DNA from: an uncultured Planctomycetaceae bacterium
GTDB lineage: Bacteria; Planctomycetota; Planctomycetia; Planctomycetales; Planctomycetaceae
Assembly: GCA_963815195.1 (NCBI GenBank)
Contig: CAWFGE010000023.1
Span: forward strand, 64,001 to 128,000
Length of the DNA stretch: 64,000 nucleotides
Reading direction: 5' to 3'
Shown: piece after piece, positions 1 through 64,000 of the stretch
How positions within the stretch are numbered: position 1 is the first letter of the stretch
How the letters are laid out: the number at the start of each line of letters is the position of its first letter
Made by a program: the position numbers and the translations under genes
The notes under the pieces: generated by a model
Seen by the model: the letters and a program-made list of their open reading frames with translations, nothing else
Database searches by the model: none
What the model was told of the DNA's origin: nothing

Positions 1-973
1 CCTCTGTGGGAGGGGCCGGGATCAATGTTTCCGGGGCGACCGCGGCTTCCTTCATTGCGGAGGTCGCATGGGCCTTGGACTCTGAACCGCTTTCGACGGG
101 AGCCAACAACTCGGCGGCCGGCGGCTGTTTCTCCGTTGGAAATTCAATGCTGAGCTCGGGCGGCTGGGGGTTCTGATCGGAAGTCGAAGTGGATTCGGTT
201 GGCAACGGGGGCGCGGGTGGCGGAGCGTAGGGCAGTTTCAGCCGATCCTGCAATGTCCGCACCAGGTCGCCGGGCAGATCTTCGTCCGGGCCAAAAAACA
301 ATTCCGCCCCCTCCGCCAACTGCTCCGCCGCAATCGCCCAGCGGAGCGCGTCCTCGTATTCGCCGACCTGCATCTCGCGGCGGGCGGTTTGCATCATCGT
401 CGCAACCCGCCGGCGAGCGGTCTTGGTTTGATCGAAGTCCTTCGGAGCCAATGGAGTTTTGGCATCGTGCCGAATCGCAATCTTGAGCCGCTCCAATTGA
501 GACGGGCTTTGGAATTCCGGCGGCTCGGTCGGGACCCGCTCGATCGCCGGCTCCGAAGGGGCCGGCGGGGAAAGATCGTGGACGGCCGTCTGATGTTGCG
601 CCAATCGCACTGGGTCGTCCGGGGGTTCCAGAACGGCAGGCAACGGGGGAACGGCGGCGGGATCGAAAGAGTTCCCAGCGTCGGAAAAACCGTCAGTCCC
701 CGCAAGCTCTTGTTCTGAAATGGGTTCCGCGGATTTTAAGAAGGGATTCTCGGTCCAGTGCTCACCCCAGAACTTGGGCAGAATGTTTGTAAAGCGGGGT
801 TCGACGTGTTGGCTGTCGAGGGTGTGGGACGGAGCGTGATCGAAGCCCCAAAACCTCCGGAACGCCGATTCGCCGCCCCGCTGGGCACACCCCAACGGAA
901 GGACCATCCCCGCCACCAGAACGGCGAGAGCCCCGCCGCGGCGAAGCGTCGAATTGGGAACCCGGAAACGCAT
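1..973 (-). CDS. Pro-rich hypothetical lipoprotein, runs off the left edge (partial)
   Basis: Hand-translated from ATG at 973: MRFRVPNSTLRRGGALAVLVAGMVLPLGCAQ, a signal peptide with lipobox LPLG-C. Frame appears open to the window edge, so it is absent from the ORF track. Confidence 0.7.
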   Translation of the reverse strand, partial: MRFRVPNSTLRRGGALAVLVAGMVLPLGCAQRGGESAFRRFWGFDHAPSHTLDSQHVEPRFTNILPKFWGEHWTENPFLKSAEPISEQELAGTDGFSDAGNSFDPAAVPPLPAVLEPPDDPVRLAQHQTAVHDLSPPAPSEPAIERVPTEPPEFQSPSQLERLKIAIRHDAKTPLAPKDFDQTKTARRRVATMMQTARREMQVGEYEDALRWAIAAEQLAEGAELFFGPDEDLPGDLVRTLQDRLKLPYAPPPAPPLPTESTSTSDQNPQPPELSIEFPTEKQPPAAELLAPVESGSESKAHATSAMKEAAVAPETLIPAPPTE

Positions 974-1301
974 CCGTCGGACCTTGATGTTTGTTCAGAT
1001 TGGAAGCTCAGCGCAGCCGCGATGTTGTTCCTGTCTCTTCTTGATCGACGGATTCGATTTTTCGGCGTGAGGTCGATTGGGCGGAGTGGGCAAAAATCTC
1101 TCAATTTGCGGGAGCCCAAGAGCCGCGCACGAAGTAAGCGGTTTTTCTAGATTTACAGATCGCGATACCGCTTACTTCGTACGCGGCTCTGGCGTTTTTT
1201 AAGCATATGTTCAGTAACAGTTTGCTCTCGCTTGCGAGCCTTTGCTTGTGGTAGAACCCCGCGGTTGACTCAGAAGAACACAACACAAGGAGAGGGAACC
1301 G

Positions 1302-2063
1302 ATGCGAGTGGTGGGGATCATCCCGGCGAGAGGCGCGTCGAGCCGGCTGCCCGGGAAATTGTTGCTGGCCGACACCGGAAAGCCTTTGCTGCAATACACT
1401 TGGGAAGCGGCGTCGCGGTCGGGCCGGCTGGCGGACTTGATCGTCGCCACCGACAGCCCGGAGATTTTCGCGGCCGCCGAAGCCTTCGGCGGCCGGGCCG
1501 AGATGACGGGCGAACACGCCAGCGGCACCGACCGCATCGCCGAGGTCGCCCGCCGCTGCTGCCCGGAGGCGAAGATTCTCGTCAACGTCCAAGGCGACGA
1601 GCCGGAACTCGATCCGCGGCAGATCGATGTGCTCGTCGAGACGCTTTTGTCTCACCCCGAAACGGAAATGGCCACGCTCGCCGCGCCGATTCGCAGCCGG
1701 TCTGTGCTCGAAGATCCATCGTGCACGAAAGTAGTGTGTGCGGCGGACGGGCGGGCCCTGTATTTCAGCCGGGCCGCGATTCCGTTCTGCCGGGATGCGG
1801 GGCCCGAGCAAATCGAGGAACTCCTGGCTCACGAGTCCCCGTGGAAGCTGCATTTGGGGATTTACGCCTATCGCCGGGATTTTTTGCTGCGATTGACGAA
1901 ATTGCCGCCGTCGCCCTTGGAACGGCTGGAGAAATTGGAGCAATTGCGCGCATTGGAAGCCGGGGCGTCCATTCAGGTCGCGATTGTGGACCATTATGCA
2001 GTTGGCATCGACACGCCGGGCGATTATGCTCAGTTCGTCGCCCGGCAGTGCCGCGCCGCTTAA
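1302..2063 (+). CDS. kdsB: 3-deoxy-manno-octulosonate cytidylyltransferase
   Basis: IIPARGASSRLPGK, SGTDRIAE, NVQGDEP, ALYFSR, HLGIYAY, LEQLRAL motifs. Confidence 0.96.
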   Translation: MRVVGIIPARGASSRLPGKLLLADTGKPLLQYTWEAASRSGRLADLIVATDSPEIFAAAEAFGGRAEMTGEHASGTDRIAEVARRCCPEAKILVNVQGDEPELDPRQIDVLVETLLSHPETEMATLAAPIRSRSVLEDPSCTKVVCAADGRALYFSRAAIPFCRDAGPEQIEELLAHESPWKLHLGIYAYRRDFLLRLTKLPPSPLERLEKLEQLRALEAGASIQVAIVDHYAVGIDTPGDYAQFVARQCRAA

Positions 2064-2081
2064 CCATCCATCAACAGATGA

Positions 2082-3809
<1,728 letters not shown>

Positions 3810-3895
3810 TCCTCCGCGCGAATACCCAGTGGTCGGGAACTTCGACCGAACAAACCAGTCGCACCCGAACCAAGACAATGCTGGATTTCCACCGG

Positions 3896-4789
3896 TCAAC
3901 GGGGCCAATCGAAACGCACGACGCGGCCGGTGTCGAAGCCGCACACAAAGCTTTGCCCCAACGGGTCCGCATGCACGCGGACGACGGGATCGGGGGCTTC
4001 CGCCGCCCAGTGCAGATGGCCCTGGGGGTTCATGCGGTACAGATAATTCTCCTGCGTGGCGACGATGATCGCCGAACCGTCGACGCTCGTGGAAAGCCGG
4101 CTGGGGGAACCCTTGAGGACGTAGGAAGCAAACGGGCAGCCTTCGCCGTCATAAACCTGAATGCCGTGGCTGTAGCTTGCGAGGAAGACATGCCGGCCGT
4201 CGCCCGTGATGGCGAGATCGCCCACGGTGTTCCAGAGTTTCTCGTCCCACACGGGTTCGCCGTCGAATTGCTGCCGTTGGAGCAATCCGTAATCCGCCGA
4301 TCCGATCAACGCGGGCTCGGTCATCACAAACCTCAAAAAATGCAGCGGGCGAAAGGAGTCGAACTCGCAGACTCGGCGTTTGTTTTCGCCGATGATCAAC
4401 GTCTCGCTCGTATCCAAAGCGGCGGCGATGTATTGGCCGAAGGGATCCATGGCGACGGCGTGGATCGTTCCGGGAAGTTGCATCGTCCAGCGGATCTGCA
4501 ATTGCCGGTCGAAGCGGCAGATCTCCGACTTGCCCAAGACCGCGGCCCCGTCGGTGCCGGTTTCGCTCCAGGCCAAAATTCGCAGCTGCTTAAATCCCCG
4601 CGTCATCAACTGAACGCGGCCCCGGCGGTCCAAGCGGTACAGGCCGCCCAGGACATCGGCCGCCAACGTGTCGCCGGTTTCGCGGGCGAATTGGACATCG
4701 GCGAGCGGCGCATCTGTCGCAAACGCCCATGTCTGCGCGGGAGGCGAACCGTTGCCCGAATGGAGCCAATCGGAATCTTCGCGGGGCAT
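3896..4789 (-). CDS. WD40/PQQ-like beta-propeller protein
   Basis: Repeated blade-like motifs (AVAMDPFG, LAITGDG, LSTSVDG, VHADPLG). GGAGGA RBS precedes ATG 4789. Confidence 0.65.
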   Translation of the reverse strand: MPREDSDWLHSGNGSPPAQTWAFATDAPLADVQFARETGDTLAADVLGGLYRLDRRGRVQLMTRGFKQLRILAWSETGTDGAAVLGKSEICRFDRQLQIRWTMQLPGTIHAVAMDPFGQYIAAALDTSETLIIGENKRRVCEFDSFRPLHFLRFVMTEPALIGSADYGLLQRQQFDGEPVWDEKLWNTVGDLAITGDGRHVFLASYSHGIQVYDGEGCPFASYVLKGSPSRLSTSVDGSAIIVATQENYLYRMNPQGHLHWAAEAPDPVVRVHADPLGQSFVCGFDTGRVVRFDWPR

Positions 4790-4853
4790 CAATTCCTCCA
4801 AAGTGGGTCGCGCGGAACATGCTAACGTCCATTTCGACCACGAGAACCGGGGC

Positions 4854-5618
4854 TTACGCCCCACGCTCGCCGGGGGAATACACGGGCAGGGTAAAGCAGA
4901 AGTTGCAGCCCTGGCCGGGTTCGGTTTCGCACCAAAGTCTGCCGCCGTGCTGCTCGATATACGCCCGGCTGAAGGCCAGTCCCAAACCGAGGCCGTCCTC
5001 TTTCGTGGTGAAGAACTTCTCGAAAACCTTCTCGATCATTTCCGGCGGGATGCCCGGCCCCTGATCGCGGACGGAGACCTCCACGAATTCGGGCTCATCG
5101 TTCTGAAGCGAAATCGTAATTCTCCGCCCGTCGAGTCTCACCTTCAGCATTGCCTGCATCGCGTTGAGCATCAGGTTCACGAGCACCAGCGTGATTTGCG
5201 CGGGGTCGGCCAGCACGGGCGGAATGTCCGCTGTGTGGATCCTTTCGAGTTGCACGCACTTCTGGCGGAACTTGCTTCGCATCAAGAGTTCCGACTGCTC
5301 GATGATCGCCGGCAACCGCACCGGCACCCGCTCGCTGGTGCGGGTGCGGACGAACTGCTGAATCATCATCAGCACGTCCCGCATGTAGTGGGCTTGCTCT
5401 TCGATGTCTTGGATGCACTCGTACGCGTTTTCGACCGTCAACGTGCCCCGCTCCGCCCGGCGGTTGGCCCCGTGCGTGTATTGCAAAATCGCCGAGAGCC
5501 CGTTGGCCAAATCGTGCGCAAGGCTGGCGGCCATTTCCCCCATTCCAATCAACCGCGAGGCTTGCTTCAACCGGTTGTTGAGGTTCCGGATTTCCGCCTC
5601 GGCATCTGTGCGTCTCAT
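4854..5618 (-). CDS. Minimal cytoplasmic histidine kinase (HisKA + HATPase_c, no sensor domain)
   Basis: GEMAASLAHDL H-box, NLMLNAMQA N-box, DQGPGI, FFTTK, GLGLGL. Confidence 0.88.
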   Translation of the reverse strand: MRRTDAEAEIRNLNNRLKQASRLIGMGEMAASLAHDLANGLSAILQYTHGANRRAERGTLTVENAYECIQDIEEQAHYMRDVLMMIQQFVRTRTSERVPVRLPAIIEQSELLMRSKFRQKCVQLERIHTADIPPVLADPAQITLVLVNLMLNAMQAMLKVRLDGRRITISLQNDEPEFVEVSVRDQGPGIPPEMIEKVFEKFFTTKEDGLGLGLAFSRAYIEQHGGRLWCETEPGQGCNFCFTLPVYSPGERGA

Positions 5619-5801
5619 GGAAATGTGCTCTCCCAATTCTCAGCAAACGGCATCGGGCAGGACGTGCGAATTCCGAAGAACTCCCGCCCAGCTAAAACCG
5701 GAAATGCTGATAGGCAACTCCAGTATAGCAGGAACGGTCCTCATCCGCAGAGAACTAATCCCAGATTCTAGGGATTATACTAAGGAGAAAACCTGAAGGT
5801 T

Positions 5802-7040
5802 TCAGCCTATACCAACTAAACAGGAAGAATCGCGGTGATCGAGCACCGGCAGGCCCGCGGGCGGGAAGAGATGGTTGTATTTGAGCCCGCTTCCCGTGTT
5901 GAAAAGCACGATGGTTTCGTCCGGCGACAGCCAGCCCTGTTCGGCCAACTGCCGGCAGGCCACCCACACGGCCCCGCCTTCAGGACAGGCGTAGATTCCC
6001 TGTTCGCGGGCGAGTTGCTTCACGCCGTCCAGAAGGTCGGCATCGCTGACCGCAACCGCGGTCCCGTTGCTTTTCCTCAGGGCCTCGAGCATCAGAAAAT
6101 CGCCGATCGCCGCCGGCACCCGCAGTCCGGAGGCGACGGTCGAAGCATTGGGGAACATCTCGGCATGGTCGGCCCCCTCTTTGAACGCCTTGACGATCGG
6201 GGCGCAGTTCTCCGCCTGCACCGAGACCATCCTCGGCCGTTCGGAGCCGATCCAGCCCAGCCGCTCCATTTCGTCGAAGGCTTTCCACATCCCGATCAGC
6301 CCGGTGCCGCCGCCGGTGGGATAGAAAATCACGTCCGGCAGTTGGAGTTCGCCGGTTCCGCGAGCGTCGGCGAGATCGAAGGCCAGTTCGTAGCCCATCG
6401 TTTTTTTGCCTTCGATGCGGAAGGGCTCTTTCAACGTGGACAGATCGAACCAGCCGAACCGCTCCACGCCTTGCCGGACGAGCTTGCCGCAATCGCTGAT
6501 GAGGCCGTTGACCAGGTACACGTTCGCCCCGCCGACGACGGATTCGGTGATGTTCGCGGGCGGGGTGTCCTCGGGCATAAAGAGATAGCATTGCATCCCG
6601 GCGCGTGCGGCATAATAGGTCGCCGCTCCCGCCGCGTTCCCCGCGGAAGGGAGCGCCACGACTTTCGCCCCGAGCGCCTTGGCCCGCGTGATCGCCGCCG
6701 ACATTCCCCGCGATTTGAAGCTCCCCGTGGGATTGAGGGCCTCATCTTTCACGAAGAGGTTCGGATACTCGGCGAACGCTCCCTGCCGTTCGCAGCGAAG
6801 CAGCGGGGTCAAGCCTTCGCCCAGGGACACCGCTTCCTCCGGGGCGTTCACGGGGAGCACGTCCCAAAACCGCCACATCGAACGCACCGTCCGCCGCCGC
6901 ACCGCCTCCGGCGTGAATTTCGACTTGATGGAATCCAGGTCGTATTCCGCCAACAACGGTTTTCCGGCCTCGCTGAGATTCCACAACCGATCCACCGGAT
7001 ACGTCTTCCCCGTCGCCGAGCAAACAAGCTGCGTATGCAC
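5802..7040 (-). CDS. thrC: Threonine synthase (PLP-dependent, fold type II)
   Basis: SLGEGLTPL, NPTGSFKSRG (PLP Lys), SAGNAAG, EGKKTMGYE, PTGGGTG, FNTGSGLKY. Confidence 0.85.
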   Translation of the reverse strand: MHTQLVCSATGKTYPVDRLWNLSEAGKPLLAEYDLDSIKSKFTPEAVRRRTVRSMWRFWDVLPVNAPEEAVSLGEGLTPLLRCERQGAFAEYPNLFVKDEALNPTGSFKSRGMSAAITRAKALGAKVVALPSAGNAAGAATYYAARAGMQCYLFMPEDTPPANITESVVGGANVYLVNGLISDCGKLVRQGVERFGWFDLSTLKEPFRIEGKKTMGYELAFDLADARGTGELQLPDVIFYPTGGGTGLIGMWKAFDEMERLGWIGSERPRMVSVQAENCAPIVKAFKEGADHAEMFPNASTVASGLRVPAAIGDFLMLEALRKSNGTAVAVSDADLLDGVKQLAREQGIYACPEGGAVWVACRQLAEQGWLSPDETIVLFNTGSGLKYNHLFPPAGLPVLDHRDSSCLVGIG

Positions 7041-7097
7041 GAGATGTCCTTCGTTAAAAGCTTCGCGTTAACAACAGACAATAAACCCCGCGAGAAA

Positions 7098-8282
7098 TCA
7101 GGCTTCCAGTTCAATCTCGCGCGGCCATTGCTGGTAGGCTTCCCAGTAGGTTTTTTTGAGGGCGATCTCGTCATCGTCGTCGGCCGGTTGAATGTGGCCG
7201 TTGACGTTGATGGCTCGGGAAACGATGGTGTGCTTGCCGGGCGAGAGGCGGCCCAAATCGATCGAGAAAAACACCCAGGAATACTGCGACCGCGGCTCCT
7301 TGTCGAGCGTCGCCGGCTGCCATTTGCCGCCATCGACCTGCACTTCCACCTGCTTGATGCCCGTGCCATCGTCCCAGGCGGCTCCGTACGCTTTGACGGG
7401 AATGCCTGCTTCGGTCTTGGAGGGCAGCCGGGTCACGCGGGCGATGATGGATTTCAGATTCATCCGGCTCACGGAGGATTCGACGAACACGACTTCGCCG
7501 TCTTTCCGCTCGCCGCGGACGGTGACATAATCCCGGCCCATGAACCGCCCCATATACCGGCTGTCGCGGACCTCGATCCGCTTGAGCCATTTGACATTGG
7601 CGATGCCGTACCAGCCGGGGATGATCAGCCGCAAAGGCGCGCCGGTCCGTTTTTCCAGCGGCTCGCCGTTTCGCTCATAGGCGATGAGGGCATTGAGGTT
7701 CGACGCATCTTCCACCGACAAGCTTCTCCCGAAGGGGACTTCGACGGTAAGTTCCCGGTTCGTGCCTTTCCGCAGCGTTTCCTTCTGGCGATCCACGCCG
7801 AAGAACACGACCTCTTCCGCCCCGGTCTTGAGGCCGCAGTCTTTCAAAATCGGAGCGAGCGGCGTGCCGGTCCAGCGGCTGTTGTAGATGGCATTCATAA
7901 ACCCTTTGCCCGCCCCGTTGCCGGAGCATTCGAGCGTCATCAACTGCTCTTTTTTGGGAAGGGCTTTGATGTCTTCGAGGGTGAGCTTCACCGGCTTCTC
8001 GACAAGGCCGGTGATTTCCAACTGGAAATCCTCCGCTTTGAAATCCGGGATCCCATAATGCTGCACGCTGAAGACCTGATCCTGCGGCGTCAGCCATTCG
8101 TCGAGCGTTTCCCAATCCAACCGGTTCGGAGCGGTGCGGGGCATGTTCAAAAACGGCACGAGTTCCTCGTCTTCCCGCTGGTCGGAAAACACAAACCCCG
8201 GCACCGCCATGTGTGCCAACGCAAACGCCAACGCGCCGGAACCCGCCTTTAGAACATCGCGTCGGTTGGGGGCATACGTCAT
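7098..8282 (-). CDS. Tat-exported sulfite-oxidase-family molybdopterin oxidoreductase with Mo-co dimerisation domain
   Basis: NRRDVLK Tat motif, LECSGN (Mo-ligating Cys), WTGTPL, GAPLRLIIPGWYG, VKWLKRI. Confidence 0.88.
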   Translation of the reverse strand: MTYAPNRRDVLKAGSGALAFALAHMAVPGFVFSDQREDEELVPFLNMPRTAPNRLDWETLDEWLTPQDQVFSVQHYGIPDFKAEDFQLEITGLVEKPVKLTLEDIKALPKKEQLMTLECSGNGAGKGFMNAIYNSRWTGTPLAPILKDCGLKTGAEEVVFFGVDRQKETLRKGTNRELTVEVPFGRSLSVEDASNLNALIAYERNGEPLEKRTGAPLRLIIPGWYGIANVKWLKRIEVRDSRYMGRFMGRDYVTVRGERKDGEVVFVESSVSRMNLKSIIARVTRLPSKTEAGIPVKAYGAAWDDGTGIKQVEVQVDGGKWQPATLDKEPRSQYSWVFFSIDLGRLSPGKHTIVSRAINVNGHIQPADDDDEIALKKTYWEAYQQWPREIELEA

Positions 8283-8335
8283 GATGAACCTCCTCGGTCT
8301 AAAAGAACTCGTGCGAACAAATCGGCCCCATTCTG

Positions 8336-9121
8336 TCACGAACCGGCCTTTTTCGGCAAGTTATCGGGCGAAACGCTGATGTCGATGGTCTCGGTTTCGT
8401 CCGCTTTGACTTCGATCTTTTGGGACCATTTCAACTCGCCCGCCGGGTGGACCATCTCGAGTTCGTATTCGCCGGGCGGGACGTTTTTCAGCTCGAAGCG
8501 GCCGTCGGCTTTGGTGATTTGATAATGCGGATGGTCGAAGACGAAAATCCAGGCCCGCATCGCGCTGTGATACACGCAGCCGACGCGGTAAGGCCGGCGG
8601 AGGTTGCCGGCTTTCTCGAAGCTCTCGACGTGCTCGCCGCCCGCGGGCATGGTCACATTGAACGAATGCAGAATGTGAAACGCCTGCACGTTGTGCACGG
8701 CTTTGTCGCTGTTGAGAAACTTGACCCGATCGCCCGCCCGGACCGCGATCGTCTCCGGCGTGAACTGGAAATCCTTCTGGTCCACCGTGACCGTGGCCGG
8801 CGTGTTGGACGGCTCGGGTTTCTGCGGAGCCAGCGGCTTGAGCGCGACCACCGCTTCGGCCAGTTCGCCGGTCTTTTTGTTTTTGACATAATACCGCGCA
8901 TACCGCCAAGGGCGTTTGGCGTCGGCGTGATAGAGGACGGTCCCTTTCACCGTGCCGGTGTGCGGGGTTTCGCCCTGGGTTTGGGCTTCTTCTTTCGATG
9001 CCGGCGGCTCGACCGCGTGGAGAGCCGAGAACCCAAGTCCCAACCCCATTATCGCCGCCACGATCGGCAGCAGGCCCGTCGCTTTCGGAAACGTTCGATG
9101 TTCTTGTTTCATCAATTCCAT
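8336..9121 (-). CDS. Exported cupredoxin-fold protein with C-terminal carboxypeptidase-regulatory-like beta domain
   Basis: Signal peptide; QFTPETIAVRAGDRVKFLN, HNV and C-V-Y-H-S-A-M type-1 copper ligand set; ADGRFELKNVPPGEYEL. Confidence 0.75.
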   Translation of the reverse strand: MELMKQEHRTFPKATGLLPIVAAIMGLGLGFSALHAVEPPASKEEAQTQGETPHTGTVKGTVLYHADAKRPWRYARYYVKNKKTGELAEAVVALKPLAPQKPEPSNTPATVTVDQKDFQFTPETIAVRAGDRVKFLNSDKAVHNVQAFHILHSFNVTMPAGGEHVESFEKAGNLRRPYRVGCVYHSAMRAWIFVFDHPHYQITKADGRFELKNVPPGEYELEMVHPAGELKWSQKIEVKADETETIDISVSPDNLPKKAGS

Positions 9122-9123
9122 GC

Positions 9124-10893
<1,770 letters not shown>

Positions 10894-11145
10894 CGGGGAT
10901 TACCCTCATCAAAAGATTATCACGCCTTATCGGCCGGCCATCGGCTCGAAAGGCCGTCAATTATAGAAGACACGCCGCCCGCCGCAATGTTCATCGAACG
11001 AGTTCCGCCGCGAACGCGCCGCCCCCCGCATCGTACAAGGCGAGGGAAATCTTCGCCAAGCGAACCGTGGTTCCAGTATGGGATCCGGGTTATAAAGGGG
11101 GAAAGATTTTGTTCCGGCCGCCCAATGCTTTCGAGGAAGTCCCCA

Positions 11146-12637
11146 ATGCGACTGCAAAACCTGCGATATTTCGTCTCTCTGGCGTTGGCCGTTTTTTGGA
11201 TCGGATCGATACCCGTCGCGGCGGCAGAGGCGAAGACTTCGAAACCGAACGTCCTGATCGTGCTCTCGGATGACCTGGGGTACGGCGACCTGGCCTGCTA
11301 TGGGAACGAAGTCGTTCTGACCCCGAATCTGGACCGCTTCGCCCGCGAGGGGCTGCGACTGACGAGTTGCTACGCGGCGGCACCGAACTGCTCGCCCGCG
11401 CGGACCGGCCTGATGACCGGCCGGACCCCTTACCGCGTGGGAATTTACAATTGGATCCCCATGTTCTCGCCGATGCACGTCCCGAAATCGGAAATCACCA
11501 TCGCCACGCTCTTGCGAAAAGCCGGTTATGCGACGGCCCATTGCGGGAAATGGCATCTGAACGGGCGCTTCAATCTACCCGAGCAGCCGCAGCCTTCCGA
11601 GCATGGCTTCGATCACTGGTTCTCGACGCAAAATAACGCCCTCCCCAATCATCACGATCCCGACAACTTCGTGCGGAACGGCGAGCCCGTGGGCAAGCTC
11701 GCAGGTTATTCCGCCGATCTGGTTTCGAACGAGGCGATCGATTGGCTGACCGAAAAGCGCGACAAAGCGAAGCCGTTTTTCCTGTTCGTCTGTTTTCACG
11801 AACCGCACGAGCCGATCGCGTCCGCTCCGAAATTTGCGAAGAAGTACGCGAAGTTTGACGATCCCGCGCGGGAGGCCCATCATGGAAATATCACGCAGAT
11901 GGACGCCGCGTTCGGCCGGCTGATGGCGGCCCTCGACCAACAAAACCTGCGGGACGAGACGCTGGTGGTGTTCACGAGCGACAACGGGCCGGCGATCACG
12001 GCGATCCATCCGTACGGCTCGGCGGGGCCGCTCCGGTCCAAGAAAGGGTTCTTGTATGAAGGCGGAATCCGCGTGCCGGGCATGATCCGCTGGCCCGGCC
12101 GCATCGAACCGGGCCGCGAATCGGACGAGCCGATCTGCGGCGTAGATTGGCTGCCGACGCTTTGCGCCGTCACCGGAATTCAGCCGCCCGAGGATCGCAA
12201 GATCGACGGCAGCGACATCCGCCCGCTGTTCGACGGCCGGCCCGTAAAGCGCAAAACCCCGCTGTACTGGCAATTTGATTACGTCCAGAGCGGCCCGCAA
12301 GTCGCGATGCGGGAGGGAGACTGGAAGATCGTCGGCTTCACCAGCGGCCGGCATCCTGCCGCCCACCGCCGACCTCACCGAAGCGGCGCTAGAGCACATT
12401 AACTCCGCGACGCTCGAATCGTTCGAACTTTATAACCTCAAAACCGACATCGGCGAGACGACCAATCTCGCGGAGCAAGAACCCGCGCGCCTCAAGAAAA
12501 TGTCGGAGCAGTTGGCAAATCTGTATCAGGAAATCCAGCGGGAGAACCCGGCGTGGCCGAGTTGGACTTCGCCGCGGTACGAAGGCCAACGCATCCTCTG
12601 GGAGACCGACGCCCGCAAACAAACGAAAGCCCCATGA
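11146..12637 (+). CDS. Secreted formylglycine-dependent sulfatase (frameshift near 12350)
   Basis: PNVLIVLSDDLGYGD, CSPARTGLMTGR, GKWHL, SDNG, YEGGIRVP. The C-terminal ELYNLKTDIGETTNLA continues in the +1 frame. Confidence 0.9.
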
Positions 12638-12750
12638 CCCCACGGACAATCTGCGAAAAACGGAGAATTTGGGCTAAGCGCGTTTTGCACATTTTGCTAG
12701 CATCCGCCGGCTTTGGATGGATTTTCGGTTTTCGGGAAGGAGCCTGACGG

Positions 12751-13731
12751 ATGCCCCGCGCGCGACAAAACGCTTTGATTTCTAAAGTTTTCCTCTTCTC
12801 GGTTCTCGCCGTCGCGAGTGCGGCGGAGGCGGCCAACAACAAGACGGACTCCGCCAAAGCGGCCGACCCCGACGCCTACACGCTCCGCTACCAGTTCAAA
12901 AAAGATGAGGTGCTCCATTACCGGGTGGACCACGAGTCCACCCTCATTGCCTCAAAGCCCGAACTCAGCCAACGGACGAAAAACGAGGTGCATTCCAAGA
13001 AGAACCAGCGGGTGGTGGCGACGGACTCCGCCGGGAATGCGACGTTGGAACTGGCGATCGACTGGGTGAAGATGTCGGCCCAGTTCGACGATTCCGAGGC
13101 GCGCGTCTTTGACAGCAAACACCCCGACGACTGCCCCGATTGTTACAAAGGCGTGCGGCAGGTCATCGGGCAGCCCCTGGCCCGCGTGCGGGTGTCGCCG
13201 CGCGGGACGCTGCTGTCCTCGACGCCGCTGTTAAGCCCCGCGGTGTTGGCCCGCGCCCGCATGCTGCCGCCGGACCCGTCCAGCGAGTCGAACGACCCCA
13301 TGCGGAATTTTCTGGTCGAGTTCCCGGAAGAACCGCTCAAAATCGGCGAAGGCTGGACGAACACCTACAAAGTCAAAGTCCAGGTGACCCGCCGGCTGTC
13401 GCAAGATGTGACCATGCAGCGGAGCTACGAACTCACGGAAGTGAAAGACCAACGCGCCACAATCAAAATGCGGACCGCGCTGATCACCCCCATCCGCGAC
13501 GGCCAGATTCTGGGCCAGCTCATCCAGATGACGCCCAGCGGCACGATCGTGTTCGATCTGGAGCACGGCCGGATCGTCTCCCGCACGCTGGCCATCGACA
13601 AAACCGAAGTCGGCGTGATCGGCGGTAACGGCTCGATGCAGGCCAAGAGCAAACGCGTGGAATGCTGGATCGACCCCGCCAAAGAGAAAGCCGACAGCGA
13701 ACCCAAACCGAAAGCGGATGAGCAATCATGA
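12751..13731 (+). CDS. Secreted hypothetical protein (planctomycete type, DUF6263-like)
   Basis: Signal peptide; YTLRYQFKK, FPEEPLKIGEGW, GTIVFDLEHGRI pattern. Confidence 0.6.
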   Translation: MPRARQNALISKVFLFSVLAVASAAEAANNKTDSAKAADPDAYTLRYQFKKDEVLHYRVDHESTLIASKPELSQRTKNEVHSKKNQRVVATDSAGNATLELAIDWVKMSAQFDDSEARVFDSKHPDDCPDCYKGVRQVIGQPLARVRVSPRGTLLSSTPLLSPAVLARARMLPPDPSSESNDPMRNFLVEFPEEPLKIGEGWTNTYKVKVQVTRRLSQDVTMQRSYELTEVKDQRATIKMRTALITPIRDGQILGQLIQMTPSGTIVFDLEHGRIVSRTLAIDKTEVGVIGGNGSMQAKSKRVECWIDPAKEKADSEPKPKADEQS

Positions 13732-13845
13732 CGAACCGACCGCCGGGCGTTGTGGGGGTTTTGTTTTTCGTCTGGTTGAACGTCGGGGCGCTCTTTCCCA
13801 ACGAGGGTGATCCGCCGACGGGAATGCTGGACTGACCCAAAATCG

Positions 13846-13866
13846 CACTGGCAGAGCCAGTGGCAC
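13846..13866. repeat. Short palindromic REP-like element CACTGGC-AGA-GCCAGTG(GCAC)
   Basis: Perfect 7-bp stem between two convergent genes. Confidence 0.6.
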
Positions 13867-13883
13867 ACAGCGAGTCCGCCCGC

Positions 13884-14324
13884 TCAATCCTTTGCGGCGG
13901 CGGGGAATTCGCAGAGGGGCACGCTGTCAGTCGGCTCGGCGAGGATTTCCGCGAGCGTCGATTGCCGGAACGCGTCTTCCACCAGCGCCATCGCGCGGTC
14001 CATCCGAAAATGCAGCGGGCACAAGCGAACGCCGTGGCTCTTGAGTTCCAACGGGCAGGTGCGGATTCGCTGGATGGGTTCGACCGCGTTGACCACGTCC
14101 AAGACGGTGATCTCTTCGGGCGATTGGGCCAGCGAAAACCCGCCGCGCACGCCGCGATGCGATCGCACCAAGCCTTTGCGGGTCAGGTTTTGGAGCACCT
14201 TGGACAAATAAGCCGGGGGGACCTTCGTCTTCTCGGCGATTTGCTCGGTGGGCTGCGGCTCGTCCGAAAACCCCGCCAAATAAACCATTGCCCGCAGGGC
14301 ATACTCCACGGTTTGAGAGAGCAT
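13884..14324 (-). CDS. Rrf2-family transcriptional regulator, probably Fe-S binding
   Basis: SQTVEYALRA, YLSKVLQNL, SHRGVRGGFSLA, CPL...CPLH and a C-terminal Cys. Confidence 0.92.
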   Translation of the reverse strand: MLSQTVEYALRAMVYLAGFSDEPQPTEQIAEKTKVPPAYLSKVLQNLTRKGLVRSHRGVRGGFSLAQSPEEITVLDVVNAVEPIQRIRTCPLELKSHGVRLCPLHFRMDRAMALVEDAFRQSTLAEILAEPTDSVPLCEFPAAAKD

Positions 14325-14484
14325 CTATGAAAAAACTCCTGGAAATGATGTTCACGCTGTTCCTATCCATCATAGGCGGCCAGGCCAACGGGGAACAGCC
14401 GAAAGGTCGCGAGCTTTGGCGGGGCGTGCTAAACTGCGAGGACGAAAATCACCCGCATTTCGCGAATTTGATGAAGGATGCCTC

Positions 14485-15927
14485 ATGCCCCTGCCGATTT
14501 TTGCCCGCCTGGTTTGTTTGGCCTGTCTGATTTTTGGAACAACGTCGCTCACCGCCGCGGAGCCGGCCGTGAAGGGGCAGGATTGGCCCCGGTTTTTGGG
14601 GCCGCATCAAAACAACGTCGCCGACGAGACCGACGTGCTCAAAGCCTGGCCCCAAGGCGGACCCAAGGTGCTGTGGCAGAAGCGGGTCGGCACCGGCTAC
14701 AGCGCTCCCTCCGTGCGCGGGGATCGGTTGGTGATTCATCACCGCGTGGACGATGAGGAATTGATCGAATGCCGGGACGCCATCACCGGCGACGTGGTGT
14801 GGACCGATAAATATCCCACGACCTACGAAGACCCTTACGGCTACAACAACGGCCCGCGGGCAACGCCCATCCTCACCCAGGACCGCACTTACACCTACGG
14901 AGCCGAGGGCAAACTCACCTGTGTGGACCTCAAGACCGGCAAAAGAATCTGGCAGCGGGACGTCAAGAAGGACTTCAATCTGCCCCAGTGGTTCTTTGGC
15001 ATCGGCTGCACGCCGATCTTGGAAGGCGATCTGTTGATTGCCCACGTCGGCGGGCAGCCCAACTCCGGCGTGGTCGCGTTCAATGCGAAAACCGGCGAAA
15101 CCGTCTGGGAAAGCGTGGGCAAGAAGACCTGGGACGGCGTCAAAACCGGCTTTTCTCCCGACGACACCTACGAATGGACCGGCAAAGAGCAGATCATCAG
15201 TTATTCCTCGCCGATCGCCGTCACCATCCACGGCAAGCGGCACGTGCTGTGCTTGCTTCGGCACGGGCTGGTCTCGCTCGATCCCAAAGACGGCAGCGAA
15301 CGTTTTAAATACTGGTTCCGCTCGCGGGCTTTCGAATCCGTCAACGCCGCCCGCCCCGTGGTGATGGGCGATAAAATTTTCCTCTCCGCGGCTTACAAAG
15401 TCGGCTCGGCGCTACTTCAGGTCCATCCCGATTCCAAAGGCGTCAAGGAGATTTGGCGGGACAATGAGAACCTGCTCACGCACTGGTCCACCGCGATTCC
15501 GGTGGACGGCTCCATTTACGGCTTCAGTGGCCGGCACGAGCAGGAAGGCGAACTCCGCTGCCTCGATCTGAAAACCGGCAAAGTCCTGTGGAAGACCACC
15601 GGCTTCGACGGCGACCTGTCCGACCTCGATCAGGACCCGATGACCGGCGTCATCAAGGACAAGAAAACCGGCAAAGCCGTGCCCTGGCCGTTCTTCGGCC
15701 GCGGTTCGAAAATCCGCATCGGCGACCGCTTCTTGATCCTCGGCGAACGCGGCACCCTGGCCCTCGCCCGCATCAGCCAGACCAAGTACGAAGAACTCGG
15801 CCGCTGCTCCTACAAACAAATCCACCACCCCGCCTGGACCGCCCCGGTCCTCGCCCACGGCCTCATCTATCTCCGCGGCGAAGACGCGCTGATCTGCTTG
15901 GACACGCGGCCAAAGGCGGCGAAGTGA
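14485..15927 (+). CDS. Secreted PQQ-binding-like beta-propeller protein
   Basis: Signal peptide, DWPRFLGP, GYSAP, GPRATP, SYSSP, WTAPVLAHG. Confidence 0.85.
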   Translation: MPLPIFARLVCLACLIFGTTSLTAAEPAVKGQDWPRFLGPHQNNVADETDVLKAWPQGGPKVLWQKRVGTGYSAPSVRGDRLVIHHRVDDEELIECRDAITGDVVWTDKYPTTYEDPYGYNNGPRATPILTQDRTYTYGAEGKLTCVDLKTGKRIWQRDVKKDFNLPQWFFGIGCTPILEGDLLIAHVGGQPNSGVVAFNAKTGETVWESVGKKTWDGVKTGFSPDDTYEWTGKEQIISYSSPIAVTIHGKRHVLCLLRHGLVSLDPKDGSERFKYWFRSRAFESVNAARPVVMGDKIFLSAAYKVGSALLQVHPDSKGVKEIWRDNENLLTHWSTAIPVDGSIYGFSGRHEQEGELRCLDLKTGKVLWKTTGFDGDLSDLDQDPMTGVIKDKKTGKAVPWPFFGRGSKIRIGDRFLILGERGTLALARISQTKYEELGRCSYKQIHHPAWTAPVLAHGLIYLRGEDALICLDTRPKAAK

Positions 15928-15961
15928 GGGTGGAGCGAGGAAAAAGGGCGTAACCTATCGC

Positions 15962-16032
15962 CTGGTTCCCAAGCTCCACAGTGTGTGGATTTAATCGGGA
16001 CAACCACACAGGCCGTCCAGGTTGGGAACGAG
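15962..16032. repeat. Nested palindromic repeat (outer GTTCCCAA/TTGGGAAC, inner TGTGTGG/CCACACA)
   Basis: Two nested inverted repeats read directly between convergent genes. Confidence 0.6.
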
Positions 16033-16072
16033 CGGTGGAAGGTCGTGAGACATGGGAGAACCGATTTCGCTC

Positions 16073-17098
16073 TCAGCTGATATATGCCGTCGGCCACTGC
16101 CGGGAACGCAACCCTAATGCGAGATACTCTGGATTCGGACGCGCATCGATCACGTTCGGCAATGCGATATGTTCCGGAAGCCGCCCTCGGAATTCGTCCA
16201 AACCCATGTCAAGCTGCAAAACGACAAGCTGCGAAGCCTTGTCGGGATTGACCACAATCTTATAACTCGACTGCACCCCCAAAAGCCCATTGTCGTAGGC
16301 TCCGTGGTGCAACCGGCACAGAGCTAGGCCATTGGTGACATCGTCGGTGGATTGAGGGTCGGACACCGGCACGATATGCGCCGCATCGACAAGCTTCAAA
16401 GCCGTTCCGCAGACCGCACAGCAATACCGGTAGGCCCTGAGCACCTTCGGCCGGAACTGCGCTTCCCGATACGCCCGCATTGTTTGAACCAGGTCGTATC
16501 GGCGCGCGGCTTGGATTTCATCTTCCGACTCATCCAAAAAGTTCCGTTCGTCGTCGTAGGCGGCGTCGGCCAGATCGGCGACGGCGGATGAATCCTCTTC
16601 GGAATTATGCAGCGGCAATCCCCGCTCGACATACCACAGGAGAGAATCCGGCTGAACCGCGACGACCACTTCTCGGCCCATTTCCGTGGGACGGAGATAC
16701 GTTGCGATTCCAGCGTGGAAGGCGGTTTCAAGCGTTTGCCGATTGACTTGAAGACTGTTTGACCGGCTTCGAAACCTCGTGTGCCGGCGGGGATCCCAAA
16801 AGACATACACGCCATGCTCGGCATTCCAGCCGCCCAACAACGTCCGCACGCCGGGCTGAAGCGGAATGCCTCTCAAACCGGTGGCCTGAATCCGCATTTC
16901 ATTCTCGGGCCGATTGCGTCCGCCCGGCGTAACAGCCCACAGGAAGAGGATACAATCCGTGGTCCCTTCGGAAGTGATGACTCGCAATCGTGCCGGTCGT
17001 TCCGGATCCGTTTCGCGTTCCCGGATGACCGTGGCGCTGGATCGTTCCAACGTCGCGACAAACTCATCGACCAATCGAGAGAAAGGAATCCCCGGCAT
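16073..17098 (-). CDS. HNH endonuclease with an uncharacterised N-terminal domain (putative restriction nuclease)
   Basis: C-terminal FRPKVLRAY..CAVC...DAAHIVP...NGLALCRLHHGAYD HNH; 12 bp downstream of the MTase. Confidence 0.85.
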   Translation of the reverse strand: MPGIPFSRLVDEFVATLERSSATVIRERETDPERPARLRVITSEGTTDCILFLWAVTPGGRNRPENEMRIQATGLRGIPLQPGVRTLLGGWNAEHGVYVFWDPRRHTRFRSRSNSLQVNRQTLETAFHAGIATYLRPTEMGREVVVAVQPDSLLWYVERGLPLHNSEEDSSAVADLADAAYDDERNFLDESEDEIQAARRYDLVQTMRAYREAQFRPKVLRAYRYCCAVCGTALKLVDAAHIVPVSDPQSTDDVTNGLALCRLHHGAYDNGLLGVQSSYKIVVNPDKASQLVVLQLDMGLDEFRGRLPEHIALPNVIDARPNPEYLALGLRSRQWPTAYIS

Positions 17099-17110
17099 TC
17101 CATTGCACCT

Positions 17111-18118
17111 TTAGTCCTTGGAAGGTTTGCGTTTTCCCGTCGAATGGCCTTGTTTCGCGGACAACTCATTGCCCGGTGCATCATCGAAAAGCGGTCCTGT
17201 TTCAAACCGAATCATGGAGCCTGCGACGTAGTTTGGTTCGAGTTCGGAAGCGATCCAACGACGATTGGTTTGATTGCAAACCGATCCCGTTACGTTGCTG
17301 CCGGCAAATGGGTCGATCACCAAATCCCCCGGTTTCGTGAGAAAGTCGATAAAAAACTTAACCAGTTGTTCGGGATAGCGCGCGGGATGGGGCTTTATGC
17401 CGCGCTTCCTGCATTCCCGGAGATAGGTGCTGTTGGATTCCGTGTTCGCGATCTGAATCAAATTCGGGGGAATCGCACCGCCGTTATCCTTTTGAAACTT
17501 TGTCGAGATGTCATGTCCGGACGGACGCTTCTTGGCTTTATACCCGTTTTTGATGAGGTTCTTCATGCTGTCGCTATATGGCTGAAGCACGCGGCGGTTG
17601 TCAGCGTTTGGGTATTCCGTCTTGCCGAACCACCAAACCATATTGACCGCATCCTTAACACGAATCCGGCGGACCGTCACCCACTCGGCGGGCGTCGGCA
17701 AACGGGCGGGGTTATACCAATAAAATTCCTGCGCCAGATGAAATTCTTTCGCCAAACGAACGGCAAGCTCAAAGTGATAGATGCTTCGGACCGGCGCTCC
17801 GGGAACCCAAGCCCCGCCGATGTCGAGTACGAAGCTCCCCTCCGCCTTCAAGATGCGCTTGATTTCAAGACAAAAAGGCATGAACCATTCCAGATATTTA
17901 TCCAGAGGCTCGTTGCCGTACTCTTTCTTGCGCGTTAAGGCGAAAGGCGGGGACGTGATGACAAGATCGACGCTTTCACTCGGAAGCGTAGTCAGCAATT
18001 CCAGAGCGTCCATTTCAAACATCGCCCCCAAGGGAGTGCTATAGGCCGGGGTGAGATCTGAGATTCTATAGGTTTTGGTCCAACCTAGGTCTTTATCAAA
18101 TCCGCCGCGGGTGAGCAT
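17111..18118 (-). CDS. Beta-class site-specific DNA methyltransferase, N4-cytosine type, M.PvuII-like
   Basis: TSPPFALTRKKEYGN (motif IV SPPF) precedes DPFAGSN (motif I); RPSGHDI, DNGGAIPPNL and HPAR segments as in M.PvuII. Confidence 0.92.
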   Translation of the reverse strand: MLTRGGFDKDLGWTKTYRISDLTPAYSTPLGAMFEMDALELLTTLPSESVDLVITSPPFALTRKKEYGNEPLDKYLEWFMPFCLEIKRILKAEGSFVLDIGGAWVPGAPVRSIYHFELAVRLAKEFHLAQEFYWYNPARLPTPAEWVTVRRIRVKDAVNMVWWFGKTEYPNADNRRVLQPYSDSMKNLIKNGYKAKKRPSGHDISTKFQKDNGGAIPPNLIQIANTESNSTYLRECRKRGIKPHPARYPEQLVKFFIDFLTKPGDLVIDPFAGSNVTGSVCNQTNRRWIASELEPNYVAGSMIRFETGPLFDDAPGNELSAKQGHSTGKRKPSKD

Positions 18119-18494
18119 CGTGCATCATCCAAAAAGTGTTGAGTTCACTCCAACCCGGAATGTGGAAACGTCTCGCTGGTGAGTATGACCGTTTCCGAAA
18201 TCAAAATCAAATGGTCTGATGCAGATGGACCACTTTCAGACCGCTAATCCCGCGCGTTTTTGTTTCGCATCCATTGTTCGGGGAAGTCGGCGGGTTCGGA
18301 GCCGGACTTTAACCTGAGGTTCGCGCCCATGTTGCGTTTGTGGCTGAAGGGGACGCGGTTGGCGCTGGCTTCTTCCACGATCTTGTGGAGGTCCGCCCGC
18401 ATTTGGCGTGCGTTGCTGCTCCTTGGGATCGAAGTTTTCGTAGGGCAGGCAGGACGGCAATGTCAATTATGAACTTATGTTCCGTGCTACCGCA

Positions 18495-18798
18495 CATCGA
18501 TCGATTCGTGTTATTTCCCTTTCTCGACGCATCGGATCGAAAACGCATTCAACGAACCTGCAGCAGCATAGATCGCGAGACGAATACGGCGCGAAAGGAT
18601 TGGTGAGGATTTCCACCGCACGGCGTGGCAATCGGTGAAAACGGCGGGGGCGACCTATTGATCTTGATTCCAATGCCCGACCATCCCGACACGCTGCAAT
18701 ACACGGCATATTGGTGGGATCATGAAATCGGCGAGATCGAACCAGTTGCCGATGACTTCCGCGACCTGCCGAAATCGTCAGGGGCATGTACCTCGTAG
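18495..18798 (+). pseudogene. SMI1/KNR4 (SUKH) family immunity-protein remnant
   Basis: Hand translation LFPFLDASDRKRIQRTCSSIDRETNTARKDW*GFPPHGVAIGENGGGDLLIL...YWWDHEIGEIEPVADDF; in-frame TGA at 18604-18606; N-terminus missing. Confidence 0.7.
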
Positions 18799-19172
18799 GC
18801 TCCGCTCTGCGAAGCATCTCGATGTCTGAAATCGTTCGGCCTCCATTTCAGAACTCGTTCCTTCGCCAAGCAAAAGTTGTTGTCCCGCCAAGAATTGACG
18901 GATGAATTCCAAGCCAGGCGGCGGGATGGCGCGTGCTTTAAGCCCGCCGCGGGATCGAGTCCCAGAAGAGTGGGTGCGCCGGTAAGCGCGTTCGATGCGC
19001 GCCGCTCAATGCTTGGGTGATTGGGCGTGTGGACCCGTGTGCGACCGTGGGCGGGTGTATCGATGGGAAAAATCGCCTTTTTCGCCAGCGCATCGACTTG
19101 GGCTAGGATTTCGTCTCGCGAAACGGGTAGTATGGGGAAACTGGAAAAAATGTAGGCTGGGTCTCGCAACTT

Positions 19173-22100
19173 ATGAACGTTGATGAACTGCTGAGGATTC
19201 TTGGTGAGCGCCGTATCACCTTATGGGTGGATGGGAAGGCCTTGCACTTTCGCGGGGAAGCGGGTGTTCTCGATTCCGAGTTGCTGTCAGAACTACGCCG
19301 GAATAAAAAAGACCTCATCGCCAAACTGCTGGAAGAACAGAATTCGCCCCCAACCAAGTCAATTGAGGGCGAATACTGTTCGCTGTCGCTGGGGCAGCAG
19401 GCGTTGTATTACTTGCACGTCGCGCATCCGCAGAGTGCCGCTTACAACGTCGCCTCCGCCGCACGGATTTGTTCGCCAATCGAACTGGATGCGATGCGAG
19501 AATCCTTCCGGGCGCTGATTGCCCGGCACGACGCGTTGCGGACCACGTTCGAAATCCGCCACGGCCAGCCTTGGGCCCACGTCCATCCGCACGGCGAGTT
19601 GGATTTCGAGCAGCGAATGGTGCCCGAGGGGAATGAAGACGAACTCGAAGCCGAAATCCGCCGGGAGTATCAGCGGCCGTTCGATCTCGCACGCGGTCCG
19701 CTATTGCGGGTTCGGGTTTGGACCCAGTCGCCCGCGAAGCATGTGTTTTTGATGACGCTGCATCACATCATCTTTGATGCCTGGTCGTTGTGGCTGATTC
19801 AAGACGAATTCCGGCAACTCTATCGGCAGTACACGGGCGGTTCACCGGCGCTATTTCCCACATTGGACCAGCGGTATCAAACGTTTGCCGAGGACCAGAA
19901 CGCACTGCGAACCAGCGAACAAGGCGAGAAGCTGTGGACATATTGGCGGGAACGCCTGGCCGGGGAACTGAGCCCCACGGATTTGCGGTTCGATCGGCCG
20001 CGGCGGATCGGCGCGGAACTCCAAGGTGACACGCACCACTTTCGGATTTCCAAAGACCTCTCCTCCCGGCTCCGCGCGTTGGGCCGATCGCAAGGGGCAA
20101 CGCCGTTCGTGGTGCTGCTGGCGATTTTCAAAGTCTTACTGTCGCGGTACACGGGCCAGACGGATCAAATTGTGGGAACGAGCACTTGGGGGCGGTCGAA
20201 TCCCAAATACCGCCGGGTCGTGGGATATTTCGTCAACACCGTCCCGATTCGGAGTGACACTTCGGGCGATCCCACGTTTTCCCAATTTCTGGGGCACATT
20301 AAAACGCGGACATTGGAGGCCCTCGAGCATCAGGATTTTCCGTTTCCGCTGTTGGTGGACCGTTTGAATCCCCGCCGGGAATCCGGGCAGTCGCCGATCT
20401 GCAACGTGATGTTCGGCGTGCAAAAGCCCCAGCAGTTCAGCGAAGTCATGCGGTTGTTCGACGAAGACGCCGAGGCCATCGATTGGGGCGGTTTGGAGGT
20501 GCATCCTTTCCAACTGAACCAGCAAGAAGGTCAATTTGATCTGACGATGGACCTGTTTGAGACGACCGATTCGTTCTGGGGTGCGCTGAAATACGATCCG
20601 GAGCTTTTCGATCGCGAGACGGTGGAACGCATGGCCCGGCATTTTGTGCATTTGGCCGAGGGAATTGCCCAAGACCCCAGCCGGGCGATTACGGATTATG
20701 ATCTTTCGCCGGCGGAAGAACGGTTCGCCATCCAGGCGTTTTGCGAATCCGGTCCGCGAGTCGCGGTGTCCAACGAGCGAGTGCACCGCCTGTTCGAGCA
20801 GCAAGCCGCCCGCTCGCCCCGCCAAATCGCCCTCGTCTGTGGCCGGCTCGCATTGACGTACGAGGAAGTCAATCACCGGGCGAATCAGGCTGCCTGCTTG
20901 CTGCGCGAAGAAAGCGTAAAACAAGGCACGCTCGTCGCCTGCCGGTTGGAACGCGGTCTGGATTCGGCCGTGTGGCTGCTCGCGATCTGGAAGGCCGGCG
21001 GCGTGTATCTCCCCTTGGATGCCGCGGATCCCCACGCCCGCTGCGCACAAATCCTGGAAAACTCCCGAGCGGAACTGCTCATCACCCAATCATCGCTGGA
21101 CTGGAACAGCGGCCAAAATTCATCGGCCGGTTCGCATCGGACGCTGCTTTTGGACGAACTCTCGGACCGGCTCAGTCAATACGCAGGCGACGAATTTGAC
21201 GGAGGAAATCTCCCCGCGAAGTTTGGCGTATATCCTGCACACCTCCGGTTCCACCGGCACCCCGAAGGGGGTTTGCGTTTCGCATGCGGCCTTGGCGGAG
21301 CATCTGCTTTCGATCCGCGAGGTCTATCAGCTCAAACCGGAAGACCGGGTGCTGCACTTCCATAATTTTACGTTCGACCCCTCGCTGGAAGAGTTGCTCG
21401 CTCCCTGGAGCGTGGGAGCAACGGTGCTGCTCAGGGGCGAGGACCTGTGGACGCCGGACACGTTTTGGGAAATCGTGCAAGATCAAAACGTGACGGTCGT
21501 GGATTTGCCGCCCGCGTATTTTCGGCAGTGCAATGAAGTGCTGGAACGAACCGGTGGAATTCCGGCGTCGCTTCGGCTGTTGATTATCGGCGGGGATGTT
21601 TTTCCCGCCGAGATGCTGAGCACATGGAAGGATTCCGGCGTGCGGATTCTCAATGCTTACGGGCCGACCGAAGCGGTGATCACGGCCACCGTCTATGATG
21701 CGACAGAGCATGACGTCGCGGTTCACCCTCGTGCGCCCATCGGCCGGCCCAAGCGGGGCCTGCGGGCGTATGTGCTCGACTCGCGGGGCCGGCCTTCACC
21801 GGTGGGCGTGCCGGGCGAACTCTATCTCGCCGGCCCGATGCTCGCCGACGGCTATTGGCGGGATCCGGAATTGACAGCCCGAAAGTTTCCCGCAAATCCC
21901 TTTGCCGAGGGCGGAATGTACCGCACCGGCGATCGCGCGGCCTGGCGGGCGGATGGAATGTTGGAGTTCCTCGGCCGGCGGGATCGGCAATTCAAAATCC
22001 ACGGCTTCCGCGTAGAAACGGCAGAAGTTGAGAGTCTCTTGAACCGCTCTCCGGGCGTTCGGCAGTCGTGTGTTCTCCCGCGGCGCGATTCCCAAGACGA

Positions 22101-22551
22101 ACCGTATCTCGTGGCCTGGATCGAAAGTGATGCCGACGCGGCAACTTTCGAGGCGGACGTCCGAACCGCTCTCAAACAACGCCTGCCGCAGTACATGCTG
22201 CCCCGGTATTTCGTCGTGCTGCCGCGATTGCCGGTCAAGGCCTCCGGGAAGATTGATGAGCACGCCTTGCCGGAACCGGAATCCTCTCCGCGTGTGCAGG
22301 CCGAATACATTGCCCCGCAATCACCCTGCGAGAAAAAGCTCGCGCGAATTTGGTCGGAGGTTTTGGAAGTGGAGGCCGTCGGAATCCATGATAACTTTTT
22401 CGATCTCGGCGGCGGATCTTTGACCAGTCTGCGAGTTGTCGCCTTAGCCCGGGACGAAGGCTTACTCGTCCAAGGCCTGCCGATGGGGCCCGAACTCTTG
22501 TTTGAATATCCCACCATCGCCGAACTCGCCGCCCTCTTGGACCCGTACTGA
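19173..22551 (+). CDS. Single-module NRPS: TubC-type N-terminal docking domain - C - A - PCP, no TE (frameshift near 21187)
   Basis: Docking-like N-terminus; HHIIFDA; A-domain LAYILHTSGSTGTPKG, FDPS, NAYGPTE, GELYLAG, YRTGD, SGKID; PCP FFDLGGGSL. Two ORFs join by removing one base. Confidence 0.92.
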
Positions 22552-22574
22552 AATTTCCACGCTGAAGCACAATA

Positions 22575-22752
22575 AAATCCGAAATCCGAATCTCGAAATC
22601 CGAAACAAATCCAAATGTCCAAAACTCCAAGTCGCAAAACTTTGAGCGACAAAGCACGAAAATTGGGAACGAATCCGCACAGTTTCGTTTGAGACATTCG
22701 GATTTGAGATTTTGAATTTGTTTCGGATTTTCGGATTTCGATATTCGAATTT
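22575..22752. repeat. Long imperfect inverted repeat built from AAATCCG-type heptamers (MITE-like)
   Basis: aaatccgaaatccgaatctcgaaatccgaaacaaat ... atttgtttcggattttcggatttcgatattcgaattt. Confidence 0.8.
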
Positions 22753-22790
22753 TAATCCTGCAGAATGCCACTCGATCAAGGCAAACAATC

Positions 22791-24791
22791 ATGCGCCATT
22801 CCAAATCCTACATTGCCGGCCTCGGCGTCTATCTTCCTCCCAAACAGGTGAGCACCGAGGAAATCATCAAAGGCTGTCGGAATCCGGTGCGCATTCCTTT
22901 GGAGCGGCTGACCGGGATCCGCAGCCGGCACATGGCCGGCGAGGATGAGTTCGCCATTGATCTTGCGGCCAAAGCCGTCGAGGATTGCCTGGACCGCACG
23001 GACACCGCCCCCGAAGAGTTCGACATTTTGATCTGCTGCAACATCTCGCGCTATGACGGGCCGCGGCTCGTCTCTTATGAACCCTCGACCGCTGCCGTCT
23101 TGAAAAAGCGCTTCGGCCTGACGAATGCCGTGGCGATGGACCTTTCGAATGCCTGCGCCGGCCTGTGGACCGGAGTGTATCTGGTCGATGCTTTGATTCG
23201 GACCGGAGCCATCCGCCGGGGTCTGGTGGTCAGCGGGGAATACATCAGCTATCTGGCGACGACGGCCCAGAAGGAGATCGTCGACTATCTCGATCCGCAA
23301 ATCGCTTCGCTCACGCTGGGGGATGCGGGCGTGGCCGTCGAGTTGCGGTTGTCGCCGTCGCCCGCGATCGGGTTTCATGACATCGAGCTTTACACGCTCG
23401 CGCAATACTCCCGCGACTGCATCGCCAAGCCCAGCGATAAAACCCACGGCGGCGCCGCGATGTATACGGACGCCGTCAAAGTCTCCTCGGCCGTCGTGCC
23501 CCATGCGGCGAAGCACGCGGAACAAATCCTCCGCAAGAACGGGCAGTCGGTCGAGCAGTTTCAGCACATCATTCCGCACCAGACATCCCGATTGACGATG
23601 AACGATGCGATCAAATCGGTGGCCGGCGAATTTCCGATCGACCTCGAGCACCGGCTCATTAACAATCTGACCCTTCGCGGGAACACCGCGACGACCAGCC
23701 ATTTTCTCGCGCTCCGGGACACAATGCTCGAAGGGCGGATTCAAGCGGGCGATGAGGTGCTGTTCCTGATTTCGGGTTCGGGGCAGACCACCGGCACGGC
23801 ACTCTACACGTGCGACGATCTGCCCGATCGCCTTCGCTCGAAAACTCCCCGCACGGGCGAAACCGCTTCGCCCAGCGTGCCCGGGGAAACGTTGGCCGTT
23901 CCCCTGCAATTCGAGTCCTTCGCCCAGGTCGCCCGGAATGAAATCGAGCCGAATGACACGCTGACGATGCTGGAGCACGTCGCCGAAACCTGCCTCGAAA
24001 AATCCCGGTACGCCAAGGAAGAGATGGAAGTTTTGATTTCCGTGGGGGTTTATCGCAGCGAGTTTTTGACCGAGCCTGCCATCGCGGCACTCCTCGCAGG
24101 CGATCTCAAGATGAACGACCGCCGCGAGCCCGACGAGGCGCACAAAACTTTCGCGTTTGATCTCTTAAACGGGTCGCTGGGGTTTTTGAACGCGTGCTAT
24201 CTCGCCGCCGAGCTTTCGCGGGCCGGCGGTCTCGAACGGGCGATGGTCGTCGCCTCGGAAATCGAAAACAACAAAGAGGTCATGCCCGGCCATTTGCTGG
24301 GCTTGCGGGAGATGGCGTCGGCGGCGATTTTGCACGAATCCGACGACGGCGAAACCGGCTTTCTCGCCTTTTCGTTCGATCAGTATCCCGAACATGCCGA
24401 CGCCCTGAGGGTGACCGGCACCTGGAGCGAACAGGGAAAACCGCATCTCATCCGGTCGGCGAGCGATGACCGCTATCTTTGGTACGTGGAAGACATCGAG
24501 AAGAGCGTTTCCCGGTTCCTCTGCGAACAGGGCGTGAGCCGGGACGAAATCCGGTTTCTCATCCCGCCGCAGATTTCCCCTGCGTTCGTGCGGGCCGTCA
24601 GCCAGGAACTTGGCATGCCCCATGCGGAGACGATCGACGTGTCCTTCGACGGGCAGGACCTCGCAACGTCCTCAACGCCCGCCGCCATGCAGGCCGTTGT
24701 GGAAAACAATCTCGCCCAGAAAGGCGAACTGGGGCTGATCATCAACATCGCGTCCGGTGGCCAGGTCGGATGCGCGCTGTACCAGTTTTAG
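22791..24791 (+). CDS. Tandem two-domain 3-oxoacyl-ACP synthase III / OleA-like condensing enzyme
   Basis: Domain 1: LERLTGIRSR, EPST (E97), NACAG (C122), SGE, ASLTLGD, PHQ (H263), GNT. Domain 2: TEPA (E428), NGSLG (Cys to Ser), PPQ (His lost). Confidence 0.88.
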   Translation: MRHSKSYIAGLGVYLPPKQVSTEEIIKGCRNPVRIPLERLTGIRSRHMAGEDEFAIDLAAKAVEDCLDRTDTAPEEFDILICCNISRYDGPRLVSYEPSTAAVLKKRFGLTNAVAMDLSNACAGLWTGVYLVDALIRTGAIRRGLVVSGEYISYLATTAQKEIVDYLDPQIASLTLGDAGVAVELRLSPSPAIGFHDIELYTLAQYSRDCIAKPSDKTHGGAAMYTDAVKVSSAVVPHAAKHAEQILRKNGQSVEQFQHIIPHQTSRLTMNDAIKSVAGEFPIDLEHRLINNLTLRGNTATTSHFLALRDTMLEGRIQAGDEVLFLISGSGQTTGTALYTCDDLPDRLRSKTPRTGETASPSVPGETLAVPLQFESFAQVARNEIEPNDTLTMLEHVAETCLEKSRYAKEEMEVLISVGVYRSEFLTEPAIAALLAGDLKMNDRREPDEAHKTFAFDLLNGSLGFLNACYLAAELSRAGGLERAMVVASEIENNKEVMPGHLLGLREMASAAILHESDDGETGFLAFSFDQYPEHADALRVTGTWSEQGKPHLIRSASDDRYLWYVEDIEKSVSRFLCEQGVSRDEIRFLIPPQISPAFVRAVSQELGMPHAETIDVSFDGQDLATSSTPAAMQAVVENNLAQKGELGLIINIASGGQVGCALYQF

Positions 24792-24797
24792 CCGAAC

Positions 24798-25754
24798 TCA
24801 GTCGTGTCGGCCCACGAGAATTCGCAATTGCTCCTCCAGTTGGCGGGCGGTTCTCTTGGTATACCGGCGCGGACTGATGATCTTTTTCAATCGGTCCGTC
24901 AAGAGGATCGGCGTCCCTTGGGCGAGCCGGAGCTGCGCAAACGCCCCCTCCCTGGGCAAGCCGAGAAAGAACTTGTCCGCATCGACATCCAGCACCCGGT
25001 CCTCTTGATCGTTTGGCGGCAAGGATTGAATCGGCTGATCGACCAATTCGTAGTCGGGATCGAACAGCCAAACCAACGTATGCAGCTCGCCCGTCTTGGG
25101 GGAAACGAGGATCGCATACCGGGTCATCATTTTTTTGTGTTGGCCGTCGATCAGCAGGATGGCATCGCTGTCAAAGACCAGCATTGTTGGCGTGCGGACA
25201 ATCTGCAGAAAGCCGGTTCGAAAATCCGTCTCGCATTGCGAAAGCACCTGGCGGGCGATGATGTCGAGATCGGCCCCAAGTTTTTTCTGAGTGGCGGAAG
25301 TTATGATTGTGTTCTTCCCGTCGATCTCCGTTCCAATGCCGATCGCCACTTGCTCCAGAGAGTATTCTTCGATTGCTCCCGTCCGATGCCGCTCCACGTC
25401 GGCCAGGCAGTTGACGGTATACACCGCGGCATAATACAGGACGGATCGGGGGACCTCTTTCACATTGCCGCTGCCAATTCGCGGATGGGCCGCATACACC
25501 AGATGAGACCAGCCTTTGGGAGGGGTCTTGCCGACGACCGTTCCGGGGGGAATCCAATCCAAAGGCTTTTCCTCAAGAACCACGCGTCCCGCTTCCGGAG
25601 GCGGGGAAACCGGAGGTTTCTTTGGGGGAGGCGGTTCCGCGACACGGCCCCAGAAGAACCACGACGCCAACAAGACCGGCAATAACGCCGCGAGGATCGT
25701 CAGCGGTCGAAAGGCGCGGGCACGTTTTTTCGTCTCGAACACAGGTTCAGGCAT
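24798..25754 (-). CDS. Hypothetical protein with N-terminal membrane anchor and Pro-rich linker
   Basis: One hydrophobic helix (LTILAALLPVLLASWFFW), PPPPKKPP linker, globular C-terminus. Confidence 0.7.
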   Translation of the reverse strand: MPEPVFETKKRARAFRPLTILAALLPVLLASWFFWGRVAEPPPPKKPPVSPPPEAGRVVLEEKPLDWIPPGTVVGKTPPKGWSHLVYAAHPRIGSGNVKEVPRSVLYYAAVYTVNCLADVERHRTGAIEEYSLEQVAIGIGTEIDGKNTIITSATQKKLGADLDIIARQVLSQCETDFRTGFLQIVRTPTMLVFDSDAILLIDGQHKKMMTRYAILVSPKTGELHTLVWLFDPDYELVDQPIQSLPPNDQEDRVLDVDADKFFLGLPREGAFAQLRLAQGTPILLTDRLKKIISPRRYTKRTARQLEEQLRILVGRHD

Positions 25755-25873
25755 AGCGGGGGGACGGATTCACCTTGGAAAGTCTGCAAAATGCAATTGT
25801 CGCGAATCCCGCGGAAGCCTGCCAGAGAAGTTTGAAATAGGACGCGCTTATCCACACGCGCTGCCTCGAATCC

Positions 25874-26878
25874 TTACAGCCATTGATGCTCAATATACCA
25901 GTCATATGTCTGACGTAGTTGCGTTTCGAGAGTCGCTTTGGAAGCGGCCTCGAGTTCCCGAGCGGCTCGTTCCGCCCGGCAGACCCAGGAACCCGCCCGG
26001 GCTTCCCGGATTTTGTCGAGGTTCAAAAATGTGGGCCGGCCCGTGATGCGTCCCCAGGCTTCCCACACGCCGGCCGCCATCCAGCATAGCGCCGACGGCA
26101 AAACCACGTTTCGCACCGATGCTCTCCCGAAGAACGGTCCCGACAACTCCGCCAGCTTGGCGAATGTCACCGGCTGAGGATGGGCCAGATAATAGATGCC
26201 TTGGTTCATAGGGTCGTCGCACGTTTTGATGGGTTTTCCCCTCTTCATGGCCGCCAGCATGCCGTCGATTAAATCGTGAACTTCCAAGAATGAGTAACGA
26301 GGCCTCACAGAGATCGCACAGACGTTAAGACCGCGTTTTATCGATTGAAAGAACAACAACAAATTACGATCCCCCGGACCGAAGACGCAAGGCGGCCGAA
26401 GAATGGTGATCGGCATCTGTGGAGAAATCTCTCTCAAGTAATCCTCCGCTTCCAGCTTCGTCCGTCCATAGTAGGAAACCGGCCGGCAGACATCCTGTTC
26501 CGTGACGCCTCCCTCCGAACTCGGCCCGGCTGCCGCGAGCGACGAGACATGGACGAGCTTTGGAGGGTTCGGCAGGTCGAGAACCGCATCCGCAAGGGTT
26601 TTCACTCCCCCGACATTGACCGACCGATAATACTTCAACGAAAAAGCCCCCGCGGCGGCCGCGAGATGGAAAATGCCATCCACCCCCCGGACGGCGGATT
26701 TCATCGCAACCGGATCGCGAATGTCGCCTTCCACGACTTCAACCGACTTGACGATCGAGTCAGGCAGACGCGAGGCACGTCGGACCAAGGCGACGGTTTC
26801 AATGCCCAGGTCCAACAGGGCAGGAACCAGCGATTTTCCGATGAATCCGGAAGCCCCGGTGACGAGCACGCGATTCAT
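25874..26878 (-). CDS. Extended SDR, NAD-dependent epimerase/dehydratase (3-beta-HSD/OleD-like superfamily)
   Basis: VTGASGFIG, FHLAA, HVSSLAA, YGRTK (YxxxK), RPPCVFGPGD. Confidence 0.88.
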   Translation of the reverse strand: MNRVLVTGASGFIGKSLVPALLDLGIETVALVRRASRLPDSIVKSVEVVEGDIRDPVAMKSAVRGVDGIFHLAAAAGAFSLKYYRSVNVGGVKTLADAVLDLPNPPKLVHVSSLAAAGPSSEGGVTEQDVCRPVSYYGRTKLEAEDYLREISPQMPITILRPPCVFGPGDRNLLLFFQSIKRGLNVCAISVRPRYSFLEVHDLIDGMLAAMKRGKPIKTCDDPMNQGIYYLAHPQPVTFAKLAELSGPFFGRASVRNVVLPSALCWMAAGVWEAWGRITGRPTFLNLDKIREARAGSWVCRAERAARELEAASKATLETQLRQTYDWYIEHQWL

Positions 26879-26935
26879 AGGCAGACAGACGCCAAGATCC
26901 CAACAGCTTGAGACAATGGAAATCCTCCATCAACC

Positions 26936-28195
26936 TCACTTTGCTCCGTTCTGGTTTGGTTCCTTCATCAGCTTGTACATCGCTTCGGCGAAGCCCTTGC
27001 CGATCTGGGCCATGATCTTTCCGGAGCCCATGTAGTGAAAATCAAAGTTGGACGTGCTGTCCCTGAGGATCACCAGTTCGCGCGGCGAGAAGGTCTTGGC
27101 ATAGAGTTCGTCGATGGCGGCCTTGCCTTCCTGGCGATTTAACTTGCCCTCTTTCACTTCTCGATTGAGTAGCTCGACCTTCGGCTTGATCTCCTTTTCT
27201 TTTTCCCGCAGTTTGACCACGTCCATGTCCCAGTACTTTTCCGTCAGCACGGCGGCAACGTTGCCCTTAAACTCGGGCCGCGAAGCGGCGGCGGCCATCG
27301 CCGAGCGAAAGTTTTGATGAACGCCCTTGTAACGTTGCTGATCCGATCCATATTTATCGACCGGGCCGCCCACGCCCAGGACGCCGATCACGACAGGCAA
27401 CTTCGGAGCGGAAAGGTCCTTACGGACATCGCGAATCAGGTCGTCCATGAGTTCGCTGTATTTGCCATAGCCCCCTGTGTTATCGCGATCGGGATAGGTG
27501 CCGCGGTCCACCATATCGTTCCAGCCTTGGAACCAGACAAAGCCCGCCAGCTCGTAGCCCTGCTGAGGATCGTAATCCGGATTCACCCGTTTGATGTCGG
27601 CTAAGACTTTTCGCACGTGCTCGATCATCAGCCGGTAGTAGCGGCCGGTGGCTTTTGCCTTCTCGGGTTTGATCGCGTCGATGTCCTTTCCCTGCTTCTT
27701 GAAGTTTTCCAACTGCGTCTCGCTAAATTCGTAGGGGCCGGCGCTCGGCGGGCGGAAATCCGTGTTGAGACTCTTCCCGCCCCAGGCGGTTTTGATAATC
27801 AAGATCGGCTCTTCCAGCAGCTTCTCCATGTAGATCCCGAACGTGAACTCCGGTCCGATCTTCGGCCCGCGGACTTTCGCCCCGAACCCGGCGGTCAACT
27901 TGCCGATCTGCTCCTCGTCGGCGGAACCAATCGAAGAGATCCAAACCTTCTCGCAAGCTCGCGGGGAGCCGTCGGCGCTTCGCATTTCCTTGAGGATCGG
28001 GGCCGTCTTGGGATCCAAGTCCATCGCATCGAACGTGCGAACGTGCGCATGCCCCTGCATATTCGACTGGCCGGCAAGAATGAACACCTTGAGCGGCTTC
28101 TTGTTGCCGTTCGCGCGGGGAGCTTCCGCAGCGGCGGGCAGAACGGCGAGCGCCGCGAAGAGGATTGCAAGTAAACAGACCATTGCACGGATCAT
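26936..28195 (-). CDS. Secreted sialate O-acetylesterase-like (SASA/CE6) SGNH esterase
   Basis: VFILAGQSNM, IGPEFTFG, IKTAWGGKSL, WFQGWND, FHYMGS. Confidence 0.85.
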   Translation of the reverse strand: MIRAMVCLLAILFAALAVLPAAAEAPRANGNKKPLKVFILAGQSNMQGHAHVRTFDAMDLDPKTAPILKEMRSADGSPRACEKVWISSIGSADEEQIGKLTAGFGAKVRGPKIGPEFTFGIYMEKLLEEPILIIKTAWGGKSLNTDFRPPSAGPYEFSETQLENFKKQGKDIDAIKPEKAKATGRYYRLMIEHVRKVLADIKRVNPDYDPQQGYELAGFVWFQGWNDMVDRGTYPDRDNTGGYGKYSELMDDLIRDVRKDLSAPKLPVVIGVLGVGGPVDKYGSDQQRYKGVHQNFRSAMAAAASRPEFKGNVAAVLTEKYWDMDVVKLREKEKEIKPKVELLNREVKEGKLNRQEGKAAIDELYAKTFSPRELVILRDSTSNFDFHYMGSGKIMAQIGKGFAEAMYKLMKEPNQNGAK

Positions 28196-28270
28196 AGTAA
28201 TACCTTTCGTATGTCGTGGGGGATGATTCTTTTGGGAAGTTTGGCCGATCGTCGTGCTCGCAGGATGCAG

Positions 28271-28986
28271 CTACTTGATCTTGACGATCTTGACATCATC
28301 GACCCAGGCGGATTTGTTGACCGCCAATCGCAAGCGGCTCTTGGTGGCATGGGCGATTCCAGGGGATTGAAACGCCCCGGCCTTTTTACCGTCGATCGAC
28401 ACCGACATCAACTCGCCGAGGATCGCGACTTCAAGCTGATGCCATTCGTCCGGAGCCATTTCGACCTTGAAGGTTTTTGCTGTGCTCTTCAGCCGCTGCT
28501 GATCGTCGCTGGTCAGCTTGCCGGCCAGCCGCCGCTCCCGTGTTTCCAGATTCATGCGGCCCGTTTTCAAGTCGGCGATTTCCACTTGCCCAGAGCGAAT
28601 TCTCGCCATGCAAATGTGTCCCGCATGGACCGACGTTTCTTTCATGTCCGCGATATTGATGCCCAGGTCGTCTTTGGCTCCCAATTTGAACCGCAAGCGG
28701 ATCACCGCATCTTGAAACGCGGCTTCGTGCGTGACGGACACGCCATGATCCGCCACGTCCGCCCGCGTGATGTGCATGGTCCCATCGACCATGTCCACCT
28801 GCTTGACTCCTTTCGCCCGGCTCCGGCTATTCGTGCCCCAGCCATTGCCAACCTGCTCTTTCGCCGGTTCGTCCTCTTCGCGGTTAAAGTCATCCTCCAG
28901 GATGACCGTCCCGGGCGTGTTCTGGCGCGGCTCGATGAGACGAGCGTGAAAAACAATAGGAACATCAGAGGCCAGGCGGTCTTCAT
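28271..28986 (-). CDS. Secreted beta-sandwich hypothetical protein (frameshift near 28925)
   Basis: Signal peptide MKTAWPLMFLLFFTLVSSSRA lies in the neighbouring frame; body ILEDDF...WHQLEV...WVDDVKI is LamG/DUF1080-like. Confidence 0.65.
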
Positions 28987-29131
28987 GTGGGTCCAGCTTT
29001 CGAAAAAGATTCGGGAACACAGGCGGCACAATCGTTTTTGGAAGGAGGCTCTCCCATTTGACACGCTCGGGACGCCGTTCGCAATGCCGCCGAACGCGAT
29101 CCAGTCGCCTGACCGCCTTGCGTCACTTTTC

Positions 29132-29494
29132 TCAGCCGGTGCGGGCTTCTTGGCCACGTTGCCTGAGCATGAAATCGTAAAGGCGCTTGGCGGCGGGTTC
29201 CCAGTTTCCGTCGCGGGCCTCTTGGATGATCGAATCCAAAAACTCGCCGGCCTCCGCCGACAGCCGGCCTTCTTGACGGTAGGATTTCAGCCGGCGGTCG
29301 CAGGCCTCCAAACGATTCGGGTCCCGCGAAGTCAAAGCGGTAAACAGCGCATCCACGGTGTTGAAGACGCGTTCGTCGGGTTTCAACTGCGGCGGCGGGC
29401 GGCGGATCCAGAGCCACATTCCAAGCACAAGCACAATCGCGATGGCACACGCGACGAAGCCCCACCGGCGTTTGGCTTCTGAATCACGGACCAT
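29132..29494 (-). CDS. Small membrane-anchored hypothetical protein coupled to the DUF1559 gene
   Basis: ATG 29494 overlaps the DUF1559 3' end; N-terminal TM helix then helical domain. Confidence 0.7.
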
Positions 29495-30590
29495 GATTCG
29501 CTTCTCCGCCGTTGCGGGTCGATAACGCCACCCACACGTTTCCGTTTGTGAACGCGGTGTAAAACCGGACCGAGCCATCGCCGAAAAGCACGTTGCAACC
29601 GGGGCCGTGTTCGCCCCACATTTCGTCCGTGTGCCCGAAGGGATTGTTCGGGGCGTGGATGATGACCTCGGGATGGTCATGCACATCGGGTCCGCTGTGG
29701 CAGCCGACGAGGTCCGTCGCCAGGTTGTTTTCGGAAGGCCAGTCGTACAAATCCATCCGCGGAATGACGCCTGCTCCCGGAACCACGCCCACCCAGGTGT
29801 TGTTGCTGAGATAAGAACTGCGTTCGCCGACGAAAACGGTGTTCGACAGCCCGTCCGTCACATCGCGGACGCGGGTGTGCGAGTTGGGATAGAAGGGGCC
29901 GTCGATCACGCAATCGGGCGCACCGTTCGGGAGCGGTTCGGGAATATCAAAGTTGTAGCAATACGCGGGAGCCCGGCCCCACGGCTGATTGATCCCCGCA
30001 TTCGTCACGTAATGCGAATGCGCGAAGAAAATCTTGCTGCCGTCGGAGCGGAGCATCTCGGTTCCGGTGTTTCCCGCCCCCGTGATCGTGGGACCGGGAA
30101 CGGGAGCCTGGACGTTAAATCCCAAACTCCCGCCGGTCGCGGAGGGACAGAGAAAAACCGGGACCGGCGTGCCCGCGGGTTTCGCATTGGCAATCGACCA
30201 ACAGGTCAGGTGGAAATTGAATTGGCGATAAAGCGGTGCCTGATCGAGAAAAGGCAACAGCATGGCCCCCCAACCAAAACCGGGCGGACCGACTTGGATT
30301 TCATCGGGAAAACCGATGCCGTCGATCGAGCCGCTGACGTAGGGATTGACAACACAAGCCGGCGGAAACAGACCATGCGTGCCCTCGTAATTCTGGAGAG
30401 CCAGCCCCAACTGTTTGAGGTTGTTTTTGCACTGCGACCGCCGGGCCGCTTCGCGGGCTTGTTGAACGGCCGGGAGCAAGATCGAAATCAAAATTCCGAT
30501 GATGGCGATCACGACCAACAGTTCAATCAGCGTAAACCCGCGCCGGAATGCGCGACGATTGGAATGTCGGAGCGTAACAAGATTCCACAT
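29484..30590 (-). CDS. DUF1559 prepilin-type N-terminal cleavage/methylation protein
   Basis: [47 protein letters not shown]-x9-DG ([12 protein letters not shown]). Confidence 0.93.
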
Positions 30591-30844
30591 CGCGGTGGGC
30601 CTTCTTCGTCGGCAAAGTTTTCCTTGGGCAAACGCCCCTCCCACGTTCAGTCCATGCGATATTAACAATCGGAAAACAATTTATCAATACTATCAAAAAA
30701 TAAGTTTTGAATAGCAAAACTTTTTCTCTTGAGCTGCCGATTTGCGATCGTCCTGGATCAGCGGTTATAGTACGGATAACGAAATCTGCTGATGTTGATG
30801 AGTGCGAGACCTCCATTCCTACAGAATTTCAAAGCGATTGATTG

Positions 30845-33295
<2,451 letters not shown>

Positions 33296-33304
33296 GAATT
33301 CCTC

Positions 33305-33527
33305 AGCCGCGGAGCGGCGACAGCAGATAGCTGCGGGCGCAAGCCCGCAGAGAATGAAAGAAAGAGAATCAGGAAGCGGCGACAGCAATAGATCTCTAGG
33401 AAAATGGGTGAGGTTCAATGCGATTCGTGAAGAAGTGCTGCCGCCGCTTCGCGGCTCATAGGAGCTTGGTGGGCTTTGGAGCTGCAGGCTGACGCCTGCA
33501 GCTATCTGCTGCCGCCGCTTCGCGGCT
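33305..33527. repeat. MITE/REP-like element with ~45-bp terminal inverted repeats and internal subrepeats
   Basis: agccgcggagcggcgacagcagatagctgcgggcgcaagcccgcag ... ctgcaggctgacgcctgcagctatctgctgccgccgcttcgcggct. Confidence 0.8.
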
Positions 33528-33549
33528 AAGACATCTCCTTCGTGCCTTC

Positions 33550-35013
33550 GTGGTTCAAATCAAGTTTTTAGAGATTGTTGACATCGTGACAAAACAAAAC
33601 GAAGACCGAATCCTCTCCTCGCATTCGGGCCTGTTGACCCGGCGGGGCATGCTCCGGCGGAGCGCTTTAGGTTTTGGCTGGCTGGCGGCGGCTTCGATGC
33701 TGGCGAAAGAACAAGCCTTCGCCGAGACTTCGCTGCCGCAGGCGCACCTTCGTCCGCGAGCGAAGCGGGTGATCTTCCTGTTCATGAAGGGCGGGCCTTC
33801 GCATGTCGATACCTTCGACTACAAGCCCAAACTCCAGGCGGAAGACGGCAAGCCGTTCCCCTTCGAGAAACCCCGCGTGCAGTTCGCCCCCACGAACAAC
33901 CTGCTGAAATCGCCCTGGAAATTTCGGCAGCACGGCGAGAGCGGGCAGTGGGTCAGCGAACTCTTCCCCAACGTCGCCGGGTGCGTGGACGATCTGTGCT
34001 TTATCAAATCGGTCCACGGGACAAACGCCGCGCACGGCGGGGCGCTTTTGAAACTCCACACCGGCAGCGACACGTTCGTCAGGCCCAGCATGGGCTCTTG
34101 GATTCTTTATGGGCTGGGCAGCGAGAACGAAAACCTGCCGGGCTTTATCACGATCTGCCCCACGCTCGCCCACGGGGGCGTCAAGAACTGGAGTTCCGCA
34201 TTTCTCCCCGCCCGCTATTCTGGCACGCCTTTGGGCAACGCGAGCCTTCCTTCCACCGAAGCCCACGTGAAGTACATCAACAGCAAACTCCCGCAAGATG
34301 TCCAGCGAATGCAACTGGACTTGCTCAAAGAGATGAACCGCGATCACCTGGCGGGCACGGGGGCCAATCAAATGCTCGAAAGCCGGATCGAATCCTTCGA
34401 ATTGGCGTTTCGGATGCAGTCGGCGATGCCGGAAGTTTCCGATCTCAGCCGGGAGACCCAGGCCACGCAGGACATGTATGGATTAGGCGATCCCATGACC
34501 GCCGACTTCGGCCGGCAGTGTTTGCTCGCCCGGCGGTTTTCCGAGCGGGGGGTGCGGTTCGTGCAGGTCACGCACAGCGATACCAAAGTGCAATGGGACC
34601 AGCATTCGGACCTCAAGGAAGGCCACGGAAAAAACGCCCGCGAAGTCGATCAGCCGATCGCGGCTTTGCTCAAGGATCTCAAGCAGCGGGGCCTCTTGGA
34701 TGACACGCTGGTGATGTGGGGCGGCGAGTTCGGCCGCACGCCGACGGCCCAGGGCAAAAACGGCCGGGATCATAACCCCGAAGGCTTTACGATGTGGTTC
34801 GCGGGCGGCGGCGTGAAGCCGGGCTTTTCCTACGGCGCGACCGACGACTACGGCTATTTCGCCAGCGTCGATCCCGTGCACATTCACGATGTCCACGCCA
34901 CGCTGCTTTACCTGTTGGGCCTGGAACACGAGCGGTTGACCTATCGTTTCGCGGGCCGCGATTTCCGCCTCACCGATGTCGCGGGGCATGTCGTCTCGGA
35001 TATAATGGCCTGA
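33550..35013 (+). CDS. DUF1501 protein (Tat-exported); start uncertain
   Basis: TRRGMLR, AKRVIFLFMKGGPSHVDTFD, RPSMGSW, WDQH, GEFGRTP, GRDH, GRDFRLTDV. Confidence 0.93.
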   Translation: MVQIKFLEIVDIVTKQNEDRILSSHSGLLTRRGMLRRSALGFGWLAAASMLAKEQAFAETSLPQAHLRPRAKRVIFLFMKGGPSHVDTFDYKPKLQAEDGKPFPFEKPRVQFAPTNNLLKSPWKFRQHGESGQWVSELFPNVAGCVDDLCFIKSVHGTNAAHGGALLKLHTGSDTFVRPSMGSWILYGLGSENENLPGFITICPTLAHGGVKNWSSAFLPARYSGTPLGNASLPSTEAHVKYINSKLPQDVQRMQLDLLKEMNRDHLAGTGANQMLESRIESFELAFRMQSAMPEVSDLSRETQATQDMYGLGDPMTADFGRQCLLARRFSERGVRFVQVTHSDTKVQWDQHSDLKEGHGKNAREVDQPIAALLKDLKQRGLLDDTLVMWGGEFGRTPTAQGKNGRDHNPEGFTMWFAGGGVKPGFSYGATDDYGYFASVDPVHIHDVHATLLYLLGLEHERLTYRFAGRDFRLTDVAGHVVSDIMA

Positions 35014-35188
35014 TCGAGTGGCGACCGGCGGCGAATGCGTTGTCAACGCCAAGTCCGGTTCGAACTGCTAAAAACCGGGGCGGACCAGCCTGCGGGCGGT
35101 GCCCCCCGGCGGCTAATCGATTAAGTCCCATTATCAATCATATTCCAACGCCTGCAGCCGTCGGTGCGAGTTCTCGCCGAGGGATGAC

Positions 35189-36943
35189 ATGCCAGACCAG
35201 AGCGCGCCGAATTTCTATCAACTCATGCTCGGATTGCCGGCGGATGTGACCGCGCCGGACCATTATCAGCTCTTAGGGCTGGAACGGTTTGCGGAGGGGA
35301 ACGAAGCCATCCGAGCGGCCGCGGCGGATCAGAACGGGAAGCTGTTGAGCTGGCAGAATTCCAAGTATTACAAGGAAGCCGGGCGGCTGATGCTGGAGTT
35401 GGCCAAAGCCCGCGGGGTGCTGCTCAATCCCGAACAAAAGCTCGCCTATGACGAAGAACTGGGAGGCTTCGACGAGCCTGTGATCCTTTTGGAGGAGGCT
35501 GCGGACGAAGAGCCGATCGTCTTAACTGCCGTGGCCGAGGAACCGCGGCCGGTCGCGGCCCGGCCGAGGCGACCCCGGCGACCCGCCGCCCGCCGCGAAA
35601 TGCGCCGCCGGGCCGCGCGGGCATTTCGGTTCCCCGCCCAATGGAGCGTAATCGTCGGCAGCGTGCTGAGCGTGTTGGGCATCGGAGCGCTCGCCTGGTC
35701 CGCGTGGAATGGACGGGAGAGAGCGCCCTCAGCAGTTCCGCTCTCGGTGAATGGCGAGAATGTTTCCGGCAAAAATTCCGCGCCGGGCAATGCGGTCCCC
35801 ATCGCGAACACGCCGGACGGGAACGCCCCGCCGCTGGCGGTGGCTCCGTTTGATGAACCCGCCGCCGCCCTGCACCAGGCGGCCTGGGCGAAGCATGAAA
35901 ACGTCCCGGTGGAAGCCGAGACTTCCATCGGCATGAAGTTGCGGTTAATTCCTGCGGGCGAGTTCTTGATGGGCATCCCGCTCGGTGAACCCGGCCCCCG
36001 CACGGGTGCACCGCCGCATCGCGTGCGGATCACCCGGCCCTTTTATCTCAGCCGGAATGAAGTCACCACGGAGCATTATGTGCAAGTGTTGGGAAACTCG
36101 GCCCCGTTGTCCCGGTCGGCCCAGGCCCAACTCGATTTCCAGCGGGACTGGCCGATGCTGAAAGTCACGTTGTACGACGCCATGAACTTCTGCAATCGGC
36201 TCAGCGAAGAAGAAGGGCGGCCGCCCTATTACACTCTGGAAAACACATCTCAGTTGGCCGGCAGCAACCTGGGAACGAGGACGATCCGCACGGCGACATT
36301 CAAAATCAACGGGGGACCGGGCTATCGCTTGGCCACCGAAGCGGAGTGGGAATTCGCCTGCCGGGCCGGGACGACGACGGCCACGCATTTCGGCGATTCG
36401 CTCTCGGTGGGCCAGGCCAATATCCTTATGGGGTATGGCAAAAATGGCGGTGCCCCGAACACGGGACCACGGCGCACCCAGCCCGTGGGTTCTTATAAGC
36501 CAAACGCATTCGGCCTTTACGACATGCACGGAAACGCCGACGAGTGGTGCATCGATGCGCTGTCCCACAGGATCGAAAACCGTCCCCTCGTCGAAGATCC
36601 CCTTGTCGAGCGTTCCAATCAATCCTCGGGCATGTTTTGTGTTCGCGGCGGGAGTTTTCTTAGCCCCGGCGAGTTGTGCCGGTCCGGGTTCCGCCGGGGC
36701 CTGCCGCCGGAGGCGATGACCGCTCCCGTGGGCATCCGCGTGGCCCGCGATGTTTCCGGGCCGCTCCCAAAGGCCGCGAAGATTTTCGGCTCTCCGCAAA
36801 CTTCCGAAACAGCGAAAGTCGAAACGCCGGCCGATGCCGATGCCTCCAACGCACGGCCACTCGCCAAGAACCCTTTCGACGCGGAACAAGCGGCGCAGCA
36901 TCAGGCCGCCTGGGCGAATTTTATCTTGGCGCGCATGAAGTGA
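35189..36943 (+). CDS. Membrane-anchored FGE-sulfatase (SUMF1/EgtB) domain protein
   Basis: N-terminal DHYQLLGL domain, TM helix, IPAGEFLMG, TEAEWEFACRAG, PNAFGLYDMHGN, RGGSF, GIRVAR. Confidence 0.85.
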   Translation: MPDQSAPNFYQLMLGLPADVTAPDHYQLLGLERFAEGNEAIRAAAADQNGKLLSWQNSKYYKEAGRLMLELAKARGVLLNPEQKLAYDEELGGFDEPVILLEEAADEEPIVLTAVAEEPRPVAARPRRPRRPAARREMRRRAARAFRFPAQWSVIVGSVLSVLGIGALAWSAWNGRERAPSAVPLSVNGENVSGKNSAPGNAVPIANTPDGNAPPLAVAPFDEPAAALHQAAWAKHENVPVEAETSIGMKLRLIPAGEFLMGIPLGEPGPRTGAPPHRVRITRPFYLSRNEVTTEHYVQVLGNSAPLSRSAQAQLDFQRDWPMLKVTLYDAMNFCNRLSEEEGRPPYYTLENTSQLAGSNLGTRTIRTATFKINGGPGYRLATEAEWEFACRAGTTTATHFGDSLSVGQANILMGYGKNGGAPNTGPRRTQPVGSYKPNAFGLYDMHGNADEWCIDALSHRIENRPLVEDPLVERSNQSSGMFCVRGGSFLSPGELCRSGFRRGLPPEAMTAPVGIRVARDVSGPLPKAAKIFGSPQTSETAKVETPADADASNARPLAKNPFDAEQAAQHQAAWANFILARMK

Positions 36944-37169
36944 CGACCGGCATGATCTCGGATTTTATCTGAGATCGCCCATCGAGGATCCGGTGTGCGA
37001 AAAAGCATCTAACCTATGTGTGGTTCGCGGGGGATCGTTTCGGGGGAGTTATCACTGCCGATCCGCGTTTCGTGGTTTTGACCTGGAGCAGGATGTGGCA
37101 GATATTGGCTTTCGCGTCGCGCGGAGTCTCCAGGAACCGGCTTTGACAGACTCAACGGATGTCCCTTGA
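36850..37169 (+). pseudogene. Collapsed second FGE-sulfatase domain (internal deletions)
   Basis: Fragments PFDAEQAAQHQAAWA / FYLGAHEVT / SPIEDP..CVVRGGSF..CRSAFR..IGFRVAR lie in order in changing frames. Confidence 0.7.
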
Positions 37170-37303
37170 AACCGAATCGGTTCTTCACGCGGATTGCCGG
37201 CCCAAAGCGTCGTCGGTCAGAAACGGTTCTCGTTCGGCATCATCCCTTTCAGCACGTCCATCGCGGCTTTTGCATCGCCCTCTTCAATCGCCTTTTCGAC
37301 CGC

Positions 37304-37810
37304 TTAGCGCGTCGGTTGCGAGATCTGCTCGATCGACAAGAGCGCGATGCGGGCCAATCGGCGTTCGACACCGCGGGCGGCTTCGCGCAATGCGGGCAGG
37401 GCTTCCCGGGCGTCCGGGCCGATTTTGCCCAAGGCCCACGCCGCCCGCTGCCGACTGTGCGAGTGGGGATTGTGGCGAAGCGCATCAATGAGGATCGGCA
37501 CGGCGGGGGCGGCGTCCGCTTGCAATCGGCCCAGAAGCGTAATCGCCCAGTACGAGACGTCCGCATCTTCGGCCGACACCAGCCCGCGAAGCGCGTTCAA
37601 ATCGCCCGCGGCGGGAACGCCGATGCTCTCGAGCGCCACGACCACCCACTCCCGCACGCTTTCGTTCGTGGTCCCAACCGCGTGCACCAAAGGCACCGCC
37701 GCGGATTGGGCGTCGCATCCCATTTGGGCCAAGCGCTGGGCGGCCTCGGCCTTCACCACCACATTGGGCGAGTCGAGTTTTTCAACGCACTTCGAAACAT
37801 CGGCCGGCAT
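37304..37810 (-). CDS. HEAT-repeat protein
   Basis: AAQRLAQMG, AITLLGRL, AAWALGKIGPDAREALPAL repeats. Confidence 0.8.
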   Translation of the reverse strand: MPADVSKCVEKLDSPNVVVKAEAAQRLAQMGCDAQSAAVPLVHAVGTTNESVREWVVVALESIGVPAAGDLNALRGLVSAEDADVSYWAITLLGRLQADAAPAVPILIDALRHNPHSHSRQRAAWALGKIGPDAREALPALREAARGVERRLARIALLSIEQISQPTR

Positions 37811-37895
37811 TACTTGCAGATTCCGTTCAAAAGCCAAGTGGAAAGGGAGTCAACGCAAATGCACAAAAGAGGCGCAAAGGAAGAACAATCAATCA

Positions 37896-39401
37896 TCAAC
37901 TGATCCAGCGGTCGAGGACGTTGCCGCCTACGTCGGTCAGGCGGAAATCTCGGCCTTGGAAACGATGCGTCAGCCGCAGGTGATCGAGGCCGAACAGCTT
38001 GAGCATCGTGGCGTGCATGTCGTTGATGTGGACGGGATCCTTGGACGGTGCCCAGCCGATCTCGTCGGTCTCGCCGTAAACCTGGCCGCCCTTGATGCCC
38101 CCGCCCGCCAAAAGCACGCTGAAGGCGAACGGATGATGGTCGCGGCCGGTGTTGGCGTCGCGGCCGCCGCGGTTTTCGCCCAAGGGCGTGCGGCCGAACT
38201 CGGCTCCCCAAACCACGAGCGTTTCATCCAGGAGGCCGCGCTCTTTGAGGTCTTTGATCAGGGCCTTAACGGGTTGGTCGCTCATCCCGGCGTTGTAGGT
38301 CAGTTCCTTGTCCAGATTGGAATGGTGGTCCCAACTGGCGTGGATGATGTTCACGAACCGCACGCCGCGCTCGACCATCCGCCGGGCGAGCAGGCAGTTC
38401 TTGGCGAAGGTCTGGTAAGTGTCGGCCCCGCCGCTGCCCCGCGCTCCGAACTTGGGCGTCTCGCGATTGACGCCGTAGGCTTCGAGCGTCGCTTTCGTTT
38501 CGCCGGAGAGATCGATCAATTCGGGAGCGGACGTCTGCATGCGAAACGCCAATTCGTAGCTTGCAATTCGGCTGGCGATTTCCGGGTCGCGGGTTTGCTC
38601 GAACCGGGCCTGGTTGACGTTGCGGAGCACATCCAGACCCTTCCGCTGAAGCTCTGCCGGCAACCCGTCGGGATTGCCCAGATTCAACACCGGATCGCCC
38701 TGGTTCCGAAACCTAACGCCCGCATAGACCGACGGCAGAAACCCGCTTTGCCAGAGCGTCGCCCCGCCGCTGGAACCCCGCCCGGCCGTGAGCACCACAT
38801 AACCCGGCAGGTTTTGGGATTCGCTGCCCAGCCCATACGTCAGCCAGGAACCCATCGAGGGCAGCCCGAACGCCGCCCGGCCGCATTGCATCAGCAGTTG
38901 GCCGGGGTGATGGTTGAACTGATCGGTATGCATGCTGCGTACCAAGAGGAGTTCGTCCGCGACGCCTCCCAGGTGCGGGAGCAGATCGGAAAACTCCATC
39001 CCGCTTTCGCCGTGCTTTTTGAAGGTGCGCTTGGAACCCAAAAGCGTGGCGGAGTCTTTTTGGATGAAGGCGAACCGCACGTTTTTGAGCATCGACTCCG
39101 GCAGCTTCTGCCCGTGCATTTCGTTGAGCTTGGGCTTGGGATCGAACAGATCGATCTGGCTCGGGGCCCCCGCCATGAAGATAAAAATGCACGCCTTGGC
39201 CTTCGGCTGGAAATGCGGCTCTTTGGGAGCCAATGGATTATCGGCAGCCGCCGCAGTGTTTGCCGCGCGAACGGTCTCGGGCGTCAACACCCCGTCGGCG
39301 GCGAGCATTCCACCCAAGCCCAGCATGCCCAGGCCGCTCGCAGTGCTGGTGAGAAAATCCCGGCGAGTGTGATCGGCGAGAGAAATTTCAAAAGGCGACA
39401 T
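37896..39401 (-). CDS. DUF1501 protein (Tat-exported)
   Basis: TRRDFL, AKACIFIFMAGAPSQIDLFD, WDHH, EFGRTP, GRDHHP. Confidence 0.93.
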   Translation of the reverse strand: MSPFEISLADHTRRDFLTSTASGLGMLGLGGMLAADGVLTPETVRAANTAAAADNPLAPKEPHFQPKAKACIFIFMAGAPSQIDLFDPKPKLNEMHGQKLPESMLKNVRFAFIQKDSATLLGSKRTFKKHGESGMEFSDLLPHLGGVADELLLVRSMHTDQFNHHPGQLLMQCGRAAFGLPSMGSWLTYGLGSESQNLPGYVVLTAGRGSSGGATLWQSGFLPSVYAGVRFRNQGDPVLNLGNPDGLPAELQRKGLDVLRNVNQARFEQTRDPEIASRIASYELAFRMQTSAPELIDLSGETKATLEAYGVNRETPKFGARGSGGADTYQTFAKNCLLARRMVERGVRFVNIIHASWDHHSNLDKELTYNAGMSDQPVKALIKDLKERGLLDETLVVWGAEFGRTPLGENRGGRDANTGRDHHPFAFSVLLAGGGIKGGQVYGETDEIGWAPSKDPVHINDMHATMLKLFGLDHLRLTHRFQGRDFRLTDVGGNVLDRWIS

Positions 39402-39419
39402 GTTTCGGGTTCCTCAAAA

Positions 39420-40073
39420 TCAATCGTTCCACTTGTCGGCCTCGGCCAATAGTTTCGCGAAAGGCAACTCAAAGCCCGGCAATAAATCCGTCTGGTAGGT
39501 TTCGGCTTCTTTAACGACGCGGATGTTCGACCCGTCGGGACCCGGAGAATAAACCGTCATCGTGCGGTCAAAACGGTCGATGATCCAGTATTCCTTGACG
39601 CCCGCGGCGAGGTACTCGTCCCGTTTGGTTTCGTAATCGCGAATCCAATTCCGTTTCCCCGCCGAGACGAACTCCACGGCAATCGTGGGCACATCCACGC
39701 GCGGGTCCGGCAATCGACCGAGCCCCGCCCAAATCACGCGGTCGGGTTGCCGACGGCTGTTTTCGAGATGGATGTAGCGTTCCGGGAGGGTTTCATCCAG
39801 CGCGGATCCTTCGGGATGCTGATATTTGTAATGTTGCAGAAGATAGCCCAAATAGTCATTCGGCCCGGCTTGACCTTCGAGAGGAATCGGATTCACAACC
39901 AAGACTCCGTTGACCAATTCGTAGCGGTAGAGTTCATCGTAGTCCTCGATGGCATCGAATTCCTCCGGCGACATCCGCAACCCCGCCGTCTCCCAACCGA
40001 TCGGCGGCAGGGTTTGCCCGGTTGAAATCTTCTGTTGCGTTTCGGCGGTGGTCATATTTGGCTCCTTCATCAT
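39420..40073 (-). CDS. Uma2-family (PD-(D/E)XK-like) putative endonuclease
   Basis: YELVNGVL, RQPD, PTIAVEFVS, KRDEYLAAGVKEYWIID, LLPGFEL. Confidence 0.9.
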   Translation of the reverse strand: MMKEPNMTTAETQQKISTGQTLPPIGWETAGLRMSPEEFDAIEDYDELYRYELVNGVLVVNPIPLEGQAGPNDYLGYLLQHYKYQHPEGSALDETLPERYIHLENSRRQPDRVIWAGLGRLPDPRVDVPTIAVEFVSAGKRNWIRDYETKRDEYLAAGVKEYWIIDRFDRTMTVYSPGPDGSNIRVVKEAETYQTDLLPGFELPFAKLLAEADKWND

Positions 40074-43000
40074 TCCCGCGTTACGAATTCGTCCATGTTC
40101 ATCATAATCCGCAGCGTGGCGACCCAGGCGGCGGTTTCATTCGGATCTGTCTCTTTCGGCGGTTCGGGGCCGATGAGTTTTTTCGCGGCCTCGGTTTGAT
40201 TCTTGTAATAAGCCCGGCTCGCCTCCAAGAGTTCCCGGTAGGATTTTAGTTCGTCCTCCGCCGGCGGGCGGGCGACGCACAACCGGAAGGCGCGGGTCAA
40301 GCGGGAATCGTCATTAGGATGTTTTTCGGTCAGCACTCGGCGGGCCATCGCCTGGGCCGATTCCACGAACACCATATTGTTCAATGTGGTCAATGCCATC
40401 AGCGGGGTGTTGGAAGTTCGGCGTTCCACCGTCGTCGTGTTGGCGTCCGGGCAGTCGAAGGTCATCAGGTTGGGATAAGGGGCCGTGCGTTTGAAGAACG
40501 TATACATCCCCCGCCGATGCCGGTCCTCGCCTTCGCTCGTGTTCCATTTGAAGTTGTTGGCATAACTCAGGGCTGCAACGTCGGAGGGCATGGGCGGGAA
40601 GACGCTGGGGCCGCCGACTTTCTTCGAGAGCAAACCCGAAGCCGCGAGGAAGATGTCGCGAACGATCTCCGCCTCGACGCGGAAGCGGTTCTGGCGGGAG
40701 AGCAGTTTGTTCTGTGGATCGATCTCGGCCAATTCGGGCCGATGCCGGGACGATTGCCGATACGTCGCGGACATCACGATGGAGCGGATCATTGCCTTGC
40801 GGCTCCAACCGAGTTCGCGGTATTTCGTCGCCAGGTGATCGAGCAGCAGCGGATGCGTGGGCTTCTCGCCGCGGAGGCCGAAGTCGTTCATCGTGCTCAC
40901 CAAACCCTGGCCGAACAGGTGCTGCCAGATTTGGTTGACCAACACCCGGCCGGTGAGCGGATTGTCATCGGCCATCAGCCAGTTGGCGAAGTCCAACCGG
41001 TCCGGCGGAGACTTGGGATTTCGGGATGGAATGGCGGGCAAGACGGCGGGCGTGTCCGGCGGGACTTCCCCCTGCGGCTGCAAGAAATCCCCGCGCCTTA
41101 AAATGTGCGTCGTCCGGGGCGAGGTGGTTCGCTGGCTCAACACCCGCACGGCCATGTTCGGACTTTTCGGGCGCGTTTTTCCAGTTCGGTGAGTTGCAGT
41201 TTGAGCTTCTGGGCTTCTTCATCTTGCGAGGCGTAAAAACTCAAAAGCGTTTCCGTTTGCTCTTTGGTGCGATCTTTGGGAGCGACGGTGAGGATTTCGC
41301 GGATCTGTTTGGGGATGCCCGCTCCGGGAACGCTGCCGGTGCGAGCCTGGAGTTTGAACCGGCCGATCGTGTGCTGCTGGCCGTATTGATGATCGAGTTC
41401 GATCTTCAGAAATGTTTCTTCGCCCATTGCCATAACGGGCTTCGCGGCCCGAAACACGGCCCAATGCGACTTGCCGAATTGGGGGAAACCGCCCAGCCTT
41501 TTTTGGGATCGGACTTGGTTTTGAGCGCCAATTTGGGATCGAACCCGTTCTGGGCGAAGTCGGCCTCCGCGTCCGTGAGTTCCATCCGTTTCGCATGCTG
41601 CAGGCTTTGCGACTGATCGGTAAAAACGCGAATCTCGCTGAGCACAAAATTCCCATGCGCCACCCGCCCGGGACCGCCCGCGGGCAGGCGTTTGTCAGAA
41701 AGCACATCGAGCCGGACGCCCGTCAAACCCGTGACCGGCACCTTGGCGATGATCGTGTAAAGATCGGTTGCGGGATTCTTGCCGGTGACGAGATACGAGC
41801 CGTCCTCCTGCCGGACCAGCTTGGCTCCCGATTGCGTCTTGGCTTCGAGGACGTCCAGCTCATGAAACGCCACCGCGGATTTGGGTTCGTTTTCGAGTTG
41901 CTTTTTCAGCTTGGCTTCCCACTCGGGCAGGGTCTTCGAAAGCTCGGCTTTGCGGGCTTCGAACTTGGCTTTCTGGTCTTCGACGAGTTTGTCGTGGATG
42001 GCTTTTTGCGTTTCGTAGCGGAGGGCGGCCTCGTCGCTGATGGGCACGTTCGTGTTCGTCTCATCCGCGTTGTTGAAGAATGCGAAGAGCTGATAGAACT
42101 CCGCCTGCGAGAGTGGATCGTACTTATGGGAATGGCAGCGGGCGCAGCCCACCGTGAGGCCCAGCCAAACCGTGCCGGTCGTGTTCACGCGATCGACCAC
42201 CGCTTCTACGCGGAACTCTTCCTGATCGGTCCCGCCTTCGGTGTTGGTCAACGTCTGCCGGTGAAACGCTGTCGCCAGTTGGTCCATCGGCGTCGCCTCC
42301 TTGAGTAAGTCGCCGGCCAACTGCTCGCGGGTGAATTGATCGAAAGGCATGTCGGCGTTGATCGCCTCGATCACCCAATCGCGATACCGCCAGGCGTTCG
42401 GCCGCGGGCGGTCTTTTTCGTAGCCGTCGGAGTCGGCATAGCGGGCCTTGTCGAGCCAATGCCGGCCCCAGCGCTCGCCGAAGTGCGGCGATTCGAGCAG
42501 CCGATCCACCAGCTTCGCGTAAGCGTCTTCGGACGGATCGCTCAGGAAGGCATCCGCCTCTTCCGGCGTAGGCGGCAGGCCGACGAGATCATAAGACAAG
42601 CGTTTGATGAGCGTGTAACGCTCCGCCTCCGGCGATGGGGCGAGGCCCTCTTTCTCCAAACGGGCCAAGACGAACCGGTCTAAATCGTTCCGCACCCACG
42701 CGGCGTTTTTCACTTGGGGTGGCGGGGGATTTTCGATCGGTCGAAAGGCCCAATGATCGGATTTGACGACGAGCCGGGATCCATCGTCGGGCCATTTCGC
42801 GCCCTGATCGATCCAGCGTTTGATGAGGGCGAGTTGGTTTTTGGAAAGCGGTTTGTTTTTCTCGCCGGCGGGCGGCATGCGGACGGATTCATCGCCGGCC
42901 GAGACCCGCGAATAGATTTCGCTCTTCTCGCTTTTGCCGGCGGTGAGCAGCGGCCCCGAATCGCCGCCGCGGAGAGCCGTCGCCCGGTGATCGAGCCGCA

Positions 43001-43214
43001 GTCCGCCTTCCTGCTTGTCGGGGCCGTGGCATTTCTGGCAGTGGGCCTGGAAGATCGGCCGGACGTCGCGGCCAAAGTCCACGGCATCGGATTGAACCTT
43101 ATCGTCGGCGGGTTTCGCGTCATCCGCCGACAGGCCGGATTTCAGCGACCAGCCCAGCGTCAAGGTGGCGGCGAACACGATCCAGCAAAAAATAAAGTTA
43201 CGACGAGTTCGCAT
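40070..43214 (-). CDS. Planctomycete cytochrome c + DUF1549 + DUF1553 protein (two frameshifts, near 41483 and 41170)
   Basis: CQKCHG, FGERWGRHWLDKARYADS, CARCHSHKYDP, VLVNQIW, FRVEAEIVRD, RRGMY spread over three ORFs; each joins by adding one C to a C-run. Confidence 0.9.
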
Positions 43215-43450
43215 GACCCACTCCCGGAGGTTTTAAGGAGACGGCAAACAGGTAGGACATCGAGGCGGGCTCGTGGTGTTTTTCATCGAACCGGCGGGCC
43301 GCGGGCGGCTCGTTGCCGAGGCGACCGAAACCGGCCGACTGAAACTCAATTATCCCAATGCACCCCAGGATCGCAAGGCCGGCGGATTGGGCGGCACATC
43401 CCTGAGCGCAGCGAAGAGCGTGACGACCGCGAAGACCACGCAAAATCGCC

Positions 43451-44842
43451 CTATGAAGCTTTCCTGGTTTCCGCCGGCAAACCGGGCCAATCTTCGGACG
43501 CGGCCGGTGTCAGCGGCAGGGCGATGGGGATCGTCTCCAAACCGGGGGCGAGTGGTTCCGGCCGCTGGGCGGGCGTGTCGCTGATGCGCTGGATATTCGC
43601 CCCCAAATAGTTGAGCTTGGCTTCCAGTCGGTCGTAGCCCCGGTCGAGATGGTAAATCCGGCGGATGACGGTTTCGCCCTCCGCTTGAAGGCCGGCGATC
43701 ACGAGGGCCGCACTCGCCCGCAGATCGGACGCCATGACCGAGGCTCCGCTCAGACGCGGGCTCCCGGTGAGGATCGCGCTCGGCCCCTCCCGGCGGATCT
43801 GCGCCCCCAGGCGGACCAGTTCGGGGGCGTGCAGGAAACGGTCGGGGAAGACCTTGTCCGTGACCACGCTGATTCCCTCCGCCCGCATGAGCAACGCCAT
43901 GAGTTGGGCCTGCACGTCGGTGGGAATCCCCGGATAGGGTTGGGCCACGCAGTCCGCCGGCCTGAGCGGGCCTTCGCTGCGTACGGAAACCGTGCCCCGA
44001 GGCGTTGGTTCGATGAGGACGCCGATCTCGCGAAGCTTCTCGACGATCGCGGTCATGTGGGCCAGGTCGACGTGCTCGAGTTCGATGTCTCCGCCCGTCG
44101 CCGCGGCGGCGATCATCAAGGTCGCGGCTTCGATGCGGTCGGGGATGACCGCATGCGAAACGCCCTCCAGTTTCTCCACGCCTTCGATCTTCAAAAATGG
44201 CGTTCCCAATCCCGCGATCTTCGCGCCCATCGCATTTAAAAATCGGCCCAGATCAACGACCTCCGGCTCGCAGGCGGCGGCTTCGATTGTGGTCGTTCCT
44301 TCCGCCAAGGCCGCGGCGGCCATCACATTGCAGGTCCCGGTGACCGTGCTGCCGAAGGGTCCGCCCAGGAAAATGTTCGCGCCCTGAAGACGCTTCGCCT
44401 CGGCCACGACGTAGCCCCGCTGCACGTGGATGTCGGCTCCCAAGGCTTTGAGGCCTTTGAGGTGCAGATCGATCGGCCGGTCGCCGATGTTGCAGCCGCC
44501 GGGCAGCGACACACAGGCCCGGCCGCGCTTCGCCAACAAGGGGCCGAGCACGCACACGCTGGCTCGCATCCGTCGGACGAGATCATACGCCGCGATCGAA
44601 GAGGATTCGTCCTCGACTTCCAGCCGGAGTGTTCCGTCGGTAAGCCGCTCCACATCAACGCCCAACGACCGCAGGAGCTGCGAAAGCGTGTCCACATCCA
44701 CCAAGGGCGGGACGTTTCGCAACGTCACGGGTCCCTCCGCGCCGAGGGCACAGGCCATGATCGGCAGGGCCGCGTTTTTGGCCCCGCTGACCGCAGCGGT
44801 CCCCCGAAGCGGGGATCCTCCTTGGACCACGAACATGTCCAT
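43451..44842 (-). CDS. murA: UDP-N-acetylglucosamine 1-carboxyvinyltransferase
   Basis: [50 protein letters not shown]. Confidence 0.97.
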
Positions 44843-45045
44843 CCTTGAACTCCCTCCTCGGGATCTTCCCCATGTGGTTTGCGCCGCGGAGTACCATACC
44901 CGATTCGCACCCGGCTGGCGAGGGAAAATCTTTGAGCACCGGGCCGGCTGCATTTTCTCATTTTGCCCTGAAGTTCGGGGATGGGCTATAATTGAGAACG
45001 AGAGTCACGTGGGAATTGTGCTTGCGTTCCAGTGGGAGATGCCTT

Positions 45046-46760
45046 ATGTCCGCAGCCACGCCGCCTTGGGTGGACGGGTTGACGATCGGCCAAATGCTCC
45101 GCGAGAGCACCCGCCGCTTGGGCGATCGCGAGGCGCTCGTTTTCCCCCGATTGAAACCGGACGAATCGCCCCGCGAACCGGGCGAGGCGGGCGATTGTTT
45201 CCGCTTGAGTTTTCGCGAACTGGACATGCGGGTCGATCAGGTCGCGCGGGCGCTGTTGGCGCTTGGACTTCAAAAAGGTGAGCACGTCGCGGTCTGGGCG
45301 ACGAACTGGCCCCGCTGGGTGCTGCTCCAATTCGCGACCGCGCGGATCGGGGCGGTGCTGGTCACGATCAACCCCGCGTACCGCAAAGCGGAACTGGCGT
45401 ACGTCCTCAAGCAGTCCGATGCGAGCGTCCTGTTTCTCGTCGATGAGTTCCGCCGCTCCAACTATTTCGCAATCCTGAAAGAAGCGATCCTCGAACTGGC
45501 CGCTGCGGACGGGCAGTCGCTGGCACTCGAACATTTTCCGAGACTCAAACACATCATCGCCATGAAAGGCCCGCGGGAGGCGGGAATCGTCCCCTGGGAC
45601 GAGTTCTTGTCCCAGGCGGACATCATCGCCCCGGAGCAACTCGCGGCCCGCGAGCGCGAACTGCGCCCGCCGAGCCGATCAATATTCAATACACGTCGGG
45701 AACGACCGGCTTTCCCAAAGGGGCGATGCTCACGCACCGGAATCTGCTTTTGAACGCGTTTTACATCGGCGACTGCCAGAAGCTTTCGACAGACGACCGC
45801 ATTTGCGTGCCGGTGCCGTTTTATCATTGCTTCGGCTGCGTCCTGGGCGTGCTTGCGGCGGCGGTGCACGGGGCGGCGATGATCGTGCCGGCGGAGTATT
45901 TCGATCCGCTCGCCACGTTGGACGCCAGCGAACACGAGCGGGCGACGGCGATCTATGGCGTGCCCACGATGTTCATCGCCCAGTTGGAGCACCCGAGTTT
46001 TCGGGGACGGGATTTGTCACCCTTGCGGACGGGCATCATGGCGGGCAGTCCCTGTCCGATCGAGGTCATGAAGCGCGTCGTCTCCGACATGGGGGCCGAG
46101 GAAATCACGATCGCCTACGGCCAGACCGAAGCCTCCCCGGTCATCACGCAGACGCGGACCAACGACCCGCTCGAACTCCGCGTGAACACGGTGGGCCGGC
46201 CGATCCCGGGGATTGAAGTCAAGATCGTGGATCCCATCACCGGCGCGGCGCTGGGTGACGGCCGGCCGGGGGAACTTTGCACGCGCGGGCATGTGGTGAT
46301 GCTCGGCTATTACAACAATCCGGAGGCCACGCGTGAGGCGATCGACAAGGACGGCTGGCTGCACACGGGCGACCTGGCGGTCCGCCAAGCCGACGGCTAT
46401 TACCGCATCACGGGACGGATCAAAGACATGATCTGCCGCGGCGGCGAGAACATTTATCCCCGCGAGATCGAAGAGTTCCTGTATACGCATCCGGCGGTGC
46501 AGGACGTGGCGATCGTGGGAGTGCCGGACCCCAAGTTCGTGGAAGAGGTCGCCGCGTGGATTCGCTTGAAAGAAGGCAGCCAAACCACCGAAGACGACAT
46601 CCGCGCCTATTGCAAAGCGAACCTCGCGCACTACAAGGTCCCCAAGTACGTGCGGTTTGTCGCGGAATTTCCGCAAACCGTGACGGGGAAGATTCAGAAA
46701 TACCGCATTCGTGATATGATGATCCAGGAACTAGGCCTGAAAGAAGCCGAAACCGCATGA
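45046..46760 (+). CDS. Acyl-CoA synthetase / AMP-binding enzyme (frameshift near 45668)
   Basis: [15 protein letters not shown] restored by one [30 protein letters not shown]. Confidence 0.9.
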
Positions 46761-46811
46761 ACGACGCAGTTTTCAGGTTTCCGTTTTCGGTTGTTGAAAG
46801 GACAAATTCTA

Positions 46812-47054
46812 ATGAAATTGGTTTTTCGCGGCGGTTTATGGGATGGCGTTGAGTTGGAAACCCGCTTTGTTCCGCAGGAAATCCGCTTGAACGGGGTGAT
46901 TATCGACGACTCGGTTCAGGAAGAGGGTGTGATGCCGTCGCTGCGAAAGACCGTGTTGATGTCCCGCGTGGGCAAGCACCGCTACGAACTGGACGAGTTC
47001 GAAGGCCCCAACGAAGAGGTGGCCATCTACATCTACGAAGATACGTCGCAGTAA
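46812..47054 (+). CDS. Small hypothetical protein
   Basis: 80-aa ORF, MKLVFRGGLWDG, AAGGA RBS upstream. Confidence 0.6.
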   Translation: MKLVFRGGLWDGVELETRFVPQEIRLNGVIIDDSVQEEGVMPSLRKTVLMSRVGKHRYELDEFEGPNEEVAIYIYEDTSQ

Positions 47055-47061
47055 GCGCGGC

Positions 47062-47631
47062 TTACTTTGGCCACTCGGCCGCCGGGTCGAAATTGACCAT
47101 CGGATCCGCCGGCTGCTTGGGAATCTGCGGACGAAGATAAGGCTTGTCGGAGGCTTTGTGGCAGGCGTAGCAGTTTTCGAGCGTAAACTTGTAGGCCGCC
47201 ACGAATCGTTCCCGGTCCTTTGCTTTGATCGCCTGCTCCAACTCCTTGAGCGGGCTGTTTTCGACGGCTTGCAATATCGCTTGCAGCTTGACCTCTTTCC
47301 CGGCCCCGTCTTTGCGGACGGGGATGATCCGCACCGCCCAGCGCAAATGGGACCGCGTTTCGTTCCAATAGAACTGGGCGAGCGGCCAGTTCTCCGCCTG
47401 GCCGGCAAACCACATATTGTTGAAATGATAGGCCACGCTGGTCATCGCGTGCGCCTGGTCCGAGGCCTTGTCCTTCAGCTGCCCGACCTCAGATTGAAGG
47501 TCGGCGAGATTCGGAGCTTTCTGCGCCCGATCCTGGGCCTGAATGGAACCGCGCTCCGGGGAAGCCGTCAGCCAAATTGCGATCAAGGCCCCCATCAGAC
47601 ACAGACCGGCCCCTTGAGCATATTTCTTCAT
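47062..47631 (-). CDS. Exported monoheme c-type cytochrome with C-terminal CxxCH (helical-bundle type)
   Basis: Signal/TM helix, helical body, CYACH near the C-terminus. Confidence 0.75.
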   Translation of the reverse strand: MKKYAQGAGLCLMGALIAIWLTASPERGSIQAQDRAQKAPNLADLQSEVGQLKDKASDQAHAMTSVAYHFNNMWFAGQAENWPLAQFYWNETRSHLRWAVRIIPVRKDGAGKEVKLQAILQAVENSPLKELEQAIKAKDRERFVAAYKFTLENCYACHKASDKPYLRPQIPKQPADPMVNFDPAAEWPK

Positions 47632-47981
47632 TTCAGTCGCTCCCAAAACAAGGTTGAAAGATTTGTGTTGACCAATTATCAGCCGGAACCCCCTACGGTC
47701 GGGTTGTCACGACCGGCTCGTCATTGCCTTGTCCGCGATCACATCGCCCGCCGCCGTGCGGGAGTGGAGTGGAGGGGAAAAGCTCCCCGACGTTTCTTAT
47801 CCTGTCTCACCTCGGCGGATTATTCAATTCCCGCAGCATGAGGAGTCGCTAATGAACGGCGACGCATTCCGGGAAAGTCAAAGTCCGGGCGGTGTTATCC
47901 GCGGTTCATTCCTTTTCGCGTTTGCTTCGTGGTATCCTGGGGGCCGGTCGCGATGACACTTTCACTTTGGGGAGGAACGCC

Positions 47982-49187
47982 ATGAAATCGATTGCCTGGG
48001 GTTTGGGGCTGTTGGGTTTGGTTTCTTTCGGGGCGTTGCATGCCGTGTCCGGGCGCGAGGCGGGCGACTCGGCCGGGATGAAGTTGCCGGGAGCCAGGGT
48101 GGAAATCGATGCGGCCCAGTTTCCCAGCCTGCAAGCCGCCTTGGATGCGCTGCCCGGAGAAGGCGGCATCGTGCGTTTGCCGCCGGGCACGTTTGAAATC
48201 CAAACGCCTCTGGTGCTCCGGCGGGGCGATGTGCTCCTCGAAGGCTCCGGGACCGCGACCCACATCAAGAACACGAATCAGAACGGCCAGCCCGCGCTGG
48301 TCCTCGAACATCCCAAAGGCGACCAGGCCAAAAACGATGAGCGGCTCTGGCGGATCGAGTTGTCCAACCTCCGCATCACCGGCAACGACAAAAGCGGCCC
48401 CGGCCTCGTCGCCAAGCGGATCAACGAAATCTTTCTCCACGGCGTCACGGTGAGCTATCACGGCGGCGACGGGCTTGTGCTCGACCACTGCTACGAAGAC
48501 CCGCGGATCTCCAGTTGCCTCATCACCTACAACAAAGGCACGGGGCTGAACCTGCTCGGCTGCCACGACATCGTCGTGTCGGCCAATCAGTTTGAAGAAA
48601 ACCAGGATGCTCTCCATTGCATCGATAGCTTCAACCTCTGCATGACCGGCAACTGCCTGGACGACCATTTGGGGCACGGCGCGGTGATCGAGAACACCTA
48701 CGGCTCGGTCGTGTCGGGCAACATGATCGAGGAATGTGGCGGCACCGCGCTCATCATGGACCGAGATTGCTACGGCAACACGGTGAGTGCGAACGTCATC
48801 GCGCACAACGGAGCCGGGGTGGATCTTCGCGACGCCCACGGCTGCGCGGTGAGCGCGAATACCTTCACCATCAATAAGGCCTTCGGGGCCCGCGTGGGTT
48901 CGGGGAGCGGGCGGATTACGCTGACGGGCAATAACTTTTCCAACAGCTATCTCGGCGAAGGCAAAGTCCGCCGGGCGACGACGGATCTCGCCGCCGGCGG
49001 TTTGCAGCTCGAAGGCACGACCGACGTGGCGGTGGTCGGCAACGTGTTCGCCGGCGTGCGCCCCAAAGCCGTGGAGCTTCCAGGCGACCAAAGCCAGCGC
49101 GTAAACTTCAGCGACAACGTGCTCACCGATGTCACCAGCGACCACGGCCAACTCCAGCGGTCGCTCGCCGAGGGCAACTTGGAATAG
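47982..49187 (+). CDS. Secreted right-handed parallel beta-helix protein
   Basis: SLQAALDAL..GGIVRLPPGTF; repeated ITGN/VSGN/VSAN rungs. Confidence 0.85.
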   Translation: MKSIAWGLGLLGLVSFGALHAVSGREAGDSAGMKLPGARVEIDAAQFPSLQAALDALPGEGGIVRLPPGTFEIQTPLVLRRGDVLLEGSGTATHIKNTNQNGQPALVLEHPKGDQAKNDERLWRIELSNLRITGNDKSGPGLVAKRINEIFLHGVTVSYHGGDGLVLDHCYEDPRISSCLITYNKGTGLNLLGCHDIVVSANQFEENQDALHCIDSFNLCMTGNCLDDHLGHGAVIENTYGSVVSGNMIEECGGTALIMDRDCYGNTVSANVIAHNGAGVDLRDAHGCAVSANTFTINKAFGARVGSGSGRITLTGNNFSNSYLGEGKVRRATTDLAAGGLQLEGTTDVAVVGNVFAGVRPKAVELPGDQSQRVNFSDNVLTDVTSDHGQLQRSLAEGNLE

Positions 49188-49206
49188 CATTTCTCGAAGC
49201 ACATAG

Positions 49207-49294
49207 GCGAGCGGCCAGCGTAAGCCGGCTGATTCTGTCCAAATTCCAGTCCGTTGTCATTGTAATCATCATGGGGCTTACGCCCCACGCTCGC
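49207..49294. repeat. Palindromic REP-like element
   Basis: gcgagcggccagcgtaagcc ... ggcttacgccccacgctcgc imperfect inverted repeat. Confidence 0.6.
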
Positions 49295-49318
49295 CCCAAT
49301 GTGAGACACGAATAGCGC

Positions 49319-50908
49319 ATGCAGCATCTGGATGTCTTCGATTACACCGTCGTCGCGGTCTACCTGCTCGGCACGATTGGGCTGGGGTTGTGGATGGGCC
49401 GGCGGATTCGCGTGGGGAGCGATTTTTTTCTCGCCGGCCGCAGCCTGCCCTGGTGGGCGGTCGGCATGTCCTTGGTCGCGACGGACATCGGCGGGACCGA
49501 TATCGTCGGCGTCGGCGGGGCGGCGTATGCCCACGGGCTGGCCGTCGGGAACTTTGAATGGATCGGCTGCGTGCCCGCCATGATCGTGGCCGCGTTCTTG
49601 TTCATCCCGCACTTCTGGCGATGCGGCGTGACGACGATCCCAGAGTTCCTGGAAAAGCGGTTCAACGTCGGCGTGCGCTCTGCGCTTGCGGCGTGCTGGT
49701 TGATCTTCATGGCCTGCAATCTCGGCGTGATGCTCTTGGTCTCCGCCAAGATGATGAGCGCCGTCATCGGCTGGAACACCGCGTTTTCCATTTGGATCAC
49801 GGCGGGGCTTGTGGGGATCTACACCTGCGCGGGGGGGCTCGCGGCCGTGGTTTATACCGATGTGATTCAAGGCGTGGTGATGATCGGCGGTTGTCTGTTA
49901 ATCGTGATTTTCGGCCTCGCGGACATCGGCGGCTTCGAGGAACTCCGCTCCGGACTCCGCGCTATCGAACAAGCTGAACTCGCCCAAACGAATGACGTCC
50001 CCGAATCCGCCGCGGAAACAGAACAAGCCGAGCCGCAGCATCTCTCGTTGATCTTGCCCGTGGATACGCCCACGCCGTTTCCCTGGACGGGGATTTTGTT
50101 CGGATTGGCGTTGATTCTCAGCCCGGCGTATTGGATCGGCAACCAGGCGATCGTACAGCGGTCGCTGGGCACGCGGTCCGCGTTTGAAGCCAAAGCCGCT
50201 TACATTTGGGGAGCGTTATTGAAGAACGTGATCCCGGTCATCATCGCGGTCCCGGGGTTGATCGCGCTCGTAAAATTTCCCGAATTGAAAGACGGCGACA
50301 AGGCCTTGCCTACCTTGGTGTCGCACCTCTTGCCCAGCGGACTGCGGGGGCTGTTCGTGGCGGCGTTTCTGGCGGCGCTCATGTCCAGCGTGGACTCTTA
50401 CCTCAATTCCGCGGCAACGATTTTGACCAACGACTTCTATCAGCGGTTCTTCCGCCGGGACGCGAGTGATCGGCAACTGCTGACGATCGGCCGTTGGACC
50501 ACAGTCGTCTTAGTGGGCTGGGCGATCGGATTCGCGTTTGTTATCGCCCGGTTGGATCAAGCCATCTATACGATCTTCCAAACGATGATGGCGATTTTCC
50601 AAGGCCCGGCCCTCGCGGTGCTGATGACCGGTCTCCTCTGGAAACGCGCCACGGGACCGGCGGCGCTTGCGGGATTTCTCGCGGGCATCGGCACCGCTGT
50701 GTTTTTGTATCTCACAACTTGGGAACCGGTGCTCCGTTGGCTCGAATGGAAGCCGCTTTTTCAAATCGGCGAGCCGTTTTTGTACTTCTCCGTGTGGGCG
50801 TTTTTGACGGCCCTCTCGGTCGTGGTCGTCATGAGTTTTCTCACCCCGCCCGAACCGGCCGAGAAGCAAGCCTTCGTGATTTCCCGCCAATCGAGGAAAG
50901 CCGCATGA
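49319..50908 (+). CDS. Sodium:solute symporter (SSS family)
   Basis: FFLAGRSLPWW, TIPEFLEKRF, GGLAAVVYTD, NQAIVQR, AALMSSVDS. Confidence 0.93.
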   Translation: MQHLDVFDYTVVAVYLLGTIGLGLWMGRRIRVGSDFFLAGRSLPWWAVGMSLVATDIGGTDIVGVGGAAYAHGLAVGNFEWIGCVPAMIVAAFLFIPHFWRCGVTTIPEFLEKRFNVGVRSALAACWLIFMACNLGVMLLVSAKMMSAVIGWNTAFSIWITAGLVGIYTCAGGLAAVVYTDVIQGVVMIGGCLLIVIFGLADIGGFEELRSGLRAIEQAELAQTNDVPESAAETEQAEPQHLSLILPVDTPTPFPWTGILFGLALILSPAYWIGNQAIVQRSLGTRSAFEAKAAYIWGALLKNVIPVIIAVPGLIALVKFPELKDGDKALPTLVSHLLPSGLRGLFVAAFLAALMSSVDSYLNSAATILTNDFYQRFFRRDASDRQLLTIGRWTTVVLVGWAIGFAFVIARLDQAIYTIFQTMMAIFQGPALAVLMTGLLWKRATGPAALAGFLAGIGTAVFLYLTTWEPVLRWLEWKPLFQIGEPFLYFSVWAFLTALSVVVVMSFLTPPEPAEKQAFVISRQSRKAA

Positions 50909-51138
50909 CTCCGCTCCACGAAATCGGCAATTTCATCCGCGATGGCCTCGCGCAAATTCCTCTGCCCGCCGTGCGGGGATTGTTCGTCCTGCTGCCGGCC
51001 GTGCTGTTGATTTGGGTGCTCCGGTTGCCGAGATCGGAAACCACGCCCGAGGGCCGCGAAAGCCGCTGGGACGAGAACCTCAAACTCTGGGCCGCCGCGG
51101 CACTGGTAATTCAAATTTTGATTTATAGTTTTGTATGA
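50905..51138 (+). CDS. Small two-TM membrane protein translationally coupled to the symporter
   Basis: ATGA overlap with the SSS stop; two hydrophobic helices. Confidence 0.7.
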   Translation: MTPLHEIGNFIRDGLAQIPLPAVRGLFVLLPAVLLIWVLRLPRSETTPEGRESRWDENLKLWAAAALVIQILIYSFV

Positions 51139-51178
51139 GTGAGTCGTCCGAGTGCTAGATCGCTGAACGATCGGCACG

Positions 51179-51661
51179 TCATCCGGCGTTCAATCGCCAG
51201 ATCGTGAAGTTCAATACGCTGGCGAAACTGACCCAGGCCAAATAGGGCACGAGCAACCAGCCGGCGAATGTCGATTCGCGAAAGAAAGCGACCGTTGTGC
51301 CGAGGATCGCCAGCCACAGGATGACGATCTCCGCAAACGCCCAGCCCGGCTGATGGGCGGCGAAAAAGATCCACGACCAAGCGATATTCATCAGGAGTTG
51401 AACAGCAAACAGCGTCAGCGGCATCGCCGCCGACCGGAAGCCTGCCTTTTTACAGACCAACCAGGCGGCAATCGCCATCAGCCCATACAGCGTCGTCCAC
51501 ACGGGGCCGAACACCCAATCGGGCGGATTCCAAGCCGGTTTCTCCAGCGTCTTGTACCAGCCTTCGATTTCCGGAGTGGTCGCCATCGCGCCCAGACCGC
51601 CGGCTCCCAGGCAAATTATCAGAAACATTATCAGGCCCAGCCAAATCGCGGGGGCTTTCAT
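51179..51661 (-). CDS. tspO: TspO/MBR tryptophan-rich sensory protein
   Basis: [43 protein letters not shown]. Confidence 0.93.
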
Positions 51662-51734
51662 TTGGTCTCTCCTGGTGCACGCAAGTTTGCTGACGCCAAC
51701 TGAAGCGGGCAATCGGTCGTCCGGCGGCGCGCCA

Positions 51735-53078
51735 TTATCCCGGCGGGAGTTCGTGAATGAAGGATTCGCACCAGAGGCCGGCTTGGTAGAGGGCGAGTTC
51801 CTCGCCGGGTTTGCCGATGACTTGGACGCCCAGGGGCAATCCGTCTTCGTCCGAAAGCGCCATCGGAAACGTGAGCGTGGGAAAGCCGCAAAAGCTCCAG
51901 GGGGAGTTCATCACGGGATCGCCGGTCGTGGAAAGATCGGGAGCCGTGCCCACGCTGGCGGGCGCGACGAGCACATCGACTTCCTCGAACAGCGACAGGA
52001 TCATCTCCCGGCTGGACTTTTGAAATGCGAGCGCTTGCTCCCAGTCGCTTTCCGGAATCTCTAAGCCCTCTTCGATCAGGCTTTGGATCGCGGGCTGGTA
52101 GTCGCCGGGATGTTGGGTGAACCGCTCGCGGTGATAATTCGCCGCCCCCCTTGCCATGAGGATGCGATGATTGGGAAGCACCTCGTCGAACTCGCGGGGC
52201 AGTTCGAGGTTCTCCATGAAGGCCCCGTGGTTGATCCATTGCCCCATCGCGTGCATCAAACAGTGGAGCATGTGGGCGTCGGCTTCTTCTTGAAAGAACC
52301 CGCCCAACATTCCCAACCGCGGCAGGGGAAACTCGATTTGTTCGAGAAGTGCTTTCCACGCGCTTGCGAGGCCGGTTGGCTCGTCGGCGAAGCCGGCCAT
52401 CACCGCGTACATCGCCGCGGTGTCCCGGACGGTGCGGGCCAAGGGGCCGGGATGATCCATCGGAGCCGAGAGCGGCACGATGCCTTCGAGCGAAACGCTT
52501 CCGTAGGTGGGCTTCAATCCCGCGATGCCGCAGAACGCCGCGGGCCGGGTGATCGAGCCCCCGGTCTGCGTGCCGACCGCTCCCAGGCACATGCCCGCCG
52601 CGACCGCGGCCGCCGATCCGCTGGACGAGCCGCCGGGCGTATGTTCGAGGTTCCAAGGGTTCCTGGTCACGGGGGGATCGAAGCTGGCGAACTGCGTGGT
52701 GACGGTTTTGCCCAGGATCACCGCTCCCGCGTTTTTGAGCCGCCGGACAATCGGGGCGTCTAGCTCGGCGACATTGTCCGCCAAAAGTTTCGACCCCGCC
52801 GCTGTGGGCCAGCCGGCCACATCGACAATATCCTTGATGCCGAGGGGAATCCCATGCAGCGGCCCCCGGGATTTGCCGGCCTTGAGCTCGGCATCGCGGT
52901 CTTTCGCGGTTTGAATTGCTCCGTCCCGATCGAGCAACACCCAAGCCCGCACTTCCGTTTCGCGGTCATCGATCTTGTGGAAGCACTCTTCGACCACCGT
53001 TTCGGACGTGCGCTTCCCCGCCGCCAAATCCGCCGCGGCTCCGAGCAGGGTGTCCTTTGACTTTGGGAACAACTCCAT
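51735..53078 (-). CDS. Amidase-signature family amidase
   Basis: [40 protein letters not shown]. Confidence 0.92.
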
Positions 53079-53166
53079 CGTGCCTCCTACAAGAATTGCA
53101 GCTCGAGATCCACTCGTCGAGCGTCGAACCAACGATCGGCGAGTTTCGAAGTTCGCCCGCTCGGGC

Positions 53167-54411
53167 TCATGGTTGCTCGGCCGGCGGTTGCTCGGCCGGC
53201 GGTGGTTCTTCTTCCGAGGCGAACTCCGGGAGCAGCGGGCGTTCTTCGGGGTTTTTGTGGTAGATCGGGAATTCCTGGTCGCGTTCGTGGATCATGATGA
53301 TCTGGCCGGTCGTCGTCGCCAGGATGAGCCGGTCGGTGCGTTCGTTGGAGACGTGGACCGAAAAGTGGCGAAGCGGCAATAGGCCGATCGGGCCGCCGGA
53401 GTCGCGGTCGAGGATCACCACGTCGCCCCGCCGGTCGGCGGCGAACGTGTAATGCCGGCTCTCGGCGAGGAACTCGGTCAGGTTGGGCTGCCACCATCGC
53501 TGCCGGCCGGAGATCGTCGAAAGCTGGTACAGCCCCGCCCGCTTGGGTGCCACGTAAAGGTTCTCGCCAACGGCTTTAGGACCGACGAGCACGGGCACGC
53601 CGGTGACGAACTGCCAGCGGATTTTGCCGTTGATGAGATTCACGGCATAGATATTAAAATCCTCCGACGCCATGAACAGGTAGCCTTCGCTTTCGGTCAT
53701 CGGGGCGGAGACGGGGGCGTCGGTTTCGAGCAGGAATTTGACATTGGCCTGTTCCTTGGTCACCGAATACAGCGATTTGTCCTCGCTGGCGAAATTTACA
53801 ATGCTGCCCCAGGGGATGGGGGGCGTCCGCACGACCTTGGCGGTGCGGTAACGCCAATTCTGTGTTAAATACGACCAGTCCGGCAGATGGTTTTCTTCGA
53901 ACAATTGCCGAATTTTTTTGAGATCGAACGCATACACGCTGCCGTCCAACGTCCCCACGTAAACCTGTTTCTCGTCCATCACCGGACTGGTCGAAGGTTG
54001 GCCGGGCATACGAATCCGCCACACCAGGTTGCCCGTCCATTTGTCGATGGCGAACAAGTCCAGGCTGGTGAGCACCAAGGCCAGCTCGTTGTTGGTGGTC
54101 ACCGCATAGGACGGCGCGTCGGGACGCCCTAGTTGCGCCGACCAGAGTTTGCGGCCGGTTTCCATGTCGACGGCGGTCACCGTCCCGGCGGAGGTTTGGG
54201 CATAGACGATTTGCTCGTCCGCCGTCACATAACGTATCGTGTCGCGGCCGGGATTGATGTTGGCCTGGTTCCACCACGCCATCTTGAGGCCGTAGCGGTT
54301 CAGCATCTGCACGGAGGGCAGCACGTTCCCGCGGAGGGCCTGGGCAAAGCCGTCCGCCGTTAACAGCGTCCCCAAAACAACGGCGGCAAACGCCCAAAAA
54401 CGGGTAGGCAT
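53167..54411 (-). CDS. Secreted PQQ-like/BamB-like beta-propeller protein
   Basis: Signal peptide; repeated AVDxxTGxxxW blades. Confidence 0.8.
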   Translation of the reverse strand: MPTRFWAFAAVVLGTLLTADGFAQALRGNVLPSVQMLNRYGLKMAWWNQANINPGRDTIRYVTADEQIVYAQTSAGTVTAVDMETGRKLWSAQLGRPDAPSYAVTTNNELALVLTSLDLFAIDKWTGNLVWRIRMPGQPSTSPVMDEKQVYVGTLDGSVYAFDLKKIRQLFEENHLPDWSYLTQNWRYRTAKVVRTPPIPWGSIVNFASEDKSLYSVTKEQANVKFLLETDAPVSAPMTESEGYLFMASEDFNIYAVNLINGKIRWQFVTGVPVLVGPKAVGENLYVAPKRAGLYQLSTISGRQRWWQPNLTEFLAESRHYTFAADRRGDVVILDRDSGGPIGLLPLRHFSVHVSNERTDRLILATTTGQIIMIHERDQEFPIYHKNPEERPLLPEFASEEEPPPAEQPPAEQP

Positions 54412-54468
54412 AGCGACCTCACCGAAAGGAAATCTTTGGATGGAAACAGAAACTTGCGGGCGGACCGT

Positions 54469-54506
54469 CCCGCAGAGGAAATCGAACCCCGCAGAGGAAA
54501 TCGAAC
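54469..54506. repeat. Exact 19-bp tandem duplication CCCGCAGAGGAAATCGAAC x2
   Basis: Read directly in the divergent intergenic region. Confidence 0.85.
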
Positions 54507-54830
54507 ATCCCTCCGGTTCATTCTAACGGACCGGGCCCACCGATCACCAGTGTTCGTTTTCCGAGTTTTCAATTCCGCCGGGCGGACTCCGATCGCGCTT
54601 GGGGTGCCTGTTTTGGCGGTTCTGCGAAATTCGCCGCTCAATTGCAGGATCCGCCTTGGCCTCTATAATCCAGCGATGTTAATGTTTCCTGCGTTTTTGC
54701 GGTGATCTCAGAGAAGCCCCCATACACTCAGCGGGAGCTTGATCCCTACAATCTCGTGGAAACAGACGCAAGAATGTCACGACGACAATCAACGCGGCCA
54801 GATCCCCCTAGAACCCCCTGTAAAGCTCCA

Positions 54831-55676
54831 ATGGACCGTCCATTGCAAATCGGCGCGGTGAGTTATTTGAACTCGAAGCCGCTCATTGAAGACCTGGCCG
54901 AACTCACGTCGCGCGAGGCGGAGTTGGTGCTGGATTATCCCAGCCGGCTCGCCGACGACCTGGCGGAGGGCCTCTTGGATGTGGCGCTCATTCCGTCCTT
55001 CGAATACTTTTTAGAGCCCGATTACGAGATCGTCTCCGATGCGTGCGTGGCCACGCATGGGCCGGTGATGAGCGTCAAACTCTACAGCCGGGTCCATCCG
55101 GGAAACATCCGCAGGCTGGCTTTGGATGAAGGCTCGCGAACGAGCGCGGCTCTCGTGCGGATCATGCTCGCCGAACGCTACGGCGTCTCCCCGCAGGTGG
55201 AGCCTTTGCATTTGGGGCTTTCCACTGAATCCACCAAGGCCGATGCGATTTTGCTCATCGGCGACCGGGCGATGCATCTGCCGGAAGAACCCTTCGCCGA
55301 GGTCTGGGACCTGGGGGAAGAATGGCTTCGCTGGACGGGTTTGCCCTTCGTGTTCGCGCTGTGGGCGACCCGGCGGTCGAGCGATTTGGGTCCCGTCGAA
55401 TCGGCGCTCTGCGAAGCCCGTGACCGCGGCCTGGCCCGCTTGGATCACATCGCCCGCCGCGAAGCCGCCGCCTTGGATTTGGATGTCCAGACCGCCGTCC
55501 GCTATCTGCGGCACAACCTGCATTTTCAACTCGGCTCGGCGGAACAAAACGGGCTGAAGCTGTTTCAACAACTGGCCGTCCAACAAGGATTGGCCCCCGG
55601 AGGTGTGAATCTTGTCTTCCGAAATTGCCCCCCTGCTCGAAAAAGCGAAAGCCGGCGAACGGCTCACGCCCGCTGA
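54831..55676 (+). CDS. mqnA: Chorismate dehydratase (futalosine menaquinone pathway)
   Basis: IGAVSYLNSKPL, GPVMSV, SRTS, LLIGDRA, WTGLPFVFALW. Confidence 0.9.
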   Translation: MDRPLQIGAVSYLNSKPLIEDLAELTSREAELVLDYPSRLADDLAEGLLDVALIPSFEYFLEPDYEIVSDACVATHGPVMSVKLYSRVHPGNIRRLALDEGSRTSAALVRIMLAERYGVSPQVEPLHLGLSTESTKADAILLIGDRAMHLPEEPFAEVWDLGEEWLRWTGLPFVFALWATRRSSDLGPVESALCEARDRGLARLDHIARREAAALDLDVQTAVRYLRHNLHFQLGSAEQNGLKLFQQLAVQQGLAPGGVNLVFRNCPPARKSESRRTAHAR

Positions 55677-56751
55677 AGGCGTCCGATTGCTCGAGTCGCA
55701 TGACCTTATTGGCATCGGCGAGGCGGCGCACGCGGTCACGACGCGACTGCACCCGGAGCCGTTCCGCACCTACAACATCGACCGCAACATCAACTACTCC
55801 AACGCCTGCACCGCGGTCTGCGATTTTTGCGCGTTCTATCGGCCCGTCAATCACAGCGACGTGTATGTCCTGACCCGCGAAGAGCTTCACAAAAAAGTCG
55901 CGGAGACGGTGGATCTCGGCGGCGATCAAATTCTGCTCCAAGGCGGGCTGCATCCCAAATTGCCTTTGGAATGGTACGAAGAAATGCTCCGCGATCTGCG
56001 GGAAACGTTTCCCACGGTCAATGTGCACGGCTTCAGCCCGCCGGAGATCTTCCACTTCACCAAAATCAGCAAGCTCCCGCTTCGCACCGTCTTGGAACGC
56101 CTGAAATCCGCCGGCCTCGGCAGCATTCCCGGCGGCGGCGGGGAGATTTTGGTCGATCGCGTTCGCGAAGCCATCACCCGCGGCAAGGTGCTCACGGACG
56201 ATTGGCTTGAGGTCAACCGCGTTTGGCACGAACTCGGCGGCCGATCCACCGCGACGATGATGTTCGGCCACATCGAAACCCTGGAGGAACGGATCGAACA
56301 CCTGGAGCGGTTGCGCCAGTTGCAGGACGAGACCGGCGGCTTTACGGCGTTCATTTGCTGGACCCTCCAACCGCCCGCCAAGCCGCCCTGGTTCGGGAAT
56401 CGGCAAGACGACGGCGTGGACATGTCCCAAATCCCGCCCGCCGGGGCCTTCGAGTACCTCAAAACCCAAGCCGTCGCGCGGATCTATTTGGACAATTTTC
56501 CCAACATCCAATCCTCCTGGGTGACGCAAAGCGAAAAAATCGGACAAACGGCCCTGTTCTTCGGGGCCAACGACATGGGCAGCCTGATGATCGAGGAAAA
56601 CGTGGTCTCCGAAGCCGGCACCGTGCATTACCTGACGCTCGAATCCATCCGCCGCTCGATCCAGGAAGCCGGCTACATCCCCCGGCAGCGAAACGTGTTC
56701 TATGAATACATCGACGACCCGGAACCCGTCGGCACCCCAATTCACAACTGA
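55612..56751 (+). CDS. mqnC: Cyclic dehypoxanthinyl futalosine synthase (radical SAM)
   Basis: DRNINYSNACTAVCDFCAF, LQGGLHP, PGGGGEIL, ATMMFGH, QSSWVTQ, GANDMGS. Confidence 0.9.
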   Translation: MSSEIAPLLEKAKAGERLTPAEGVRLLESHDLIGIGEAAHAVTTRLHPEPFRTYNIDRNINYSNACTAVCDFCAFYRPVNHSDVYVLTREELHKKVAETVDLGGDQILLQGGLHPKLPLEWYEEMLRDLRETFPTVNVHGFSPPEIFHFTKISKLPLRTVLERLKSAGLGSIPGGGGEILVDRVREAITRGKVLTDDWLEVNRVWHELGGRSTATMMFGHIETLEERIEHLERLRQLQDETGGFTAFICWTLQPPAKPPWFGNRQDDGVDMSQIPPAGAFEYLKTQAVARIYLDNFPNIQSSWVTQSEKIGQTALFFGANDMGSLMIEENVVSEAGTVHYLTLESIRRSIQEAGYIPRQRNVFYEYIDDPEPVGTPIHN

Positions 56752-56773
56752 TGAGTGGACTGTAACGCGTTTT

Positions 56774-56830
56774 AAACCCAAGCCGACGCCTCTGGCGTCC
56801 GACCGCCGGCAAGCCGGCGGCTTGGGTTAA
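56774..56830. repeat. Branched palindromic REP-like element / possible terminator
   Basis: aacccaagcc ... ggcttgggtt outer stem with gacgcc/ggcgtc and ccgccggc/gccggcgg inner hairpins. Confidence 0.65.
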
Positions 56831-56998
56831 GATGTTGATGCGCGTCCGCGTTCATTTTTGAGCCTTGCTCATTCGAAATGTGCTACACTCAGGGTAGACA
56901 TACCGTTTGCAAACTGGCGACCCTGGACTGATATCCCAGCCACCCGAATGATTGGTCATTGGCGCCTGGTCATTGGGGTGTCCGCCGAAGGCGGCTTT

Positions 56999-57751
56999 AT
57001 GATTCATGTTGAAAACCTGAGCAAAAGCTTCGCGGATTTGAAGCGGGGCCGCGTGTCGGCATTGGACGGCGTGACCTTCGACGTCCGGCCGGGGGAGATC
57101 TTCGGATTATTAGGCCCCAACGGCGCCGGCAAAACTACTTGCCTCCGCATTTTGAGCACCGTCCTCAAACCCACCGGCGGCCGAGCCACGGTCGCGGGAT
57201 ATGATGTCAGCACCCAACCCGCCCAGGTGCGGGCGAACATCGGCTTCATGTCCGGCAACACCGGCATCTACGACCGCATGACCGCCTGGGAAATGGTGGA
57301 ATACTTCGGCAAGCTCTACGGCATCGAAGACCACCTCTTGGAACAACGCCTGAACGAGGTGTTTTCCATGCTGCAGATGAACGAAATCCGCGACCTGCTC
57401 GGCTCTAAGATGTCCACGGGCATGAAACAAAAAGTGTCCATTGCCCGCACAATTATTCACGACCCGCCGGTGCTGATTTTCGACGAGCCCACGTCCGGCC
57501 TCGACATTCTCGTCGCCCGCAAGGTGCTCAAAGCCATCGAAGCCTTAAAAGAGCAGGGCAAGTGCATCATCTTTTCGACCCACATCATGCGGGAGGTCGA
57601 AAAACTCTGCGACCGGATTGCAATCATCCACAAAGGCAAAATCCTCGCCGCGGGCACCGTCAAGGAATTGGAACAACAGCACCATGAAAACGATGTCGAA
57701 GAGTTGTTCTTCGATCTCATCGCGCAGAACGATGCGGAATACGTCGGTTGA
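56999..57751 (+). CDS. natA: ABC transporter ATP-binding protein, NatA-like
   Basis: [40 protein letters not shown]. Confidence 0.8.
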
Positions 57752-57845
57752 TACGAGAACCCTTCATGGCGAGCAGACCAACCTGCGGTCGGTGCCCGCG
57801 TCAGCCCCATCATTGTTCAAGCCCACGAGAAGCAGCGGTTAATAA

Positions 57846-60290
57846 ATGAGTTGGAAAAACGTCAAACTGATATTTTCCCGCGAGGTCCGCGACCAACTCC
57901 GCGACCGCCGCACGCTGTTTATGATTACAATTCTGCCGCTGCTTCTGTATCCGGTGCTCGGCCTGTTCATGATGCAGATGGTGCTCGTTTTCAGCGAAAA
58001 GCCGCGGACGGTTGTGATCCTGGGAGCCGGCTCGCTTCCCAAGATACCGGAACTGCTGAAAGACGGGCATTTCGTCAGCACCTATTTCAAGATTCCCAGC
58101 GACACCCAAAAGCTCAATGTCTATACCGACGCCGACGTTCGCGAAGGCAAAAAGACCAACCCCGATGCGGAGCACACGGTGGTCAACGGGGACGAGATTC
58201 GTGGACTCGTCGCCCGCGAACAGAAACTGATCGAAGCCAAAACCAAATGGGAGACAAAGTCGGGCGAAGACTCCCAACCGTTTCCGCAGCAGGCGGAATT
58301 GACGAAGACGAAAAAAGACCTCGCCGAACTGATCGAGGGCGTGGAGATCGTACTGATCATCCCCAGCGGCTTCGGCAAACATGTCGAGGAGATGAACCGC
58401 CGGCTGGCGTCGCGGGAGTTCGATGAAGTCACAAAGCTCATGGAAGATCGGCGGCCGATCATCGTGCGAAACAGCGCCGACGAAAAATCCCAGGTGGCGT
58501 ACAAATACGTCAGCGAAGCGATCTCGTCCTGGGAAGCCAATATCCTGAAAGTTCGGCTGCAGGAAGCCCGGCTTCCCGAAACCCTCGCCGAACCCGTCCG
58601 CGCGGAAAAAGTCGATCTGGCGGAAGAAGGGCAACTCTCGGCCGTCGTCTGGAGCAAGTTGTTCTCGGCGATGCTGGTGATCATGGCCATGACCGGGGCG
58701 TTCTATCCGGCCGTGGACCTGGCGGCCGGCGAAAAAGAACGGGGCACGATGGAAACGCTTCTCATCTGCCCGGCCACGCGGACCGAATTGGTGCTCGGCA
58801 AATTCTTCACGGTGATGCTCTTCAGCCTGGCGACGGCGATTTTGAACCTGATCAGCCTGGGTATCACCAGCAAATATGTTCCTGCCGCGGGCCACCTGTC
58901 CAAGCTCGGCAGCATGGCTCCGCCGACGCTGGGGACGATTGTCTGCGTGATCGCCTTTATGCTGCCATTGACCGCTCTGTTTAGCGCGTTATGCCTGGCG
59001 CTCGCCACCTTTGCCCGCAGCACGAAGGAAGGCCAATACTATCTCACGCCGCTCTTGTTGGTGACGTTGGGGCTTACCGTTTTCTGCCTCACGCCGGGCA
59101 TGGAGATGACGCCCTTTTACAGCATCATACCCGTGGTCGGTCCGGCATTACTCTTGAAAGAGACCTTGGCGAATCCCGGCAGCGATGTCGCTTTGTATTA
59201 CGCATTGCCGGTGCTGCTTTCCAGCGTGGGCTACAGCCTCTTGGCGCTGTGGTGGGCGATCGATCAATTCTCGCGCGAGGAAGTCCTGTTCCGCGAAGCC
59301 GAGCGGTTTGAACTCAGGCTTTGGCTCCGGCATTTGCTCCGCGACAAGGAACCCACGCCCAGTTTCGCGGAAGCCGGCATTTGCTTTGTGATGATTATGT
59401 TCCTGCAGTTCGCCGCGATGCGGTTCATGCAGCAGGCGATCGTCGGCGCCGGTCCGGGGCACATCGCCGAGCGGATGATGCAGATGTTGATGGTGCAGCA
59501 ACTCGCCATCATCGCCAGCCCCGCCTTGTTTATGGGCGTGATTCTCACGACCGACGTGGTCCGCACGTTTCGGATCAGGCTGCCTTCGCTGGGGATGCTG
59601 TCCTTGGCGTTTGTGTTACCGTTCGTTTTGCATCCCCTGTCGGTGGAGCTTTCGACAGTGCTGCAGAAGTATTTCTTTCTGCCTTTGCCCTCGAGCATCG
59701 CGCACCAGGTCAGCACGATGGTGGATCTCAATCAACCGCTTTGGCTGGTGCTGCTCGCGTTCGCGGCGGCTCCGGCGATTGGCGAAGAGATCGCATTTCG
59801 CGGGTTTATCCTCTCCGGCTTCAACCGCTCGAAGCGGACCTGGCTGGCGATCGGCCTGACCAGCCTGATGTTCGGCCTGATGCACATGATCCCCCAACAA
59901 GTCTTCAACGCCTCGCTGTTGGGCCTGGTCTTGGGTTTGATCGCCGTCCGCGGCGGGAGCCTTTTGCCGTGCATGCTGTTCCACTTCACCTGGAACAGCC
60001 TCGCCGTCCTCCACGGCCGCTGGGGCCAACTCGAAACCGCCCCGAATCTCAACGATTCCCCCTGGCATTGGCTGTTCAGTTTCCAAGACAGCCAGGTCCA
60101 CTACCGCTGGCCGCTGCTGATCGCCATGACCCTCCTCGGCGGCTATCTCATCTACCGCCTCGCGAAACATCCTTCCGCCGGCGAAGAGGATTCCAGTTCG
60201 CTCCGCCCTCCGCAAGAACCCGCCGAGGAGAAAGCGTTCTCGGACCCGGCCCCCAGTCGCCAAGAGGGAAAGCCGATCGGGAGTGTGTAA
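57846..60290 (+). CDS. NatB-like ABC-2 permease fused to a CPBP (CAAX/Abi) intramembrane protease
   Basis: REVRDQLRDRRT, AGEKERGTMETLL; C-terminal EEIAFRG, FGLMH, HFTWN. Confidence 0.88.
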   Translation: MSWKNVKLIFSREVRDQLRDRRTLFMITILPLLLYPVLGLFMMQMVLVFSEKPRTVVILGAGSLPKIPELLKDGHFVSTYFKIPSDTQKLNVYTDADVREGKKTNPDAEHTVVNGDEIRGLVAREQKLIEAKTKWETKSGEDSQPFPQQAELTKTKKDLAELIEGVEIVLIIPSGFGKHVEEMNRRLASREFDEVTKLMEDRRPIIVRNSADEKSQVAYKYVSEAISSWEANILKVRLQEARLPETLAEPVRAEKVDLAEEGQLSAVVWSKLFSAMLVIMAMTGAFYPAVDLAAGEKERGTMETLLICPATRTELVLGKFFTVMLFSLATAILNLISLGITSKYVPAAGHLSKLGSMAPPTLGTIVCVIAFMLPLTALFSALCLALATFARSTKEGQYYLTPLLLVTLGLTVFCLTPGMEMTPFYSIIPVVGPALLLKETLANPGSDVALYYALPVLLSSVGYSLLALWWAIDQFSREEVLFREAERFELRLWLRHLLRDKEPTPSFAEAGICFVMIMFLQFAAMRFMQQAIVGAGPGHIAERMMQMLMVQQLAIIASPALFMGVILTTDVVRTFRIRLPSLGMLSLAFVLPFVLHPLSVELSTVLQKYFFLPLPSSIAHQVSTMVDLNQPLWLVLLAFAAAPAIGEEIAFRGFILSGFNRSKRTWLAIGLTSLMFGLMHMIPQQVFNASLLGLVLGLIAVRGGSLLPCMLFHFTWNSLAVLHGRWGQLETAPNLNDSPWHWLFSFQDSQVHYRWPLLIAMTLLGGYLIYRLAKHPSAGEEDSSSLRPPQEPAEEKAFSDPAPSRQEGKPIGSV

Positions 60291-60474
60291 GGGTGTGACA
60301 CCAACCGCTTCTGCATGACACGGAGGAAGTTGGCCAAACGGCTTTTTCTTGTTTCGGTGAAATCGATTGCGTGCACAGAATAGGGGCGACGAGTTCGCAC
60401 AGCGTTATTAGATTGGTTGTGACGCCAATCCATTCCCACCTCAAGCGAGGAATCGGCGCAAGCTCGAAAGTTCT

Positions 60475-60801
60475 ATTCTCGAAGGAACGGGCGAGATTCC
60501 TCAGACAATCTGTGTCTTCTCTGGCCATTGACGGAAAATTCATTTGCGTTCGTCTGGCCCTGTTCGCCGAAATGATCAAAGGCAAGCCTTGGACCCCTGC
60601 CACTCTCAAAGAAGTCGGGGCGTTGGGGTCGGCTCTGCGTTTTTAGAAGAGACGTTCAGTTCGGCAAATGCCCCGCTTAAACATCGCTACCACCAGGAAG
60701 CCGCCCGTGCCATCTTGAAATCCCTTCTGCCGGAATCCGGTACACACATCAAAGGCGAGATGAAATCCCGCGGCGAACTCTTGGAACACCGCTTCAAGTG
60801 A
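60475..60801 (+). pseudogene. Internal fragment of a large planctomycete kinase/NTPase-type protein
   Basis: GKFICVRLALFAEMIKGKPWTPATLKEVG / GVGSAFLEETFS...HRYHQEAARAILKSLLPESGTHIKG across two frames, no start. Family recalled from memory. Confidence 0.55.
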
Positions 60802-60929
60802 CATTCAAGGTTTAGCGTGGATTCGTGTTCCGTTCTTCAACACCTAGCACTCGTTGACTTGGTCTAGGGGGCCGGAGTATTCTGAAGTTTTCCGTCCTTC
60901 TTCCAGCCCATCCATTGGAAAGTCCGATT

Positions 60930-62000
60930 ATGCTGCGCCCGCGTTCGATCTTGTGTATTAGTGGAATCGCTTTATTGGCCGTCGGCGGTTTGATCGGGTG
61001 CAGCGGCGAGGTGCCCAGCGGGACTAAGCGGATCATCATTTTGACCAACGGCAATTCGCCGTATTGGGACGCCTGCGCCAAGGGCGCTGCCGATGCCGCG
61101 GCGGAATTGAAGCTCGGCGATGCGGGCTACCGGTTCGAGATCGAGCAGAACGACCTCACCGACAAAGGCCAGATCGACAAGCTGAAAAGCTATAAGACCG
61201 CCGTGGACATCGCCGCGGTCGCGATCTCGGTGACCGACGAAAATAACCCCGCCATCGCCGAGGCCATGAAAGAACTCCAAGCCGCGGGCGTGAAGGTGAT
61301 CACGATCGATTCCGACGTCAACCGCGATAAGCACAAGGACGCCCGCGCCGCGTACATCGGCACCGACAACGTCATCGCCGGCCGCGAACTTGGCAAAGCG
61401 GCAAAGGCCCTCGTGGGAAAAGGCGAATACATGGCGTTTGTGGGCTTGAAAGGCGCTTCCAACGCCCAGGGGCGAATCAAAGGCTTTGATGAAGGCGCGG
61501 GGCCGGGTATTAAGCGGGAGCAATACCTCGAAGACAAAGGCCCCGGCAAAGCCGCCGAGACGGTGCGGGGCATCCTCACCACCCATCTCGATTCGCCACC
61601 GAAATTGCTGTTGGGCATCTGGTCTTATAACACCCCGGCCATTGTGGAGACCGTGGACAACCTGGAAATCCGGGACAAGGTGACCATCGTGGGCTTCGAC
61701 GCCGAGCCCAACACCATTAACTACATCGGCCAGGGCAAAATCGATGCCCTGTTGGTGCAGAACCCTTATCAAATGGGCTACATCGGCGTGAAGTTGATGA
61801 AAGCTTTGGCGGAAGGCGACAAATCCGCCATCGAAAAAATCCTCCCCGGCGGCACGGACCTCCATACGACCGACCTTAAAATCGTCGTCCCCGACGGCGA
61901 CGAGCGATTGACGCAAGACCTTTTCGATCCCGCCACCAAGCTCATGCCGTTGAGCGAATTCGACGCCTGGCTCCAGCAATACGGATTGACCGGGTCATAA
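60930..62000 (+). CDS. Sugar ABC transporter substrate-binding lipoprotein (RbsB-like)
   Basis: Lipobox LIGC, SPYW, VITIDSD, YIGTDN, IVGFD, QNPYQMGY. Confidence 0.9.
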   Translation: MLRPRSILCISGIALLAVGGLIGCSGEVPSGTKRIIILTNGNSPYWDACAKGAADAAAELKLGDAGYRFEIEQNDLTDKGQIDKLKSYKTAVDIAAVAISVTDENNPAIAEAMKELQAAGVKVITIDSDVNRDKHKDARAAYIGTDNVIAGRELGKAAKALVGKGEYMAFVGLKGASNAQGRIKGFDEGAGPGIKREQYLEDKGPGKAAETVRGILTTHLDSPPKLLLGIWSYNTPAIVETVDNLEIRDKVTIVGFDAEPNTINYIGQGKIDALLVQNPYQMGYIGVKLMKALAEGDKSAIEKILPGGTDLHTTDLKIVVPDGDERLTQDLFDPATKLMPLSEFDAWLQQYGLTGS

Positions 62001-62015
62001 TTACCTCATTATCGT

Positions 62016-62035
62016 CTTTCGCTCCGCGAAAGAAC
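62016..62035. repeat. Short hairpin TCTTTCGC-TCC-GCGAAAGA
   Basis: Perfect 8-bp stem right after the SBP stop. Confidence 0.55.
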
Positions 62036-62147
62036 GCAAAAAGGCAAACCCATTAAGCCAGAGATTGCAGGCGGCTTCTGCACTACAAATATCGCTTTTC
62101 ATACTCATCTAACTTTGTCGCTCTTTTCAAATTTTCGAGGAATCCCG

Positions 62148-62434
62148 ATGAGCGAAACACCCTTACGCTGTCCCGAAATCGGTTGCACTGGTTGGGTTTC
62201 GGAAGTGGACGACGGAGACGAACACTTCTGGGGCTGCGGAGAATGCGGCAACGTCTGGTACGAGCGCGGCGAATTGGATGCGGCGATTGACGATATTGTT
62301 TCCCAGTTTTCGTATCGCAAGAAAGTCTATCGCAAGTCGAAAGGAGGCTGGCGACCCGTACCGCTGGAAAAAGAACCGGAGGACTATGAGGGACTCGTCG
62401 AAGACGAAGGGGAGCAGGCGGACGGGGACAATGA
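62148..62434 (+). CDS. Small Cys4 zinc-ribbon-like protein, paralog 1 (3' end inferred)
   Basis: CPEIGC...WGCGECGNVW...FSYRKKVYRK; as sequenced it reads through to 62645, and one extra G would end it at the ATGA overlap. Confidence 0.6.
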
Positions 62435-62727
62435 AGATTCTGACGCTCGCCTGCCCGGTCTCGAAATGTTACGGCACGGTCTTTTTCTCCGAAGACGAAG
62501 ACGGTCAATACTGGATGTGCGATTGTTGCGATTCCCGCTGGTTCGATACGAAGAACCTCATGAAGGAAATCGCGGAGATCATCAAGACGTTTCCTTATCG
62601 AAAGCAATTGTATCGCAAGGCCGAAGACGGCTACGAACCGGTTGAGTGGGATGGGGACATCATGGATTACTGCGATCTGGTCGAGAAAGAACCTCGGGAT
62701 AAACGAGCAGGGAAGAAACGGGGGTGA
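62431..62727 (+). CDS. Small Cys4 zinc-ribbon-like protein, paralog 2
   Basis: CPVSKC...WMCDCCDSRW...FPYRKQLYRK, collinear with paralog 1. Confidence 0.7.
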   Translation: MKILTLACPVSKCYGTVFFSEDEDGQYWMCDCCDSRWFDTKNLMKEIAEIIKTFPYRKQLYRKAEDGYEPVEWDGDIMDYCDLVEKEPRDKRAGKKRG

Positions 62728-62848
62728 AGCTTGGTCTCCAATGACCAATTCTTTTAGAGGCCAGGGAAATCGAGGCGAACTCAAGCGAAACGTAAAAAAA
62801 TATGCATTTTGACGATTGGTCATTGGTGCCCGCTCATTGGGATTTCTA

Positions 62849-64000
62849 ATGTCGACCTTCTTCCGCAAGCACGGCAATGAAATTGGTTTGCTGCTCGCGA
62901 TCGTTGCTGTGGTCGCATTGACGGCCGTGATGGATCCGTCGTATCGGCTGAAACCTTGGATCAATGCCCAGGAAATCCTGCGGCAGTCCGCGCTTCTGGG
63001 CATCTTCGCTTTGGGGGCGGCGACGGTGATTATCTCCGGCGGGATCGATCTTTCCAGCGGTTCGGTGATCGCCTTCAGCGGCACGGTTTCGCTTTCGATT
63101 TTGTATGTGCTGGCTCCGCTCGATGACAGCGGCAACCCGATTATGTCGCATTTCCCGCTGTGGATGCTGTTCGTCTCCGTGTGCGGGACGCTGGTCGCGG
63201 CGGTATTGATTGGGAGTTTTCACGCGTGGCTGATTACCGTCGTGGGCTTGCCGCCGTTCGTGGCGACGCTGGCTTCGCTCGTGGGCCTCCGCAGCCTGGC
63301 CCGCGTCTTGACGACCAACATCACCGAGGCCGTCACCGGGCGGAGCAATACGCAGATCTATATCGAGGACGATTTTTTTCGCGAGTGGGGCCGATCCTGG
63401 TGGATCCCGCTTTTGATTTTTTTGGCGATGTCGTTGGTGATGTGGATTTTGCTCAGCCGGACTGTGCTGGGCCGGCGGCTGTATGCGATGGGTGGGAACG
63501 AAGACGCCGCCCGCTTGAGCGGCATCCGCACCGACCGCTTGAAGTGGGTCGCGTATTGCCTCGGCAGCGTGACGGCGGCGATCGCGGGGATTCTGTGGAC
63601 CGGCTACGTCGGCGTGGCCCAACCCTCGACGCAAGGCCAAGGGGAAGAACTCAACGCGATCGCCTGCGCCGTCGTGGGCGGCGTGAGTCTCCAAGGCGGC
63701 GTGGGCACGGTGGGCGGCACGATGCTCGGAGCCTTGTTCCTCCGCGTCGTGATGGATTCCGTCAACAAGGTGGTCAAAAGCCATTCCGACGAATTTCAAG
63801 GTTTGATCGTGGGAGCCCTCGTCGTGCTCGCGGTGGCGTTTAATGAAATCCGCCGGGCTGGCGGCCTGCGCCGCCGATTCTTCCCCGGCTGGCTGGGCAC
63901 GGTCAACATCGGCATCCTGAGTTTGCTCGCGGGCACGATCACCGGCCTGATGGTCGGCCAAAACAAGCTCGCCACGGGTTTGATCGTCGGTTGCGCCCTC
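62849..64000 (+). CDS. Sugar ABC transporter permease (RbsC-like), runs off the right edge
   Basis: Hand translation MSTFFRKHGNEIGLLLAI...IISGGIDLSSGS...LPPFVATL...GRRLYAMGGNEDAARLSGI...ELNAIACAVVGG. Confidence 0.9.
   Translation, partial: MSTFFRKHGNEIGLLLAIVAVVALTAVMDPSYRLKPWINAQEILRQSALLGIFALGAATVIISGGIDLSSGSVIAFSGTVSLSILYVLAPLDDSGNPIMSHFPLWMLFVSVCGTLVAAVLIGSFHAWLITVVGLPPFVATLASLVGLRSLARVLTTNITEAVTGRSNTQIYIEDDFFREWGRSWWIPLLIFLAMSLVMWILLSRTVLGRRLYAMGGNEDAARLSGIRTDRLKWVAYCLGSVTAAIAGILWTGYVGVAQPSTQGQGEELNAIACAVVGGVSLQGGVGTVGGTMLGALFLRVVMDSVNKVVKSHSDEFQGLIVGALVVLAVAFNEIRRAGGLRRRFFPGWLGTVNIGILSLLAGTITGLMVGQNKLATGLIVGCAL

Follow-up and report, generated by a model that had tools for sequence, protein, structure and literature searches.

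Bacterial sphingolipid routes, as outlined in PMC11334938 and PMC12134224, begin with an Spt-type enzyme that depends on PLP, and searches for Spt are used to predict producers. In the Spt-bCerS-CerR pathway, an N-acyl 3-keto compound is reduced last (outlined in PMC11087976, 10.1101/2023.05.23.541633); reductases of the family concerned are encoded in spt-bCerS operons. Pseudomonas SgaAB sphingolipids draw on a PKS-supplied chain and have an SDR in their cluster; SgaB is presented in the corresponding part of PMC12134224 as a PLP-dependent SPT. The lipstatin (LstABCDEF) and nocardiolactone (NltABCD) clusters encode a pair of one catalytic and one non-catalytic KS-III, with a C-H-N triad in one half and a glutamate in the other. 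LstA C128/H271/N305 and LstB E60 are the catalytic residues according to the outlines given in PMC12141560 and 10.1101/856955. OleA and NocG, which carry out a Glu- and C-H-N-dependent non-decarboxylative Claisen condensation, are single-domain enzymes that join two fatty acyl chains. Loss of CO2 to give ketones is documented for the products of NltAB/OleA and of NocG, the latter using FAAL-ACP carrier-bound substrates and forming a β-keto acid that decarboxylates to a ketone (for NocG, PMC9486936). The tubulysin, epothilone and FR-901375 lines combine a PKS C-terminal motif with a TubC-type docking domain before the C domain (outlined in 10.1101/2025.03.13.642309).

The locus described here occupies positions 19173 to 26878 of a window of 64,000 nucleotides (the whole stretch of DNA analysed) from an uncultured Planctomycetaceae bacterium, whose genome assembly has a completeness of 94.6%. 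From its domains and motifs, we identify it as the predicted rear half of a FAAL-PKS-PKS-NRPS line whose last enzyme is a fused KS-III of the LstA/LstB type. All four genes proposed in the initial annotation proved real: an NRPS (19173..22551, + strand), a double KS-III (22791–24791, +), an unknown protein with a single hydrophobic stretch at its N-terminus (24798–25754, −) and an extended SDR (25874–26878, −; TGxxGxxG, S112, YxxxK 137–141). Their convergent layout, in which the stops of the KS and the unknown protein lie 6 bp apart, was likewise correctly described, as was the absence of OleB and OleC beside the locus. The genome's own OleC and OleD are encoded away from it on contig C13 (OleC-like gene at C13:731279), and no LstC/OleC β-lactone synthetase was found in either half-cluster. 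Between NRPS and KS lies a dispersed inverted-repeat element (22566..22760) with about 95 copies across this genome, which is outside the pathway.

Pfam matches in the NRPS comprise TubC_N (aa 3–52), Condensation (aa 70–517, 335 bits), AMP-binding and PP-binding, with no TE, in line with the annotated C-A-PCP order; the C domain is the only one in this genome. The gene had also been taken for one intact ORF, which does not hold in the assembly, where a +1 frameshift near 21191 splits it into two overlapping frames (19173–21365 and 21019–22551), both with AMP-binding matches. The base at 21191 is missing from one contig of run X1, possibly the source sample (266 bp, no mismatches, depth 2.6), and removing it gives an uninterrupted reading frame across the A3 motif. 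The frameshift is therefore likely to be an assembly error, supported by this one contig. A collapsed 14-bp repeat was considered as its cause and dropped, since comparison with the matching contig shows a single extra base.

The NRPS was overlooked as a docking partner and called stand-alone, which it is not, because it begins with a TubC-type β-hairpin docking domain (19173..19328). This domain is expected to pair with the C-terminal motif of a PKS encoded on a separate contig. There, at C10:310319–323242, we located the front half of the line, consisting of FAAL-ACP-KS-AT-DH-MT-ER-KR-ACP followed by KS-AT-DH-ACP (PKS2) with a docking motif; the route as first drawn lacked this FAAL-PKS-PKS portion. 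PKS2 ends in WVEGVL, and where a planctomycete PKS2 is encoded directly next to this NRPS, the protein closes with the same motif in 16 of 16 cases. Both features of SLiM/β-hairpin docking are present as in the tubulysin, epothilone and FR-901375 lines, namely TubC_N in the NRPS and a conserved motif at the PKS C-terminus, with the partner on the other contig. A complex prediction of the docking domain-C unit with the PKS2 ACP-motif scored 0.15 and was counted neither way. No PKS remnant was found upstream of the NRPS, nor an NRPS remnant after PKS2. Both half-clusters are present in this genome and, with the same split, in its congener G003, while neither was found in the congeners G001 and G002.

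The double KS combines two unequal domains. Domain 1 carries the triad C122/H263/N298, whereas the equivalent residues of domain 2 (S462/P593/D623) form no triad. E428 of domain 2 aligns with E60 of the LstB-like protein of locus L105, whose partner has C128/H271/N305. The triad is kept in 238–240 of 240 homologues and the LstB-type glutamate in 238 of 240. In a quick tree, which raised long-branch warnings and took its references from lst-type plasmid clusters rather than from the type strain record, domain 1 grouped with LstA-like proteins (SH-aLRT 93) and domain 2 with LstB-like proteins (99), apart from OleA/FabH. Identity of domain 1 to the LstA-like proteins of three lst-type plasmid clusters is 37–41%; the double KS and this genome's own OleA-like protein share 25%. 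Foldseek searches with the AF2 model (pLDDT 89.7) returned single KS-III chains only. Catalytic residues and tree position agree with the LstA/LstB type assigned in the initial annotation and mark the protein as a true fused LstA/LstB pair. It is predicted to catalyse a non-decarboxylative Claisen condensation, as OleA and NocG do.

Unlike its Lst and Nlt counterparts, the pair is fused, and it stands behind or is itself fused to an NRPS carrier. The cluster further differs in having no LstC, LstD or LstF, a PKS-fed canonical C domain and a reductase of another family. In 118 of the 120 longer homologues listed (of 409), the double KS stands at the C-terminus, in most cases following C-A-PCP, and this domain order makes it the likely release enzyme. 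Release by a KS-III didomain in place of TE, R or C domains, as proposed here, would set the line apart from the tubulysin, epothilone and FR-901375 lines. A carrier domain immediately precedes the KS in 60 of 80 genome loci (37 fused, 23 split), and PKS or FAAL genes occur in all 48 of the carrier-upstream loci with at least 9 kb of upstream sequence. One Bacteroidota genome places the double KS, its sole OleA-family match, beside OleB/C/D-like genes. The family counts 422 stretches in the genome collection and 1075 plus 409 proteins, with cultured carriers in Rosistilla, Pirellulimonas, Aporhodopirellula, Dictyobacter and Thermosporothrix. Near home it is rare: the KS occurs in 2 of 40 relatives and in 1 of 300 other genomes of a phylum-wide search, which scored few candidates per genome and gave paralogue-level SDR matches in 2 of 300.

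The A-domain core (21199..22290) has the pocket code DPEDIGAITK, and the pattern DPE[DN]IG[AS][IV]TK is common to 21 of 21 planctomycete loci. Its best single-domain PDB match is ApnA A1 (249 bits). We take the code to be an arginine code and ApnA A1 to be an arginine domain; our literature search found no paper with this code. On both counts the domain looks specific for a basic residue, as the initial annotation had proposed, with arginine the most likely substrate. Among 117 fused homologues the A domain is Ser-like in 71 and Gly-like in 20; in planctomycetes it is of the basic type.

We propose that the FAAL-PKS-PKS-NRPS-KS line makes a ceramide-like lipid from an N-acyl-amino acid and an acyl thioester, and regard this reading as standing in even balance. 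A fatty acid would be loaded, extended and methyl-branched, and the chain would then dock on the NRPS and form an amide with a basic residue, for which Arg is the probable choice. The double KS would take the N-acyl-aminoacyl group from the PCP and condense it head-to-head with a second acyl thioester, relying on C122 in domain 1 and on E428 in domain 2, the condensation itself releasing the chain. The β-keto acid would lose CO2 to give an N-acyl α-amino ketone, the 3-keto-dihydroceramide skeleton, which either direction of the Claisen reaction would yield, and a CerR-family SDR would finally reduce the ketone. The expected product is a two-tailed ceramide-like lipid in which a cationic side chain replaces the CH2OH of serine.

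This order shares with the Spt-bCerS-CerR pathway the predicted last reduction of an N-acyl 3-keto compound, by a reductase of the same family. In contrast to that pathway, the cluster has neither Spt nor bCerS, the amide would be formed first (by the NRPS C domain) and the C–C bond second (by the KS-III), and the head would be set by the A domain. Compared with SgaAB, a PKS-supplied chain and an SDR in the cluster recur, but no PLP enzyme is encoded here. The cationic two-tailed lipid foreseen in the initial annotation stays reasonable, whereas its lipstatin-like route does not: rather than being added to a finished α-branched β-hydroxy acid, the amino acid most likely receives its N-acyl chain before the KS carries out the condensation. 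We know of no characterised LstAB/OleA enzyme that accepts an aminoacyl thioester, which weighs against the proposed reaction. Black Sea Lys-ceramides were considered as the product and are not counted as support, because their lysine is described as a C1 head group.

The SDR had appeared to be a bystander, with no match within the 10-kb flanks, and whole-genome searches overturned this. Of 10 other planctomycete genomes tested, 7 encode its orthologue immediately next to the FAAL start, and in G003 the orthologue adjoins PKS2; in the other 3 of 10 it is not adjacent, being on another small contig, represented by a weaker match elsewhere, or absent from a 3.4-Mb bin. The SDR therefore co-travels with the cluster across planctomycete genomes, and SDR, KS and NRPS belong together as first suggested. 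Its assignment as OleD/LstD-like fails. With the OleD model the SDR reaches 72 bits, compared with 213–228 for LstD-like proteins and 416 for an OleD-like protein, and falls outside their clade, a common clade being rejected (p-AU 0.0017); the initial annotation had itself named such a placement as speaking against its proposal. In two trees, one with all 39 rows and one without five long-branch or partial rows, the SDR forms a clade with spt/bCerS-linked reductases (support 97–98). It is the reciprocal best match of the reductase in an spt-GNAT-SDR operon, and 6 of 7 Bacteroidota members of its family adjoin spt and/or bCerS-like genes. By this gene context the SDR is a putative CerR-family ceramide reductase, at an identity of only 28–31%; BF9343_4240 and CCNA_01222 are the experimentally tested CerR proteins, and the class is set here by context, not by them. 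Its putative substrate would be a 3-keto-dihydroceramide analogue. Paralogues of this clade in planctomycetes are found in gene contexts that have no relation to it, which speaks against the CerR label.

The SDR could instead be the missing ketoreductase of PKS2, acting in trans on the same line with the same KS release, so that the product would keep a ketone or acid. PKS2 has a DH and no KR in every planctomycete cluster examined, and an SDR could therefore act there; in 7 genomes the gene sits at the PKS end, and in G003 directly after PKS2. We nevertheless consider this unlikely, since the family is tied to spt/bCerS elsewhere, the SDR in this genome stayed with the NRPS-KS half, and clusters whose PKS has its own KR (L056, L080) still have an SDR right after the KS. 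These SDRs of other lineages are unrelated to the one described here.

The lack of a KR in the last PKS module would also suit a small secondary metabolite rather than a two-tailed lipid, if the KS closed a PKS2 β-keto amide in a Dieckmann-type reaction to a 3-acyl tetramic acid or carried out a FabH-like malonyl-CoA extension. The intact C-H-N triad would permit decarboxylative chemistry, and ABC exporter genes lie nearby in many loci. This outcome is rather improbable in our assessment: many homologous lines lack any NRPS or supply the KS with acyl chains that are plain or already reduced (FAAL-ACP-C-A-PCP-KS-KS; KS-AT-KR), which means that no β-keto amide is needed. The near-universal LstB-type glutamate and the association with OleB/C/D-like genes in two loci argue in the same direction.

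In both this genome and G003 the two PKS AT domains are short remnants without GHSxG, so that a trans-acting AT would be needed, and in this assembly another two frameshifts interrupt PKS1; both observations count against the ceramide model. Together with the NRPS frameshift, the halves on different contigs and the rare distribution, they would fit a decaying remnant of a broken cluster that yields no product in this organism. We judge such decay distinctly improbable, as the NRPS frameshift is absent from the matching contig, the AT remnants are in frame in both genomes, a PPTase homologue is encoded in this genome, and both halves, the docking motif and all KS/DH/MT/ER/KR/ACP motifs are kept in two congeners only 44–78% identical. 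In the model of the initial annotation, the KS joins two acyl-CoAs, the SDR reduces the β-keto acid as OleD/LstD would, and an amino acid is attached as an ester or amide by the NRPS in the manner of LstE. This model gains from the LstA/LstB-type KS and the co-occurring genes but is highly improbable, being already contradicted on two defining parts, the SDR by its score and placement and the NRPS by LstE-like proteins that have neither a Pfam Condensation match nor a BLAST match to this C domain. The NRPS moreover docks to a PKS and precedes the KS, to which it is often fused.

Returning to the ceramide-like product, further comparisons fall on both sides. No bCerS-like match was found in this genome (one query), G003, G041 or G042, while G043 and G044 do hold bCerS-like genes, which counts against it, as do the 20 of 80 loci without an adjacent carrier. 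One query, run without a positive control, found no bCerS in three Ktedonobacteria and two Mycobacterium genomes. Ktedonobacterial Ser-type loci also speak against the ceramide-like product: within 10 kb downstream they show a gene resembling type II thioesterases, and in most of them no SDR is present there.

The membrane-anchored protein (24798..25754) has no Pfam match and belongs to a family of 550 representatives. An orthologue with 66% identity adjoins the KS in G003, and weaker homologues occur close to the KS at 6 of 21 planctomycete loci, as well as next to another lipid PKS. Its model (pLDDT 96.8) gave no Foldseek match at E ≤ 0.001 (best VIA Z 4.9) and no usable match in the ESM Atlas; the fold search with this model indicates neither a known nor a new fold. 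We regard the protein as a putative accessory.

More broadly, and with somewhat more doubt than belief, we suggest that NRPS lines ending in a fused LstA/LstB KS represent a widespread, undescribed PLP-free route to ceramides or ceramide mimics, in which the A domain selects the head, amide formation falls to the C domain, the KS forms the C–C bond in an enzymatic Dakin-West-like reaction and a recruited SDR completes the lipid. Our literature search found no description of an NRPS ending in a KS-III pair, nor of an SPT-free ceramide route. Should the ceramide reading fail, a terminal KS-III didomain of PKS-NRPS lines and a docked two-locus line would still stand; the key step can be tested directly on one fused protein. 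If true, the NRPS and KS-III route would be new chain-release chemistry for NRPS enzymology and invisible to Spt searches. By the same chemistry, Ser-coded homologues would make real dihydroceramides without serine palmitoyltransferase or bCerS. The locus described here would then, through two half-clusters lying apart, give a ceramide mimic with a cationic arginine head, and Ktedonobacteria, environmental mycobacteria and bCerS-less planctomycetes would be hidden sphingolipid makers.

The double KS-III of the locus (666 aa; 22791-24791, + strand) is, judging from its sequence, a fused LstA/LstB pair, in line with the initial annotation; residues, identities and tree grouping all point this way. 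The published catalytic residues of LstA/LstB, C128/H271/N305 and E60 (PMC12141560), which are present exactly in one reference pair, align with C122, H263 and N298 of domain 1 and with E428 of domain 2. Across 240 homologues, the four positions are conserved in 238, 240, 240 and 238, respectively, and domain 2 lacks the catalytic triad. Domain 1 shares 37-41% identity with the LstA-like proteins of three lst-type plasmid clusters and 25-26% with the source genome's own OleA-like and FabH proteins, and the best matches of domain 2 are LstB-like proteins. In a quick tree, which carries long-branch warnings, domain 1 clusters with LstA-like sequences (93) and domain 2 with LstB-like ones (99). 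Three of the four regions examined among the best plasmid matches contain complete lstABCDEF-type clusters (L104, L105 and L107, on Streptomyces and Rhodococcus plasmids); at L106, the KS pair stands alone, adjoining wax-ester synthase and trehalose genes. The fused form is predicted confidently (pLDDT 89.7), and no solved structure of it was found. For natural fusion chimeras, a review refers to Zhang 2019, so fused LstAB by itself may already be known.

Longer forms of the KS pair number 409 proteins, and in 118 of the 120 longer homologues listed the pair is C-terminal, mostly after C-A-PCP. The genome collection holds 422 confirmed KS stretches. Among the best 80 of these, a carrier domain lies immediately upstream of the KS in 60 (37 fused, 23 split) and none lies directly upstream in 20; PKS or FAAL genes occur at all 48 carrier-adjacent loci of this set with at least 9 kb upstream. 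Intact planctomycete clusters, often accompanied by ABC transporter genes, follow the order SDR (divergent), FAAL-ACP-KS-AT-DH-MT-ER-KR-ACP, KS-(AT)-DH-ACP, NRPS, KS pair. Double KS genes without a nearby carrier, NRPS or PKS gene were seen at L049, L064, L071, L073, L079, L081 and L006 (Lentisphaeria, G012); in G012, the KS is present and the NRPS absent from the same 12.7-kb contig. Minimal fusions, FAAL-ACP-KS-KS and C-PCP-KS-KS (L083:6935-11998, P0181, P0121), would be handy as simple test enzymes.

The NRPS (19173-22551, + strand) lies in two frames in this assembly. One contig of sequencing run X1, otherwise identical to the window, lacks the base at 21191, without which the frame runs through unbroken. 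An assembly error is likely, short of proven because the evidence is a single contig of depth 2.6, possibly from the source sample. The NRPS had been taken to stand alone in a lipstatin-like pathway, but a TubC-type docking domain at its N-terminus had been overlooked, and LstE-like proteins have neither a Pfam Condensation match nor similarity to its C domain, the sole one in the genome; by sequence, it is not LstE-like. Its A-domain pocket, DPEDIGAITK, follows a pattern common to all 21 planctomycete loci (DPE[DN]IG[AS][IV]TK), and among single-domain matches in the PDB the A domain fits ApnA A1 best; together, these may point to Arg. The pockets of 117 fused homologues fall into classes that we presume to be Ser-like (71), Gly-like (20) and Asn-like (4), with 22 others. 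Between NRPS and KS lies an inverted-repeat element (22566-22760) with about 95 related places in the genome; many foreign contigs stack on this element.

In the source genome, both PKS genes of the cluster lie at C10:310319-323242 (L088). PKS2 terminates in WVEGVL, a motif shared by 16/16 planctomycete PKS2 proteins abutting the NRPS; such C-terminal motifs pair with TubC-type domains, according to the available text of 10.1101/2025.03.13.642309. The place of PKS2 in relatives is occupied here, immediately upstream of the NRPS, by an HNH nuclease (MTaX1 + HNH_2), weakly matching phosphorothioate-DNA restriction enzymes, and an N6/N4 DNA methyltransferase (16073-18118, - strand), where GC falls to 0.557. 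The cluster is split likewise in congener G003, and neither half was found in congeners G001 and G002; the system is rare (2/40 relatives, 1/300 phylum genomes). In the source genome and G003 (C20; L102, L103), both PKS-half ATs are in-frame remnants without GHSxG, whereas the PKS1 AT is intact in 4/4 unsplit clusters checked, a possible shift from cis-AT to trans-AT. PKS1 carries two putative frameshifts in this assembly.

The extended SDR (334 aa, strand opposite to the KS) belongs to the cluster. In seven of the 10 genomes examined, its orthologue lies right next to where the FAAL gene begins (once across a contig break), bearing out the co-occurrence expected for the SDR; in the other three, it lies on another small contig, gives a weaker distant match, or was not found in a small bin. 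Among 41 related genomes, a close copy is present only in the source genome and G003, where it comes after PKS2. KS and SDR match lists share, by eye, apparently 13 contigs, 3 from genomes already counted. The proposed OleD/LstD identity is ruled out: where the references reach 213-228 and 416 bits on the OleD model, the SDR scores 72, and its grouping with OleD/LstD in one clade is rejected (p-AU 0.0017).

In one Bacteroidota genome, the SDR has its best match in the third position of a gene run (spt, GNAT, SDR, pgpA), and the best match of that protein in the source genome is, in turn, the window SDR (145 bits, next 105). Family members occur in 7/151 genomes of that class, six of the seven adjoining spt and/or bCerS-like genes. 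Cluster SDRs, planctomycete paralogues and spt-associated Bacteroidota SDRs form one clade (98 and 97), although identity is about 30% and the planctomycete paralogues occur in mixed gene contexts. Gene context suggests the label CerR, the enzyme that reduces 3-keto-dihydroceramide in the final step, as the accessible parts of PMC11087976, PMC10865984 and 10.1101/2023.05.23.541633 describe. No bCerS-like match was found in the source genome, G003, G041 or G042; G043 and G044 have matches, and in G045 the gene adjoins an SDR paralogue.

We propose that an amide bond would join a methyl-branched acyl chain to the PCP-bound amino acid and that, with no TE in the line, the KS pair would free this N-acyl amino acid through head-to-head Claisen condensation with another acyl thioester. 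Loss of CO2 from the beta-keto acid would follow, as seen for NltAB and OleA products (available text of 10.1101/856955) and NocG products (PMC9486936), and the resulting N-acyl aminoketone, a 3-keto-ceramide skeleton, would be reduced by the SDR. The Claisen step is supported by two Bacteroidota loci in which the KS pair adjoins OleB/C/D-like genes; in one of these genomes, it is the sole OleA-family match. Bacteroidota loci L044:4109-13360 and L030:5613-13363 combine OleB/C/D-like genes, a stand-alone double KS, P450, FAAL, a luciferase-like monooxygenase and PKS. A ceramide-like product has about even odds on this genomic evidence. Against it, what lies downstream in ktedonobacterial loci is mostly a thioesterase-like gene rather than an SDR, and the AT remnants and PKS1 frameshifts also count. 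The SDR may instead act at PKS2, since PKS2 lacks a KR, although mycobacterial and other loci place unrelated SDRs right behind the KS despite a KR in the PKS. General Dieckmann closure by the double KS is opposed by lines delivering plain or reduced acyl chains to it.

The membrane protein (318 aa; 24798-25754, strand opposite to the KS), whose stop is separated from that of the KS by 6 bp, as originally described, is near the KS in only 6/21 planctomycete loci, and we treat it as accessory. Its model is confident and beta-rich, with no known family and no clear fold match among solved structures; the family has 550 representatives at 50% clustering. Paralogues adjoin another lipid PKS. The second lipid PKS of the source genome (C13:398746-412386; L090, L091: NMO-like-KS-AT; KR; DH-PPTase) is accompanied by a paralogue, a second unknown protein, an O-methyltransferase and an ABC transporter, with similar pairing in G001, G002 and G027.

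In the literature covered, which includes few subscription papers, there is no account of a KS-III pair terminating an NRPS, nor of a ceramide route free of SPT. The nearest system, in the accessible part of PMC12134224, is a PKS plus SPT; the searched passages of a Ktedonobacteria BGC survey (PMC6497799) do not mention FabH or KS III, and those of PMC7064751 and PMC13311259 add nothing further on either point. The hybrid PKS-NRPS variant at this locus is real and apparently undescribed; its terminal enzyme is of a new kind.

Follow-up and report, generated by a model that had tools for sequence, protein, structure and literature searches.

We describe a protein of 666 residues, encoded by a single ORF in the window (the whole 64,000-nucleotide stretch of DNA that was analysed, from an uncultured Planctomycetaceae bacterium), which by its sequence is a fused LstAB-type KAS-III pair. 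It probably acts as an LstAB/NltAB-type heterodimer contained in one chain and releases the product at the end of a FAAL-PKS-NRPS line by forming a C-C bond, and the single-site, LstAB-like architecture taken by itself is very probable. Our evidence consists of its residues, their conservation across the family, the ancestry of its A- and B-type halves, a predicted pseudo-dimer and a position immediately after a PCP, without a thioesterase.

A single chain with one intact catalytic triad

The gene and its parts are laid out as follows.

22791..24791, + strand: fused LstA/LstB-type KAS-III didomain protein, 666 aa (single ORF; Pfam; AlphaFold2 pLDDT 93, pTM 0.94)
22803..23825, + strand: domain 1, LstA/NltA-like, catalytic (residue conservation; 34-37% identity to split A subunits)
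23079-23081, 23154-23156 and 23577-23579, + strand: domain 1 codons for E97, C122 and H263
23682-23684 and 23778-23780, + strand: domain 1 codons for N298 and S330 (GSG loop)
23826..23897, + strand: flexible inter-domain linker, about residues 346-369 (pLDDT 57-69 at residues 351-370)
23898..24788, + strand: domain 2, LstB/NltB-like, shortened and without the triad (alignments, conservation)
24072-24074, 24174-24176, 24567-24569 and 24657-24659, + strand: domain 2 codons for E428, S462, P593 and D623

Pfam matched the protein with ACP_syn_III and two ACP_syn_III_C stretches, corresponding to two KAS-III folds. Domain 1 carries E97 in an EPST motif, C122 in NAC and H263 in PHQ, and N298 (GNT) completes the Cys-His-Asn triad. 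Domain 2 keeps E428 in TEPA, with S462 (NGS) and P593 (PPQ) at the positions of the Cys and His and Asp623 as the counterpart of N298. The first-pass annotation had located E97, C122, H263, E428, S462 and P593 and had proposed that domain 2 lost its Cys and His while keeping the Glu motif; the translated ORF confirmed each of these positions, and with them the loss. At 297 aa, domain 2 is short, and its Glu lies at domain position 59, compared with position 93 for that of domain 1. By BLASTP, the halves are homologous to each other (E 2e-9), with E97 pairing with E428 and C122 with S462. For a 102-residue stretch around E428, the 12 best PDB matches were X. campestris OleA chains (E 0.001-0.03), on which E428 fell on OleA E117 and S462 on OleA C143. 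E428 also aligned with E57 of the stand-alone Nocardia NltB-type proteins P0380 and P0381. The two separate polypeptides that are a feature of LstAB and NltAB are absent here, where one 666-aa ORF encodes both halves.

Conservation across the family

A full-length search returned 1077 relatives among 8000 scored candidates, and residues were counted in the best 120 of the 1077. In these, E428 was Glu in 119/120, C122 was kept in all 118 rows with a residue at that position, H263 and N298 were kept in 120/120 and S330 was invariant, while position 462 varied between S, A, P, E and G. A profile search over 50%-cluster representatives gave 701 matches at E <= 1e-30, of which the best 150 were aligned (152 rows), gapped rows being left out of the counts. 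In this alignment, E428, whose lack of conservation had been named beforehand as a finding that would speak against the annotation, was Glu in all 144 rows with a residue. C122 (134/134), H263 (149/149) and N298 (150/150) were equally constant, and among the same best 150 of 701 representatives neither a Cys at position 462 (0/144) nor a His at position 593 (0/137) was observed. The GSG-loop serine of domain 1, S330, was Ser in 146/149 rows, and its domain 2 twin at position 655 in 61/137. Across the family, only one of the two sites is retained; the other is dead, although its half keeps its own Glu. E97 was Glu in 128 and Asp in 5 of 133 rows of the best 150 representatives, whereas E428 was never replaced by Asp in the representative rows; E97 is thus conserved almost like E428, and conservation alone gives no proof of the role of E428.

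The family spans at least six phyla. A locus search of GTDB genomes found 561 relatives among 600 candidate stretches, a lower bound, and the best 80 of these at least 561 were fetched; they came from Planctomycetota, Bacteroidota, Chloroflexota, Actinomycetota, Lentisphaeria, Acidobacteriota and Nitrospira. The didomain was fused in 79/80 fetched loci, the remaining one (L010) being split by an apparent frameshift. Among 61 genomes related to that of the window, three carried the didomain.

Ancestry of the two halves

Searching with a domain 2 profile retrieved mostly fragments of fused proteins, together with the stand-alone P0380 and P0381, in which the Glu is residue 57, as in NltB, whose E57 is reported to be essential. 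P0380 was then searched against 251 genomes from the order of G001 and matched in 12, and six regions with split A and B genes were examined. One (L098) joins the pair to OleC- and OleD-like genes in an nltABCD-like arrangement, two (L099, L100) add an NRPS to OleC-/OleD-like genes and are lstABCDE-like, and three (L093, L101, L102) hold split pairs without such genes. The split A subunits carry the E/C/H/N set as domain 1 does and share 34-37% identity with it; the split B subunits have the Glu, lack the triad and share 19-23% identity with domain 2. Against the two domain profiles, the A and B proteins of L098, L099 and L100 scored E 1e-82 to 1e-90 and 1e-28 to 1e-49, respectively, far above the OleA and FabH of the genome.

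In quick ML trees of 48 rows, which used A/B proteins from nlt/lst-like operons and named Nocardia proteins as proxies for LstA and LstB, domain 1 grouped with split A proteins (SH-aLRT 95), while split B proteins were the partners of domain 2 (99-100). Since domain 1 groups with A-type and domain 2 with B-type proteins, the sequences indicate a fused LstAB-type pair. An origin of both halves by internal gene duplication was rejected by an AU test on the 48-row tree (p-AU 0.0002).

Predicted structure

AlphaFold2, given a 113-row alignment for the whole chain, produced a model with pLDDT 93 and pTM 0.94 and a low-confidence linker at about residues 351-370. Foldseek matched each half to FabH-type chains with TM 0.8-0.9 per domain. 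When domain 1 and domain 2 were folded as separate chains, the complex score was 0.94 (best of 3 controls, 0.00), with contact agreement of at least 96% and partner pLDDT of at least 91 in the complex runs; the mark set for this score is reached by 116/157 solved complexes and 2/215 mismatched pairs, and, because KAS-III dimers have already been solved, the score shows likeness more than proof. The predicted interface is formed by domain 2 residues 424-430, which include E428, and domain 1 residues 114-121, 124 and 329-333, and it pairs E97 with residue 541; C122 and H263 are absent among its listed residues. In both models domain 2 covers the dimerisation face of domain 1, and the halves are predicted to pack in the canonical manner of KAS-III dimers, E428 lying at the interface. 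The phylogeny, the asymmetry in conservation and these pseudo-dimer models support the earlier suggestion of a natural LstA-like/LstB-like fusion with one active site.

PqsB is a scaffold-only partner, and PqsBC-type pairs have a non-catalytic subunit without a catalytic Glu; PqsB was absent among the listed PDB matches of the domain 2 profile. If domain 2 were likewise only a scaffold, the base would be E97 of a second molecule, brought in through a domain 1-domain 1 dimer, and it would fit this that E97 is Glu or Asp in 133/133 rows. We regard such an arrangement as highly improbable, as domain 2 occupies the dimer face of domain 1 in both models, E428 tolerates no Asp whereas E97 does, and split A subunits keep an E97-type Glu yet are described as needing the Glu of B (PMC12141560; 10.1101/856955).

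Relation to known KAS-III enzymes

LstA/LstB of the lipstatin pathway of Streptomyces toxytricini and NltA/NltB of the nocardiolactone pathway of Nocardia are KAS-III heterodimers. The didomain probably works like these pairs and differs in being one chain and in standing at the end of an NRPS. Its C122/H263/N298 correspond to C128/H271/N305 of LstA, and its shortened, triad-less second half carries E428 where LstB has E60 (PMC12141560, section 5) and NltB has E57 (10.1101/856955), both described there as essential for condensation. By contrast with the split pairs, it is one polypeptide and belongs to a lineage of its own, sharing 34-37% and 19-23% identity with the split proxies, and it ends FAAL-PKS-NRPS lines behind a PCP, whereas LstAB and NltAB act at the pathway start on acyl-CoAs. 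The same two sources describe LstAB and NltAB as lacking a crystal structure and as poorly soluble or unstable.

In OleA of Xanthomonas campestris, the Cys-bound chain is the nucleophile, which is deprotonated by the Glu of the partner and attacks a second thioester (PMC8180931). The didomain resembles OleA in the Glu at the E117 position, which is predicted to be inserted from the partner fold, in its Cys/His/Asn and in the EP motif; unlike this symmetric homodimer with two sites, it is a single chain. It fails the OleA model NF006720, with 168.6 bits for the whole protein and 117 for domain 1 against a cut-off of 285. FabH shares its fold, by Foldseek, and its triad, but has an aromatic residue where the didomain has the Glu, and the didomain stays below the fabH cut-offs (TIGR00747, 167 vs 292; NF006829, 192 vs 249). 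The TAS1 KS domain and SalC of the salinosporamide pathway provide KS-type release of a PCP-bound N-acyl amino acid; in contrast to a KAS-III didomain with an active and a dead half, these are type I KS folds that perform intramolecular cyclisation. NocG, of the nocuolin A pathway, is a KAS-III that performs a Glu-dependent nondecarboxylative Claisen condensation on carrier-bound thioesters loaded by FAAL (PMC9486936). Compared by description, NocG and PpyS would share this type of condensation with the didomain by analogy, but they are single-domain proteins whose one chain carries all four residues, and they have no amino-acyl donor.

Genomic context

Just upstream of the didomain gene lies an NRPS gene, and two further genes follow on the opposite strand.

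19173..22551, + strand: single NRPS module TubC_N-C-A-PCP, no thioesterase (Pfam; two ORFs as assembled, with one extra base near 21191)
22574..22752, strand not assigned: AT-rich inverted-repeat element separating the NRPS gene from the KAS-III gene (about 93 sites like it in the genome)
24798..25754, - strand: 318-aa protein not assigned to any known family; hydrophobic stretch at the N-terminus
25874..26878, - strand: extended SDR with an epimerase/3beta-HSD fold, candidate beta-keto reductase

The NRPS is the only condensation-domain NRPS match of the genome. Its frameshift near 21191 looks like an assembly error: a short-read contig of run X1, at depth 2.6, possibly from the source sample and weak evidence alone, lacks the base at 21191, and without it a single frame of 1125 aa opens with HHxxxD, the A core motifs and GGGSL intact. 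Homologues are continuous across this site as well, and a pseudogene is therefore unlikely. With our own motif script and GrsA numbering, the A-domain code was read as the Arg-like DPEDIGAITK, which is identical at 8/10 positions to DVEDIGAIEK, the code associated with Arg for anabaenopeptin ApnA (PMC5311044, Table 2).

The assembly line of this genome is split, with the NRPS and didomain in the window and a FAAL-PKS on contig C10 (310343-323239) that reads FAAL-ACP-KS-DH-MT-ER-KR-ACP and KS-DH-ACP and is the genome's best match of the PKS preceding the NRPS in intact Pirellulales clusters. Within the genus, didomain and PKS are both present in G000 and G256 and both missing from G254 and G255. 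In G000 and G256 alike, the two PKS modules of this type retain only an AT remnant without GHSxG, so the AT must act in trans. As assembled, the C10 PKS region contains frameshifts. The SDRs beside the intact clusters L117 and L118 have their best match in this genome (42-43%) in the window SDR. An assignment of the window SDR as an OleD was not supported, its scores on OleD models being 72-75 bits vs 416 for a true OleD-like neighbour, and no OleC- or OleD-type genes adjoin the didomain in the window.

Across 81 loci (the best 80 fetched and the window), the didomain was fused behind an A domain in 38, had an A domain just upstream in 20, was fused to FAAL-ACP in one (L065) and had no adjacent A domain in 22. 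An NRPS A-PCP end, usually without a thioesterase, was therefore fused to or directly before it in 58/81; a stand-alone thioesterase was nearby in 9/81 and an SDR in 16/81. Bacteroidota made up 15 of the 22 loci without an adjacent A domain. In all five Bacteroidota loci that were extended, picked for long contigs, the cluster contained a FAAL, a luciferase-like monooxygenase, one PKS module, OleB/C/D-like genes and a C-A-PCP protein whose last domain is the PCP, with nothing beyond. Among 48 N-terminally extended representatives, a small profile detected a carrier domain no more than 260 residues ahead of the didomain in 47, and the didomain was C-terminal in 47. Architectures range from FAAL-ACP-C-A-PCP-didomain without a PKS (P0128, P0140) to FAAL-PKS-NRPS-didomain on one chain. 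The guess in the first-pass annotation that one donor may be PCP-bound thereby gains strong genomic support. No NRPS or PKS was present in the fetched flanks of 7/81 loci (five from Lentisphaeria, L076 and L078), and G319 gave no PKS match at E 1e-30, so that some members must use other donors. The A-domain codes differ by lineage; we take those elsewhere in the family to be Ser-like in Ktedonobacteria and Actinomycetota and Gly-like in Bacteroidota.

LstE probably attaches the amino acid to the lipid at a late stage. A plain LstAB fusion might behave in the same way, condensing two acyl-CoAs, or an acyl-CoA with the acyl-ACP of the PKS, before the NRPS C domain adds the amino acid to the lipid; the PCP chain would then never be a KAS-III substrate. 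The lst-like operons L099 and L100, which also pair A and B with an A-PCP NRPS of about 1070 aa, would agree with this order, as would the direct FAAL-ACP fusion in L065, the Lentisphaeria members without a nearby carrier line and the OleB/C/D-like genes that accompany the Bacteroidota clusters. We nevertheless consider it unlikely, because the NRPSs studied here have an ordinary Condensation domain (E 1e-100), and the window NRPS a TubC_N docking domain in addition, whereas the N-terminal parts of the L099 and L100 NRPSs gave no Condensation match at 1e-5, and because ACP-C-A-PCP-didomain stand in line on single polypeptides in L062, P0136 and P0128.

Proposed mechanism and products

For the favoured role as an NRPS release unit, the following steps are proposed by analogy with OleA and LstAB. 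C122 would first be acylated by a fatty acyl-CoA, after which E428, from across in domain 2, would take the alpha proton while H263 and N298 stabilise the enolate. The enolate would then attack the N-acyl-amino-acyl chain at the thioester that ties it to the NRPS PCP; this chain might here be a PKS-extended fatty acid (contig C10) in amide linkage to Arg or another basic residue. Hydrolysis would release a 2-alkyl-3-oxo-4-(acylamino) acid, which could lose CO2 to give an alpha-amido ketone or be reduced by the neighbouring SDR; in Bacteroidota, OleD-, OleC- and OleB-like enzymes might convert it to a hydroxy acid, beta-lactone or olefin. With one site only, two different donors could be told apart.

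More tentatively, the didomain may represent a new class of NRPS release unit that joins an N-acyl amino acid head-to-head with a second fatty chain, yielding two-tailed amino-lipids without a PLP enzyme, with the amino acid set by the A domain. On this tentative reading, the Arg-like A domain of the window could lead to a cationic two-tailed lipid or an arginyl ketone, and the presumed Gly-like code of Bacteroidota, through OleD/C/B-like enzymes, to amido beta-lactones or allylic amides. In Ktedonobacteria and Actinomycetota, a presumed Ser-like code followed by decarboxylation and SDR reduction might build a dihydroceramide-type skeleton without recourse to serine palmitoyltransferase.

The fungal NRPS TAS1 ends in a KS domain, which offers a parallel for a Dieckmann-type release. 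In that case C122 would take a beta-ketoacyl-aminoacyl chain and E428 would deprotonate its methylene, forming a 3-acyl-tetramic acid with no second donor. A beta-keto group could remain after the last PKS module of the window's lineage, KS-DH-ACP without a KR, or after the KS-AT-MT-ACP end of P0136. This outcome appears quite unlikely, however, given that the final PKS modules of L041 and L062 carry KR or DH-ER-KR, that P0128 and P0140 lack a PKS, that all these members keep the same didomain residues and that the nearest characterised kin condense intermolecularly.

Thioesterase-like enzymes and those of the CerJ/ChlB6 type are parallels for another possibility, C-O or C-N acyl transfer or hydrolytic offloading by C122, with E428 activating water or an acceptor. 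We judge it very unlikely: the full Cys-His-Asn oxyanion set is invariant, and a beta-keto acid is the product to be expected from the SDR or OleD/C/B-like genes linked to the didomain, even though the didomain occupies the usual place of a thioesterase and OleA, too, is described as hydrolysing acyl donors (PMC8180931).

Novelty and significance

In the literature covered, to which the original LstAB paper (JACS 2019) did not belong, we came across no account of LstAB fusions or of NRPS lines that end in a KAS-III pair. PMC13192835 and PMC11356792 turned out to concern other matters. The available parts of PMC7064751 and 10.1101/2025.10.26.684697 mention LstAB solely as a heterodimer. In a JBC review, the LstAB paper (JACS 2019) is cited beside a remark on natural fusion chimeras, and the fusion itself may therefore already be noted there. 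If the proposed role is true, a C-C-bond-forming mode of release would be added to NRPS chemistry, and uncharacterised two-tailed amino-lipids or beta-lactones would be expected in Planctomycetota, Bacteroidota, Chloroflexota, Actinomycetota, Acidobacteriota and others. As a single chain, and possibly a more stable one, the didomain also provides a substitute for LstAB and NltAB, and one-site mutants of it make the trans-acting Glu mechanism and the order of the donors directly testable.

Other features of the window and genome

The genome has its own OleA (L107, 398 bits on NF006720) and its own FabH (L106, which passes the cut-offs). As a true OleA exists, the didomain was rejected as the OleA partner of the scattered oleB/C/D-like genes. 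The inverted-repeat element at 22574..22752 is outside the pathway. The 318-aa neighbour had no usable match in the ESM Atlas; relatives of it were observed near the didomain in 6/81 loci including the window, all of them from Planctomycetota.

Partner PKS and related loci

G000:C10:310343-323239, partner FAAL-PKS region of the source genome (L104)

In this region and in L119, which together represent the source genome and the same-genus genome G256, the AT domains of both PKS modules were reduced to their first third and lacked GHSxG, whereas the module 1 AT was full-length in the intact Pirellulales clusters L117 and L118. These sequences indicate a shift from cis-AT to trans-AT in a single cluster family.

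L078, 2694-4349, didomain locus in Nitrospira

The L078 didomain (fused KAS-III pair) has as its neighbours an OleD-like gene and a fusion joining a lipoyl/2-oxoacid-dehydrogenase acyltransferase to an ACP; these flanking genes suggest that its acyl donor is a different one. Three Mycobacteriales loci (L093, L101 and L102) encode the LstA- and LstB-type proteins separately, with no adjoining OleC/OleD-like genes, and their pairs formed a third sub-lineage in the tree. L112-L116, together with L017, L031, L046 and L080, constitute a conserved Bacteroidota cluster. It comprises FAAL, a luciferase-like monooxygenase, PKS, a Gly-type NRPS and the fused KAS-III pair, accompanied by P450, PPTase, OleB/C/D-like, sulfotransferase and desaturase genes and an unknown 484-aa protein. 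In the source genome, a true OleA and OleB-, OleC- and OleD-like genes are dispersed over contigs C13 and C22 (L107-L110), not organized as an operon.

Other features of the window

16073-18118 (-), DNA methylase (N6_N4_Mtase), then MTaX1-HNH endonuclease
22574-22752, AT-rich imperfect inverted-repeat element (24-nt arms, 92% complementary)
24798-25754 (-), unknown protein, 318 aa

The methylase and endonuclease genes, likely a restriction-modification pair, sit just upstream of the window NRPS. The repeat element, located between the NRPS and didomain genes, gave 129 BLAST hits at approximately 93 places in the source genome and resembles a REP/MITE-type repeat. A paralogue of the 318-aa protein is encoded on C13, adjoining a PfaA-like PKS region.
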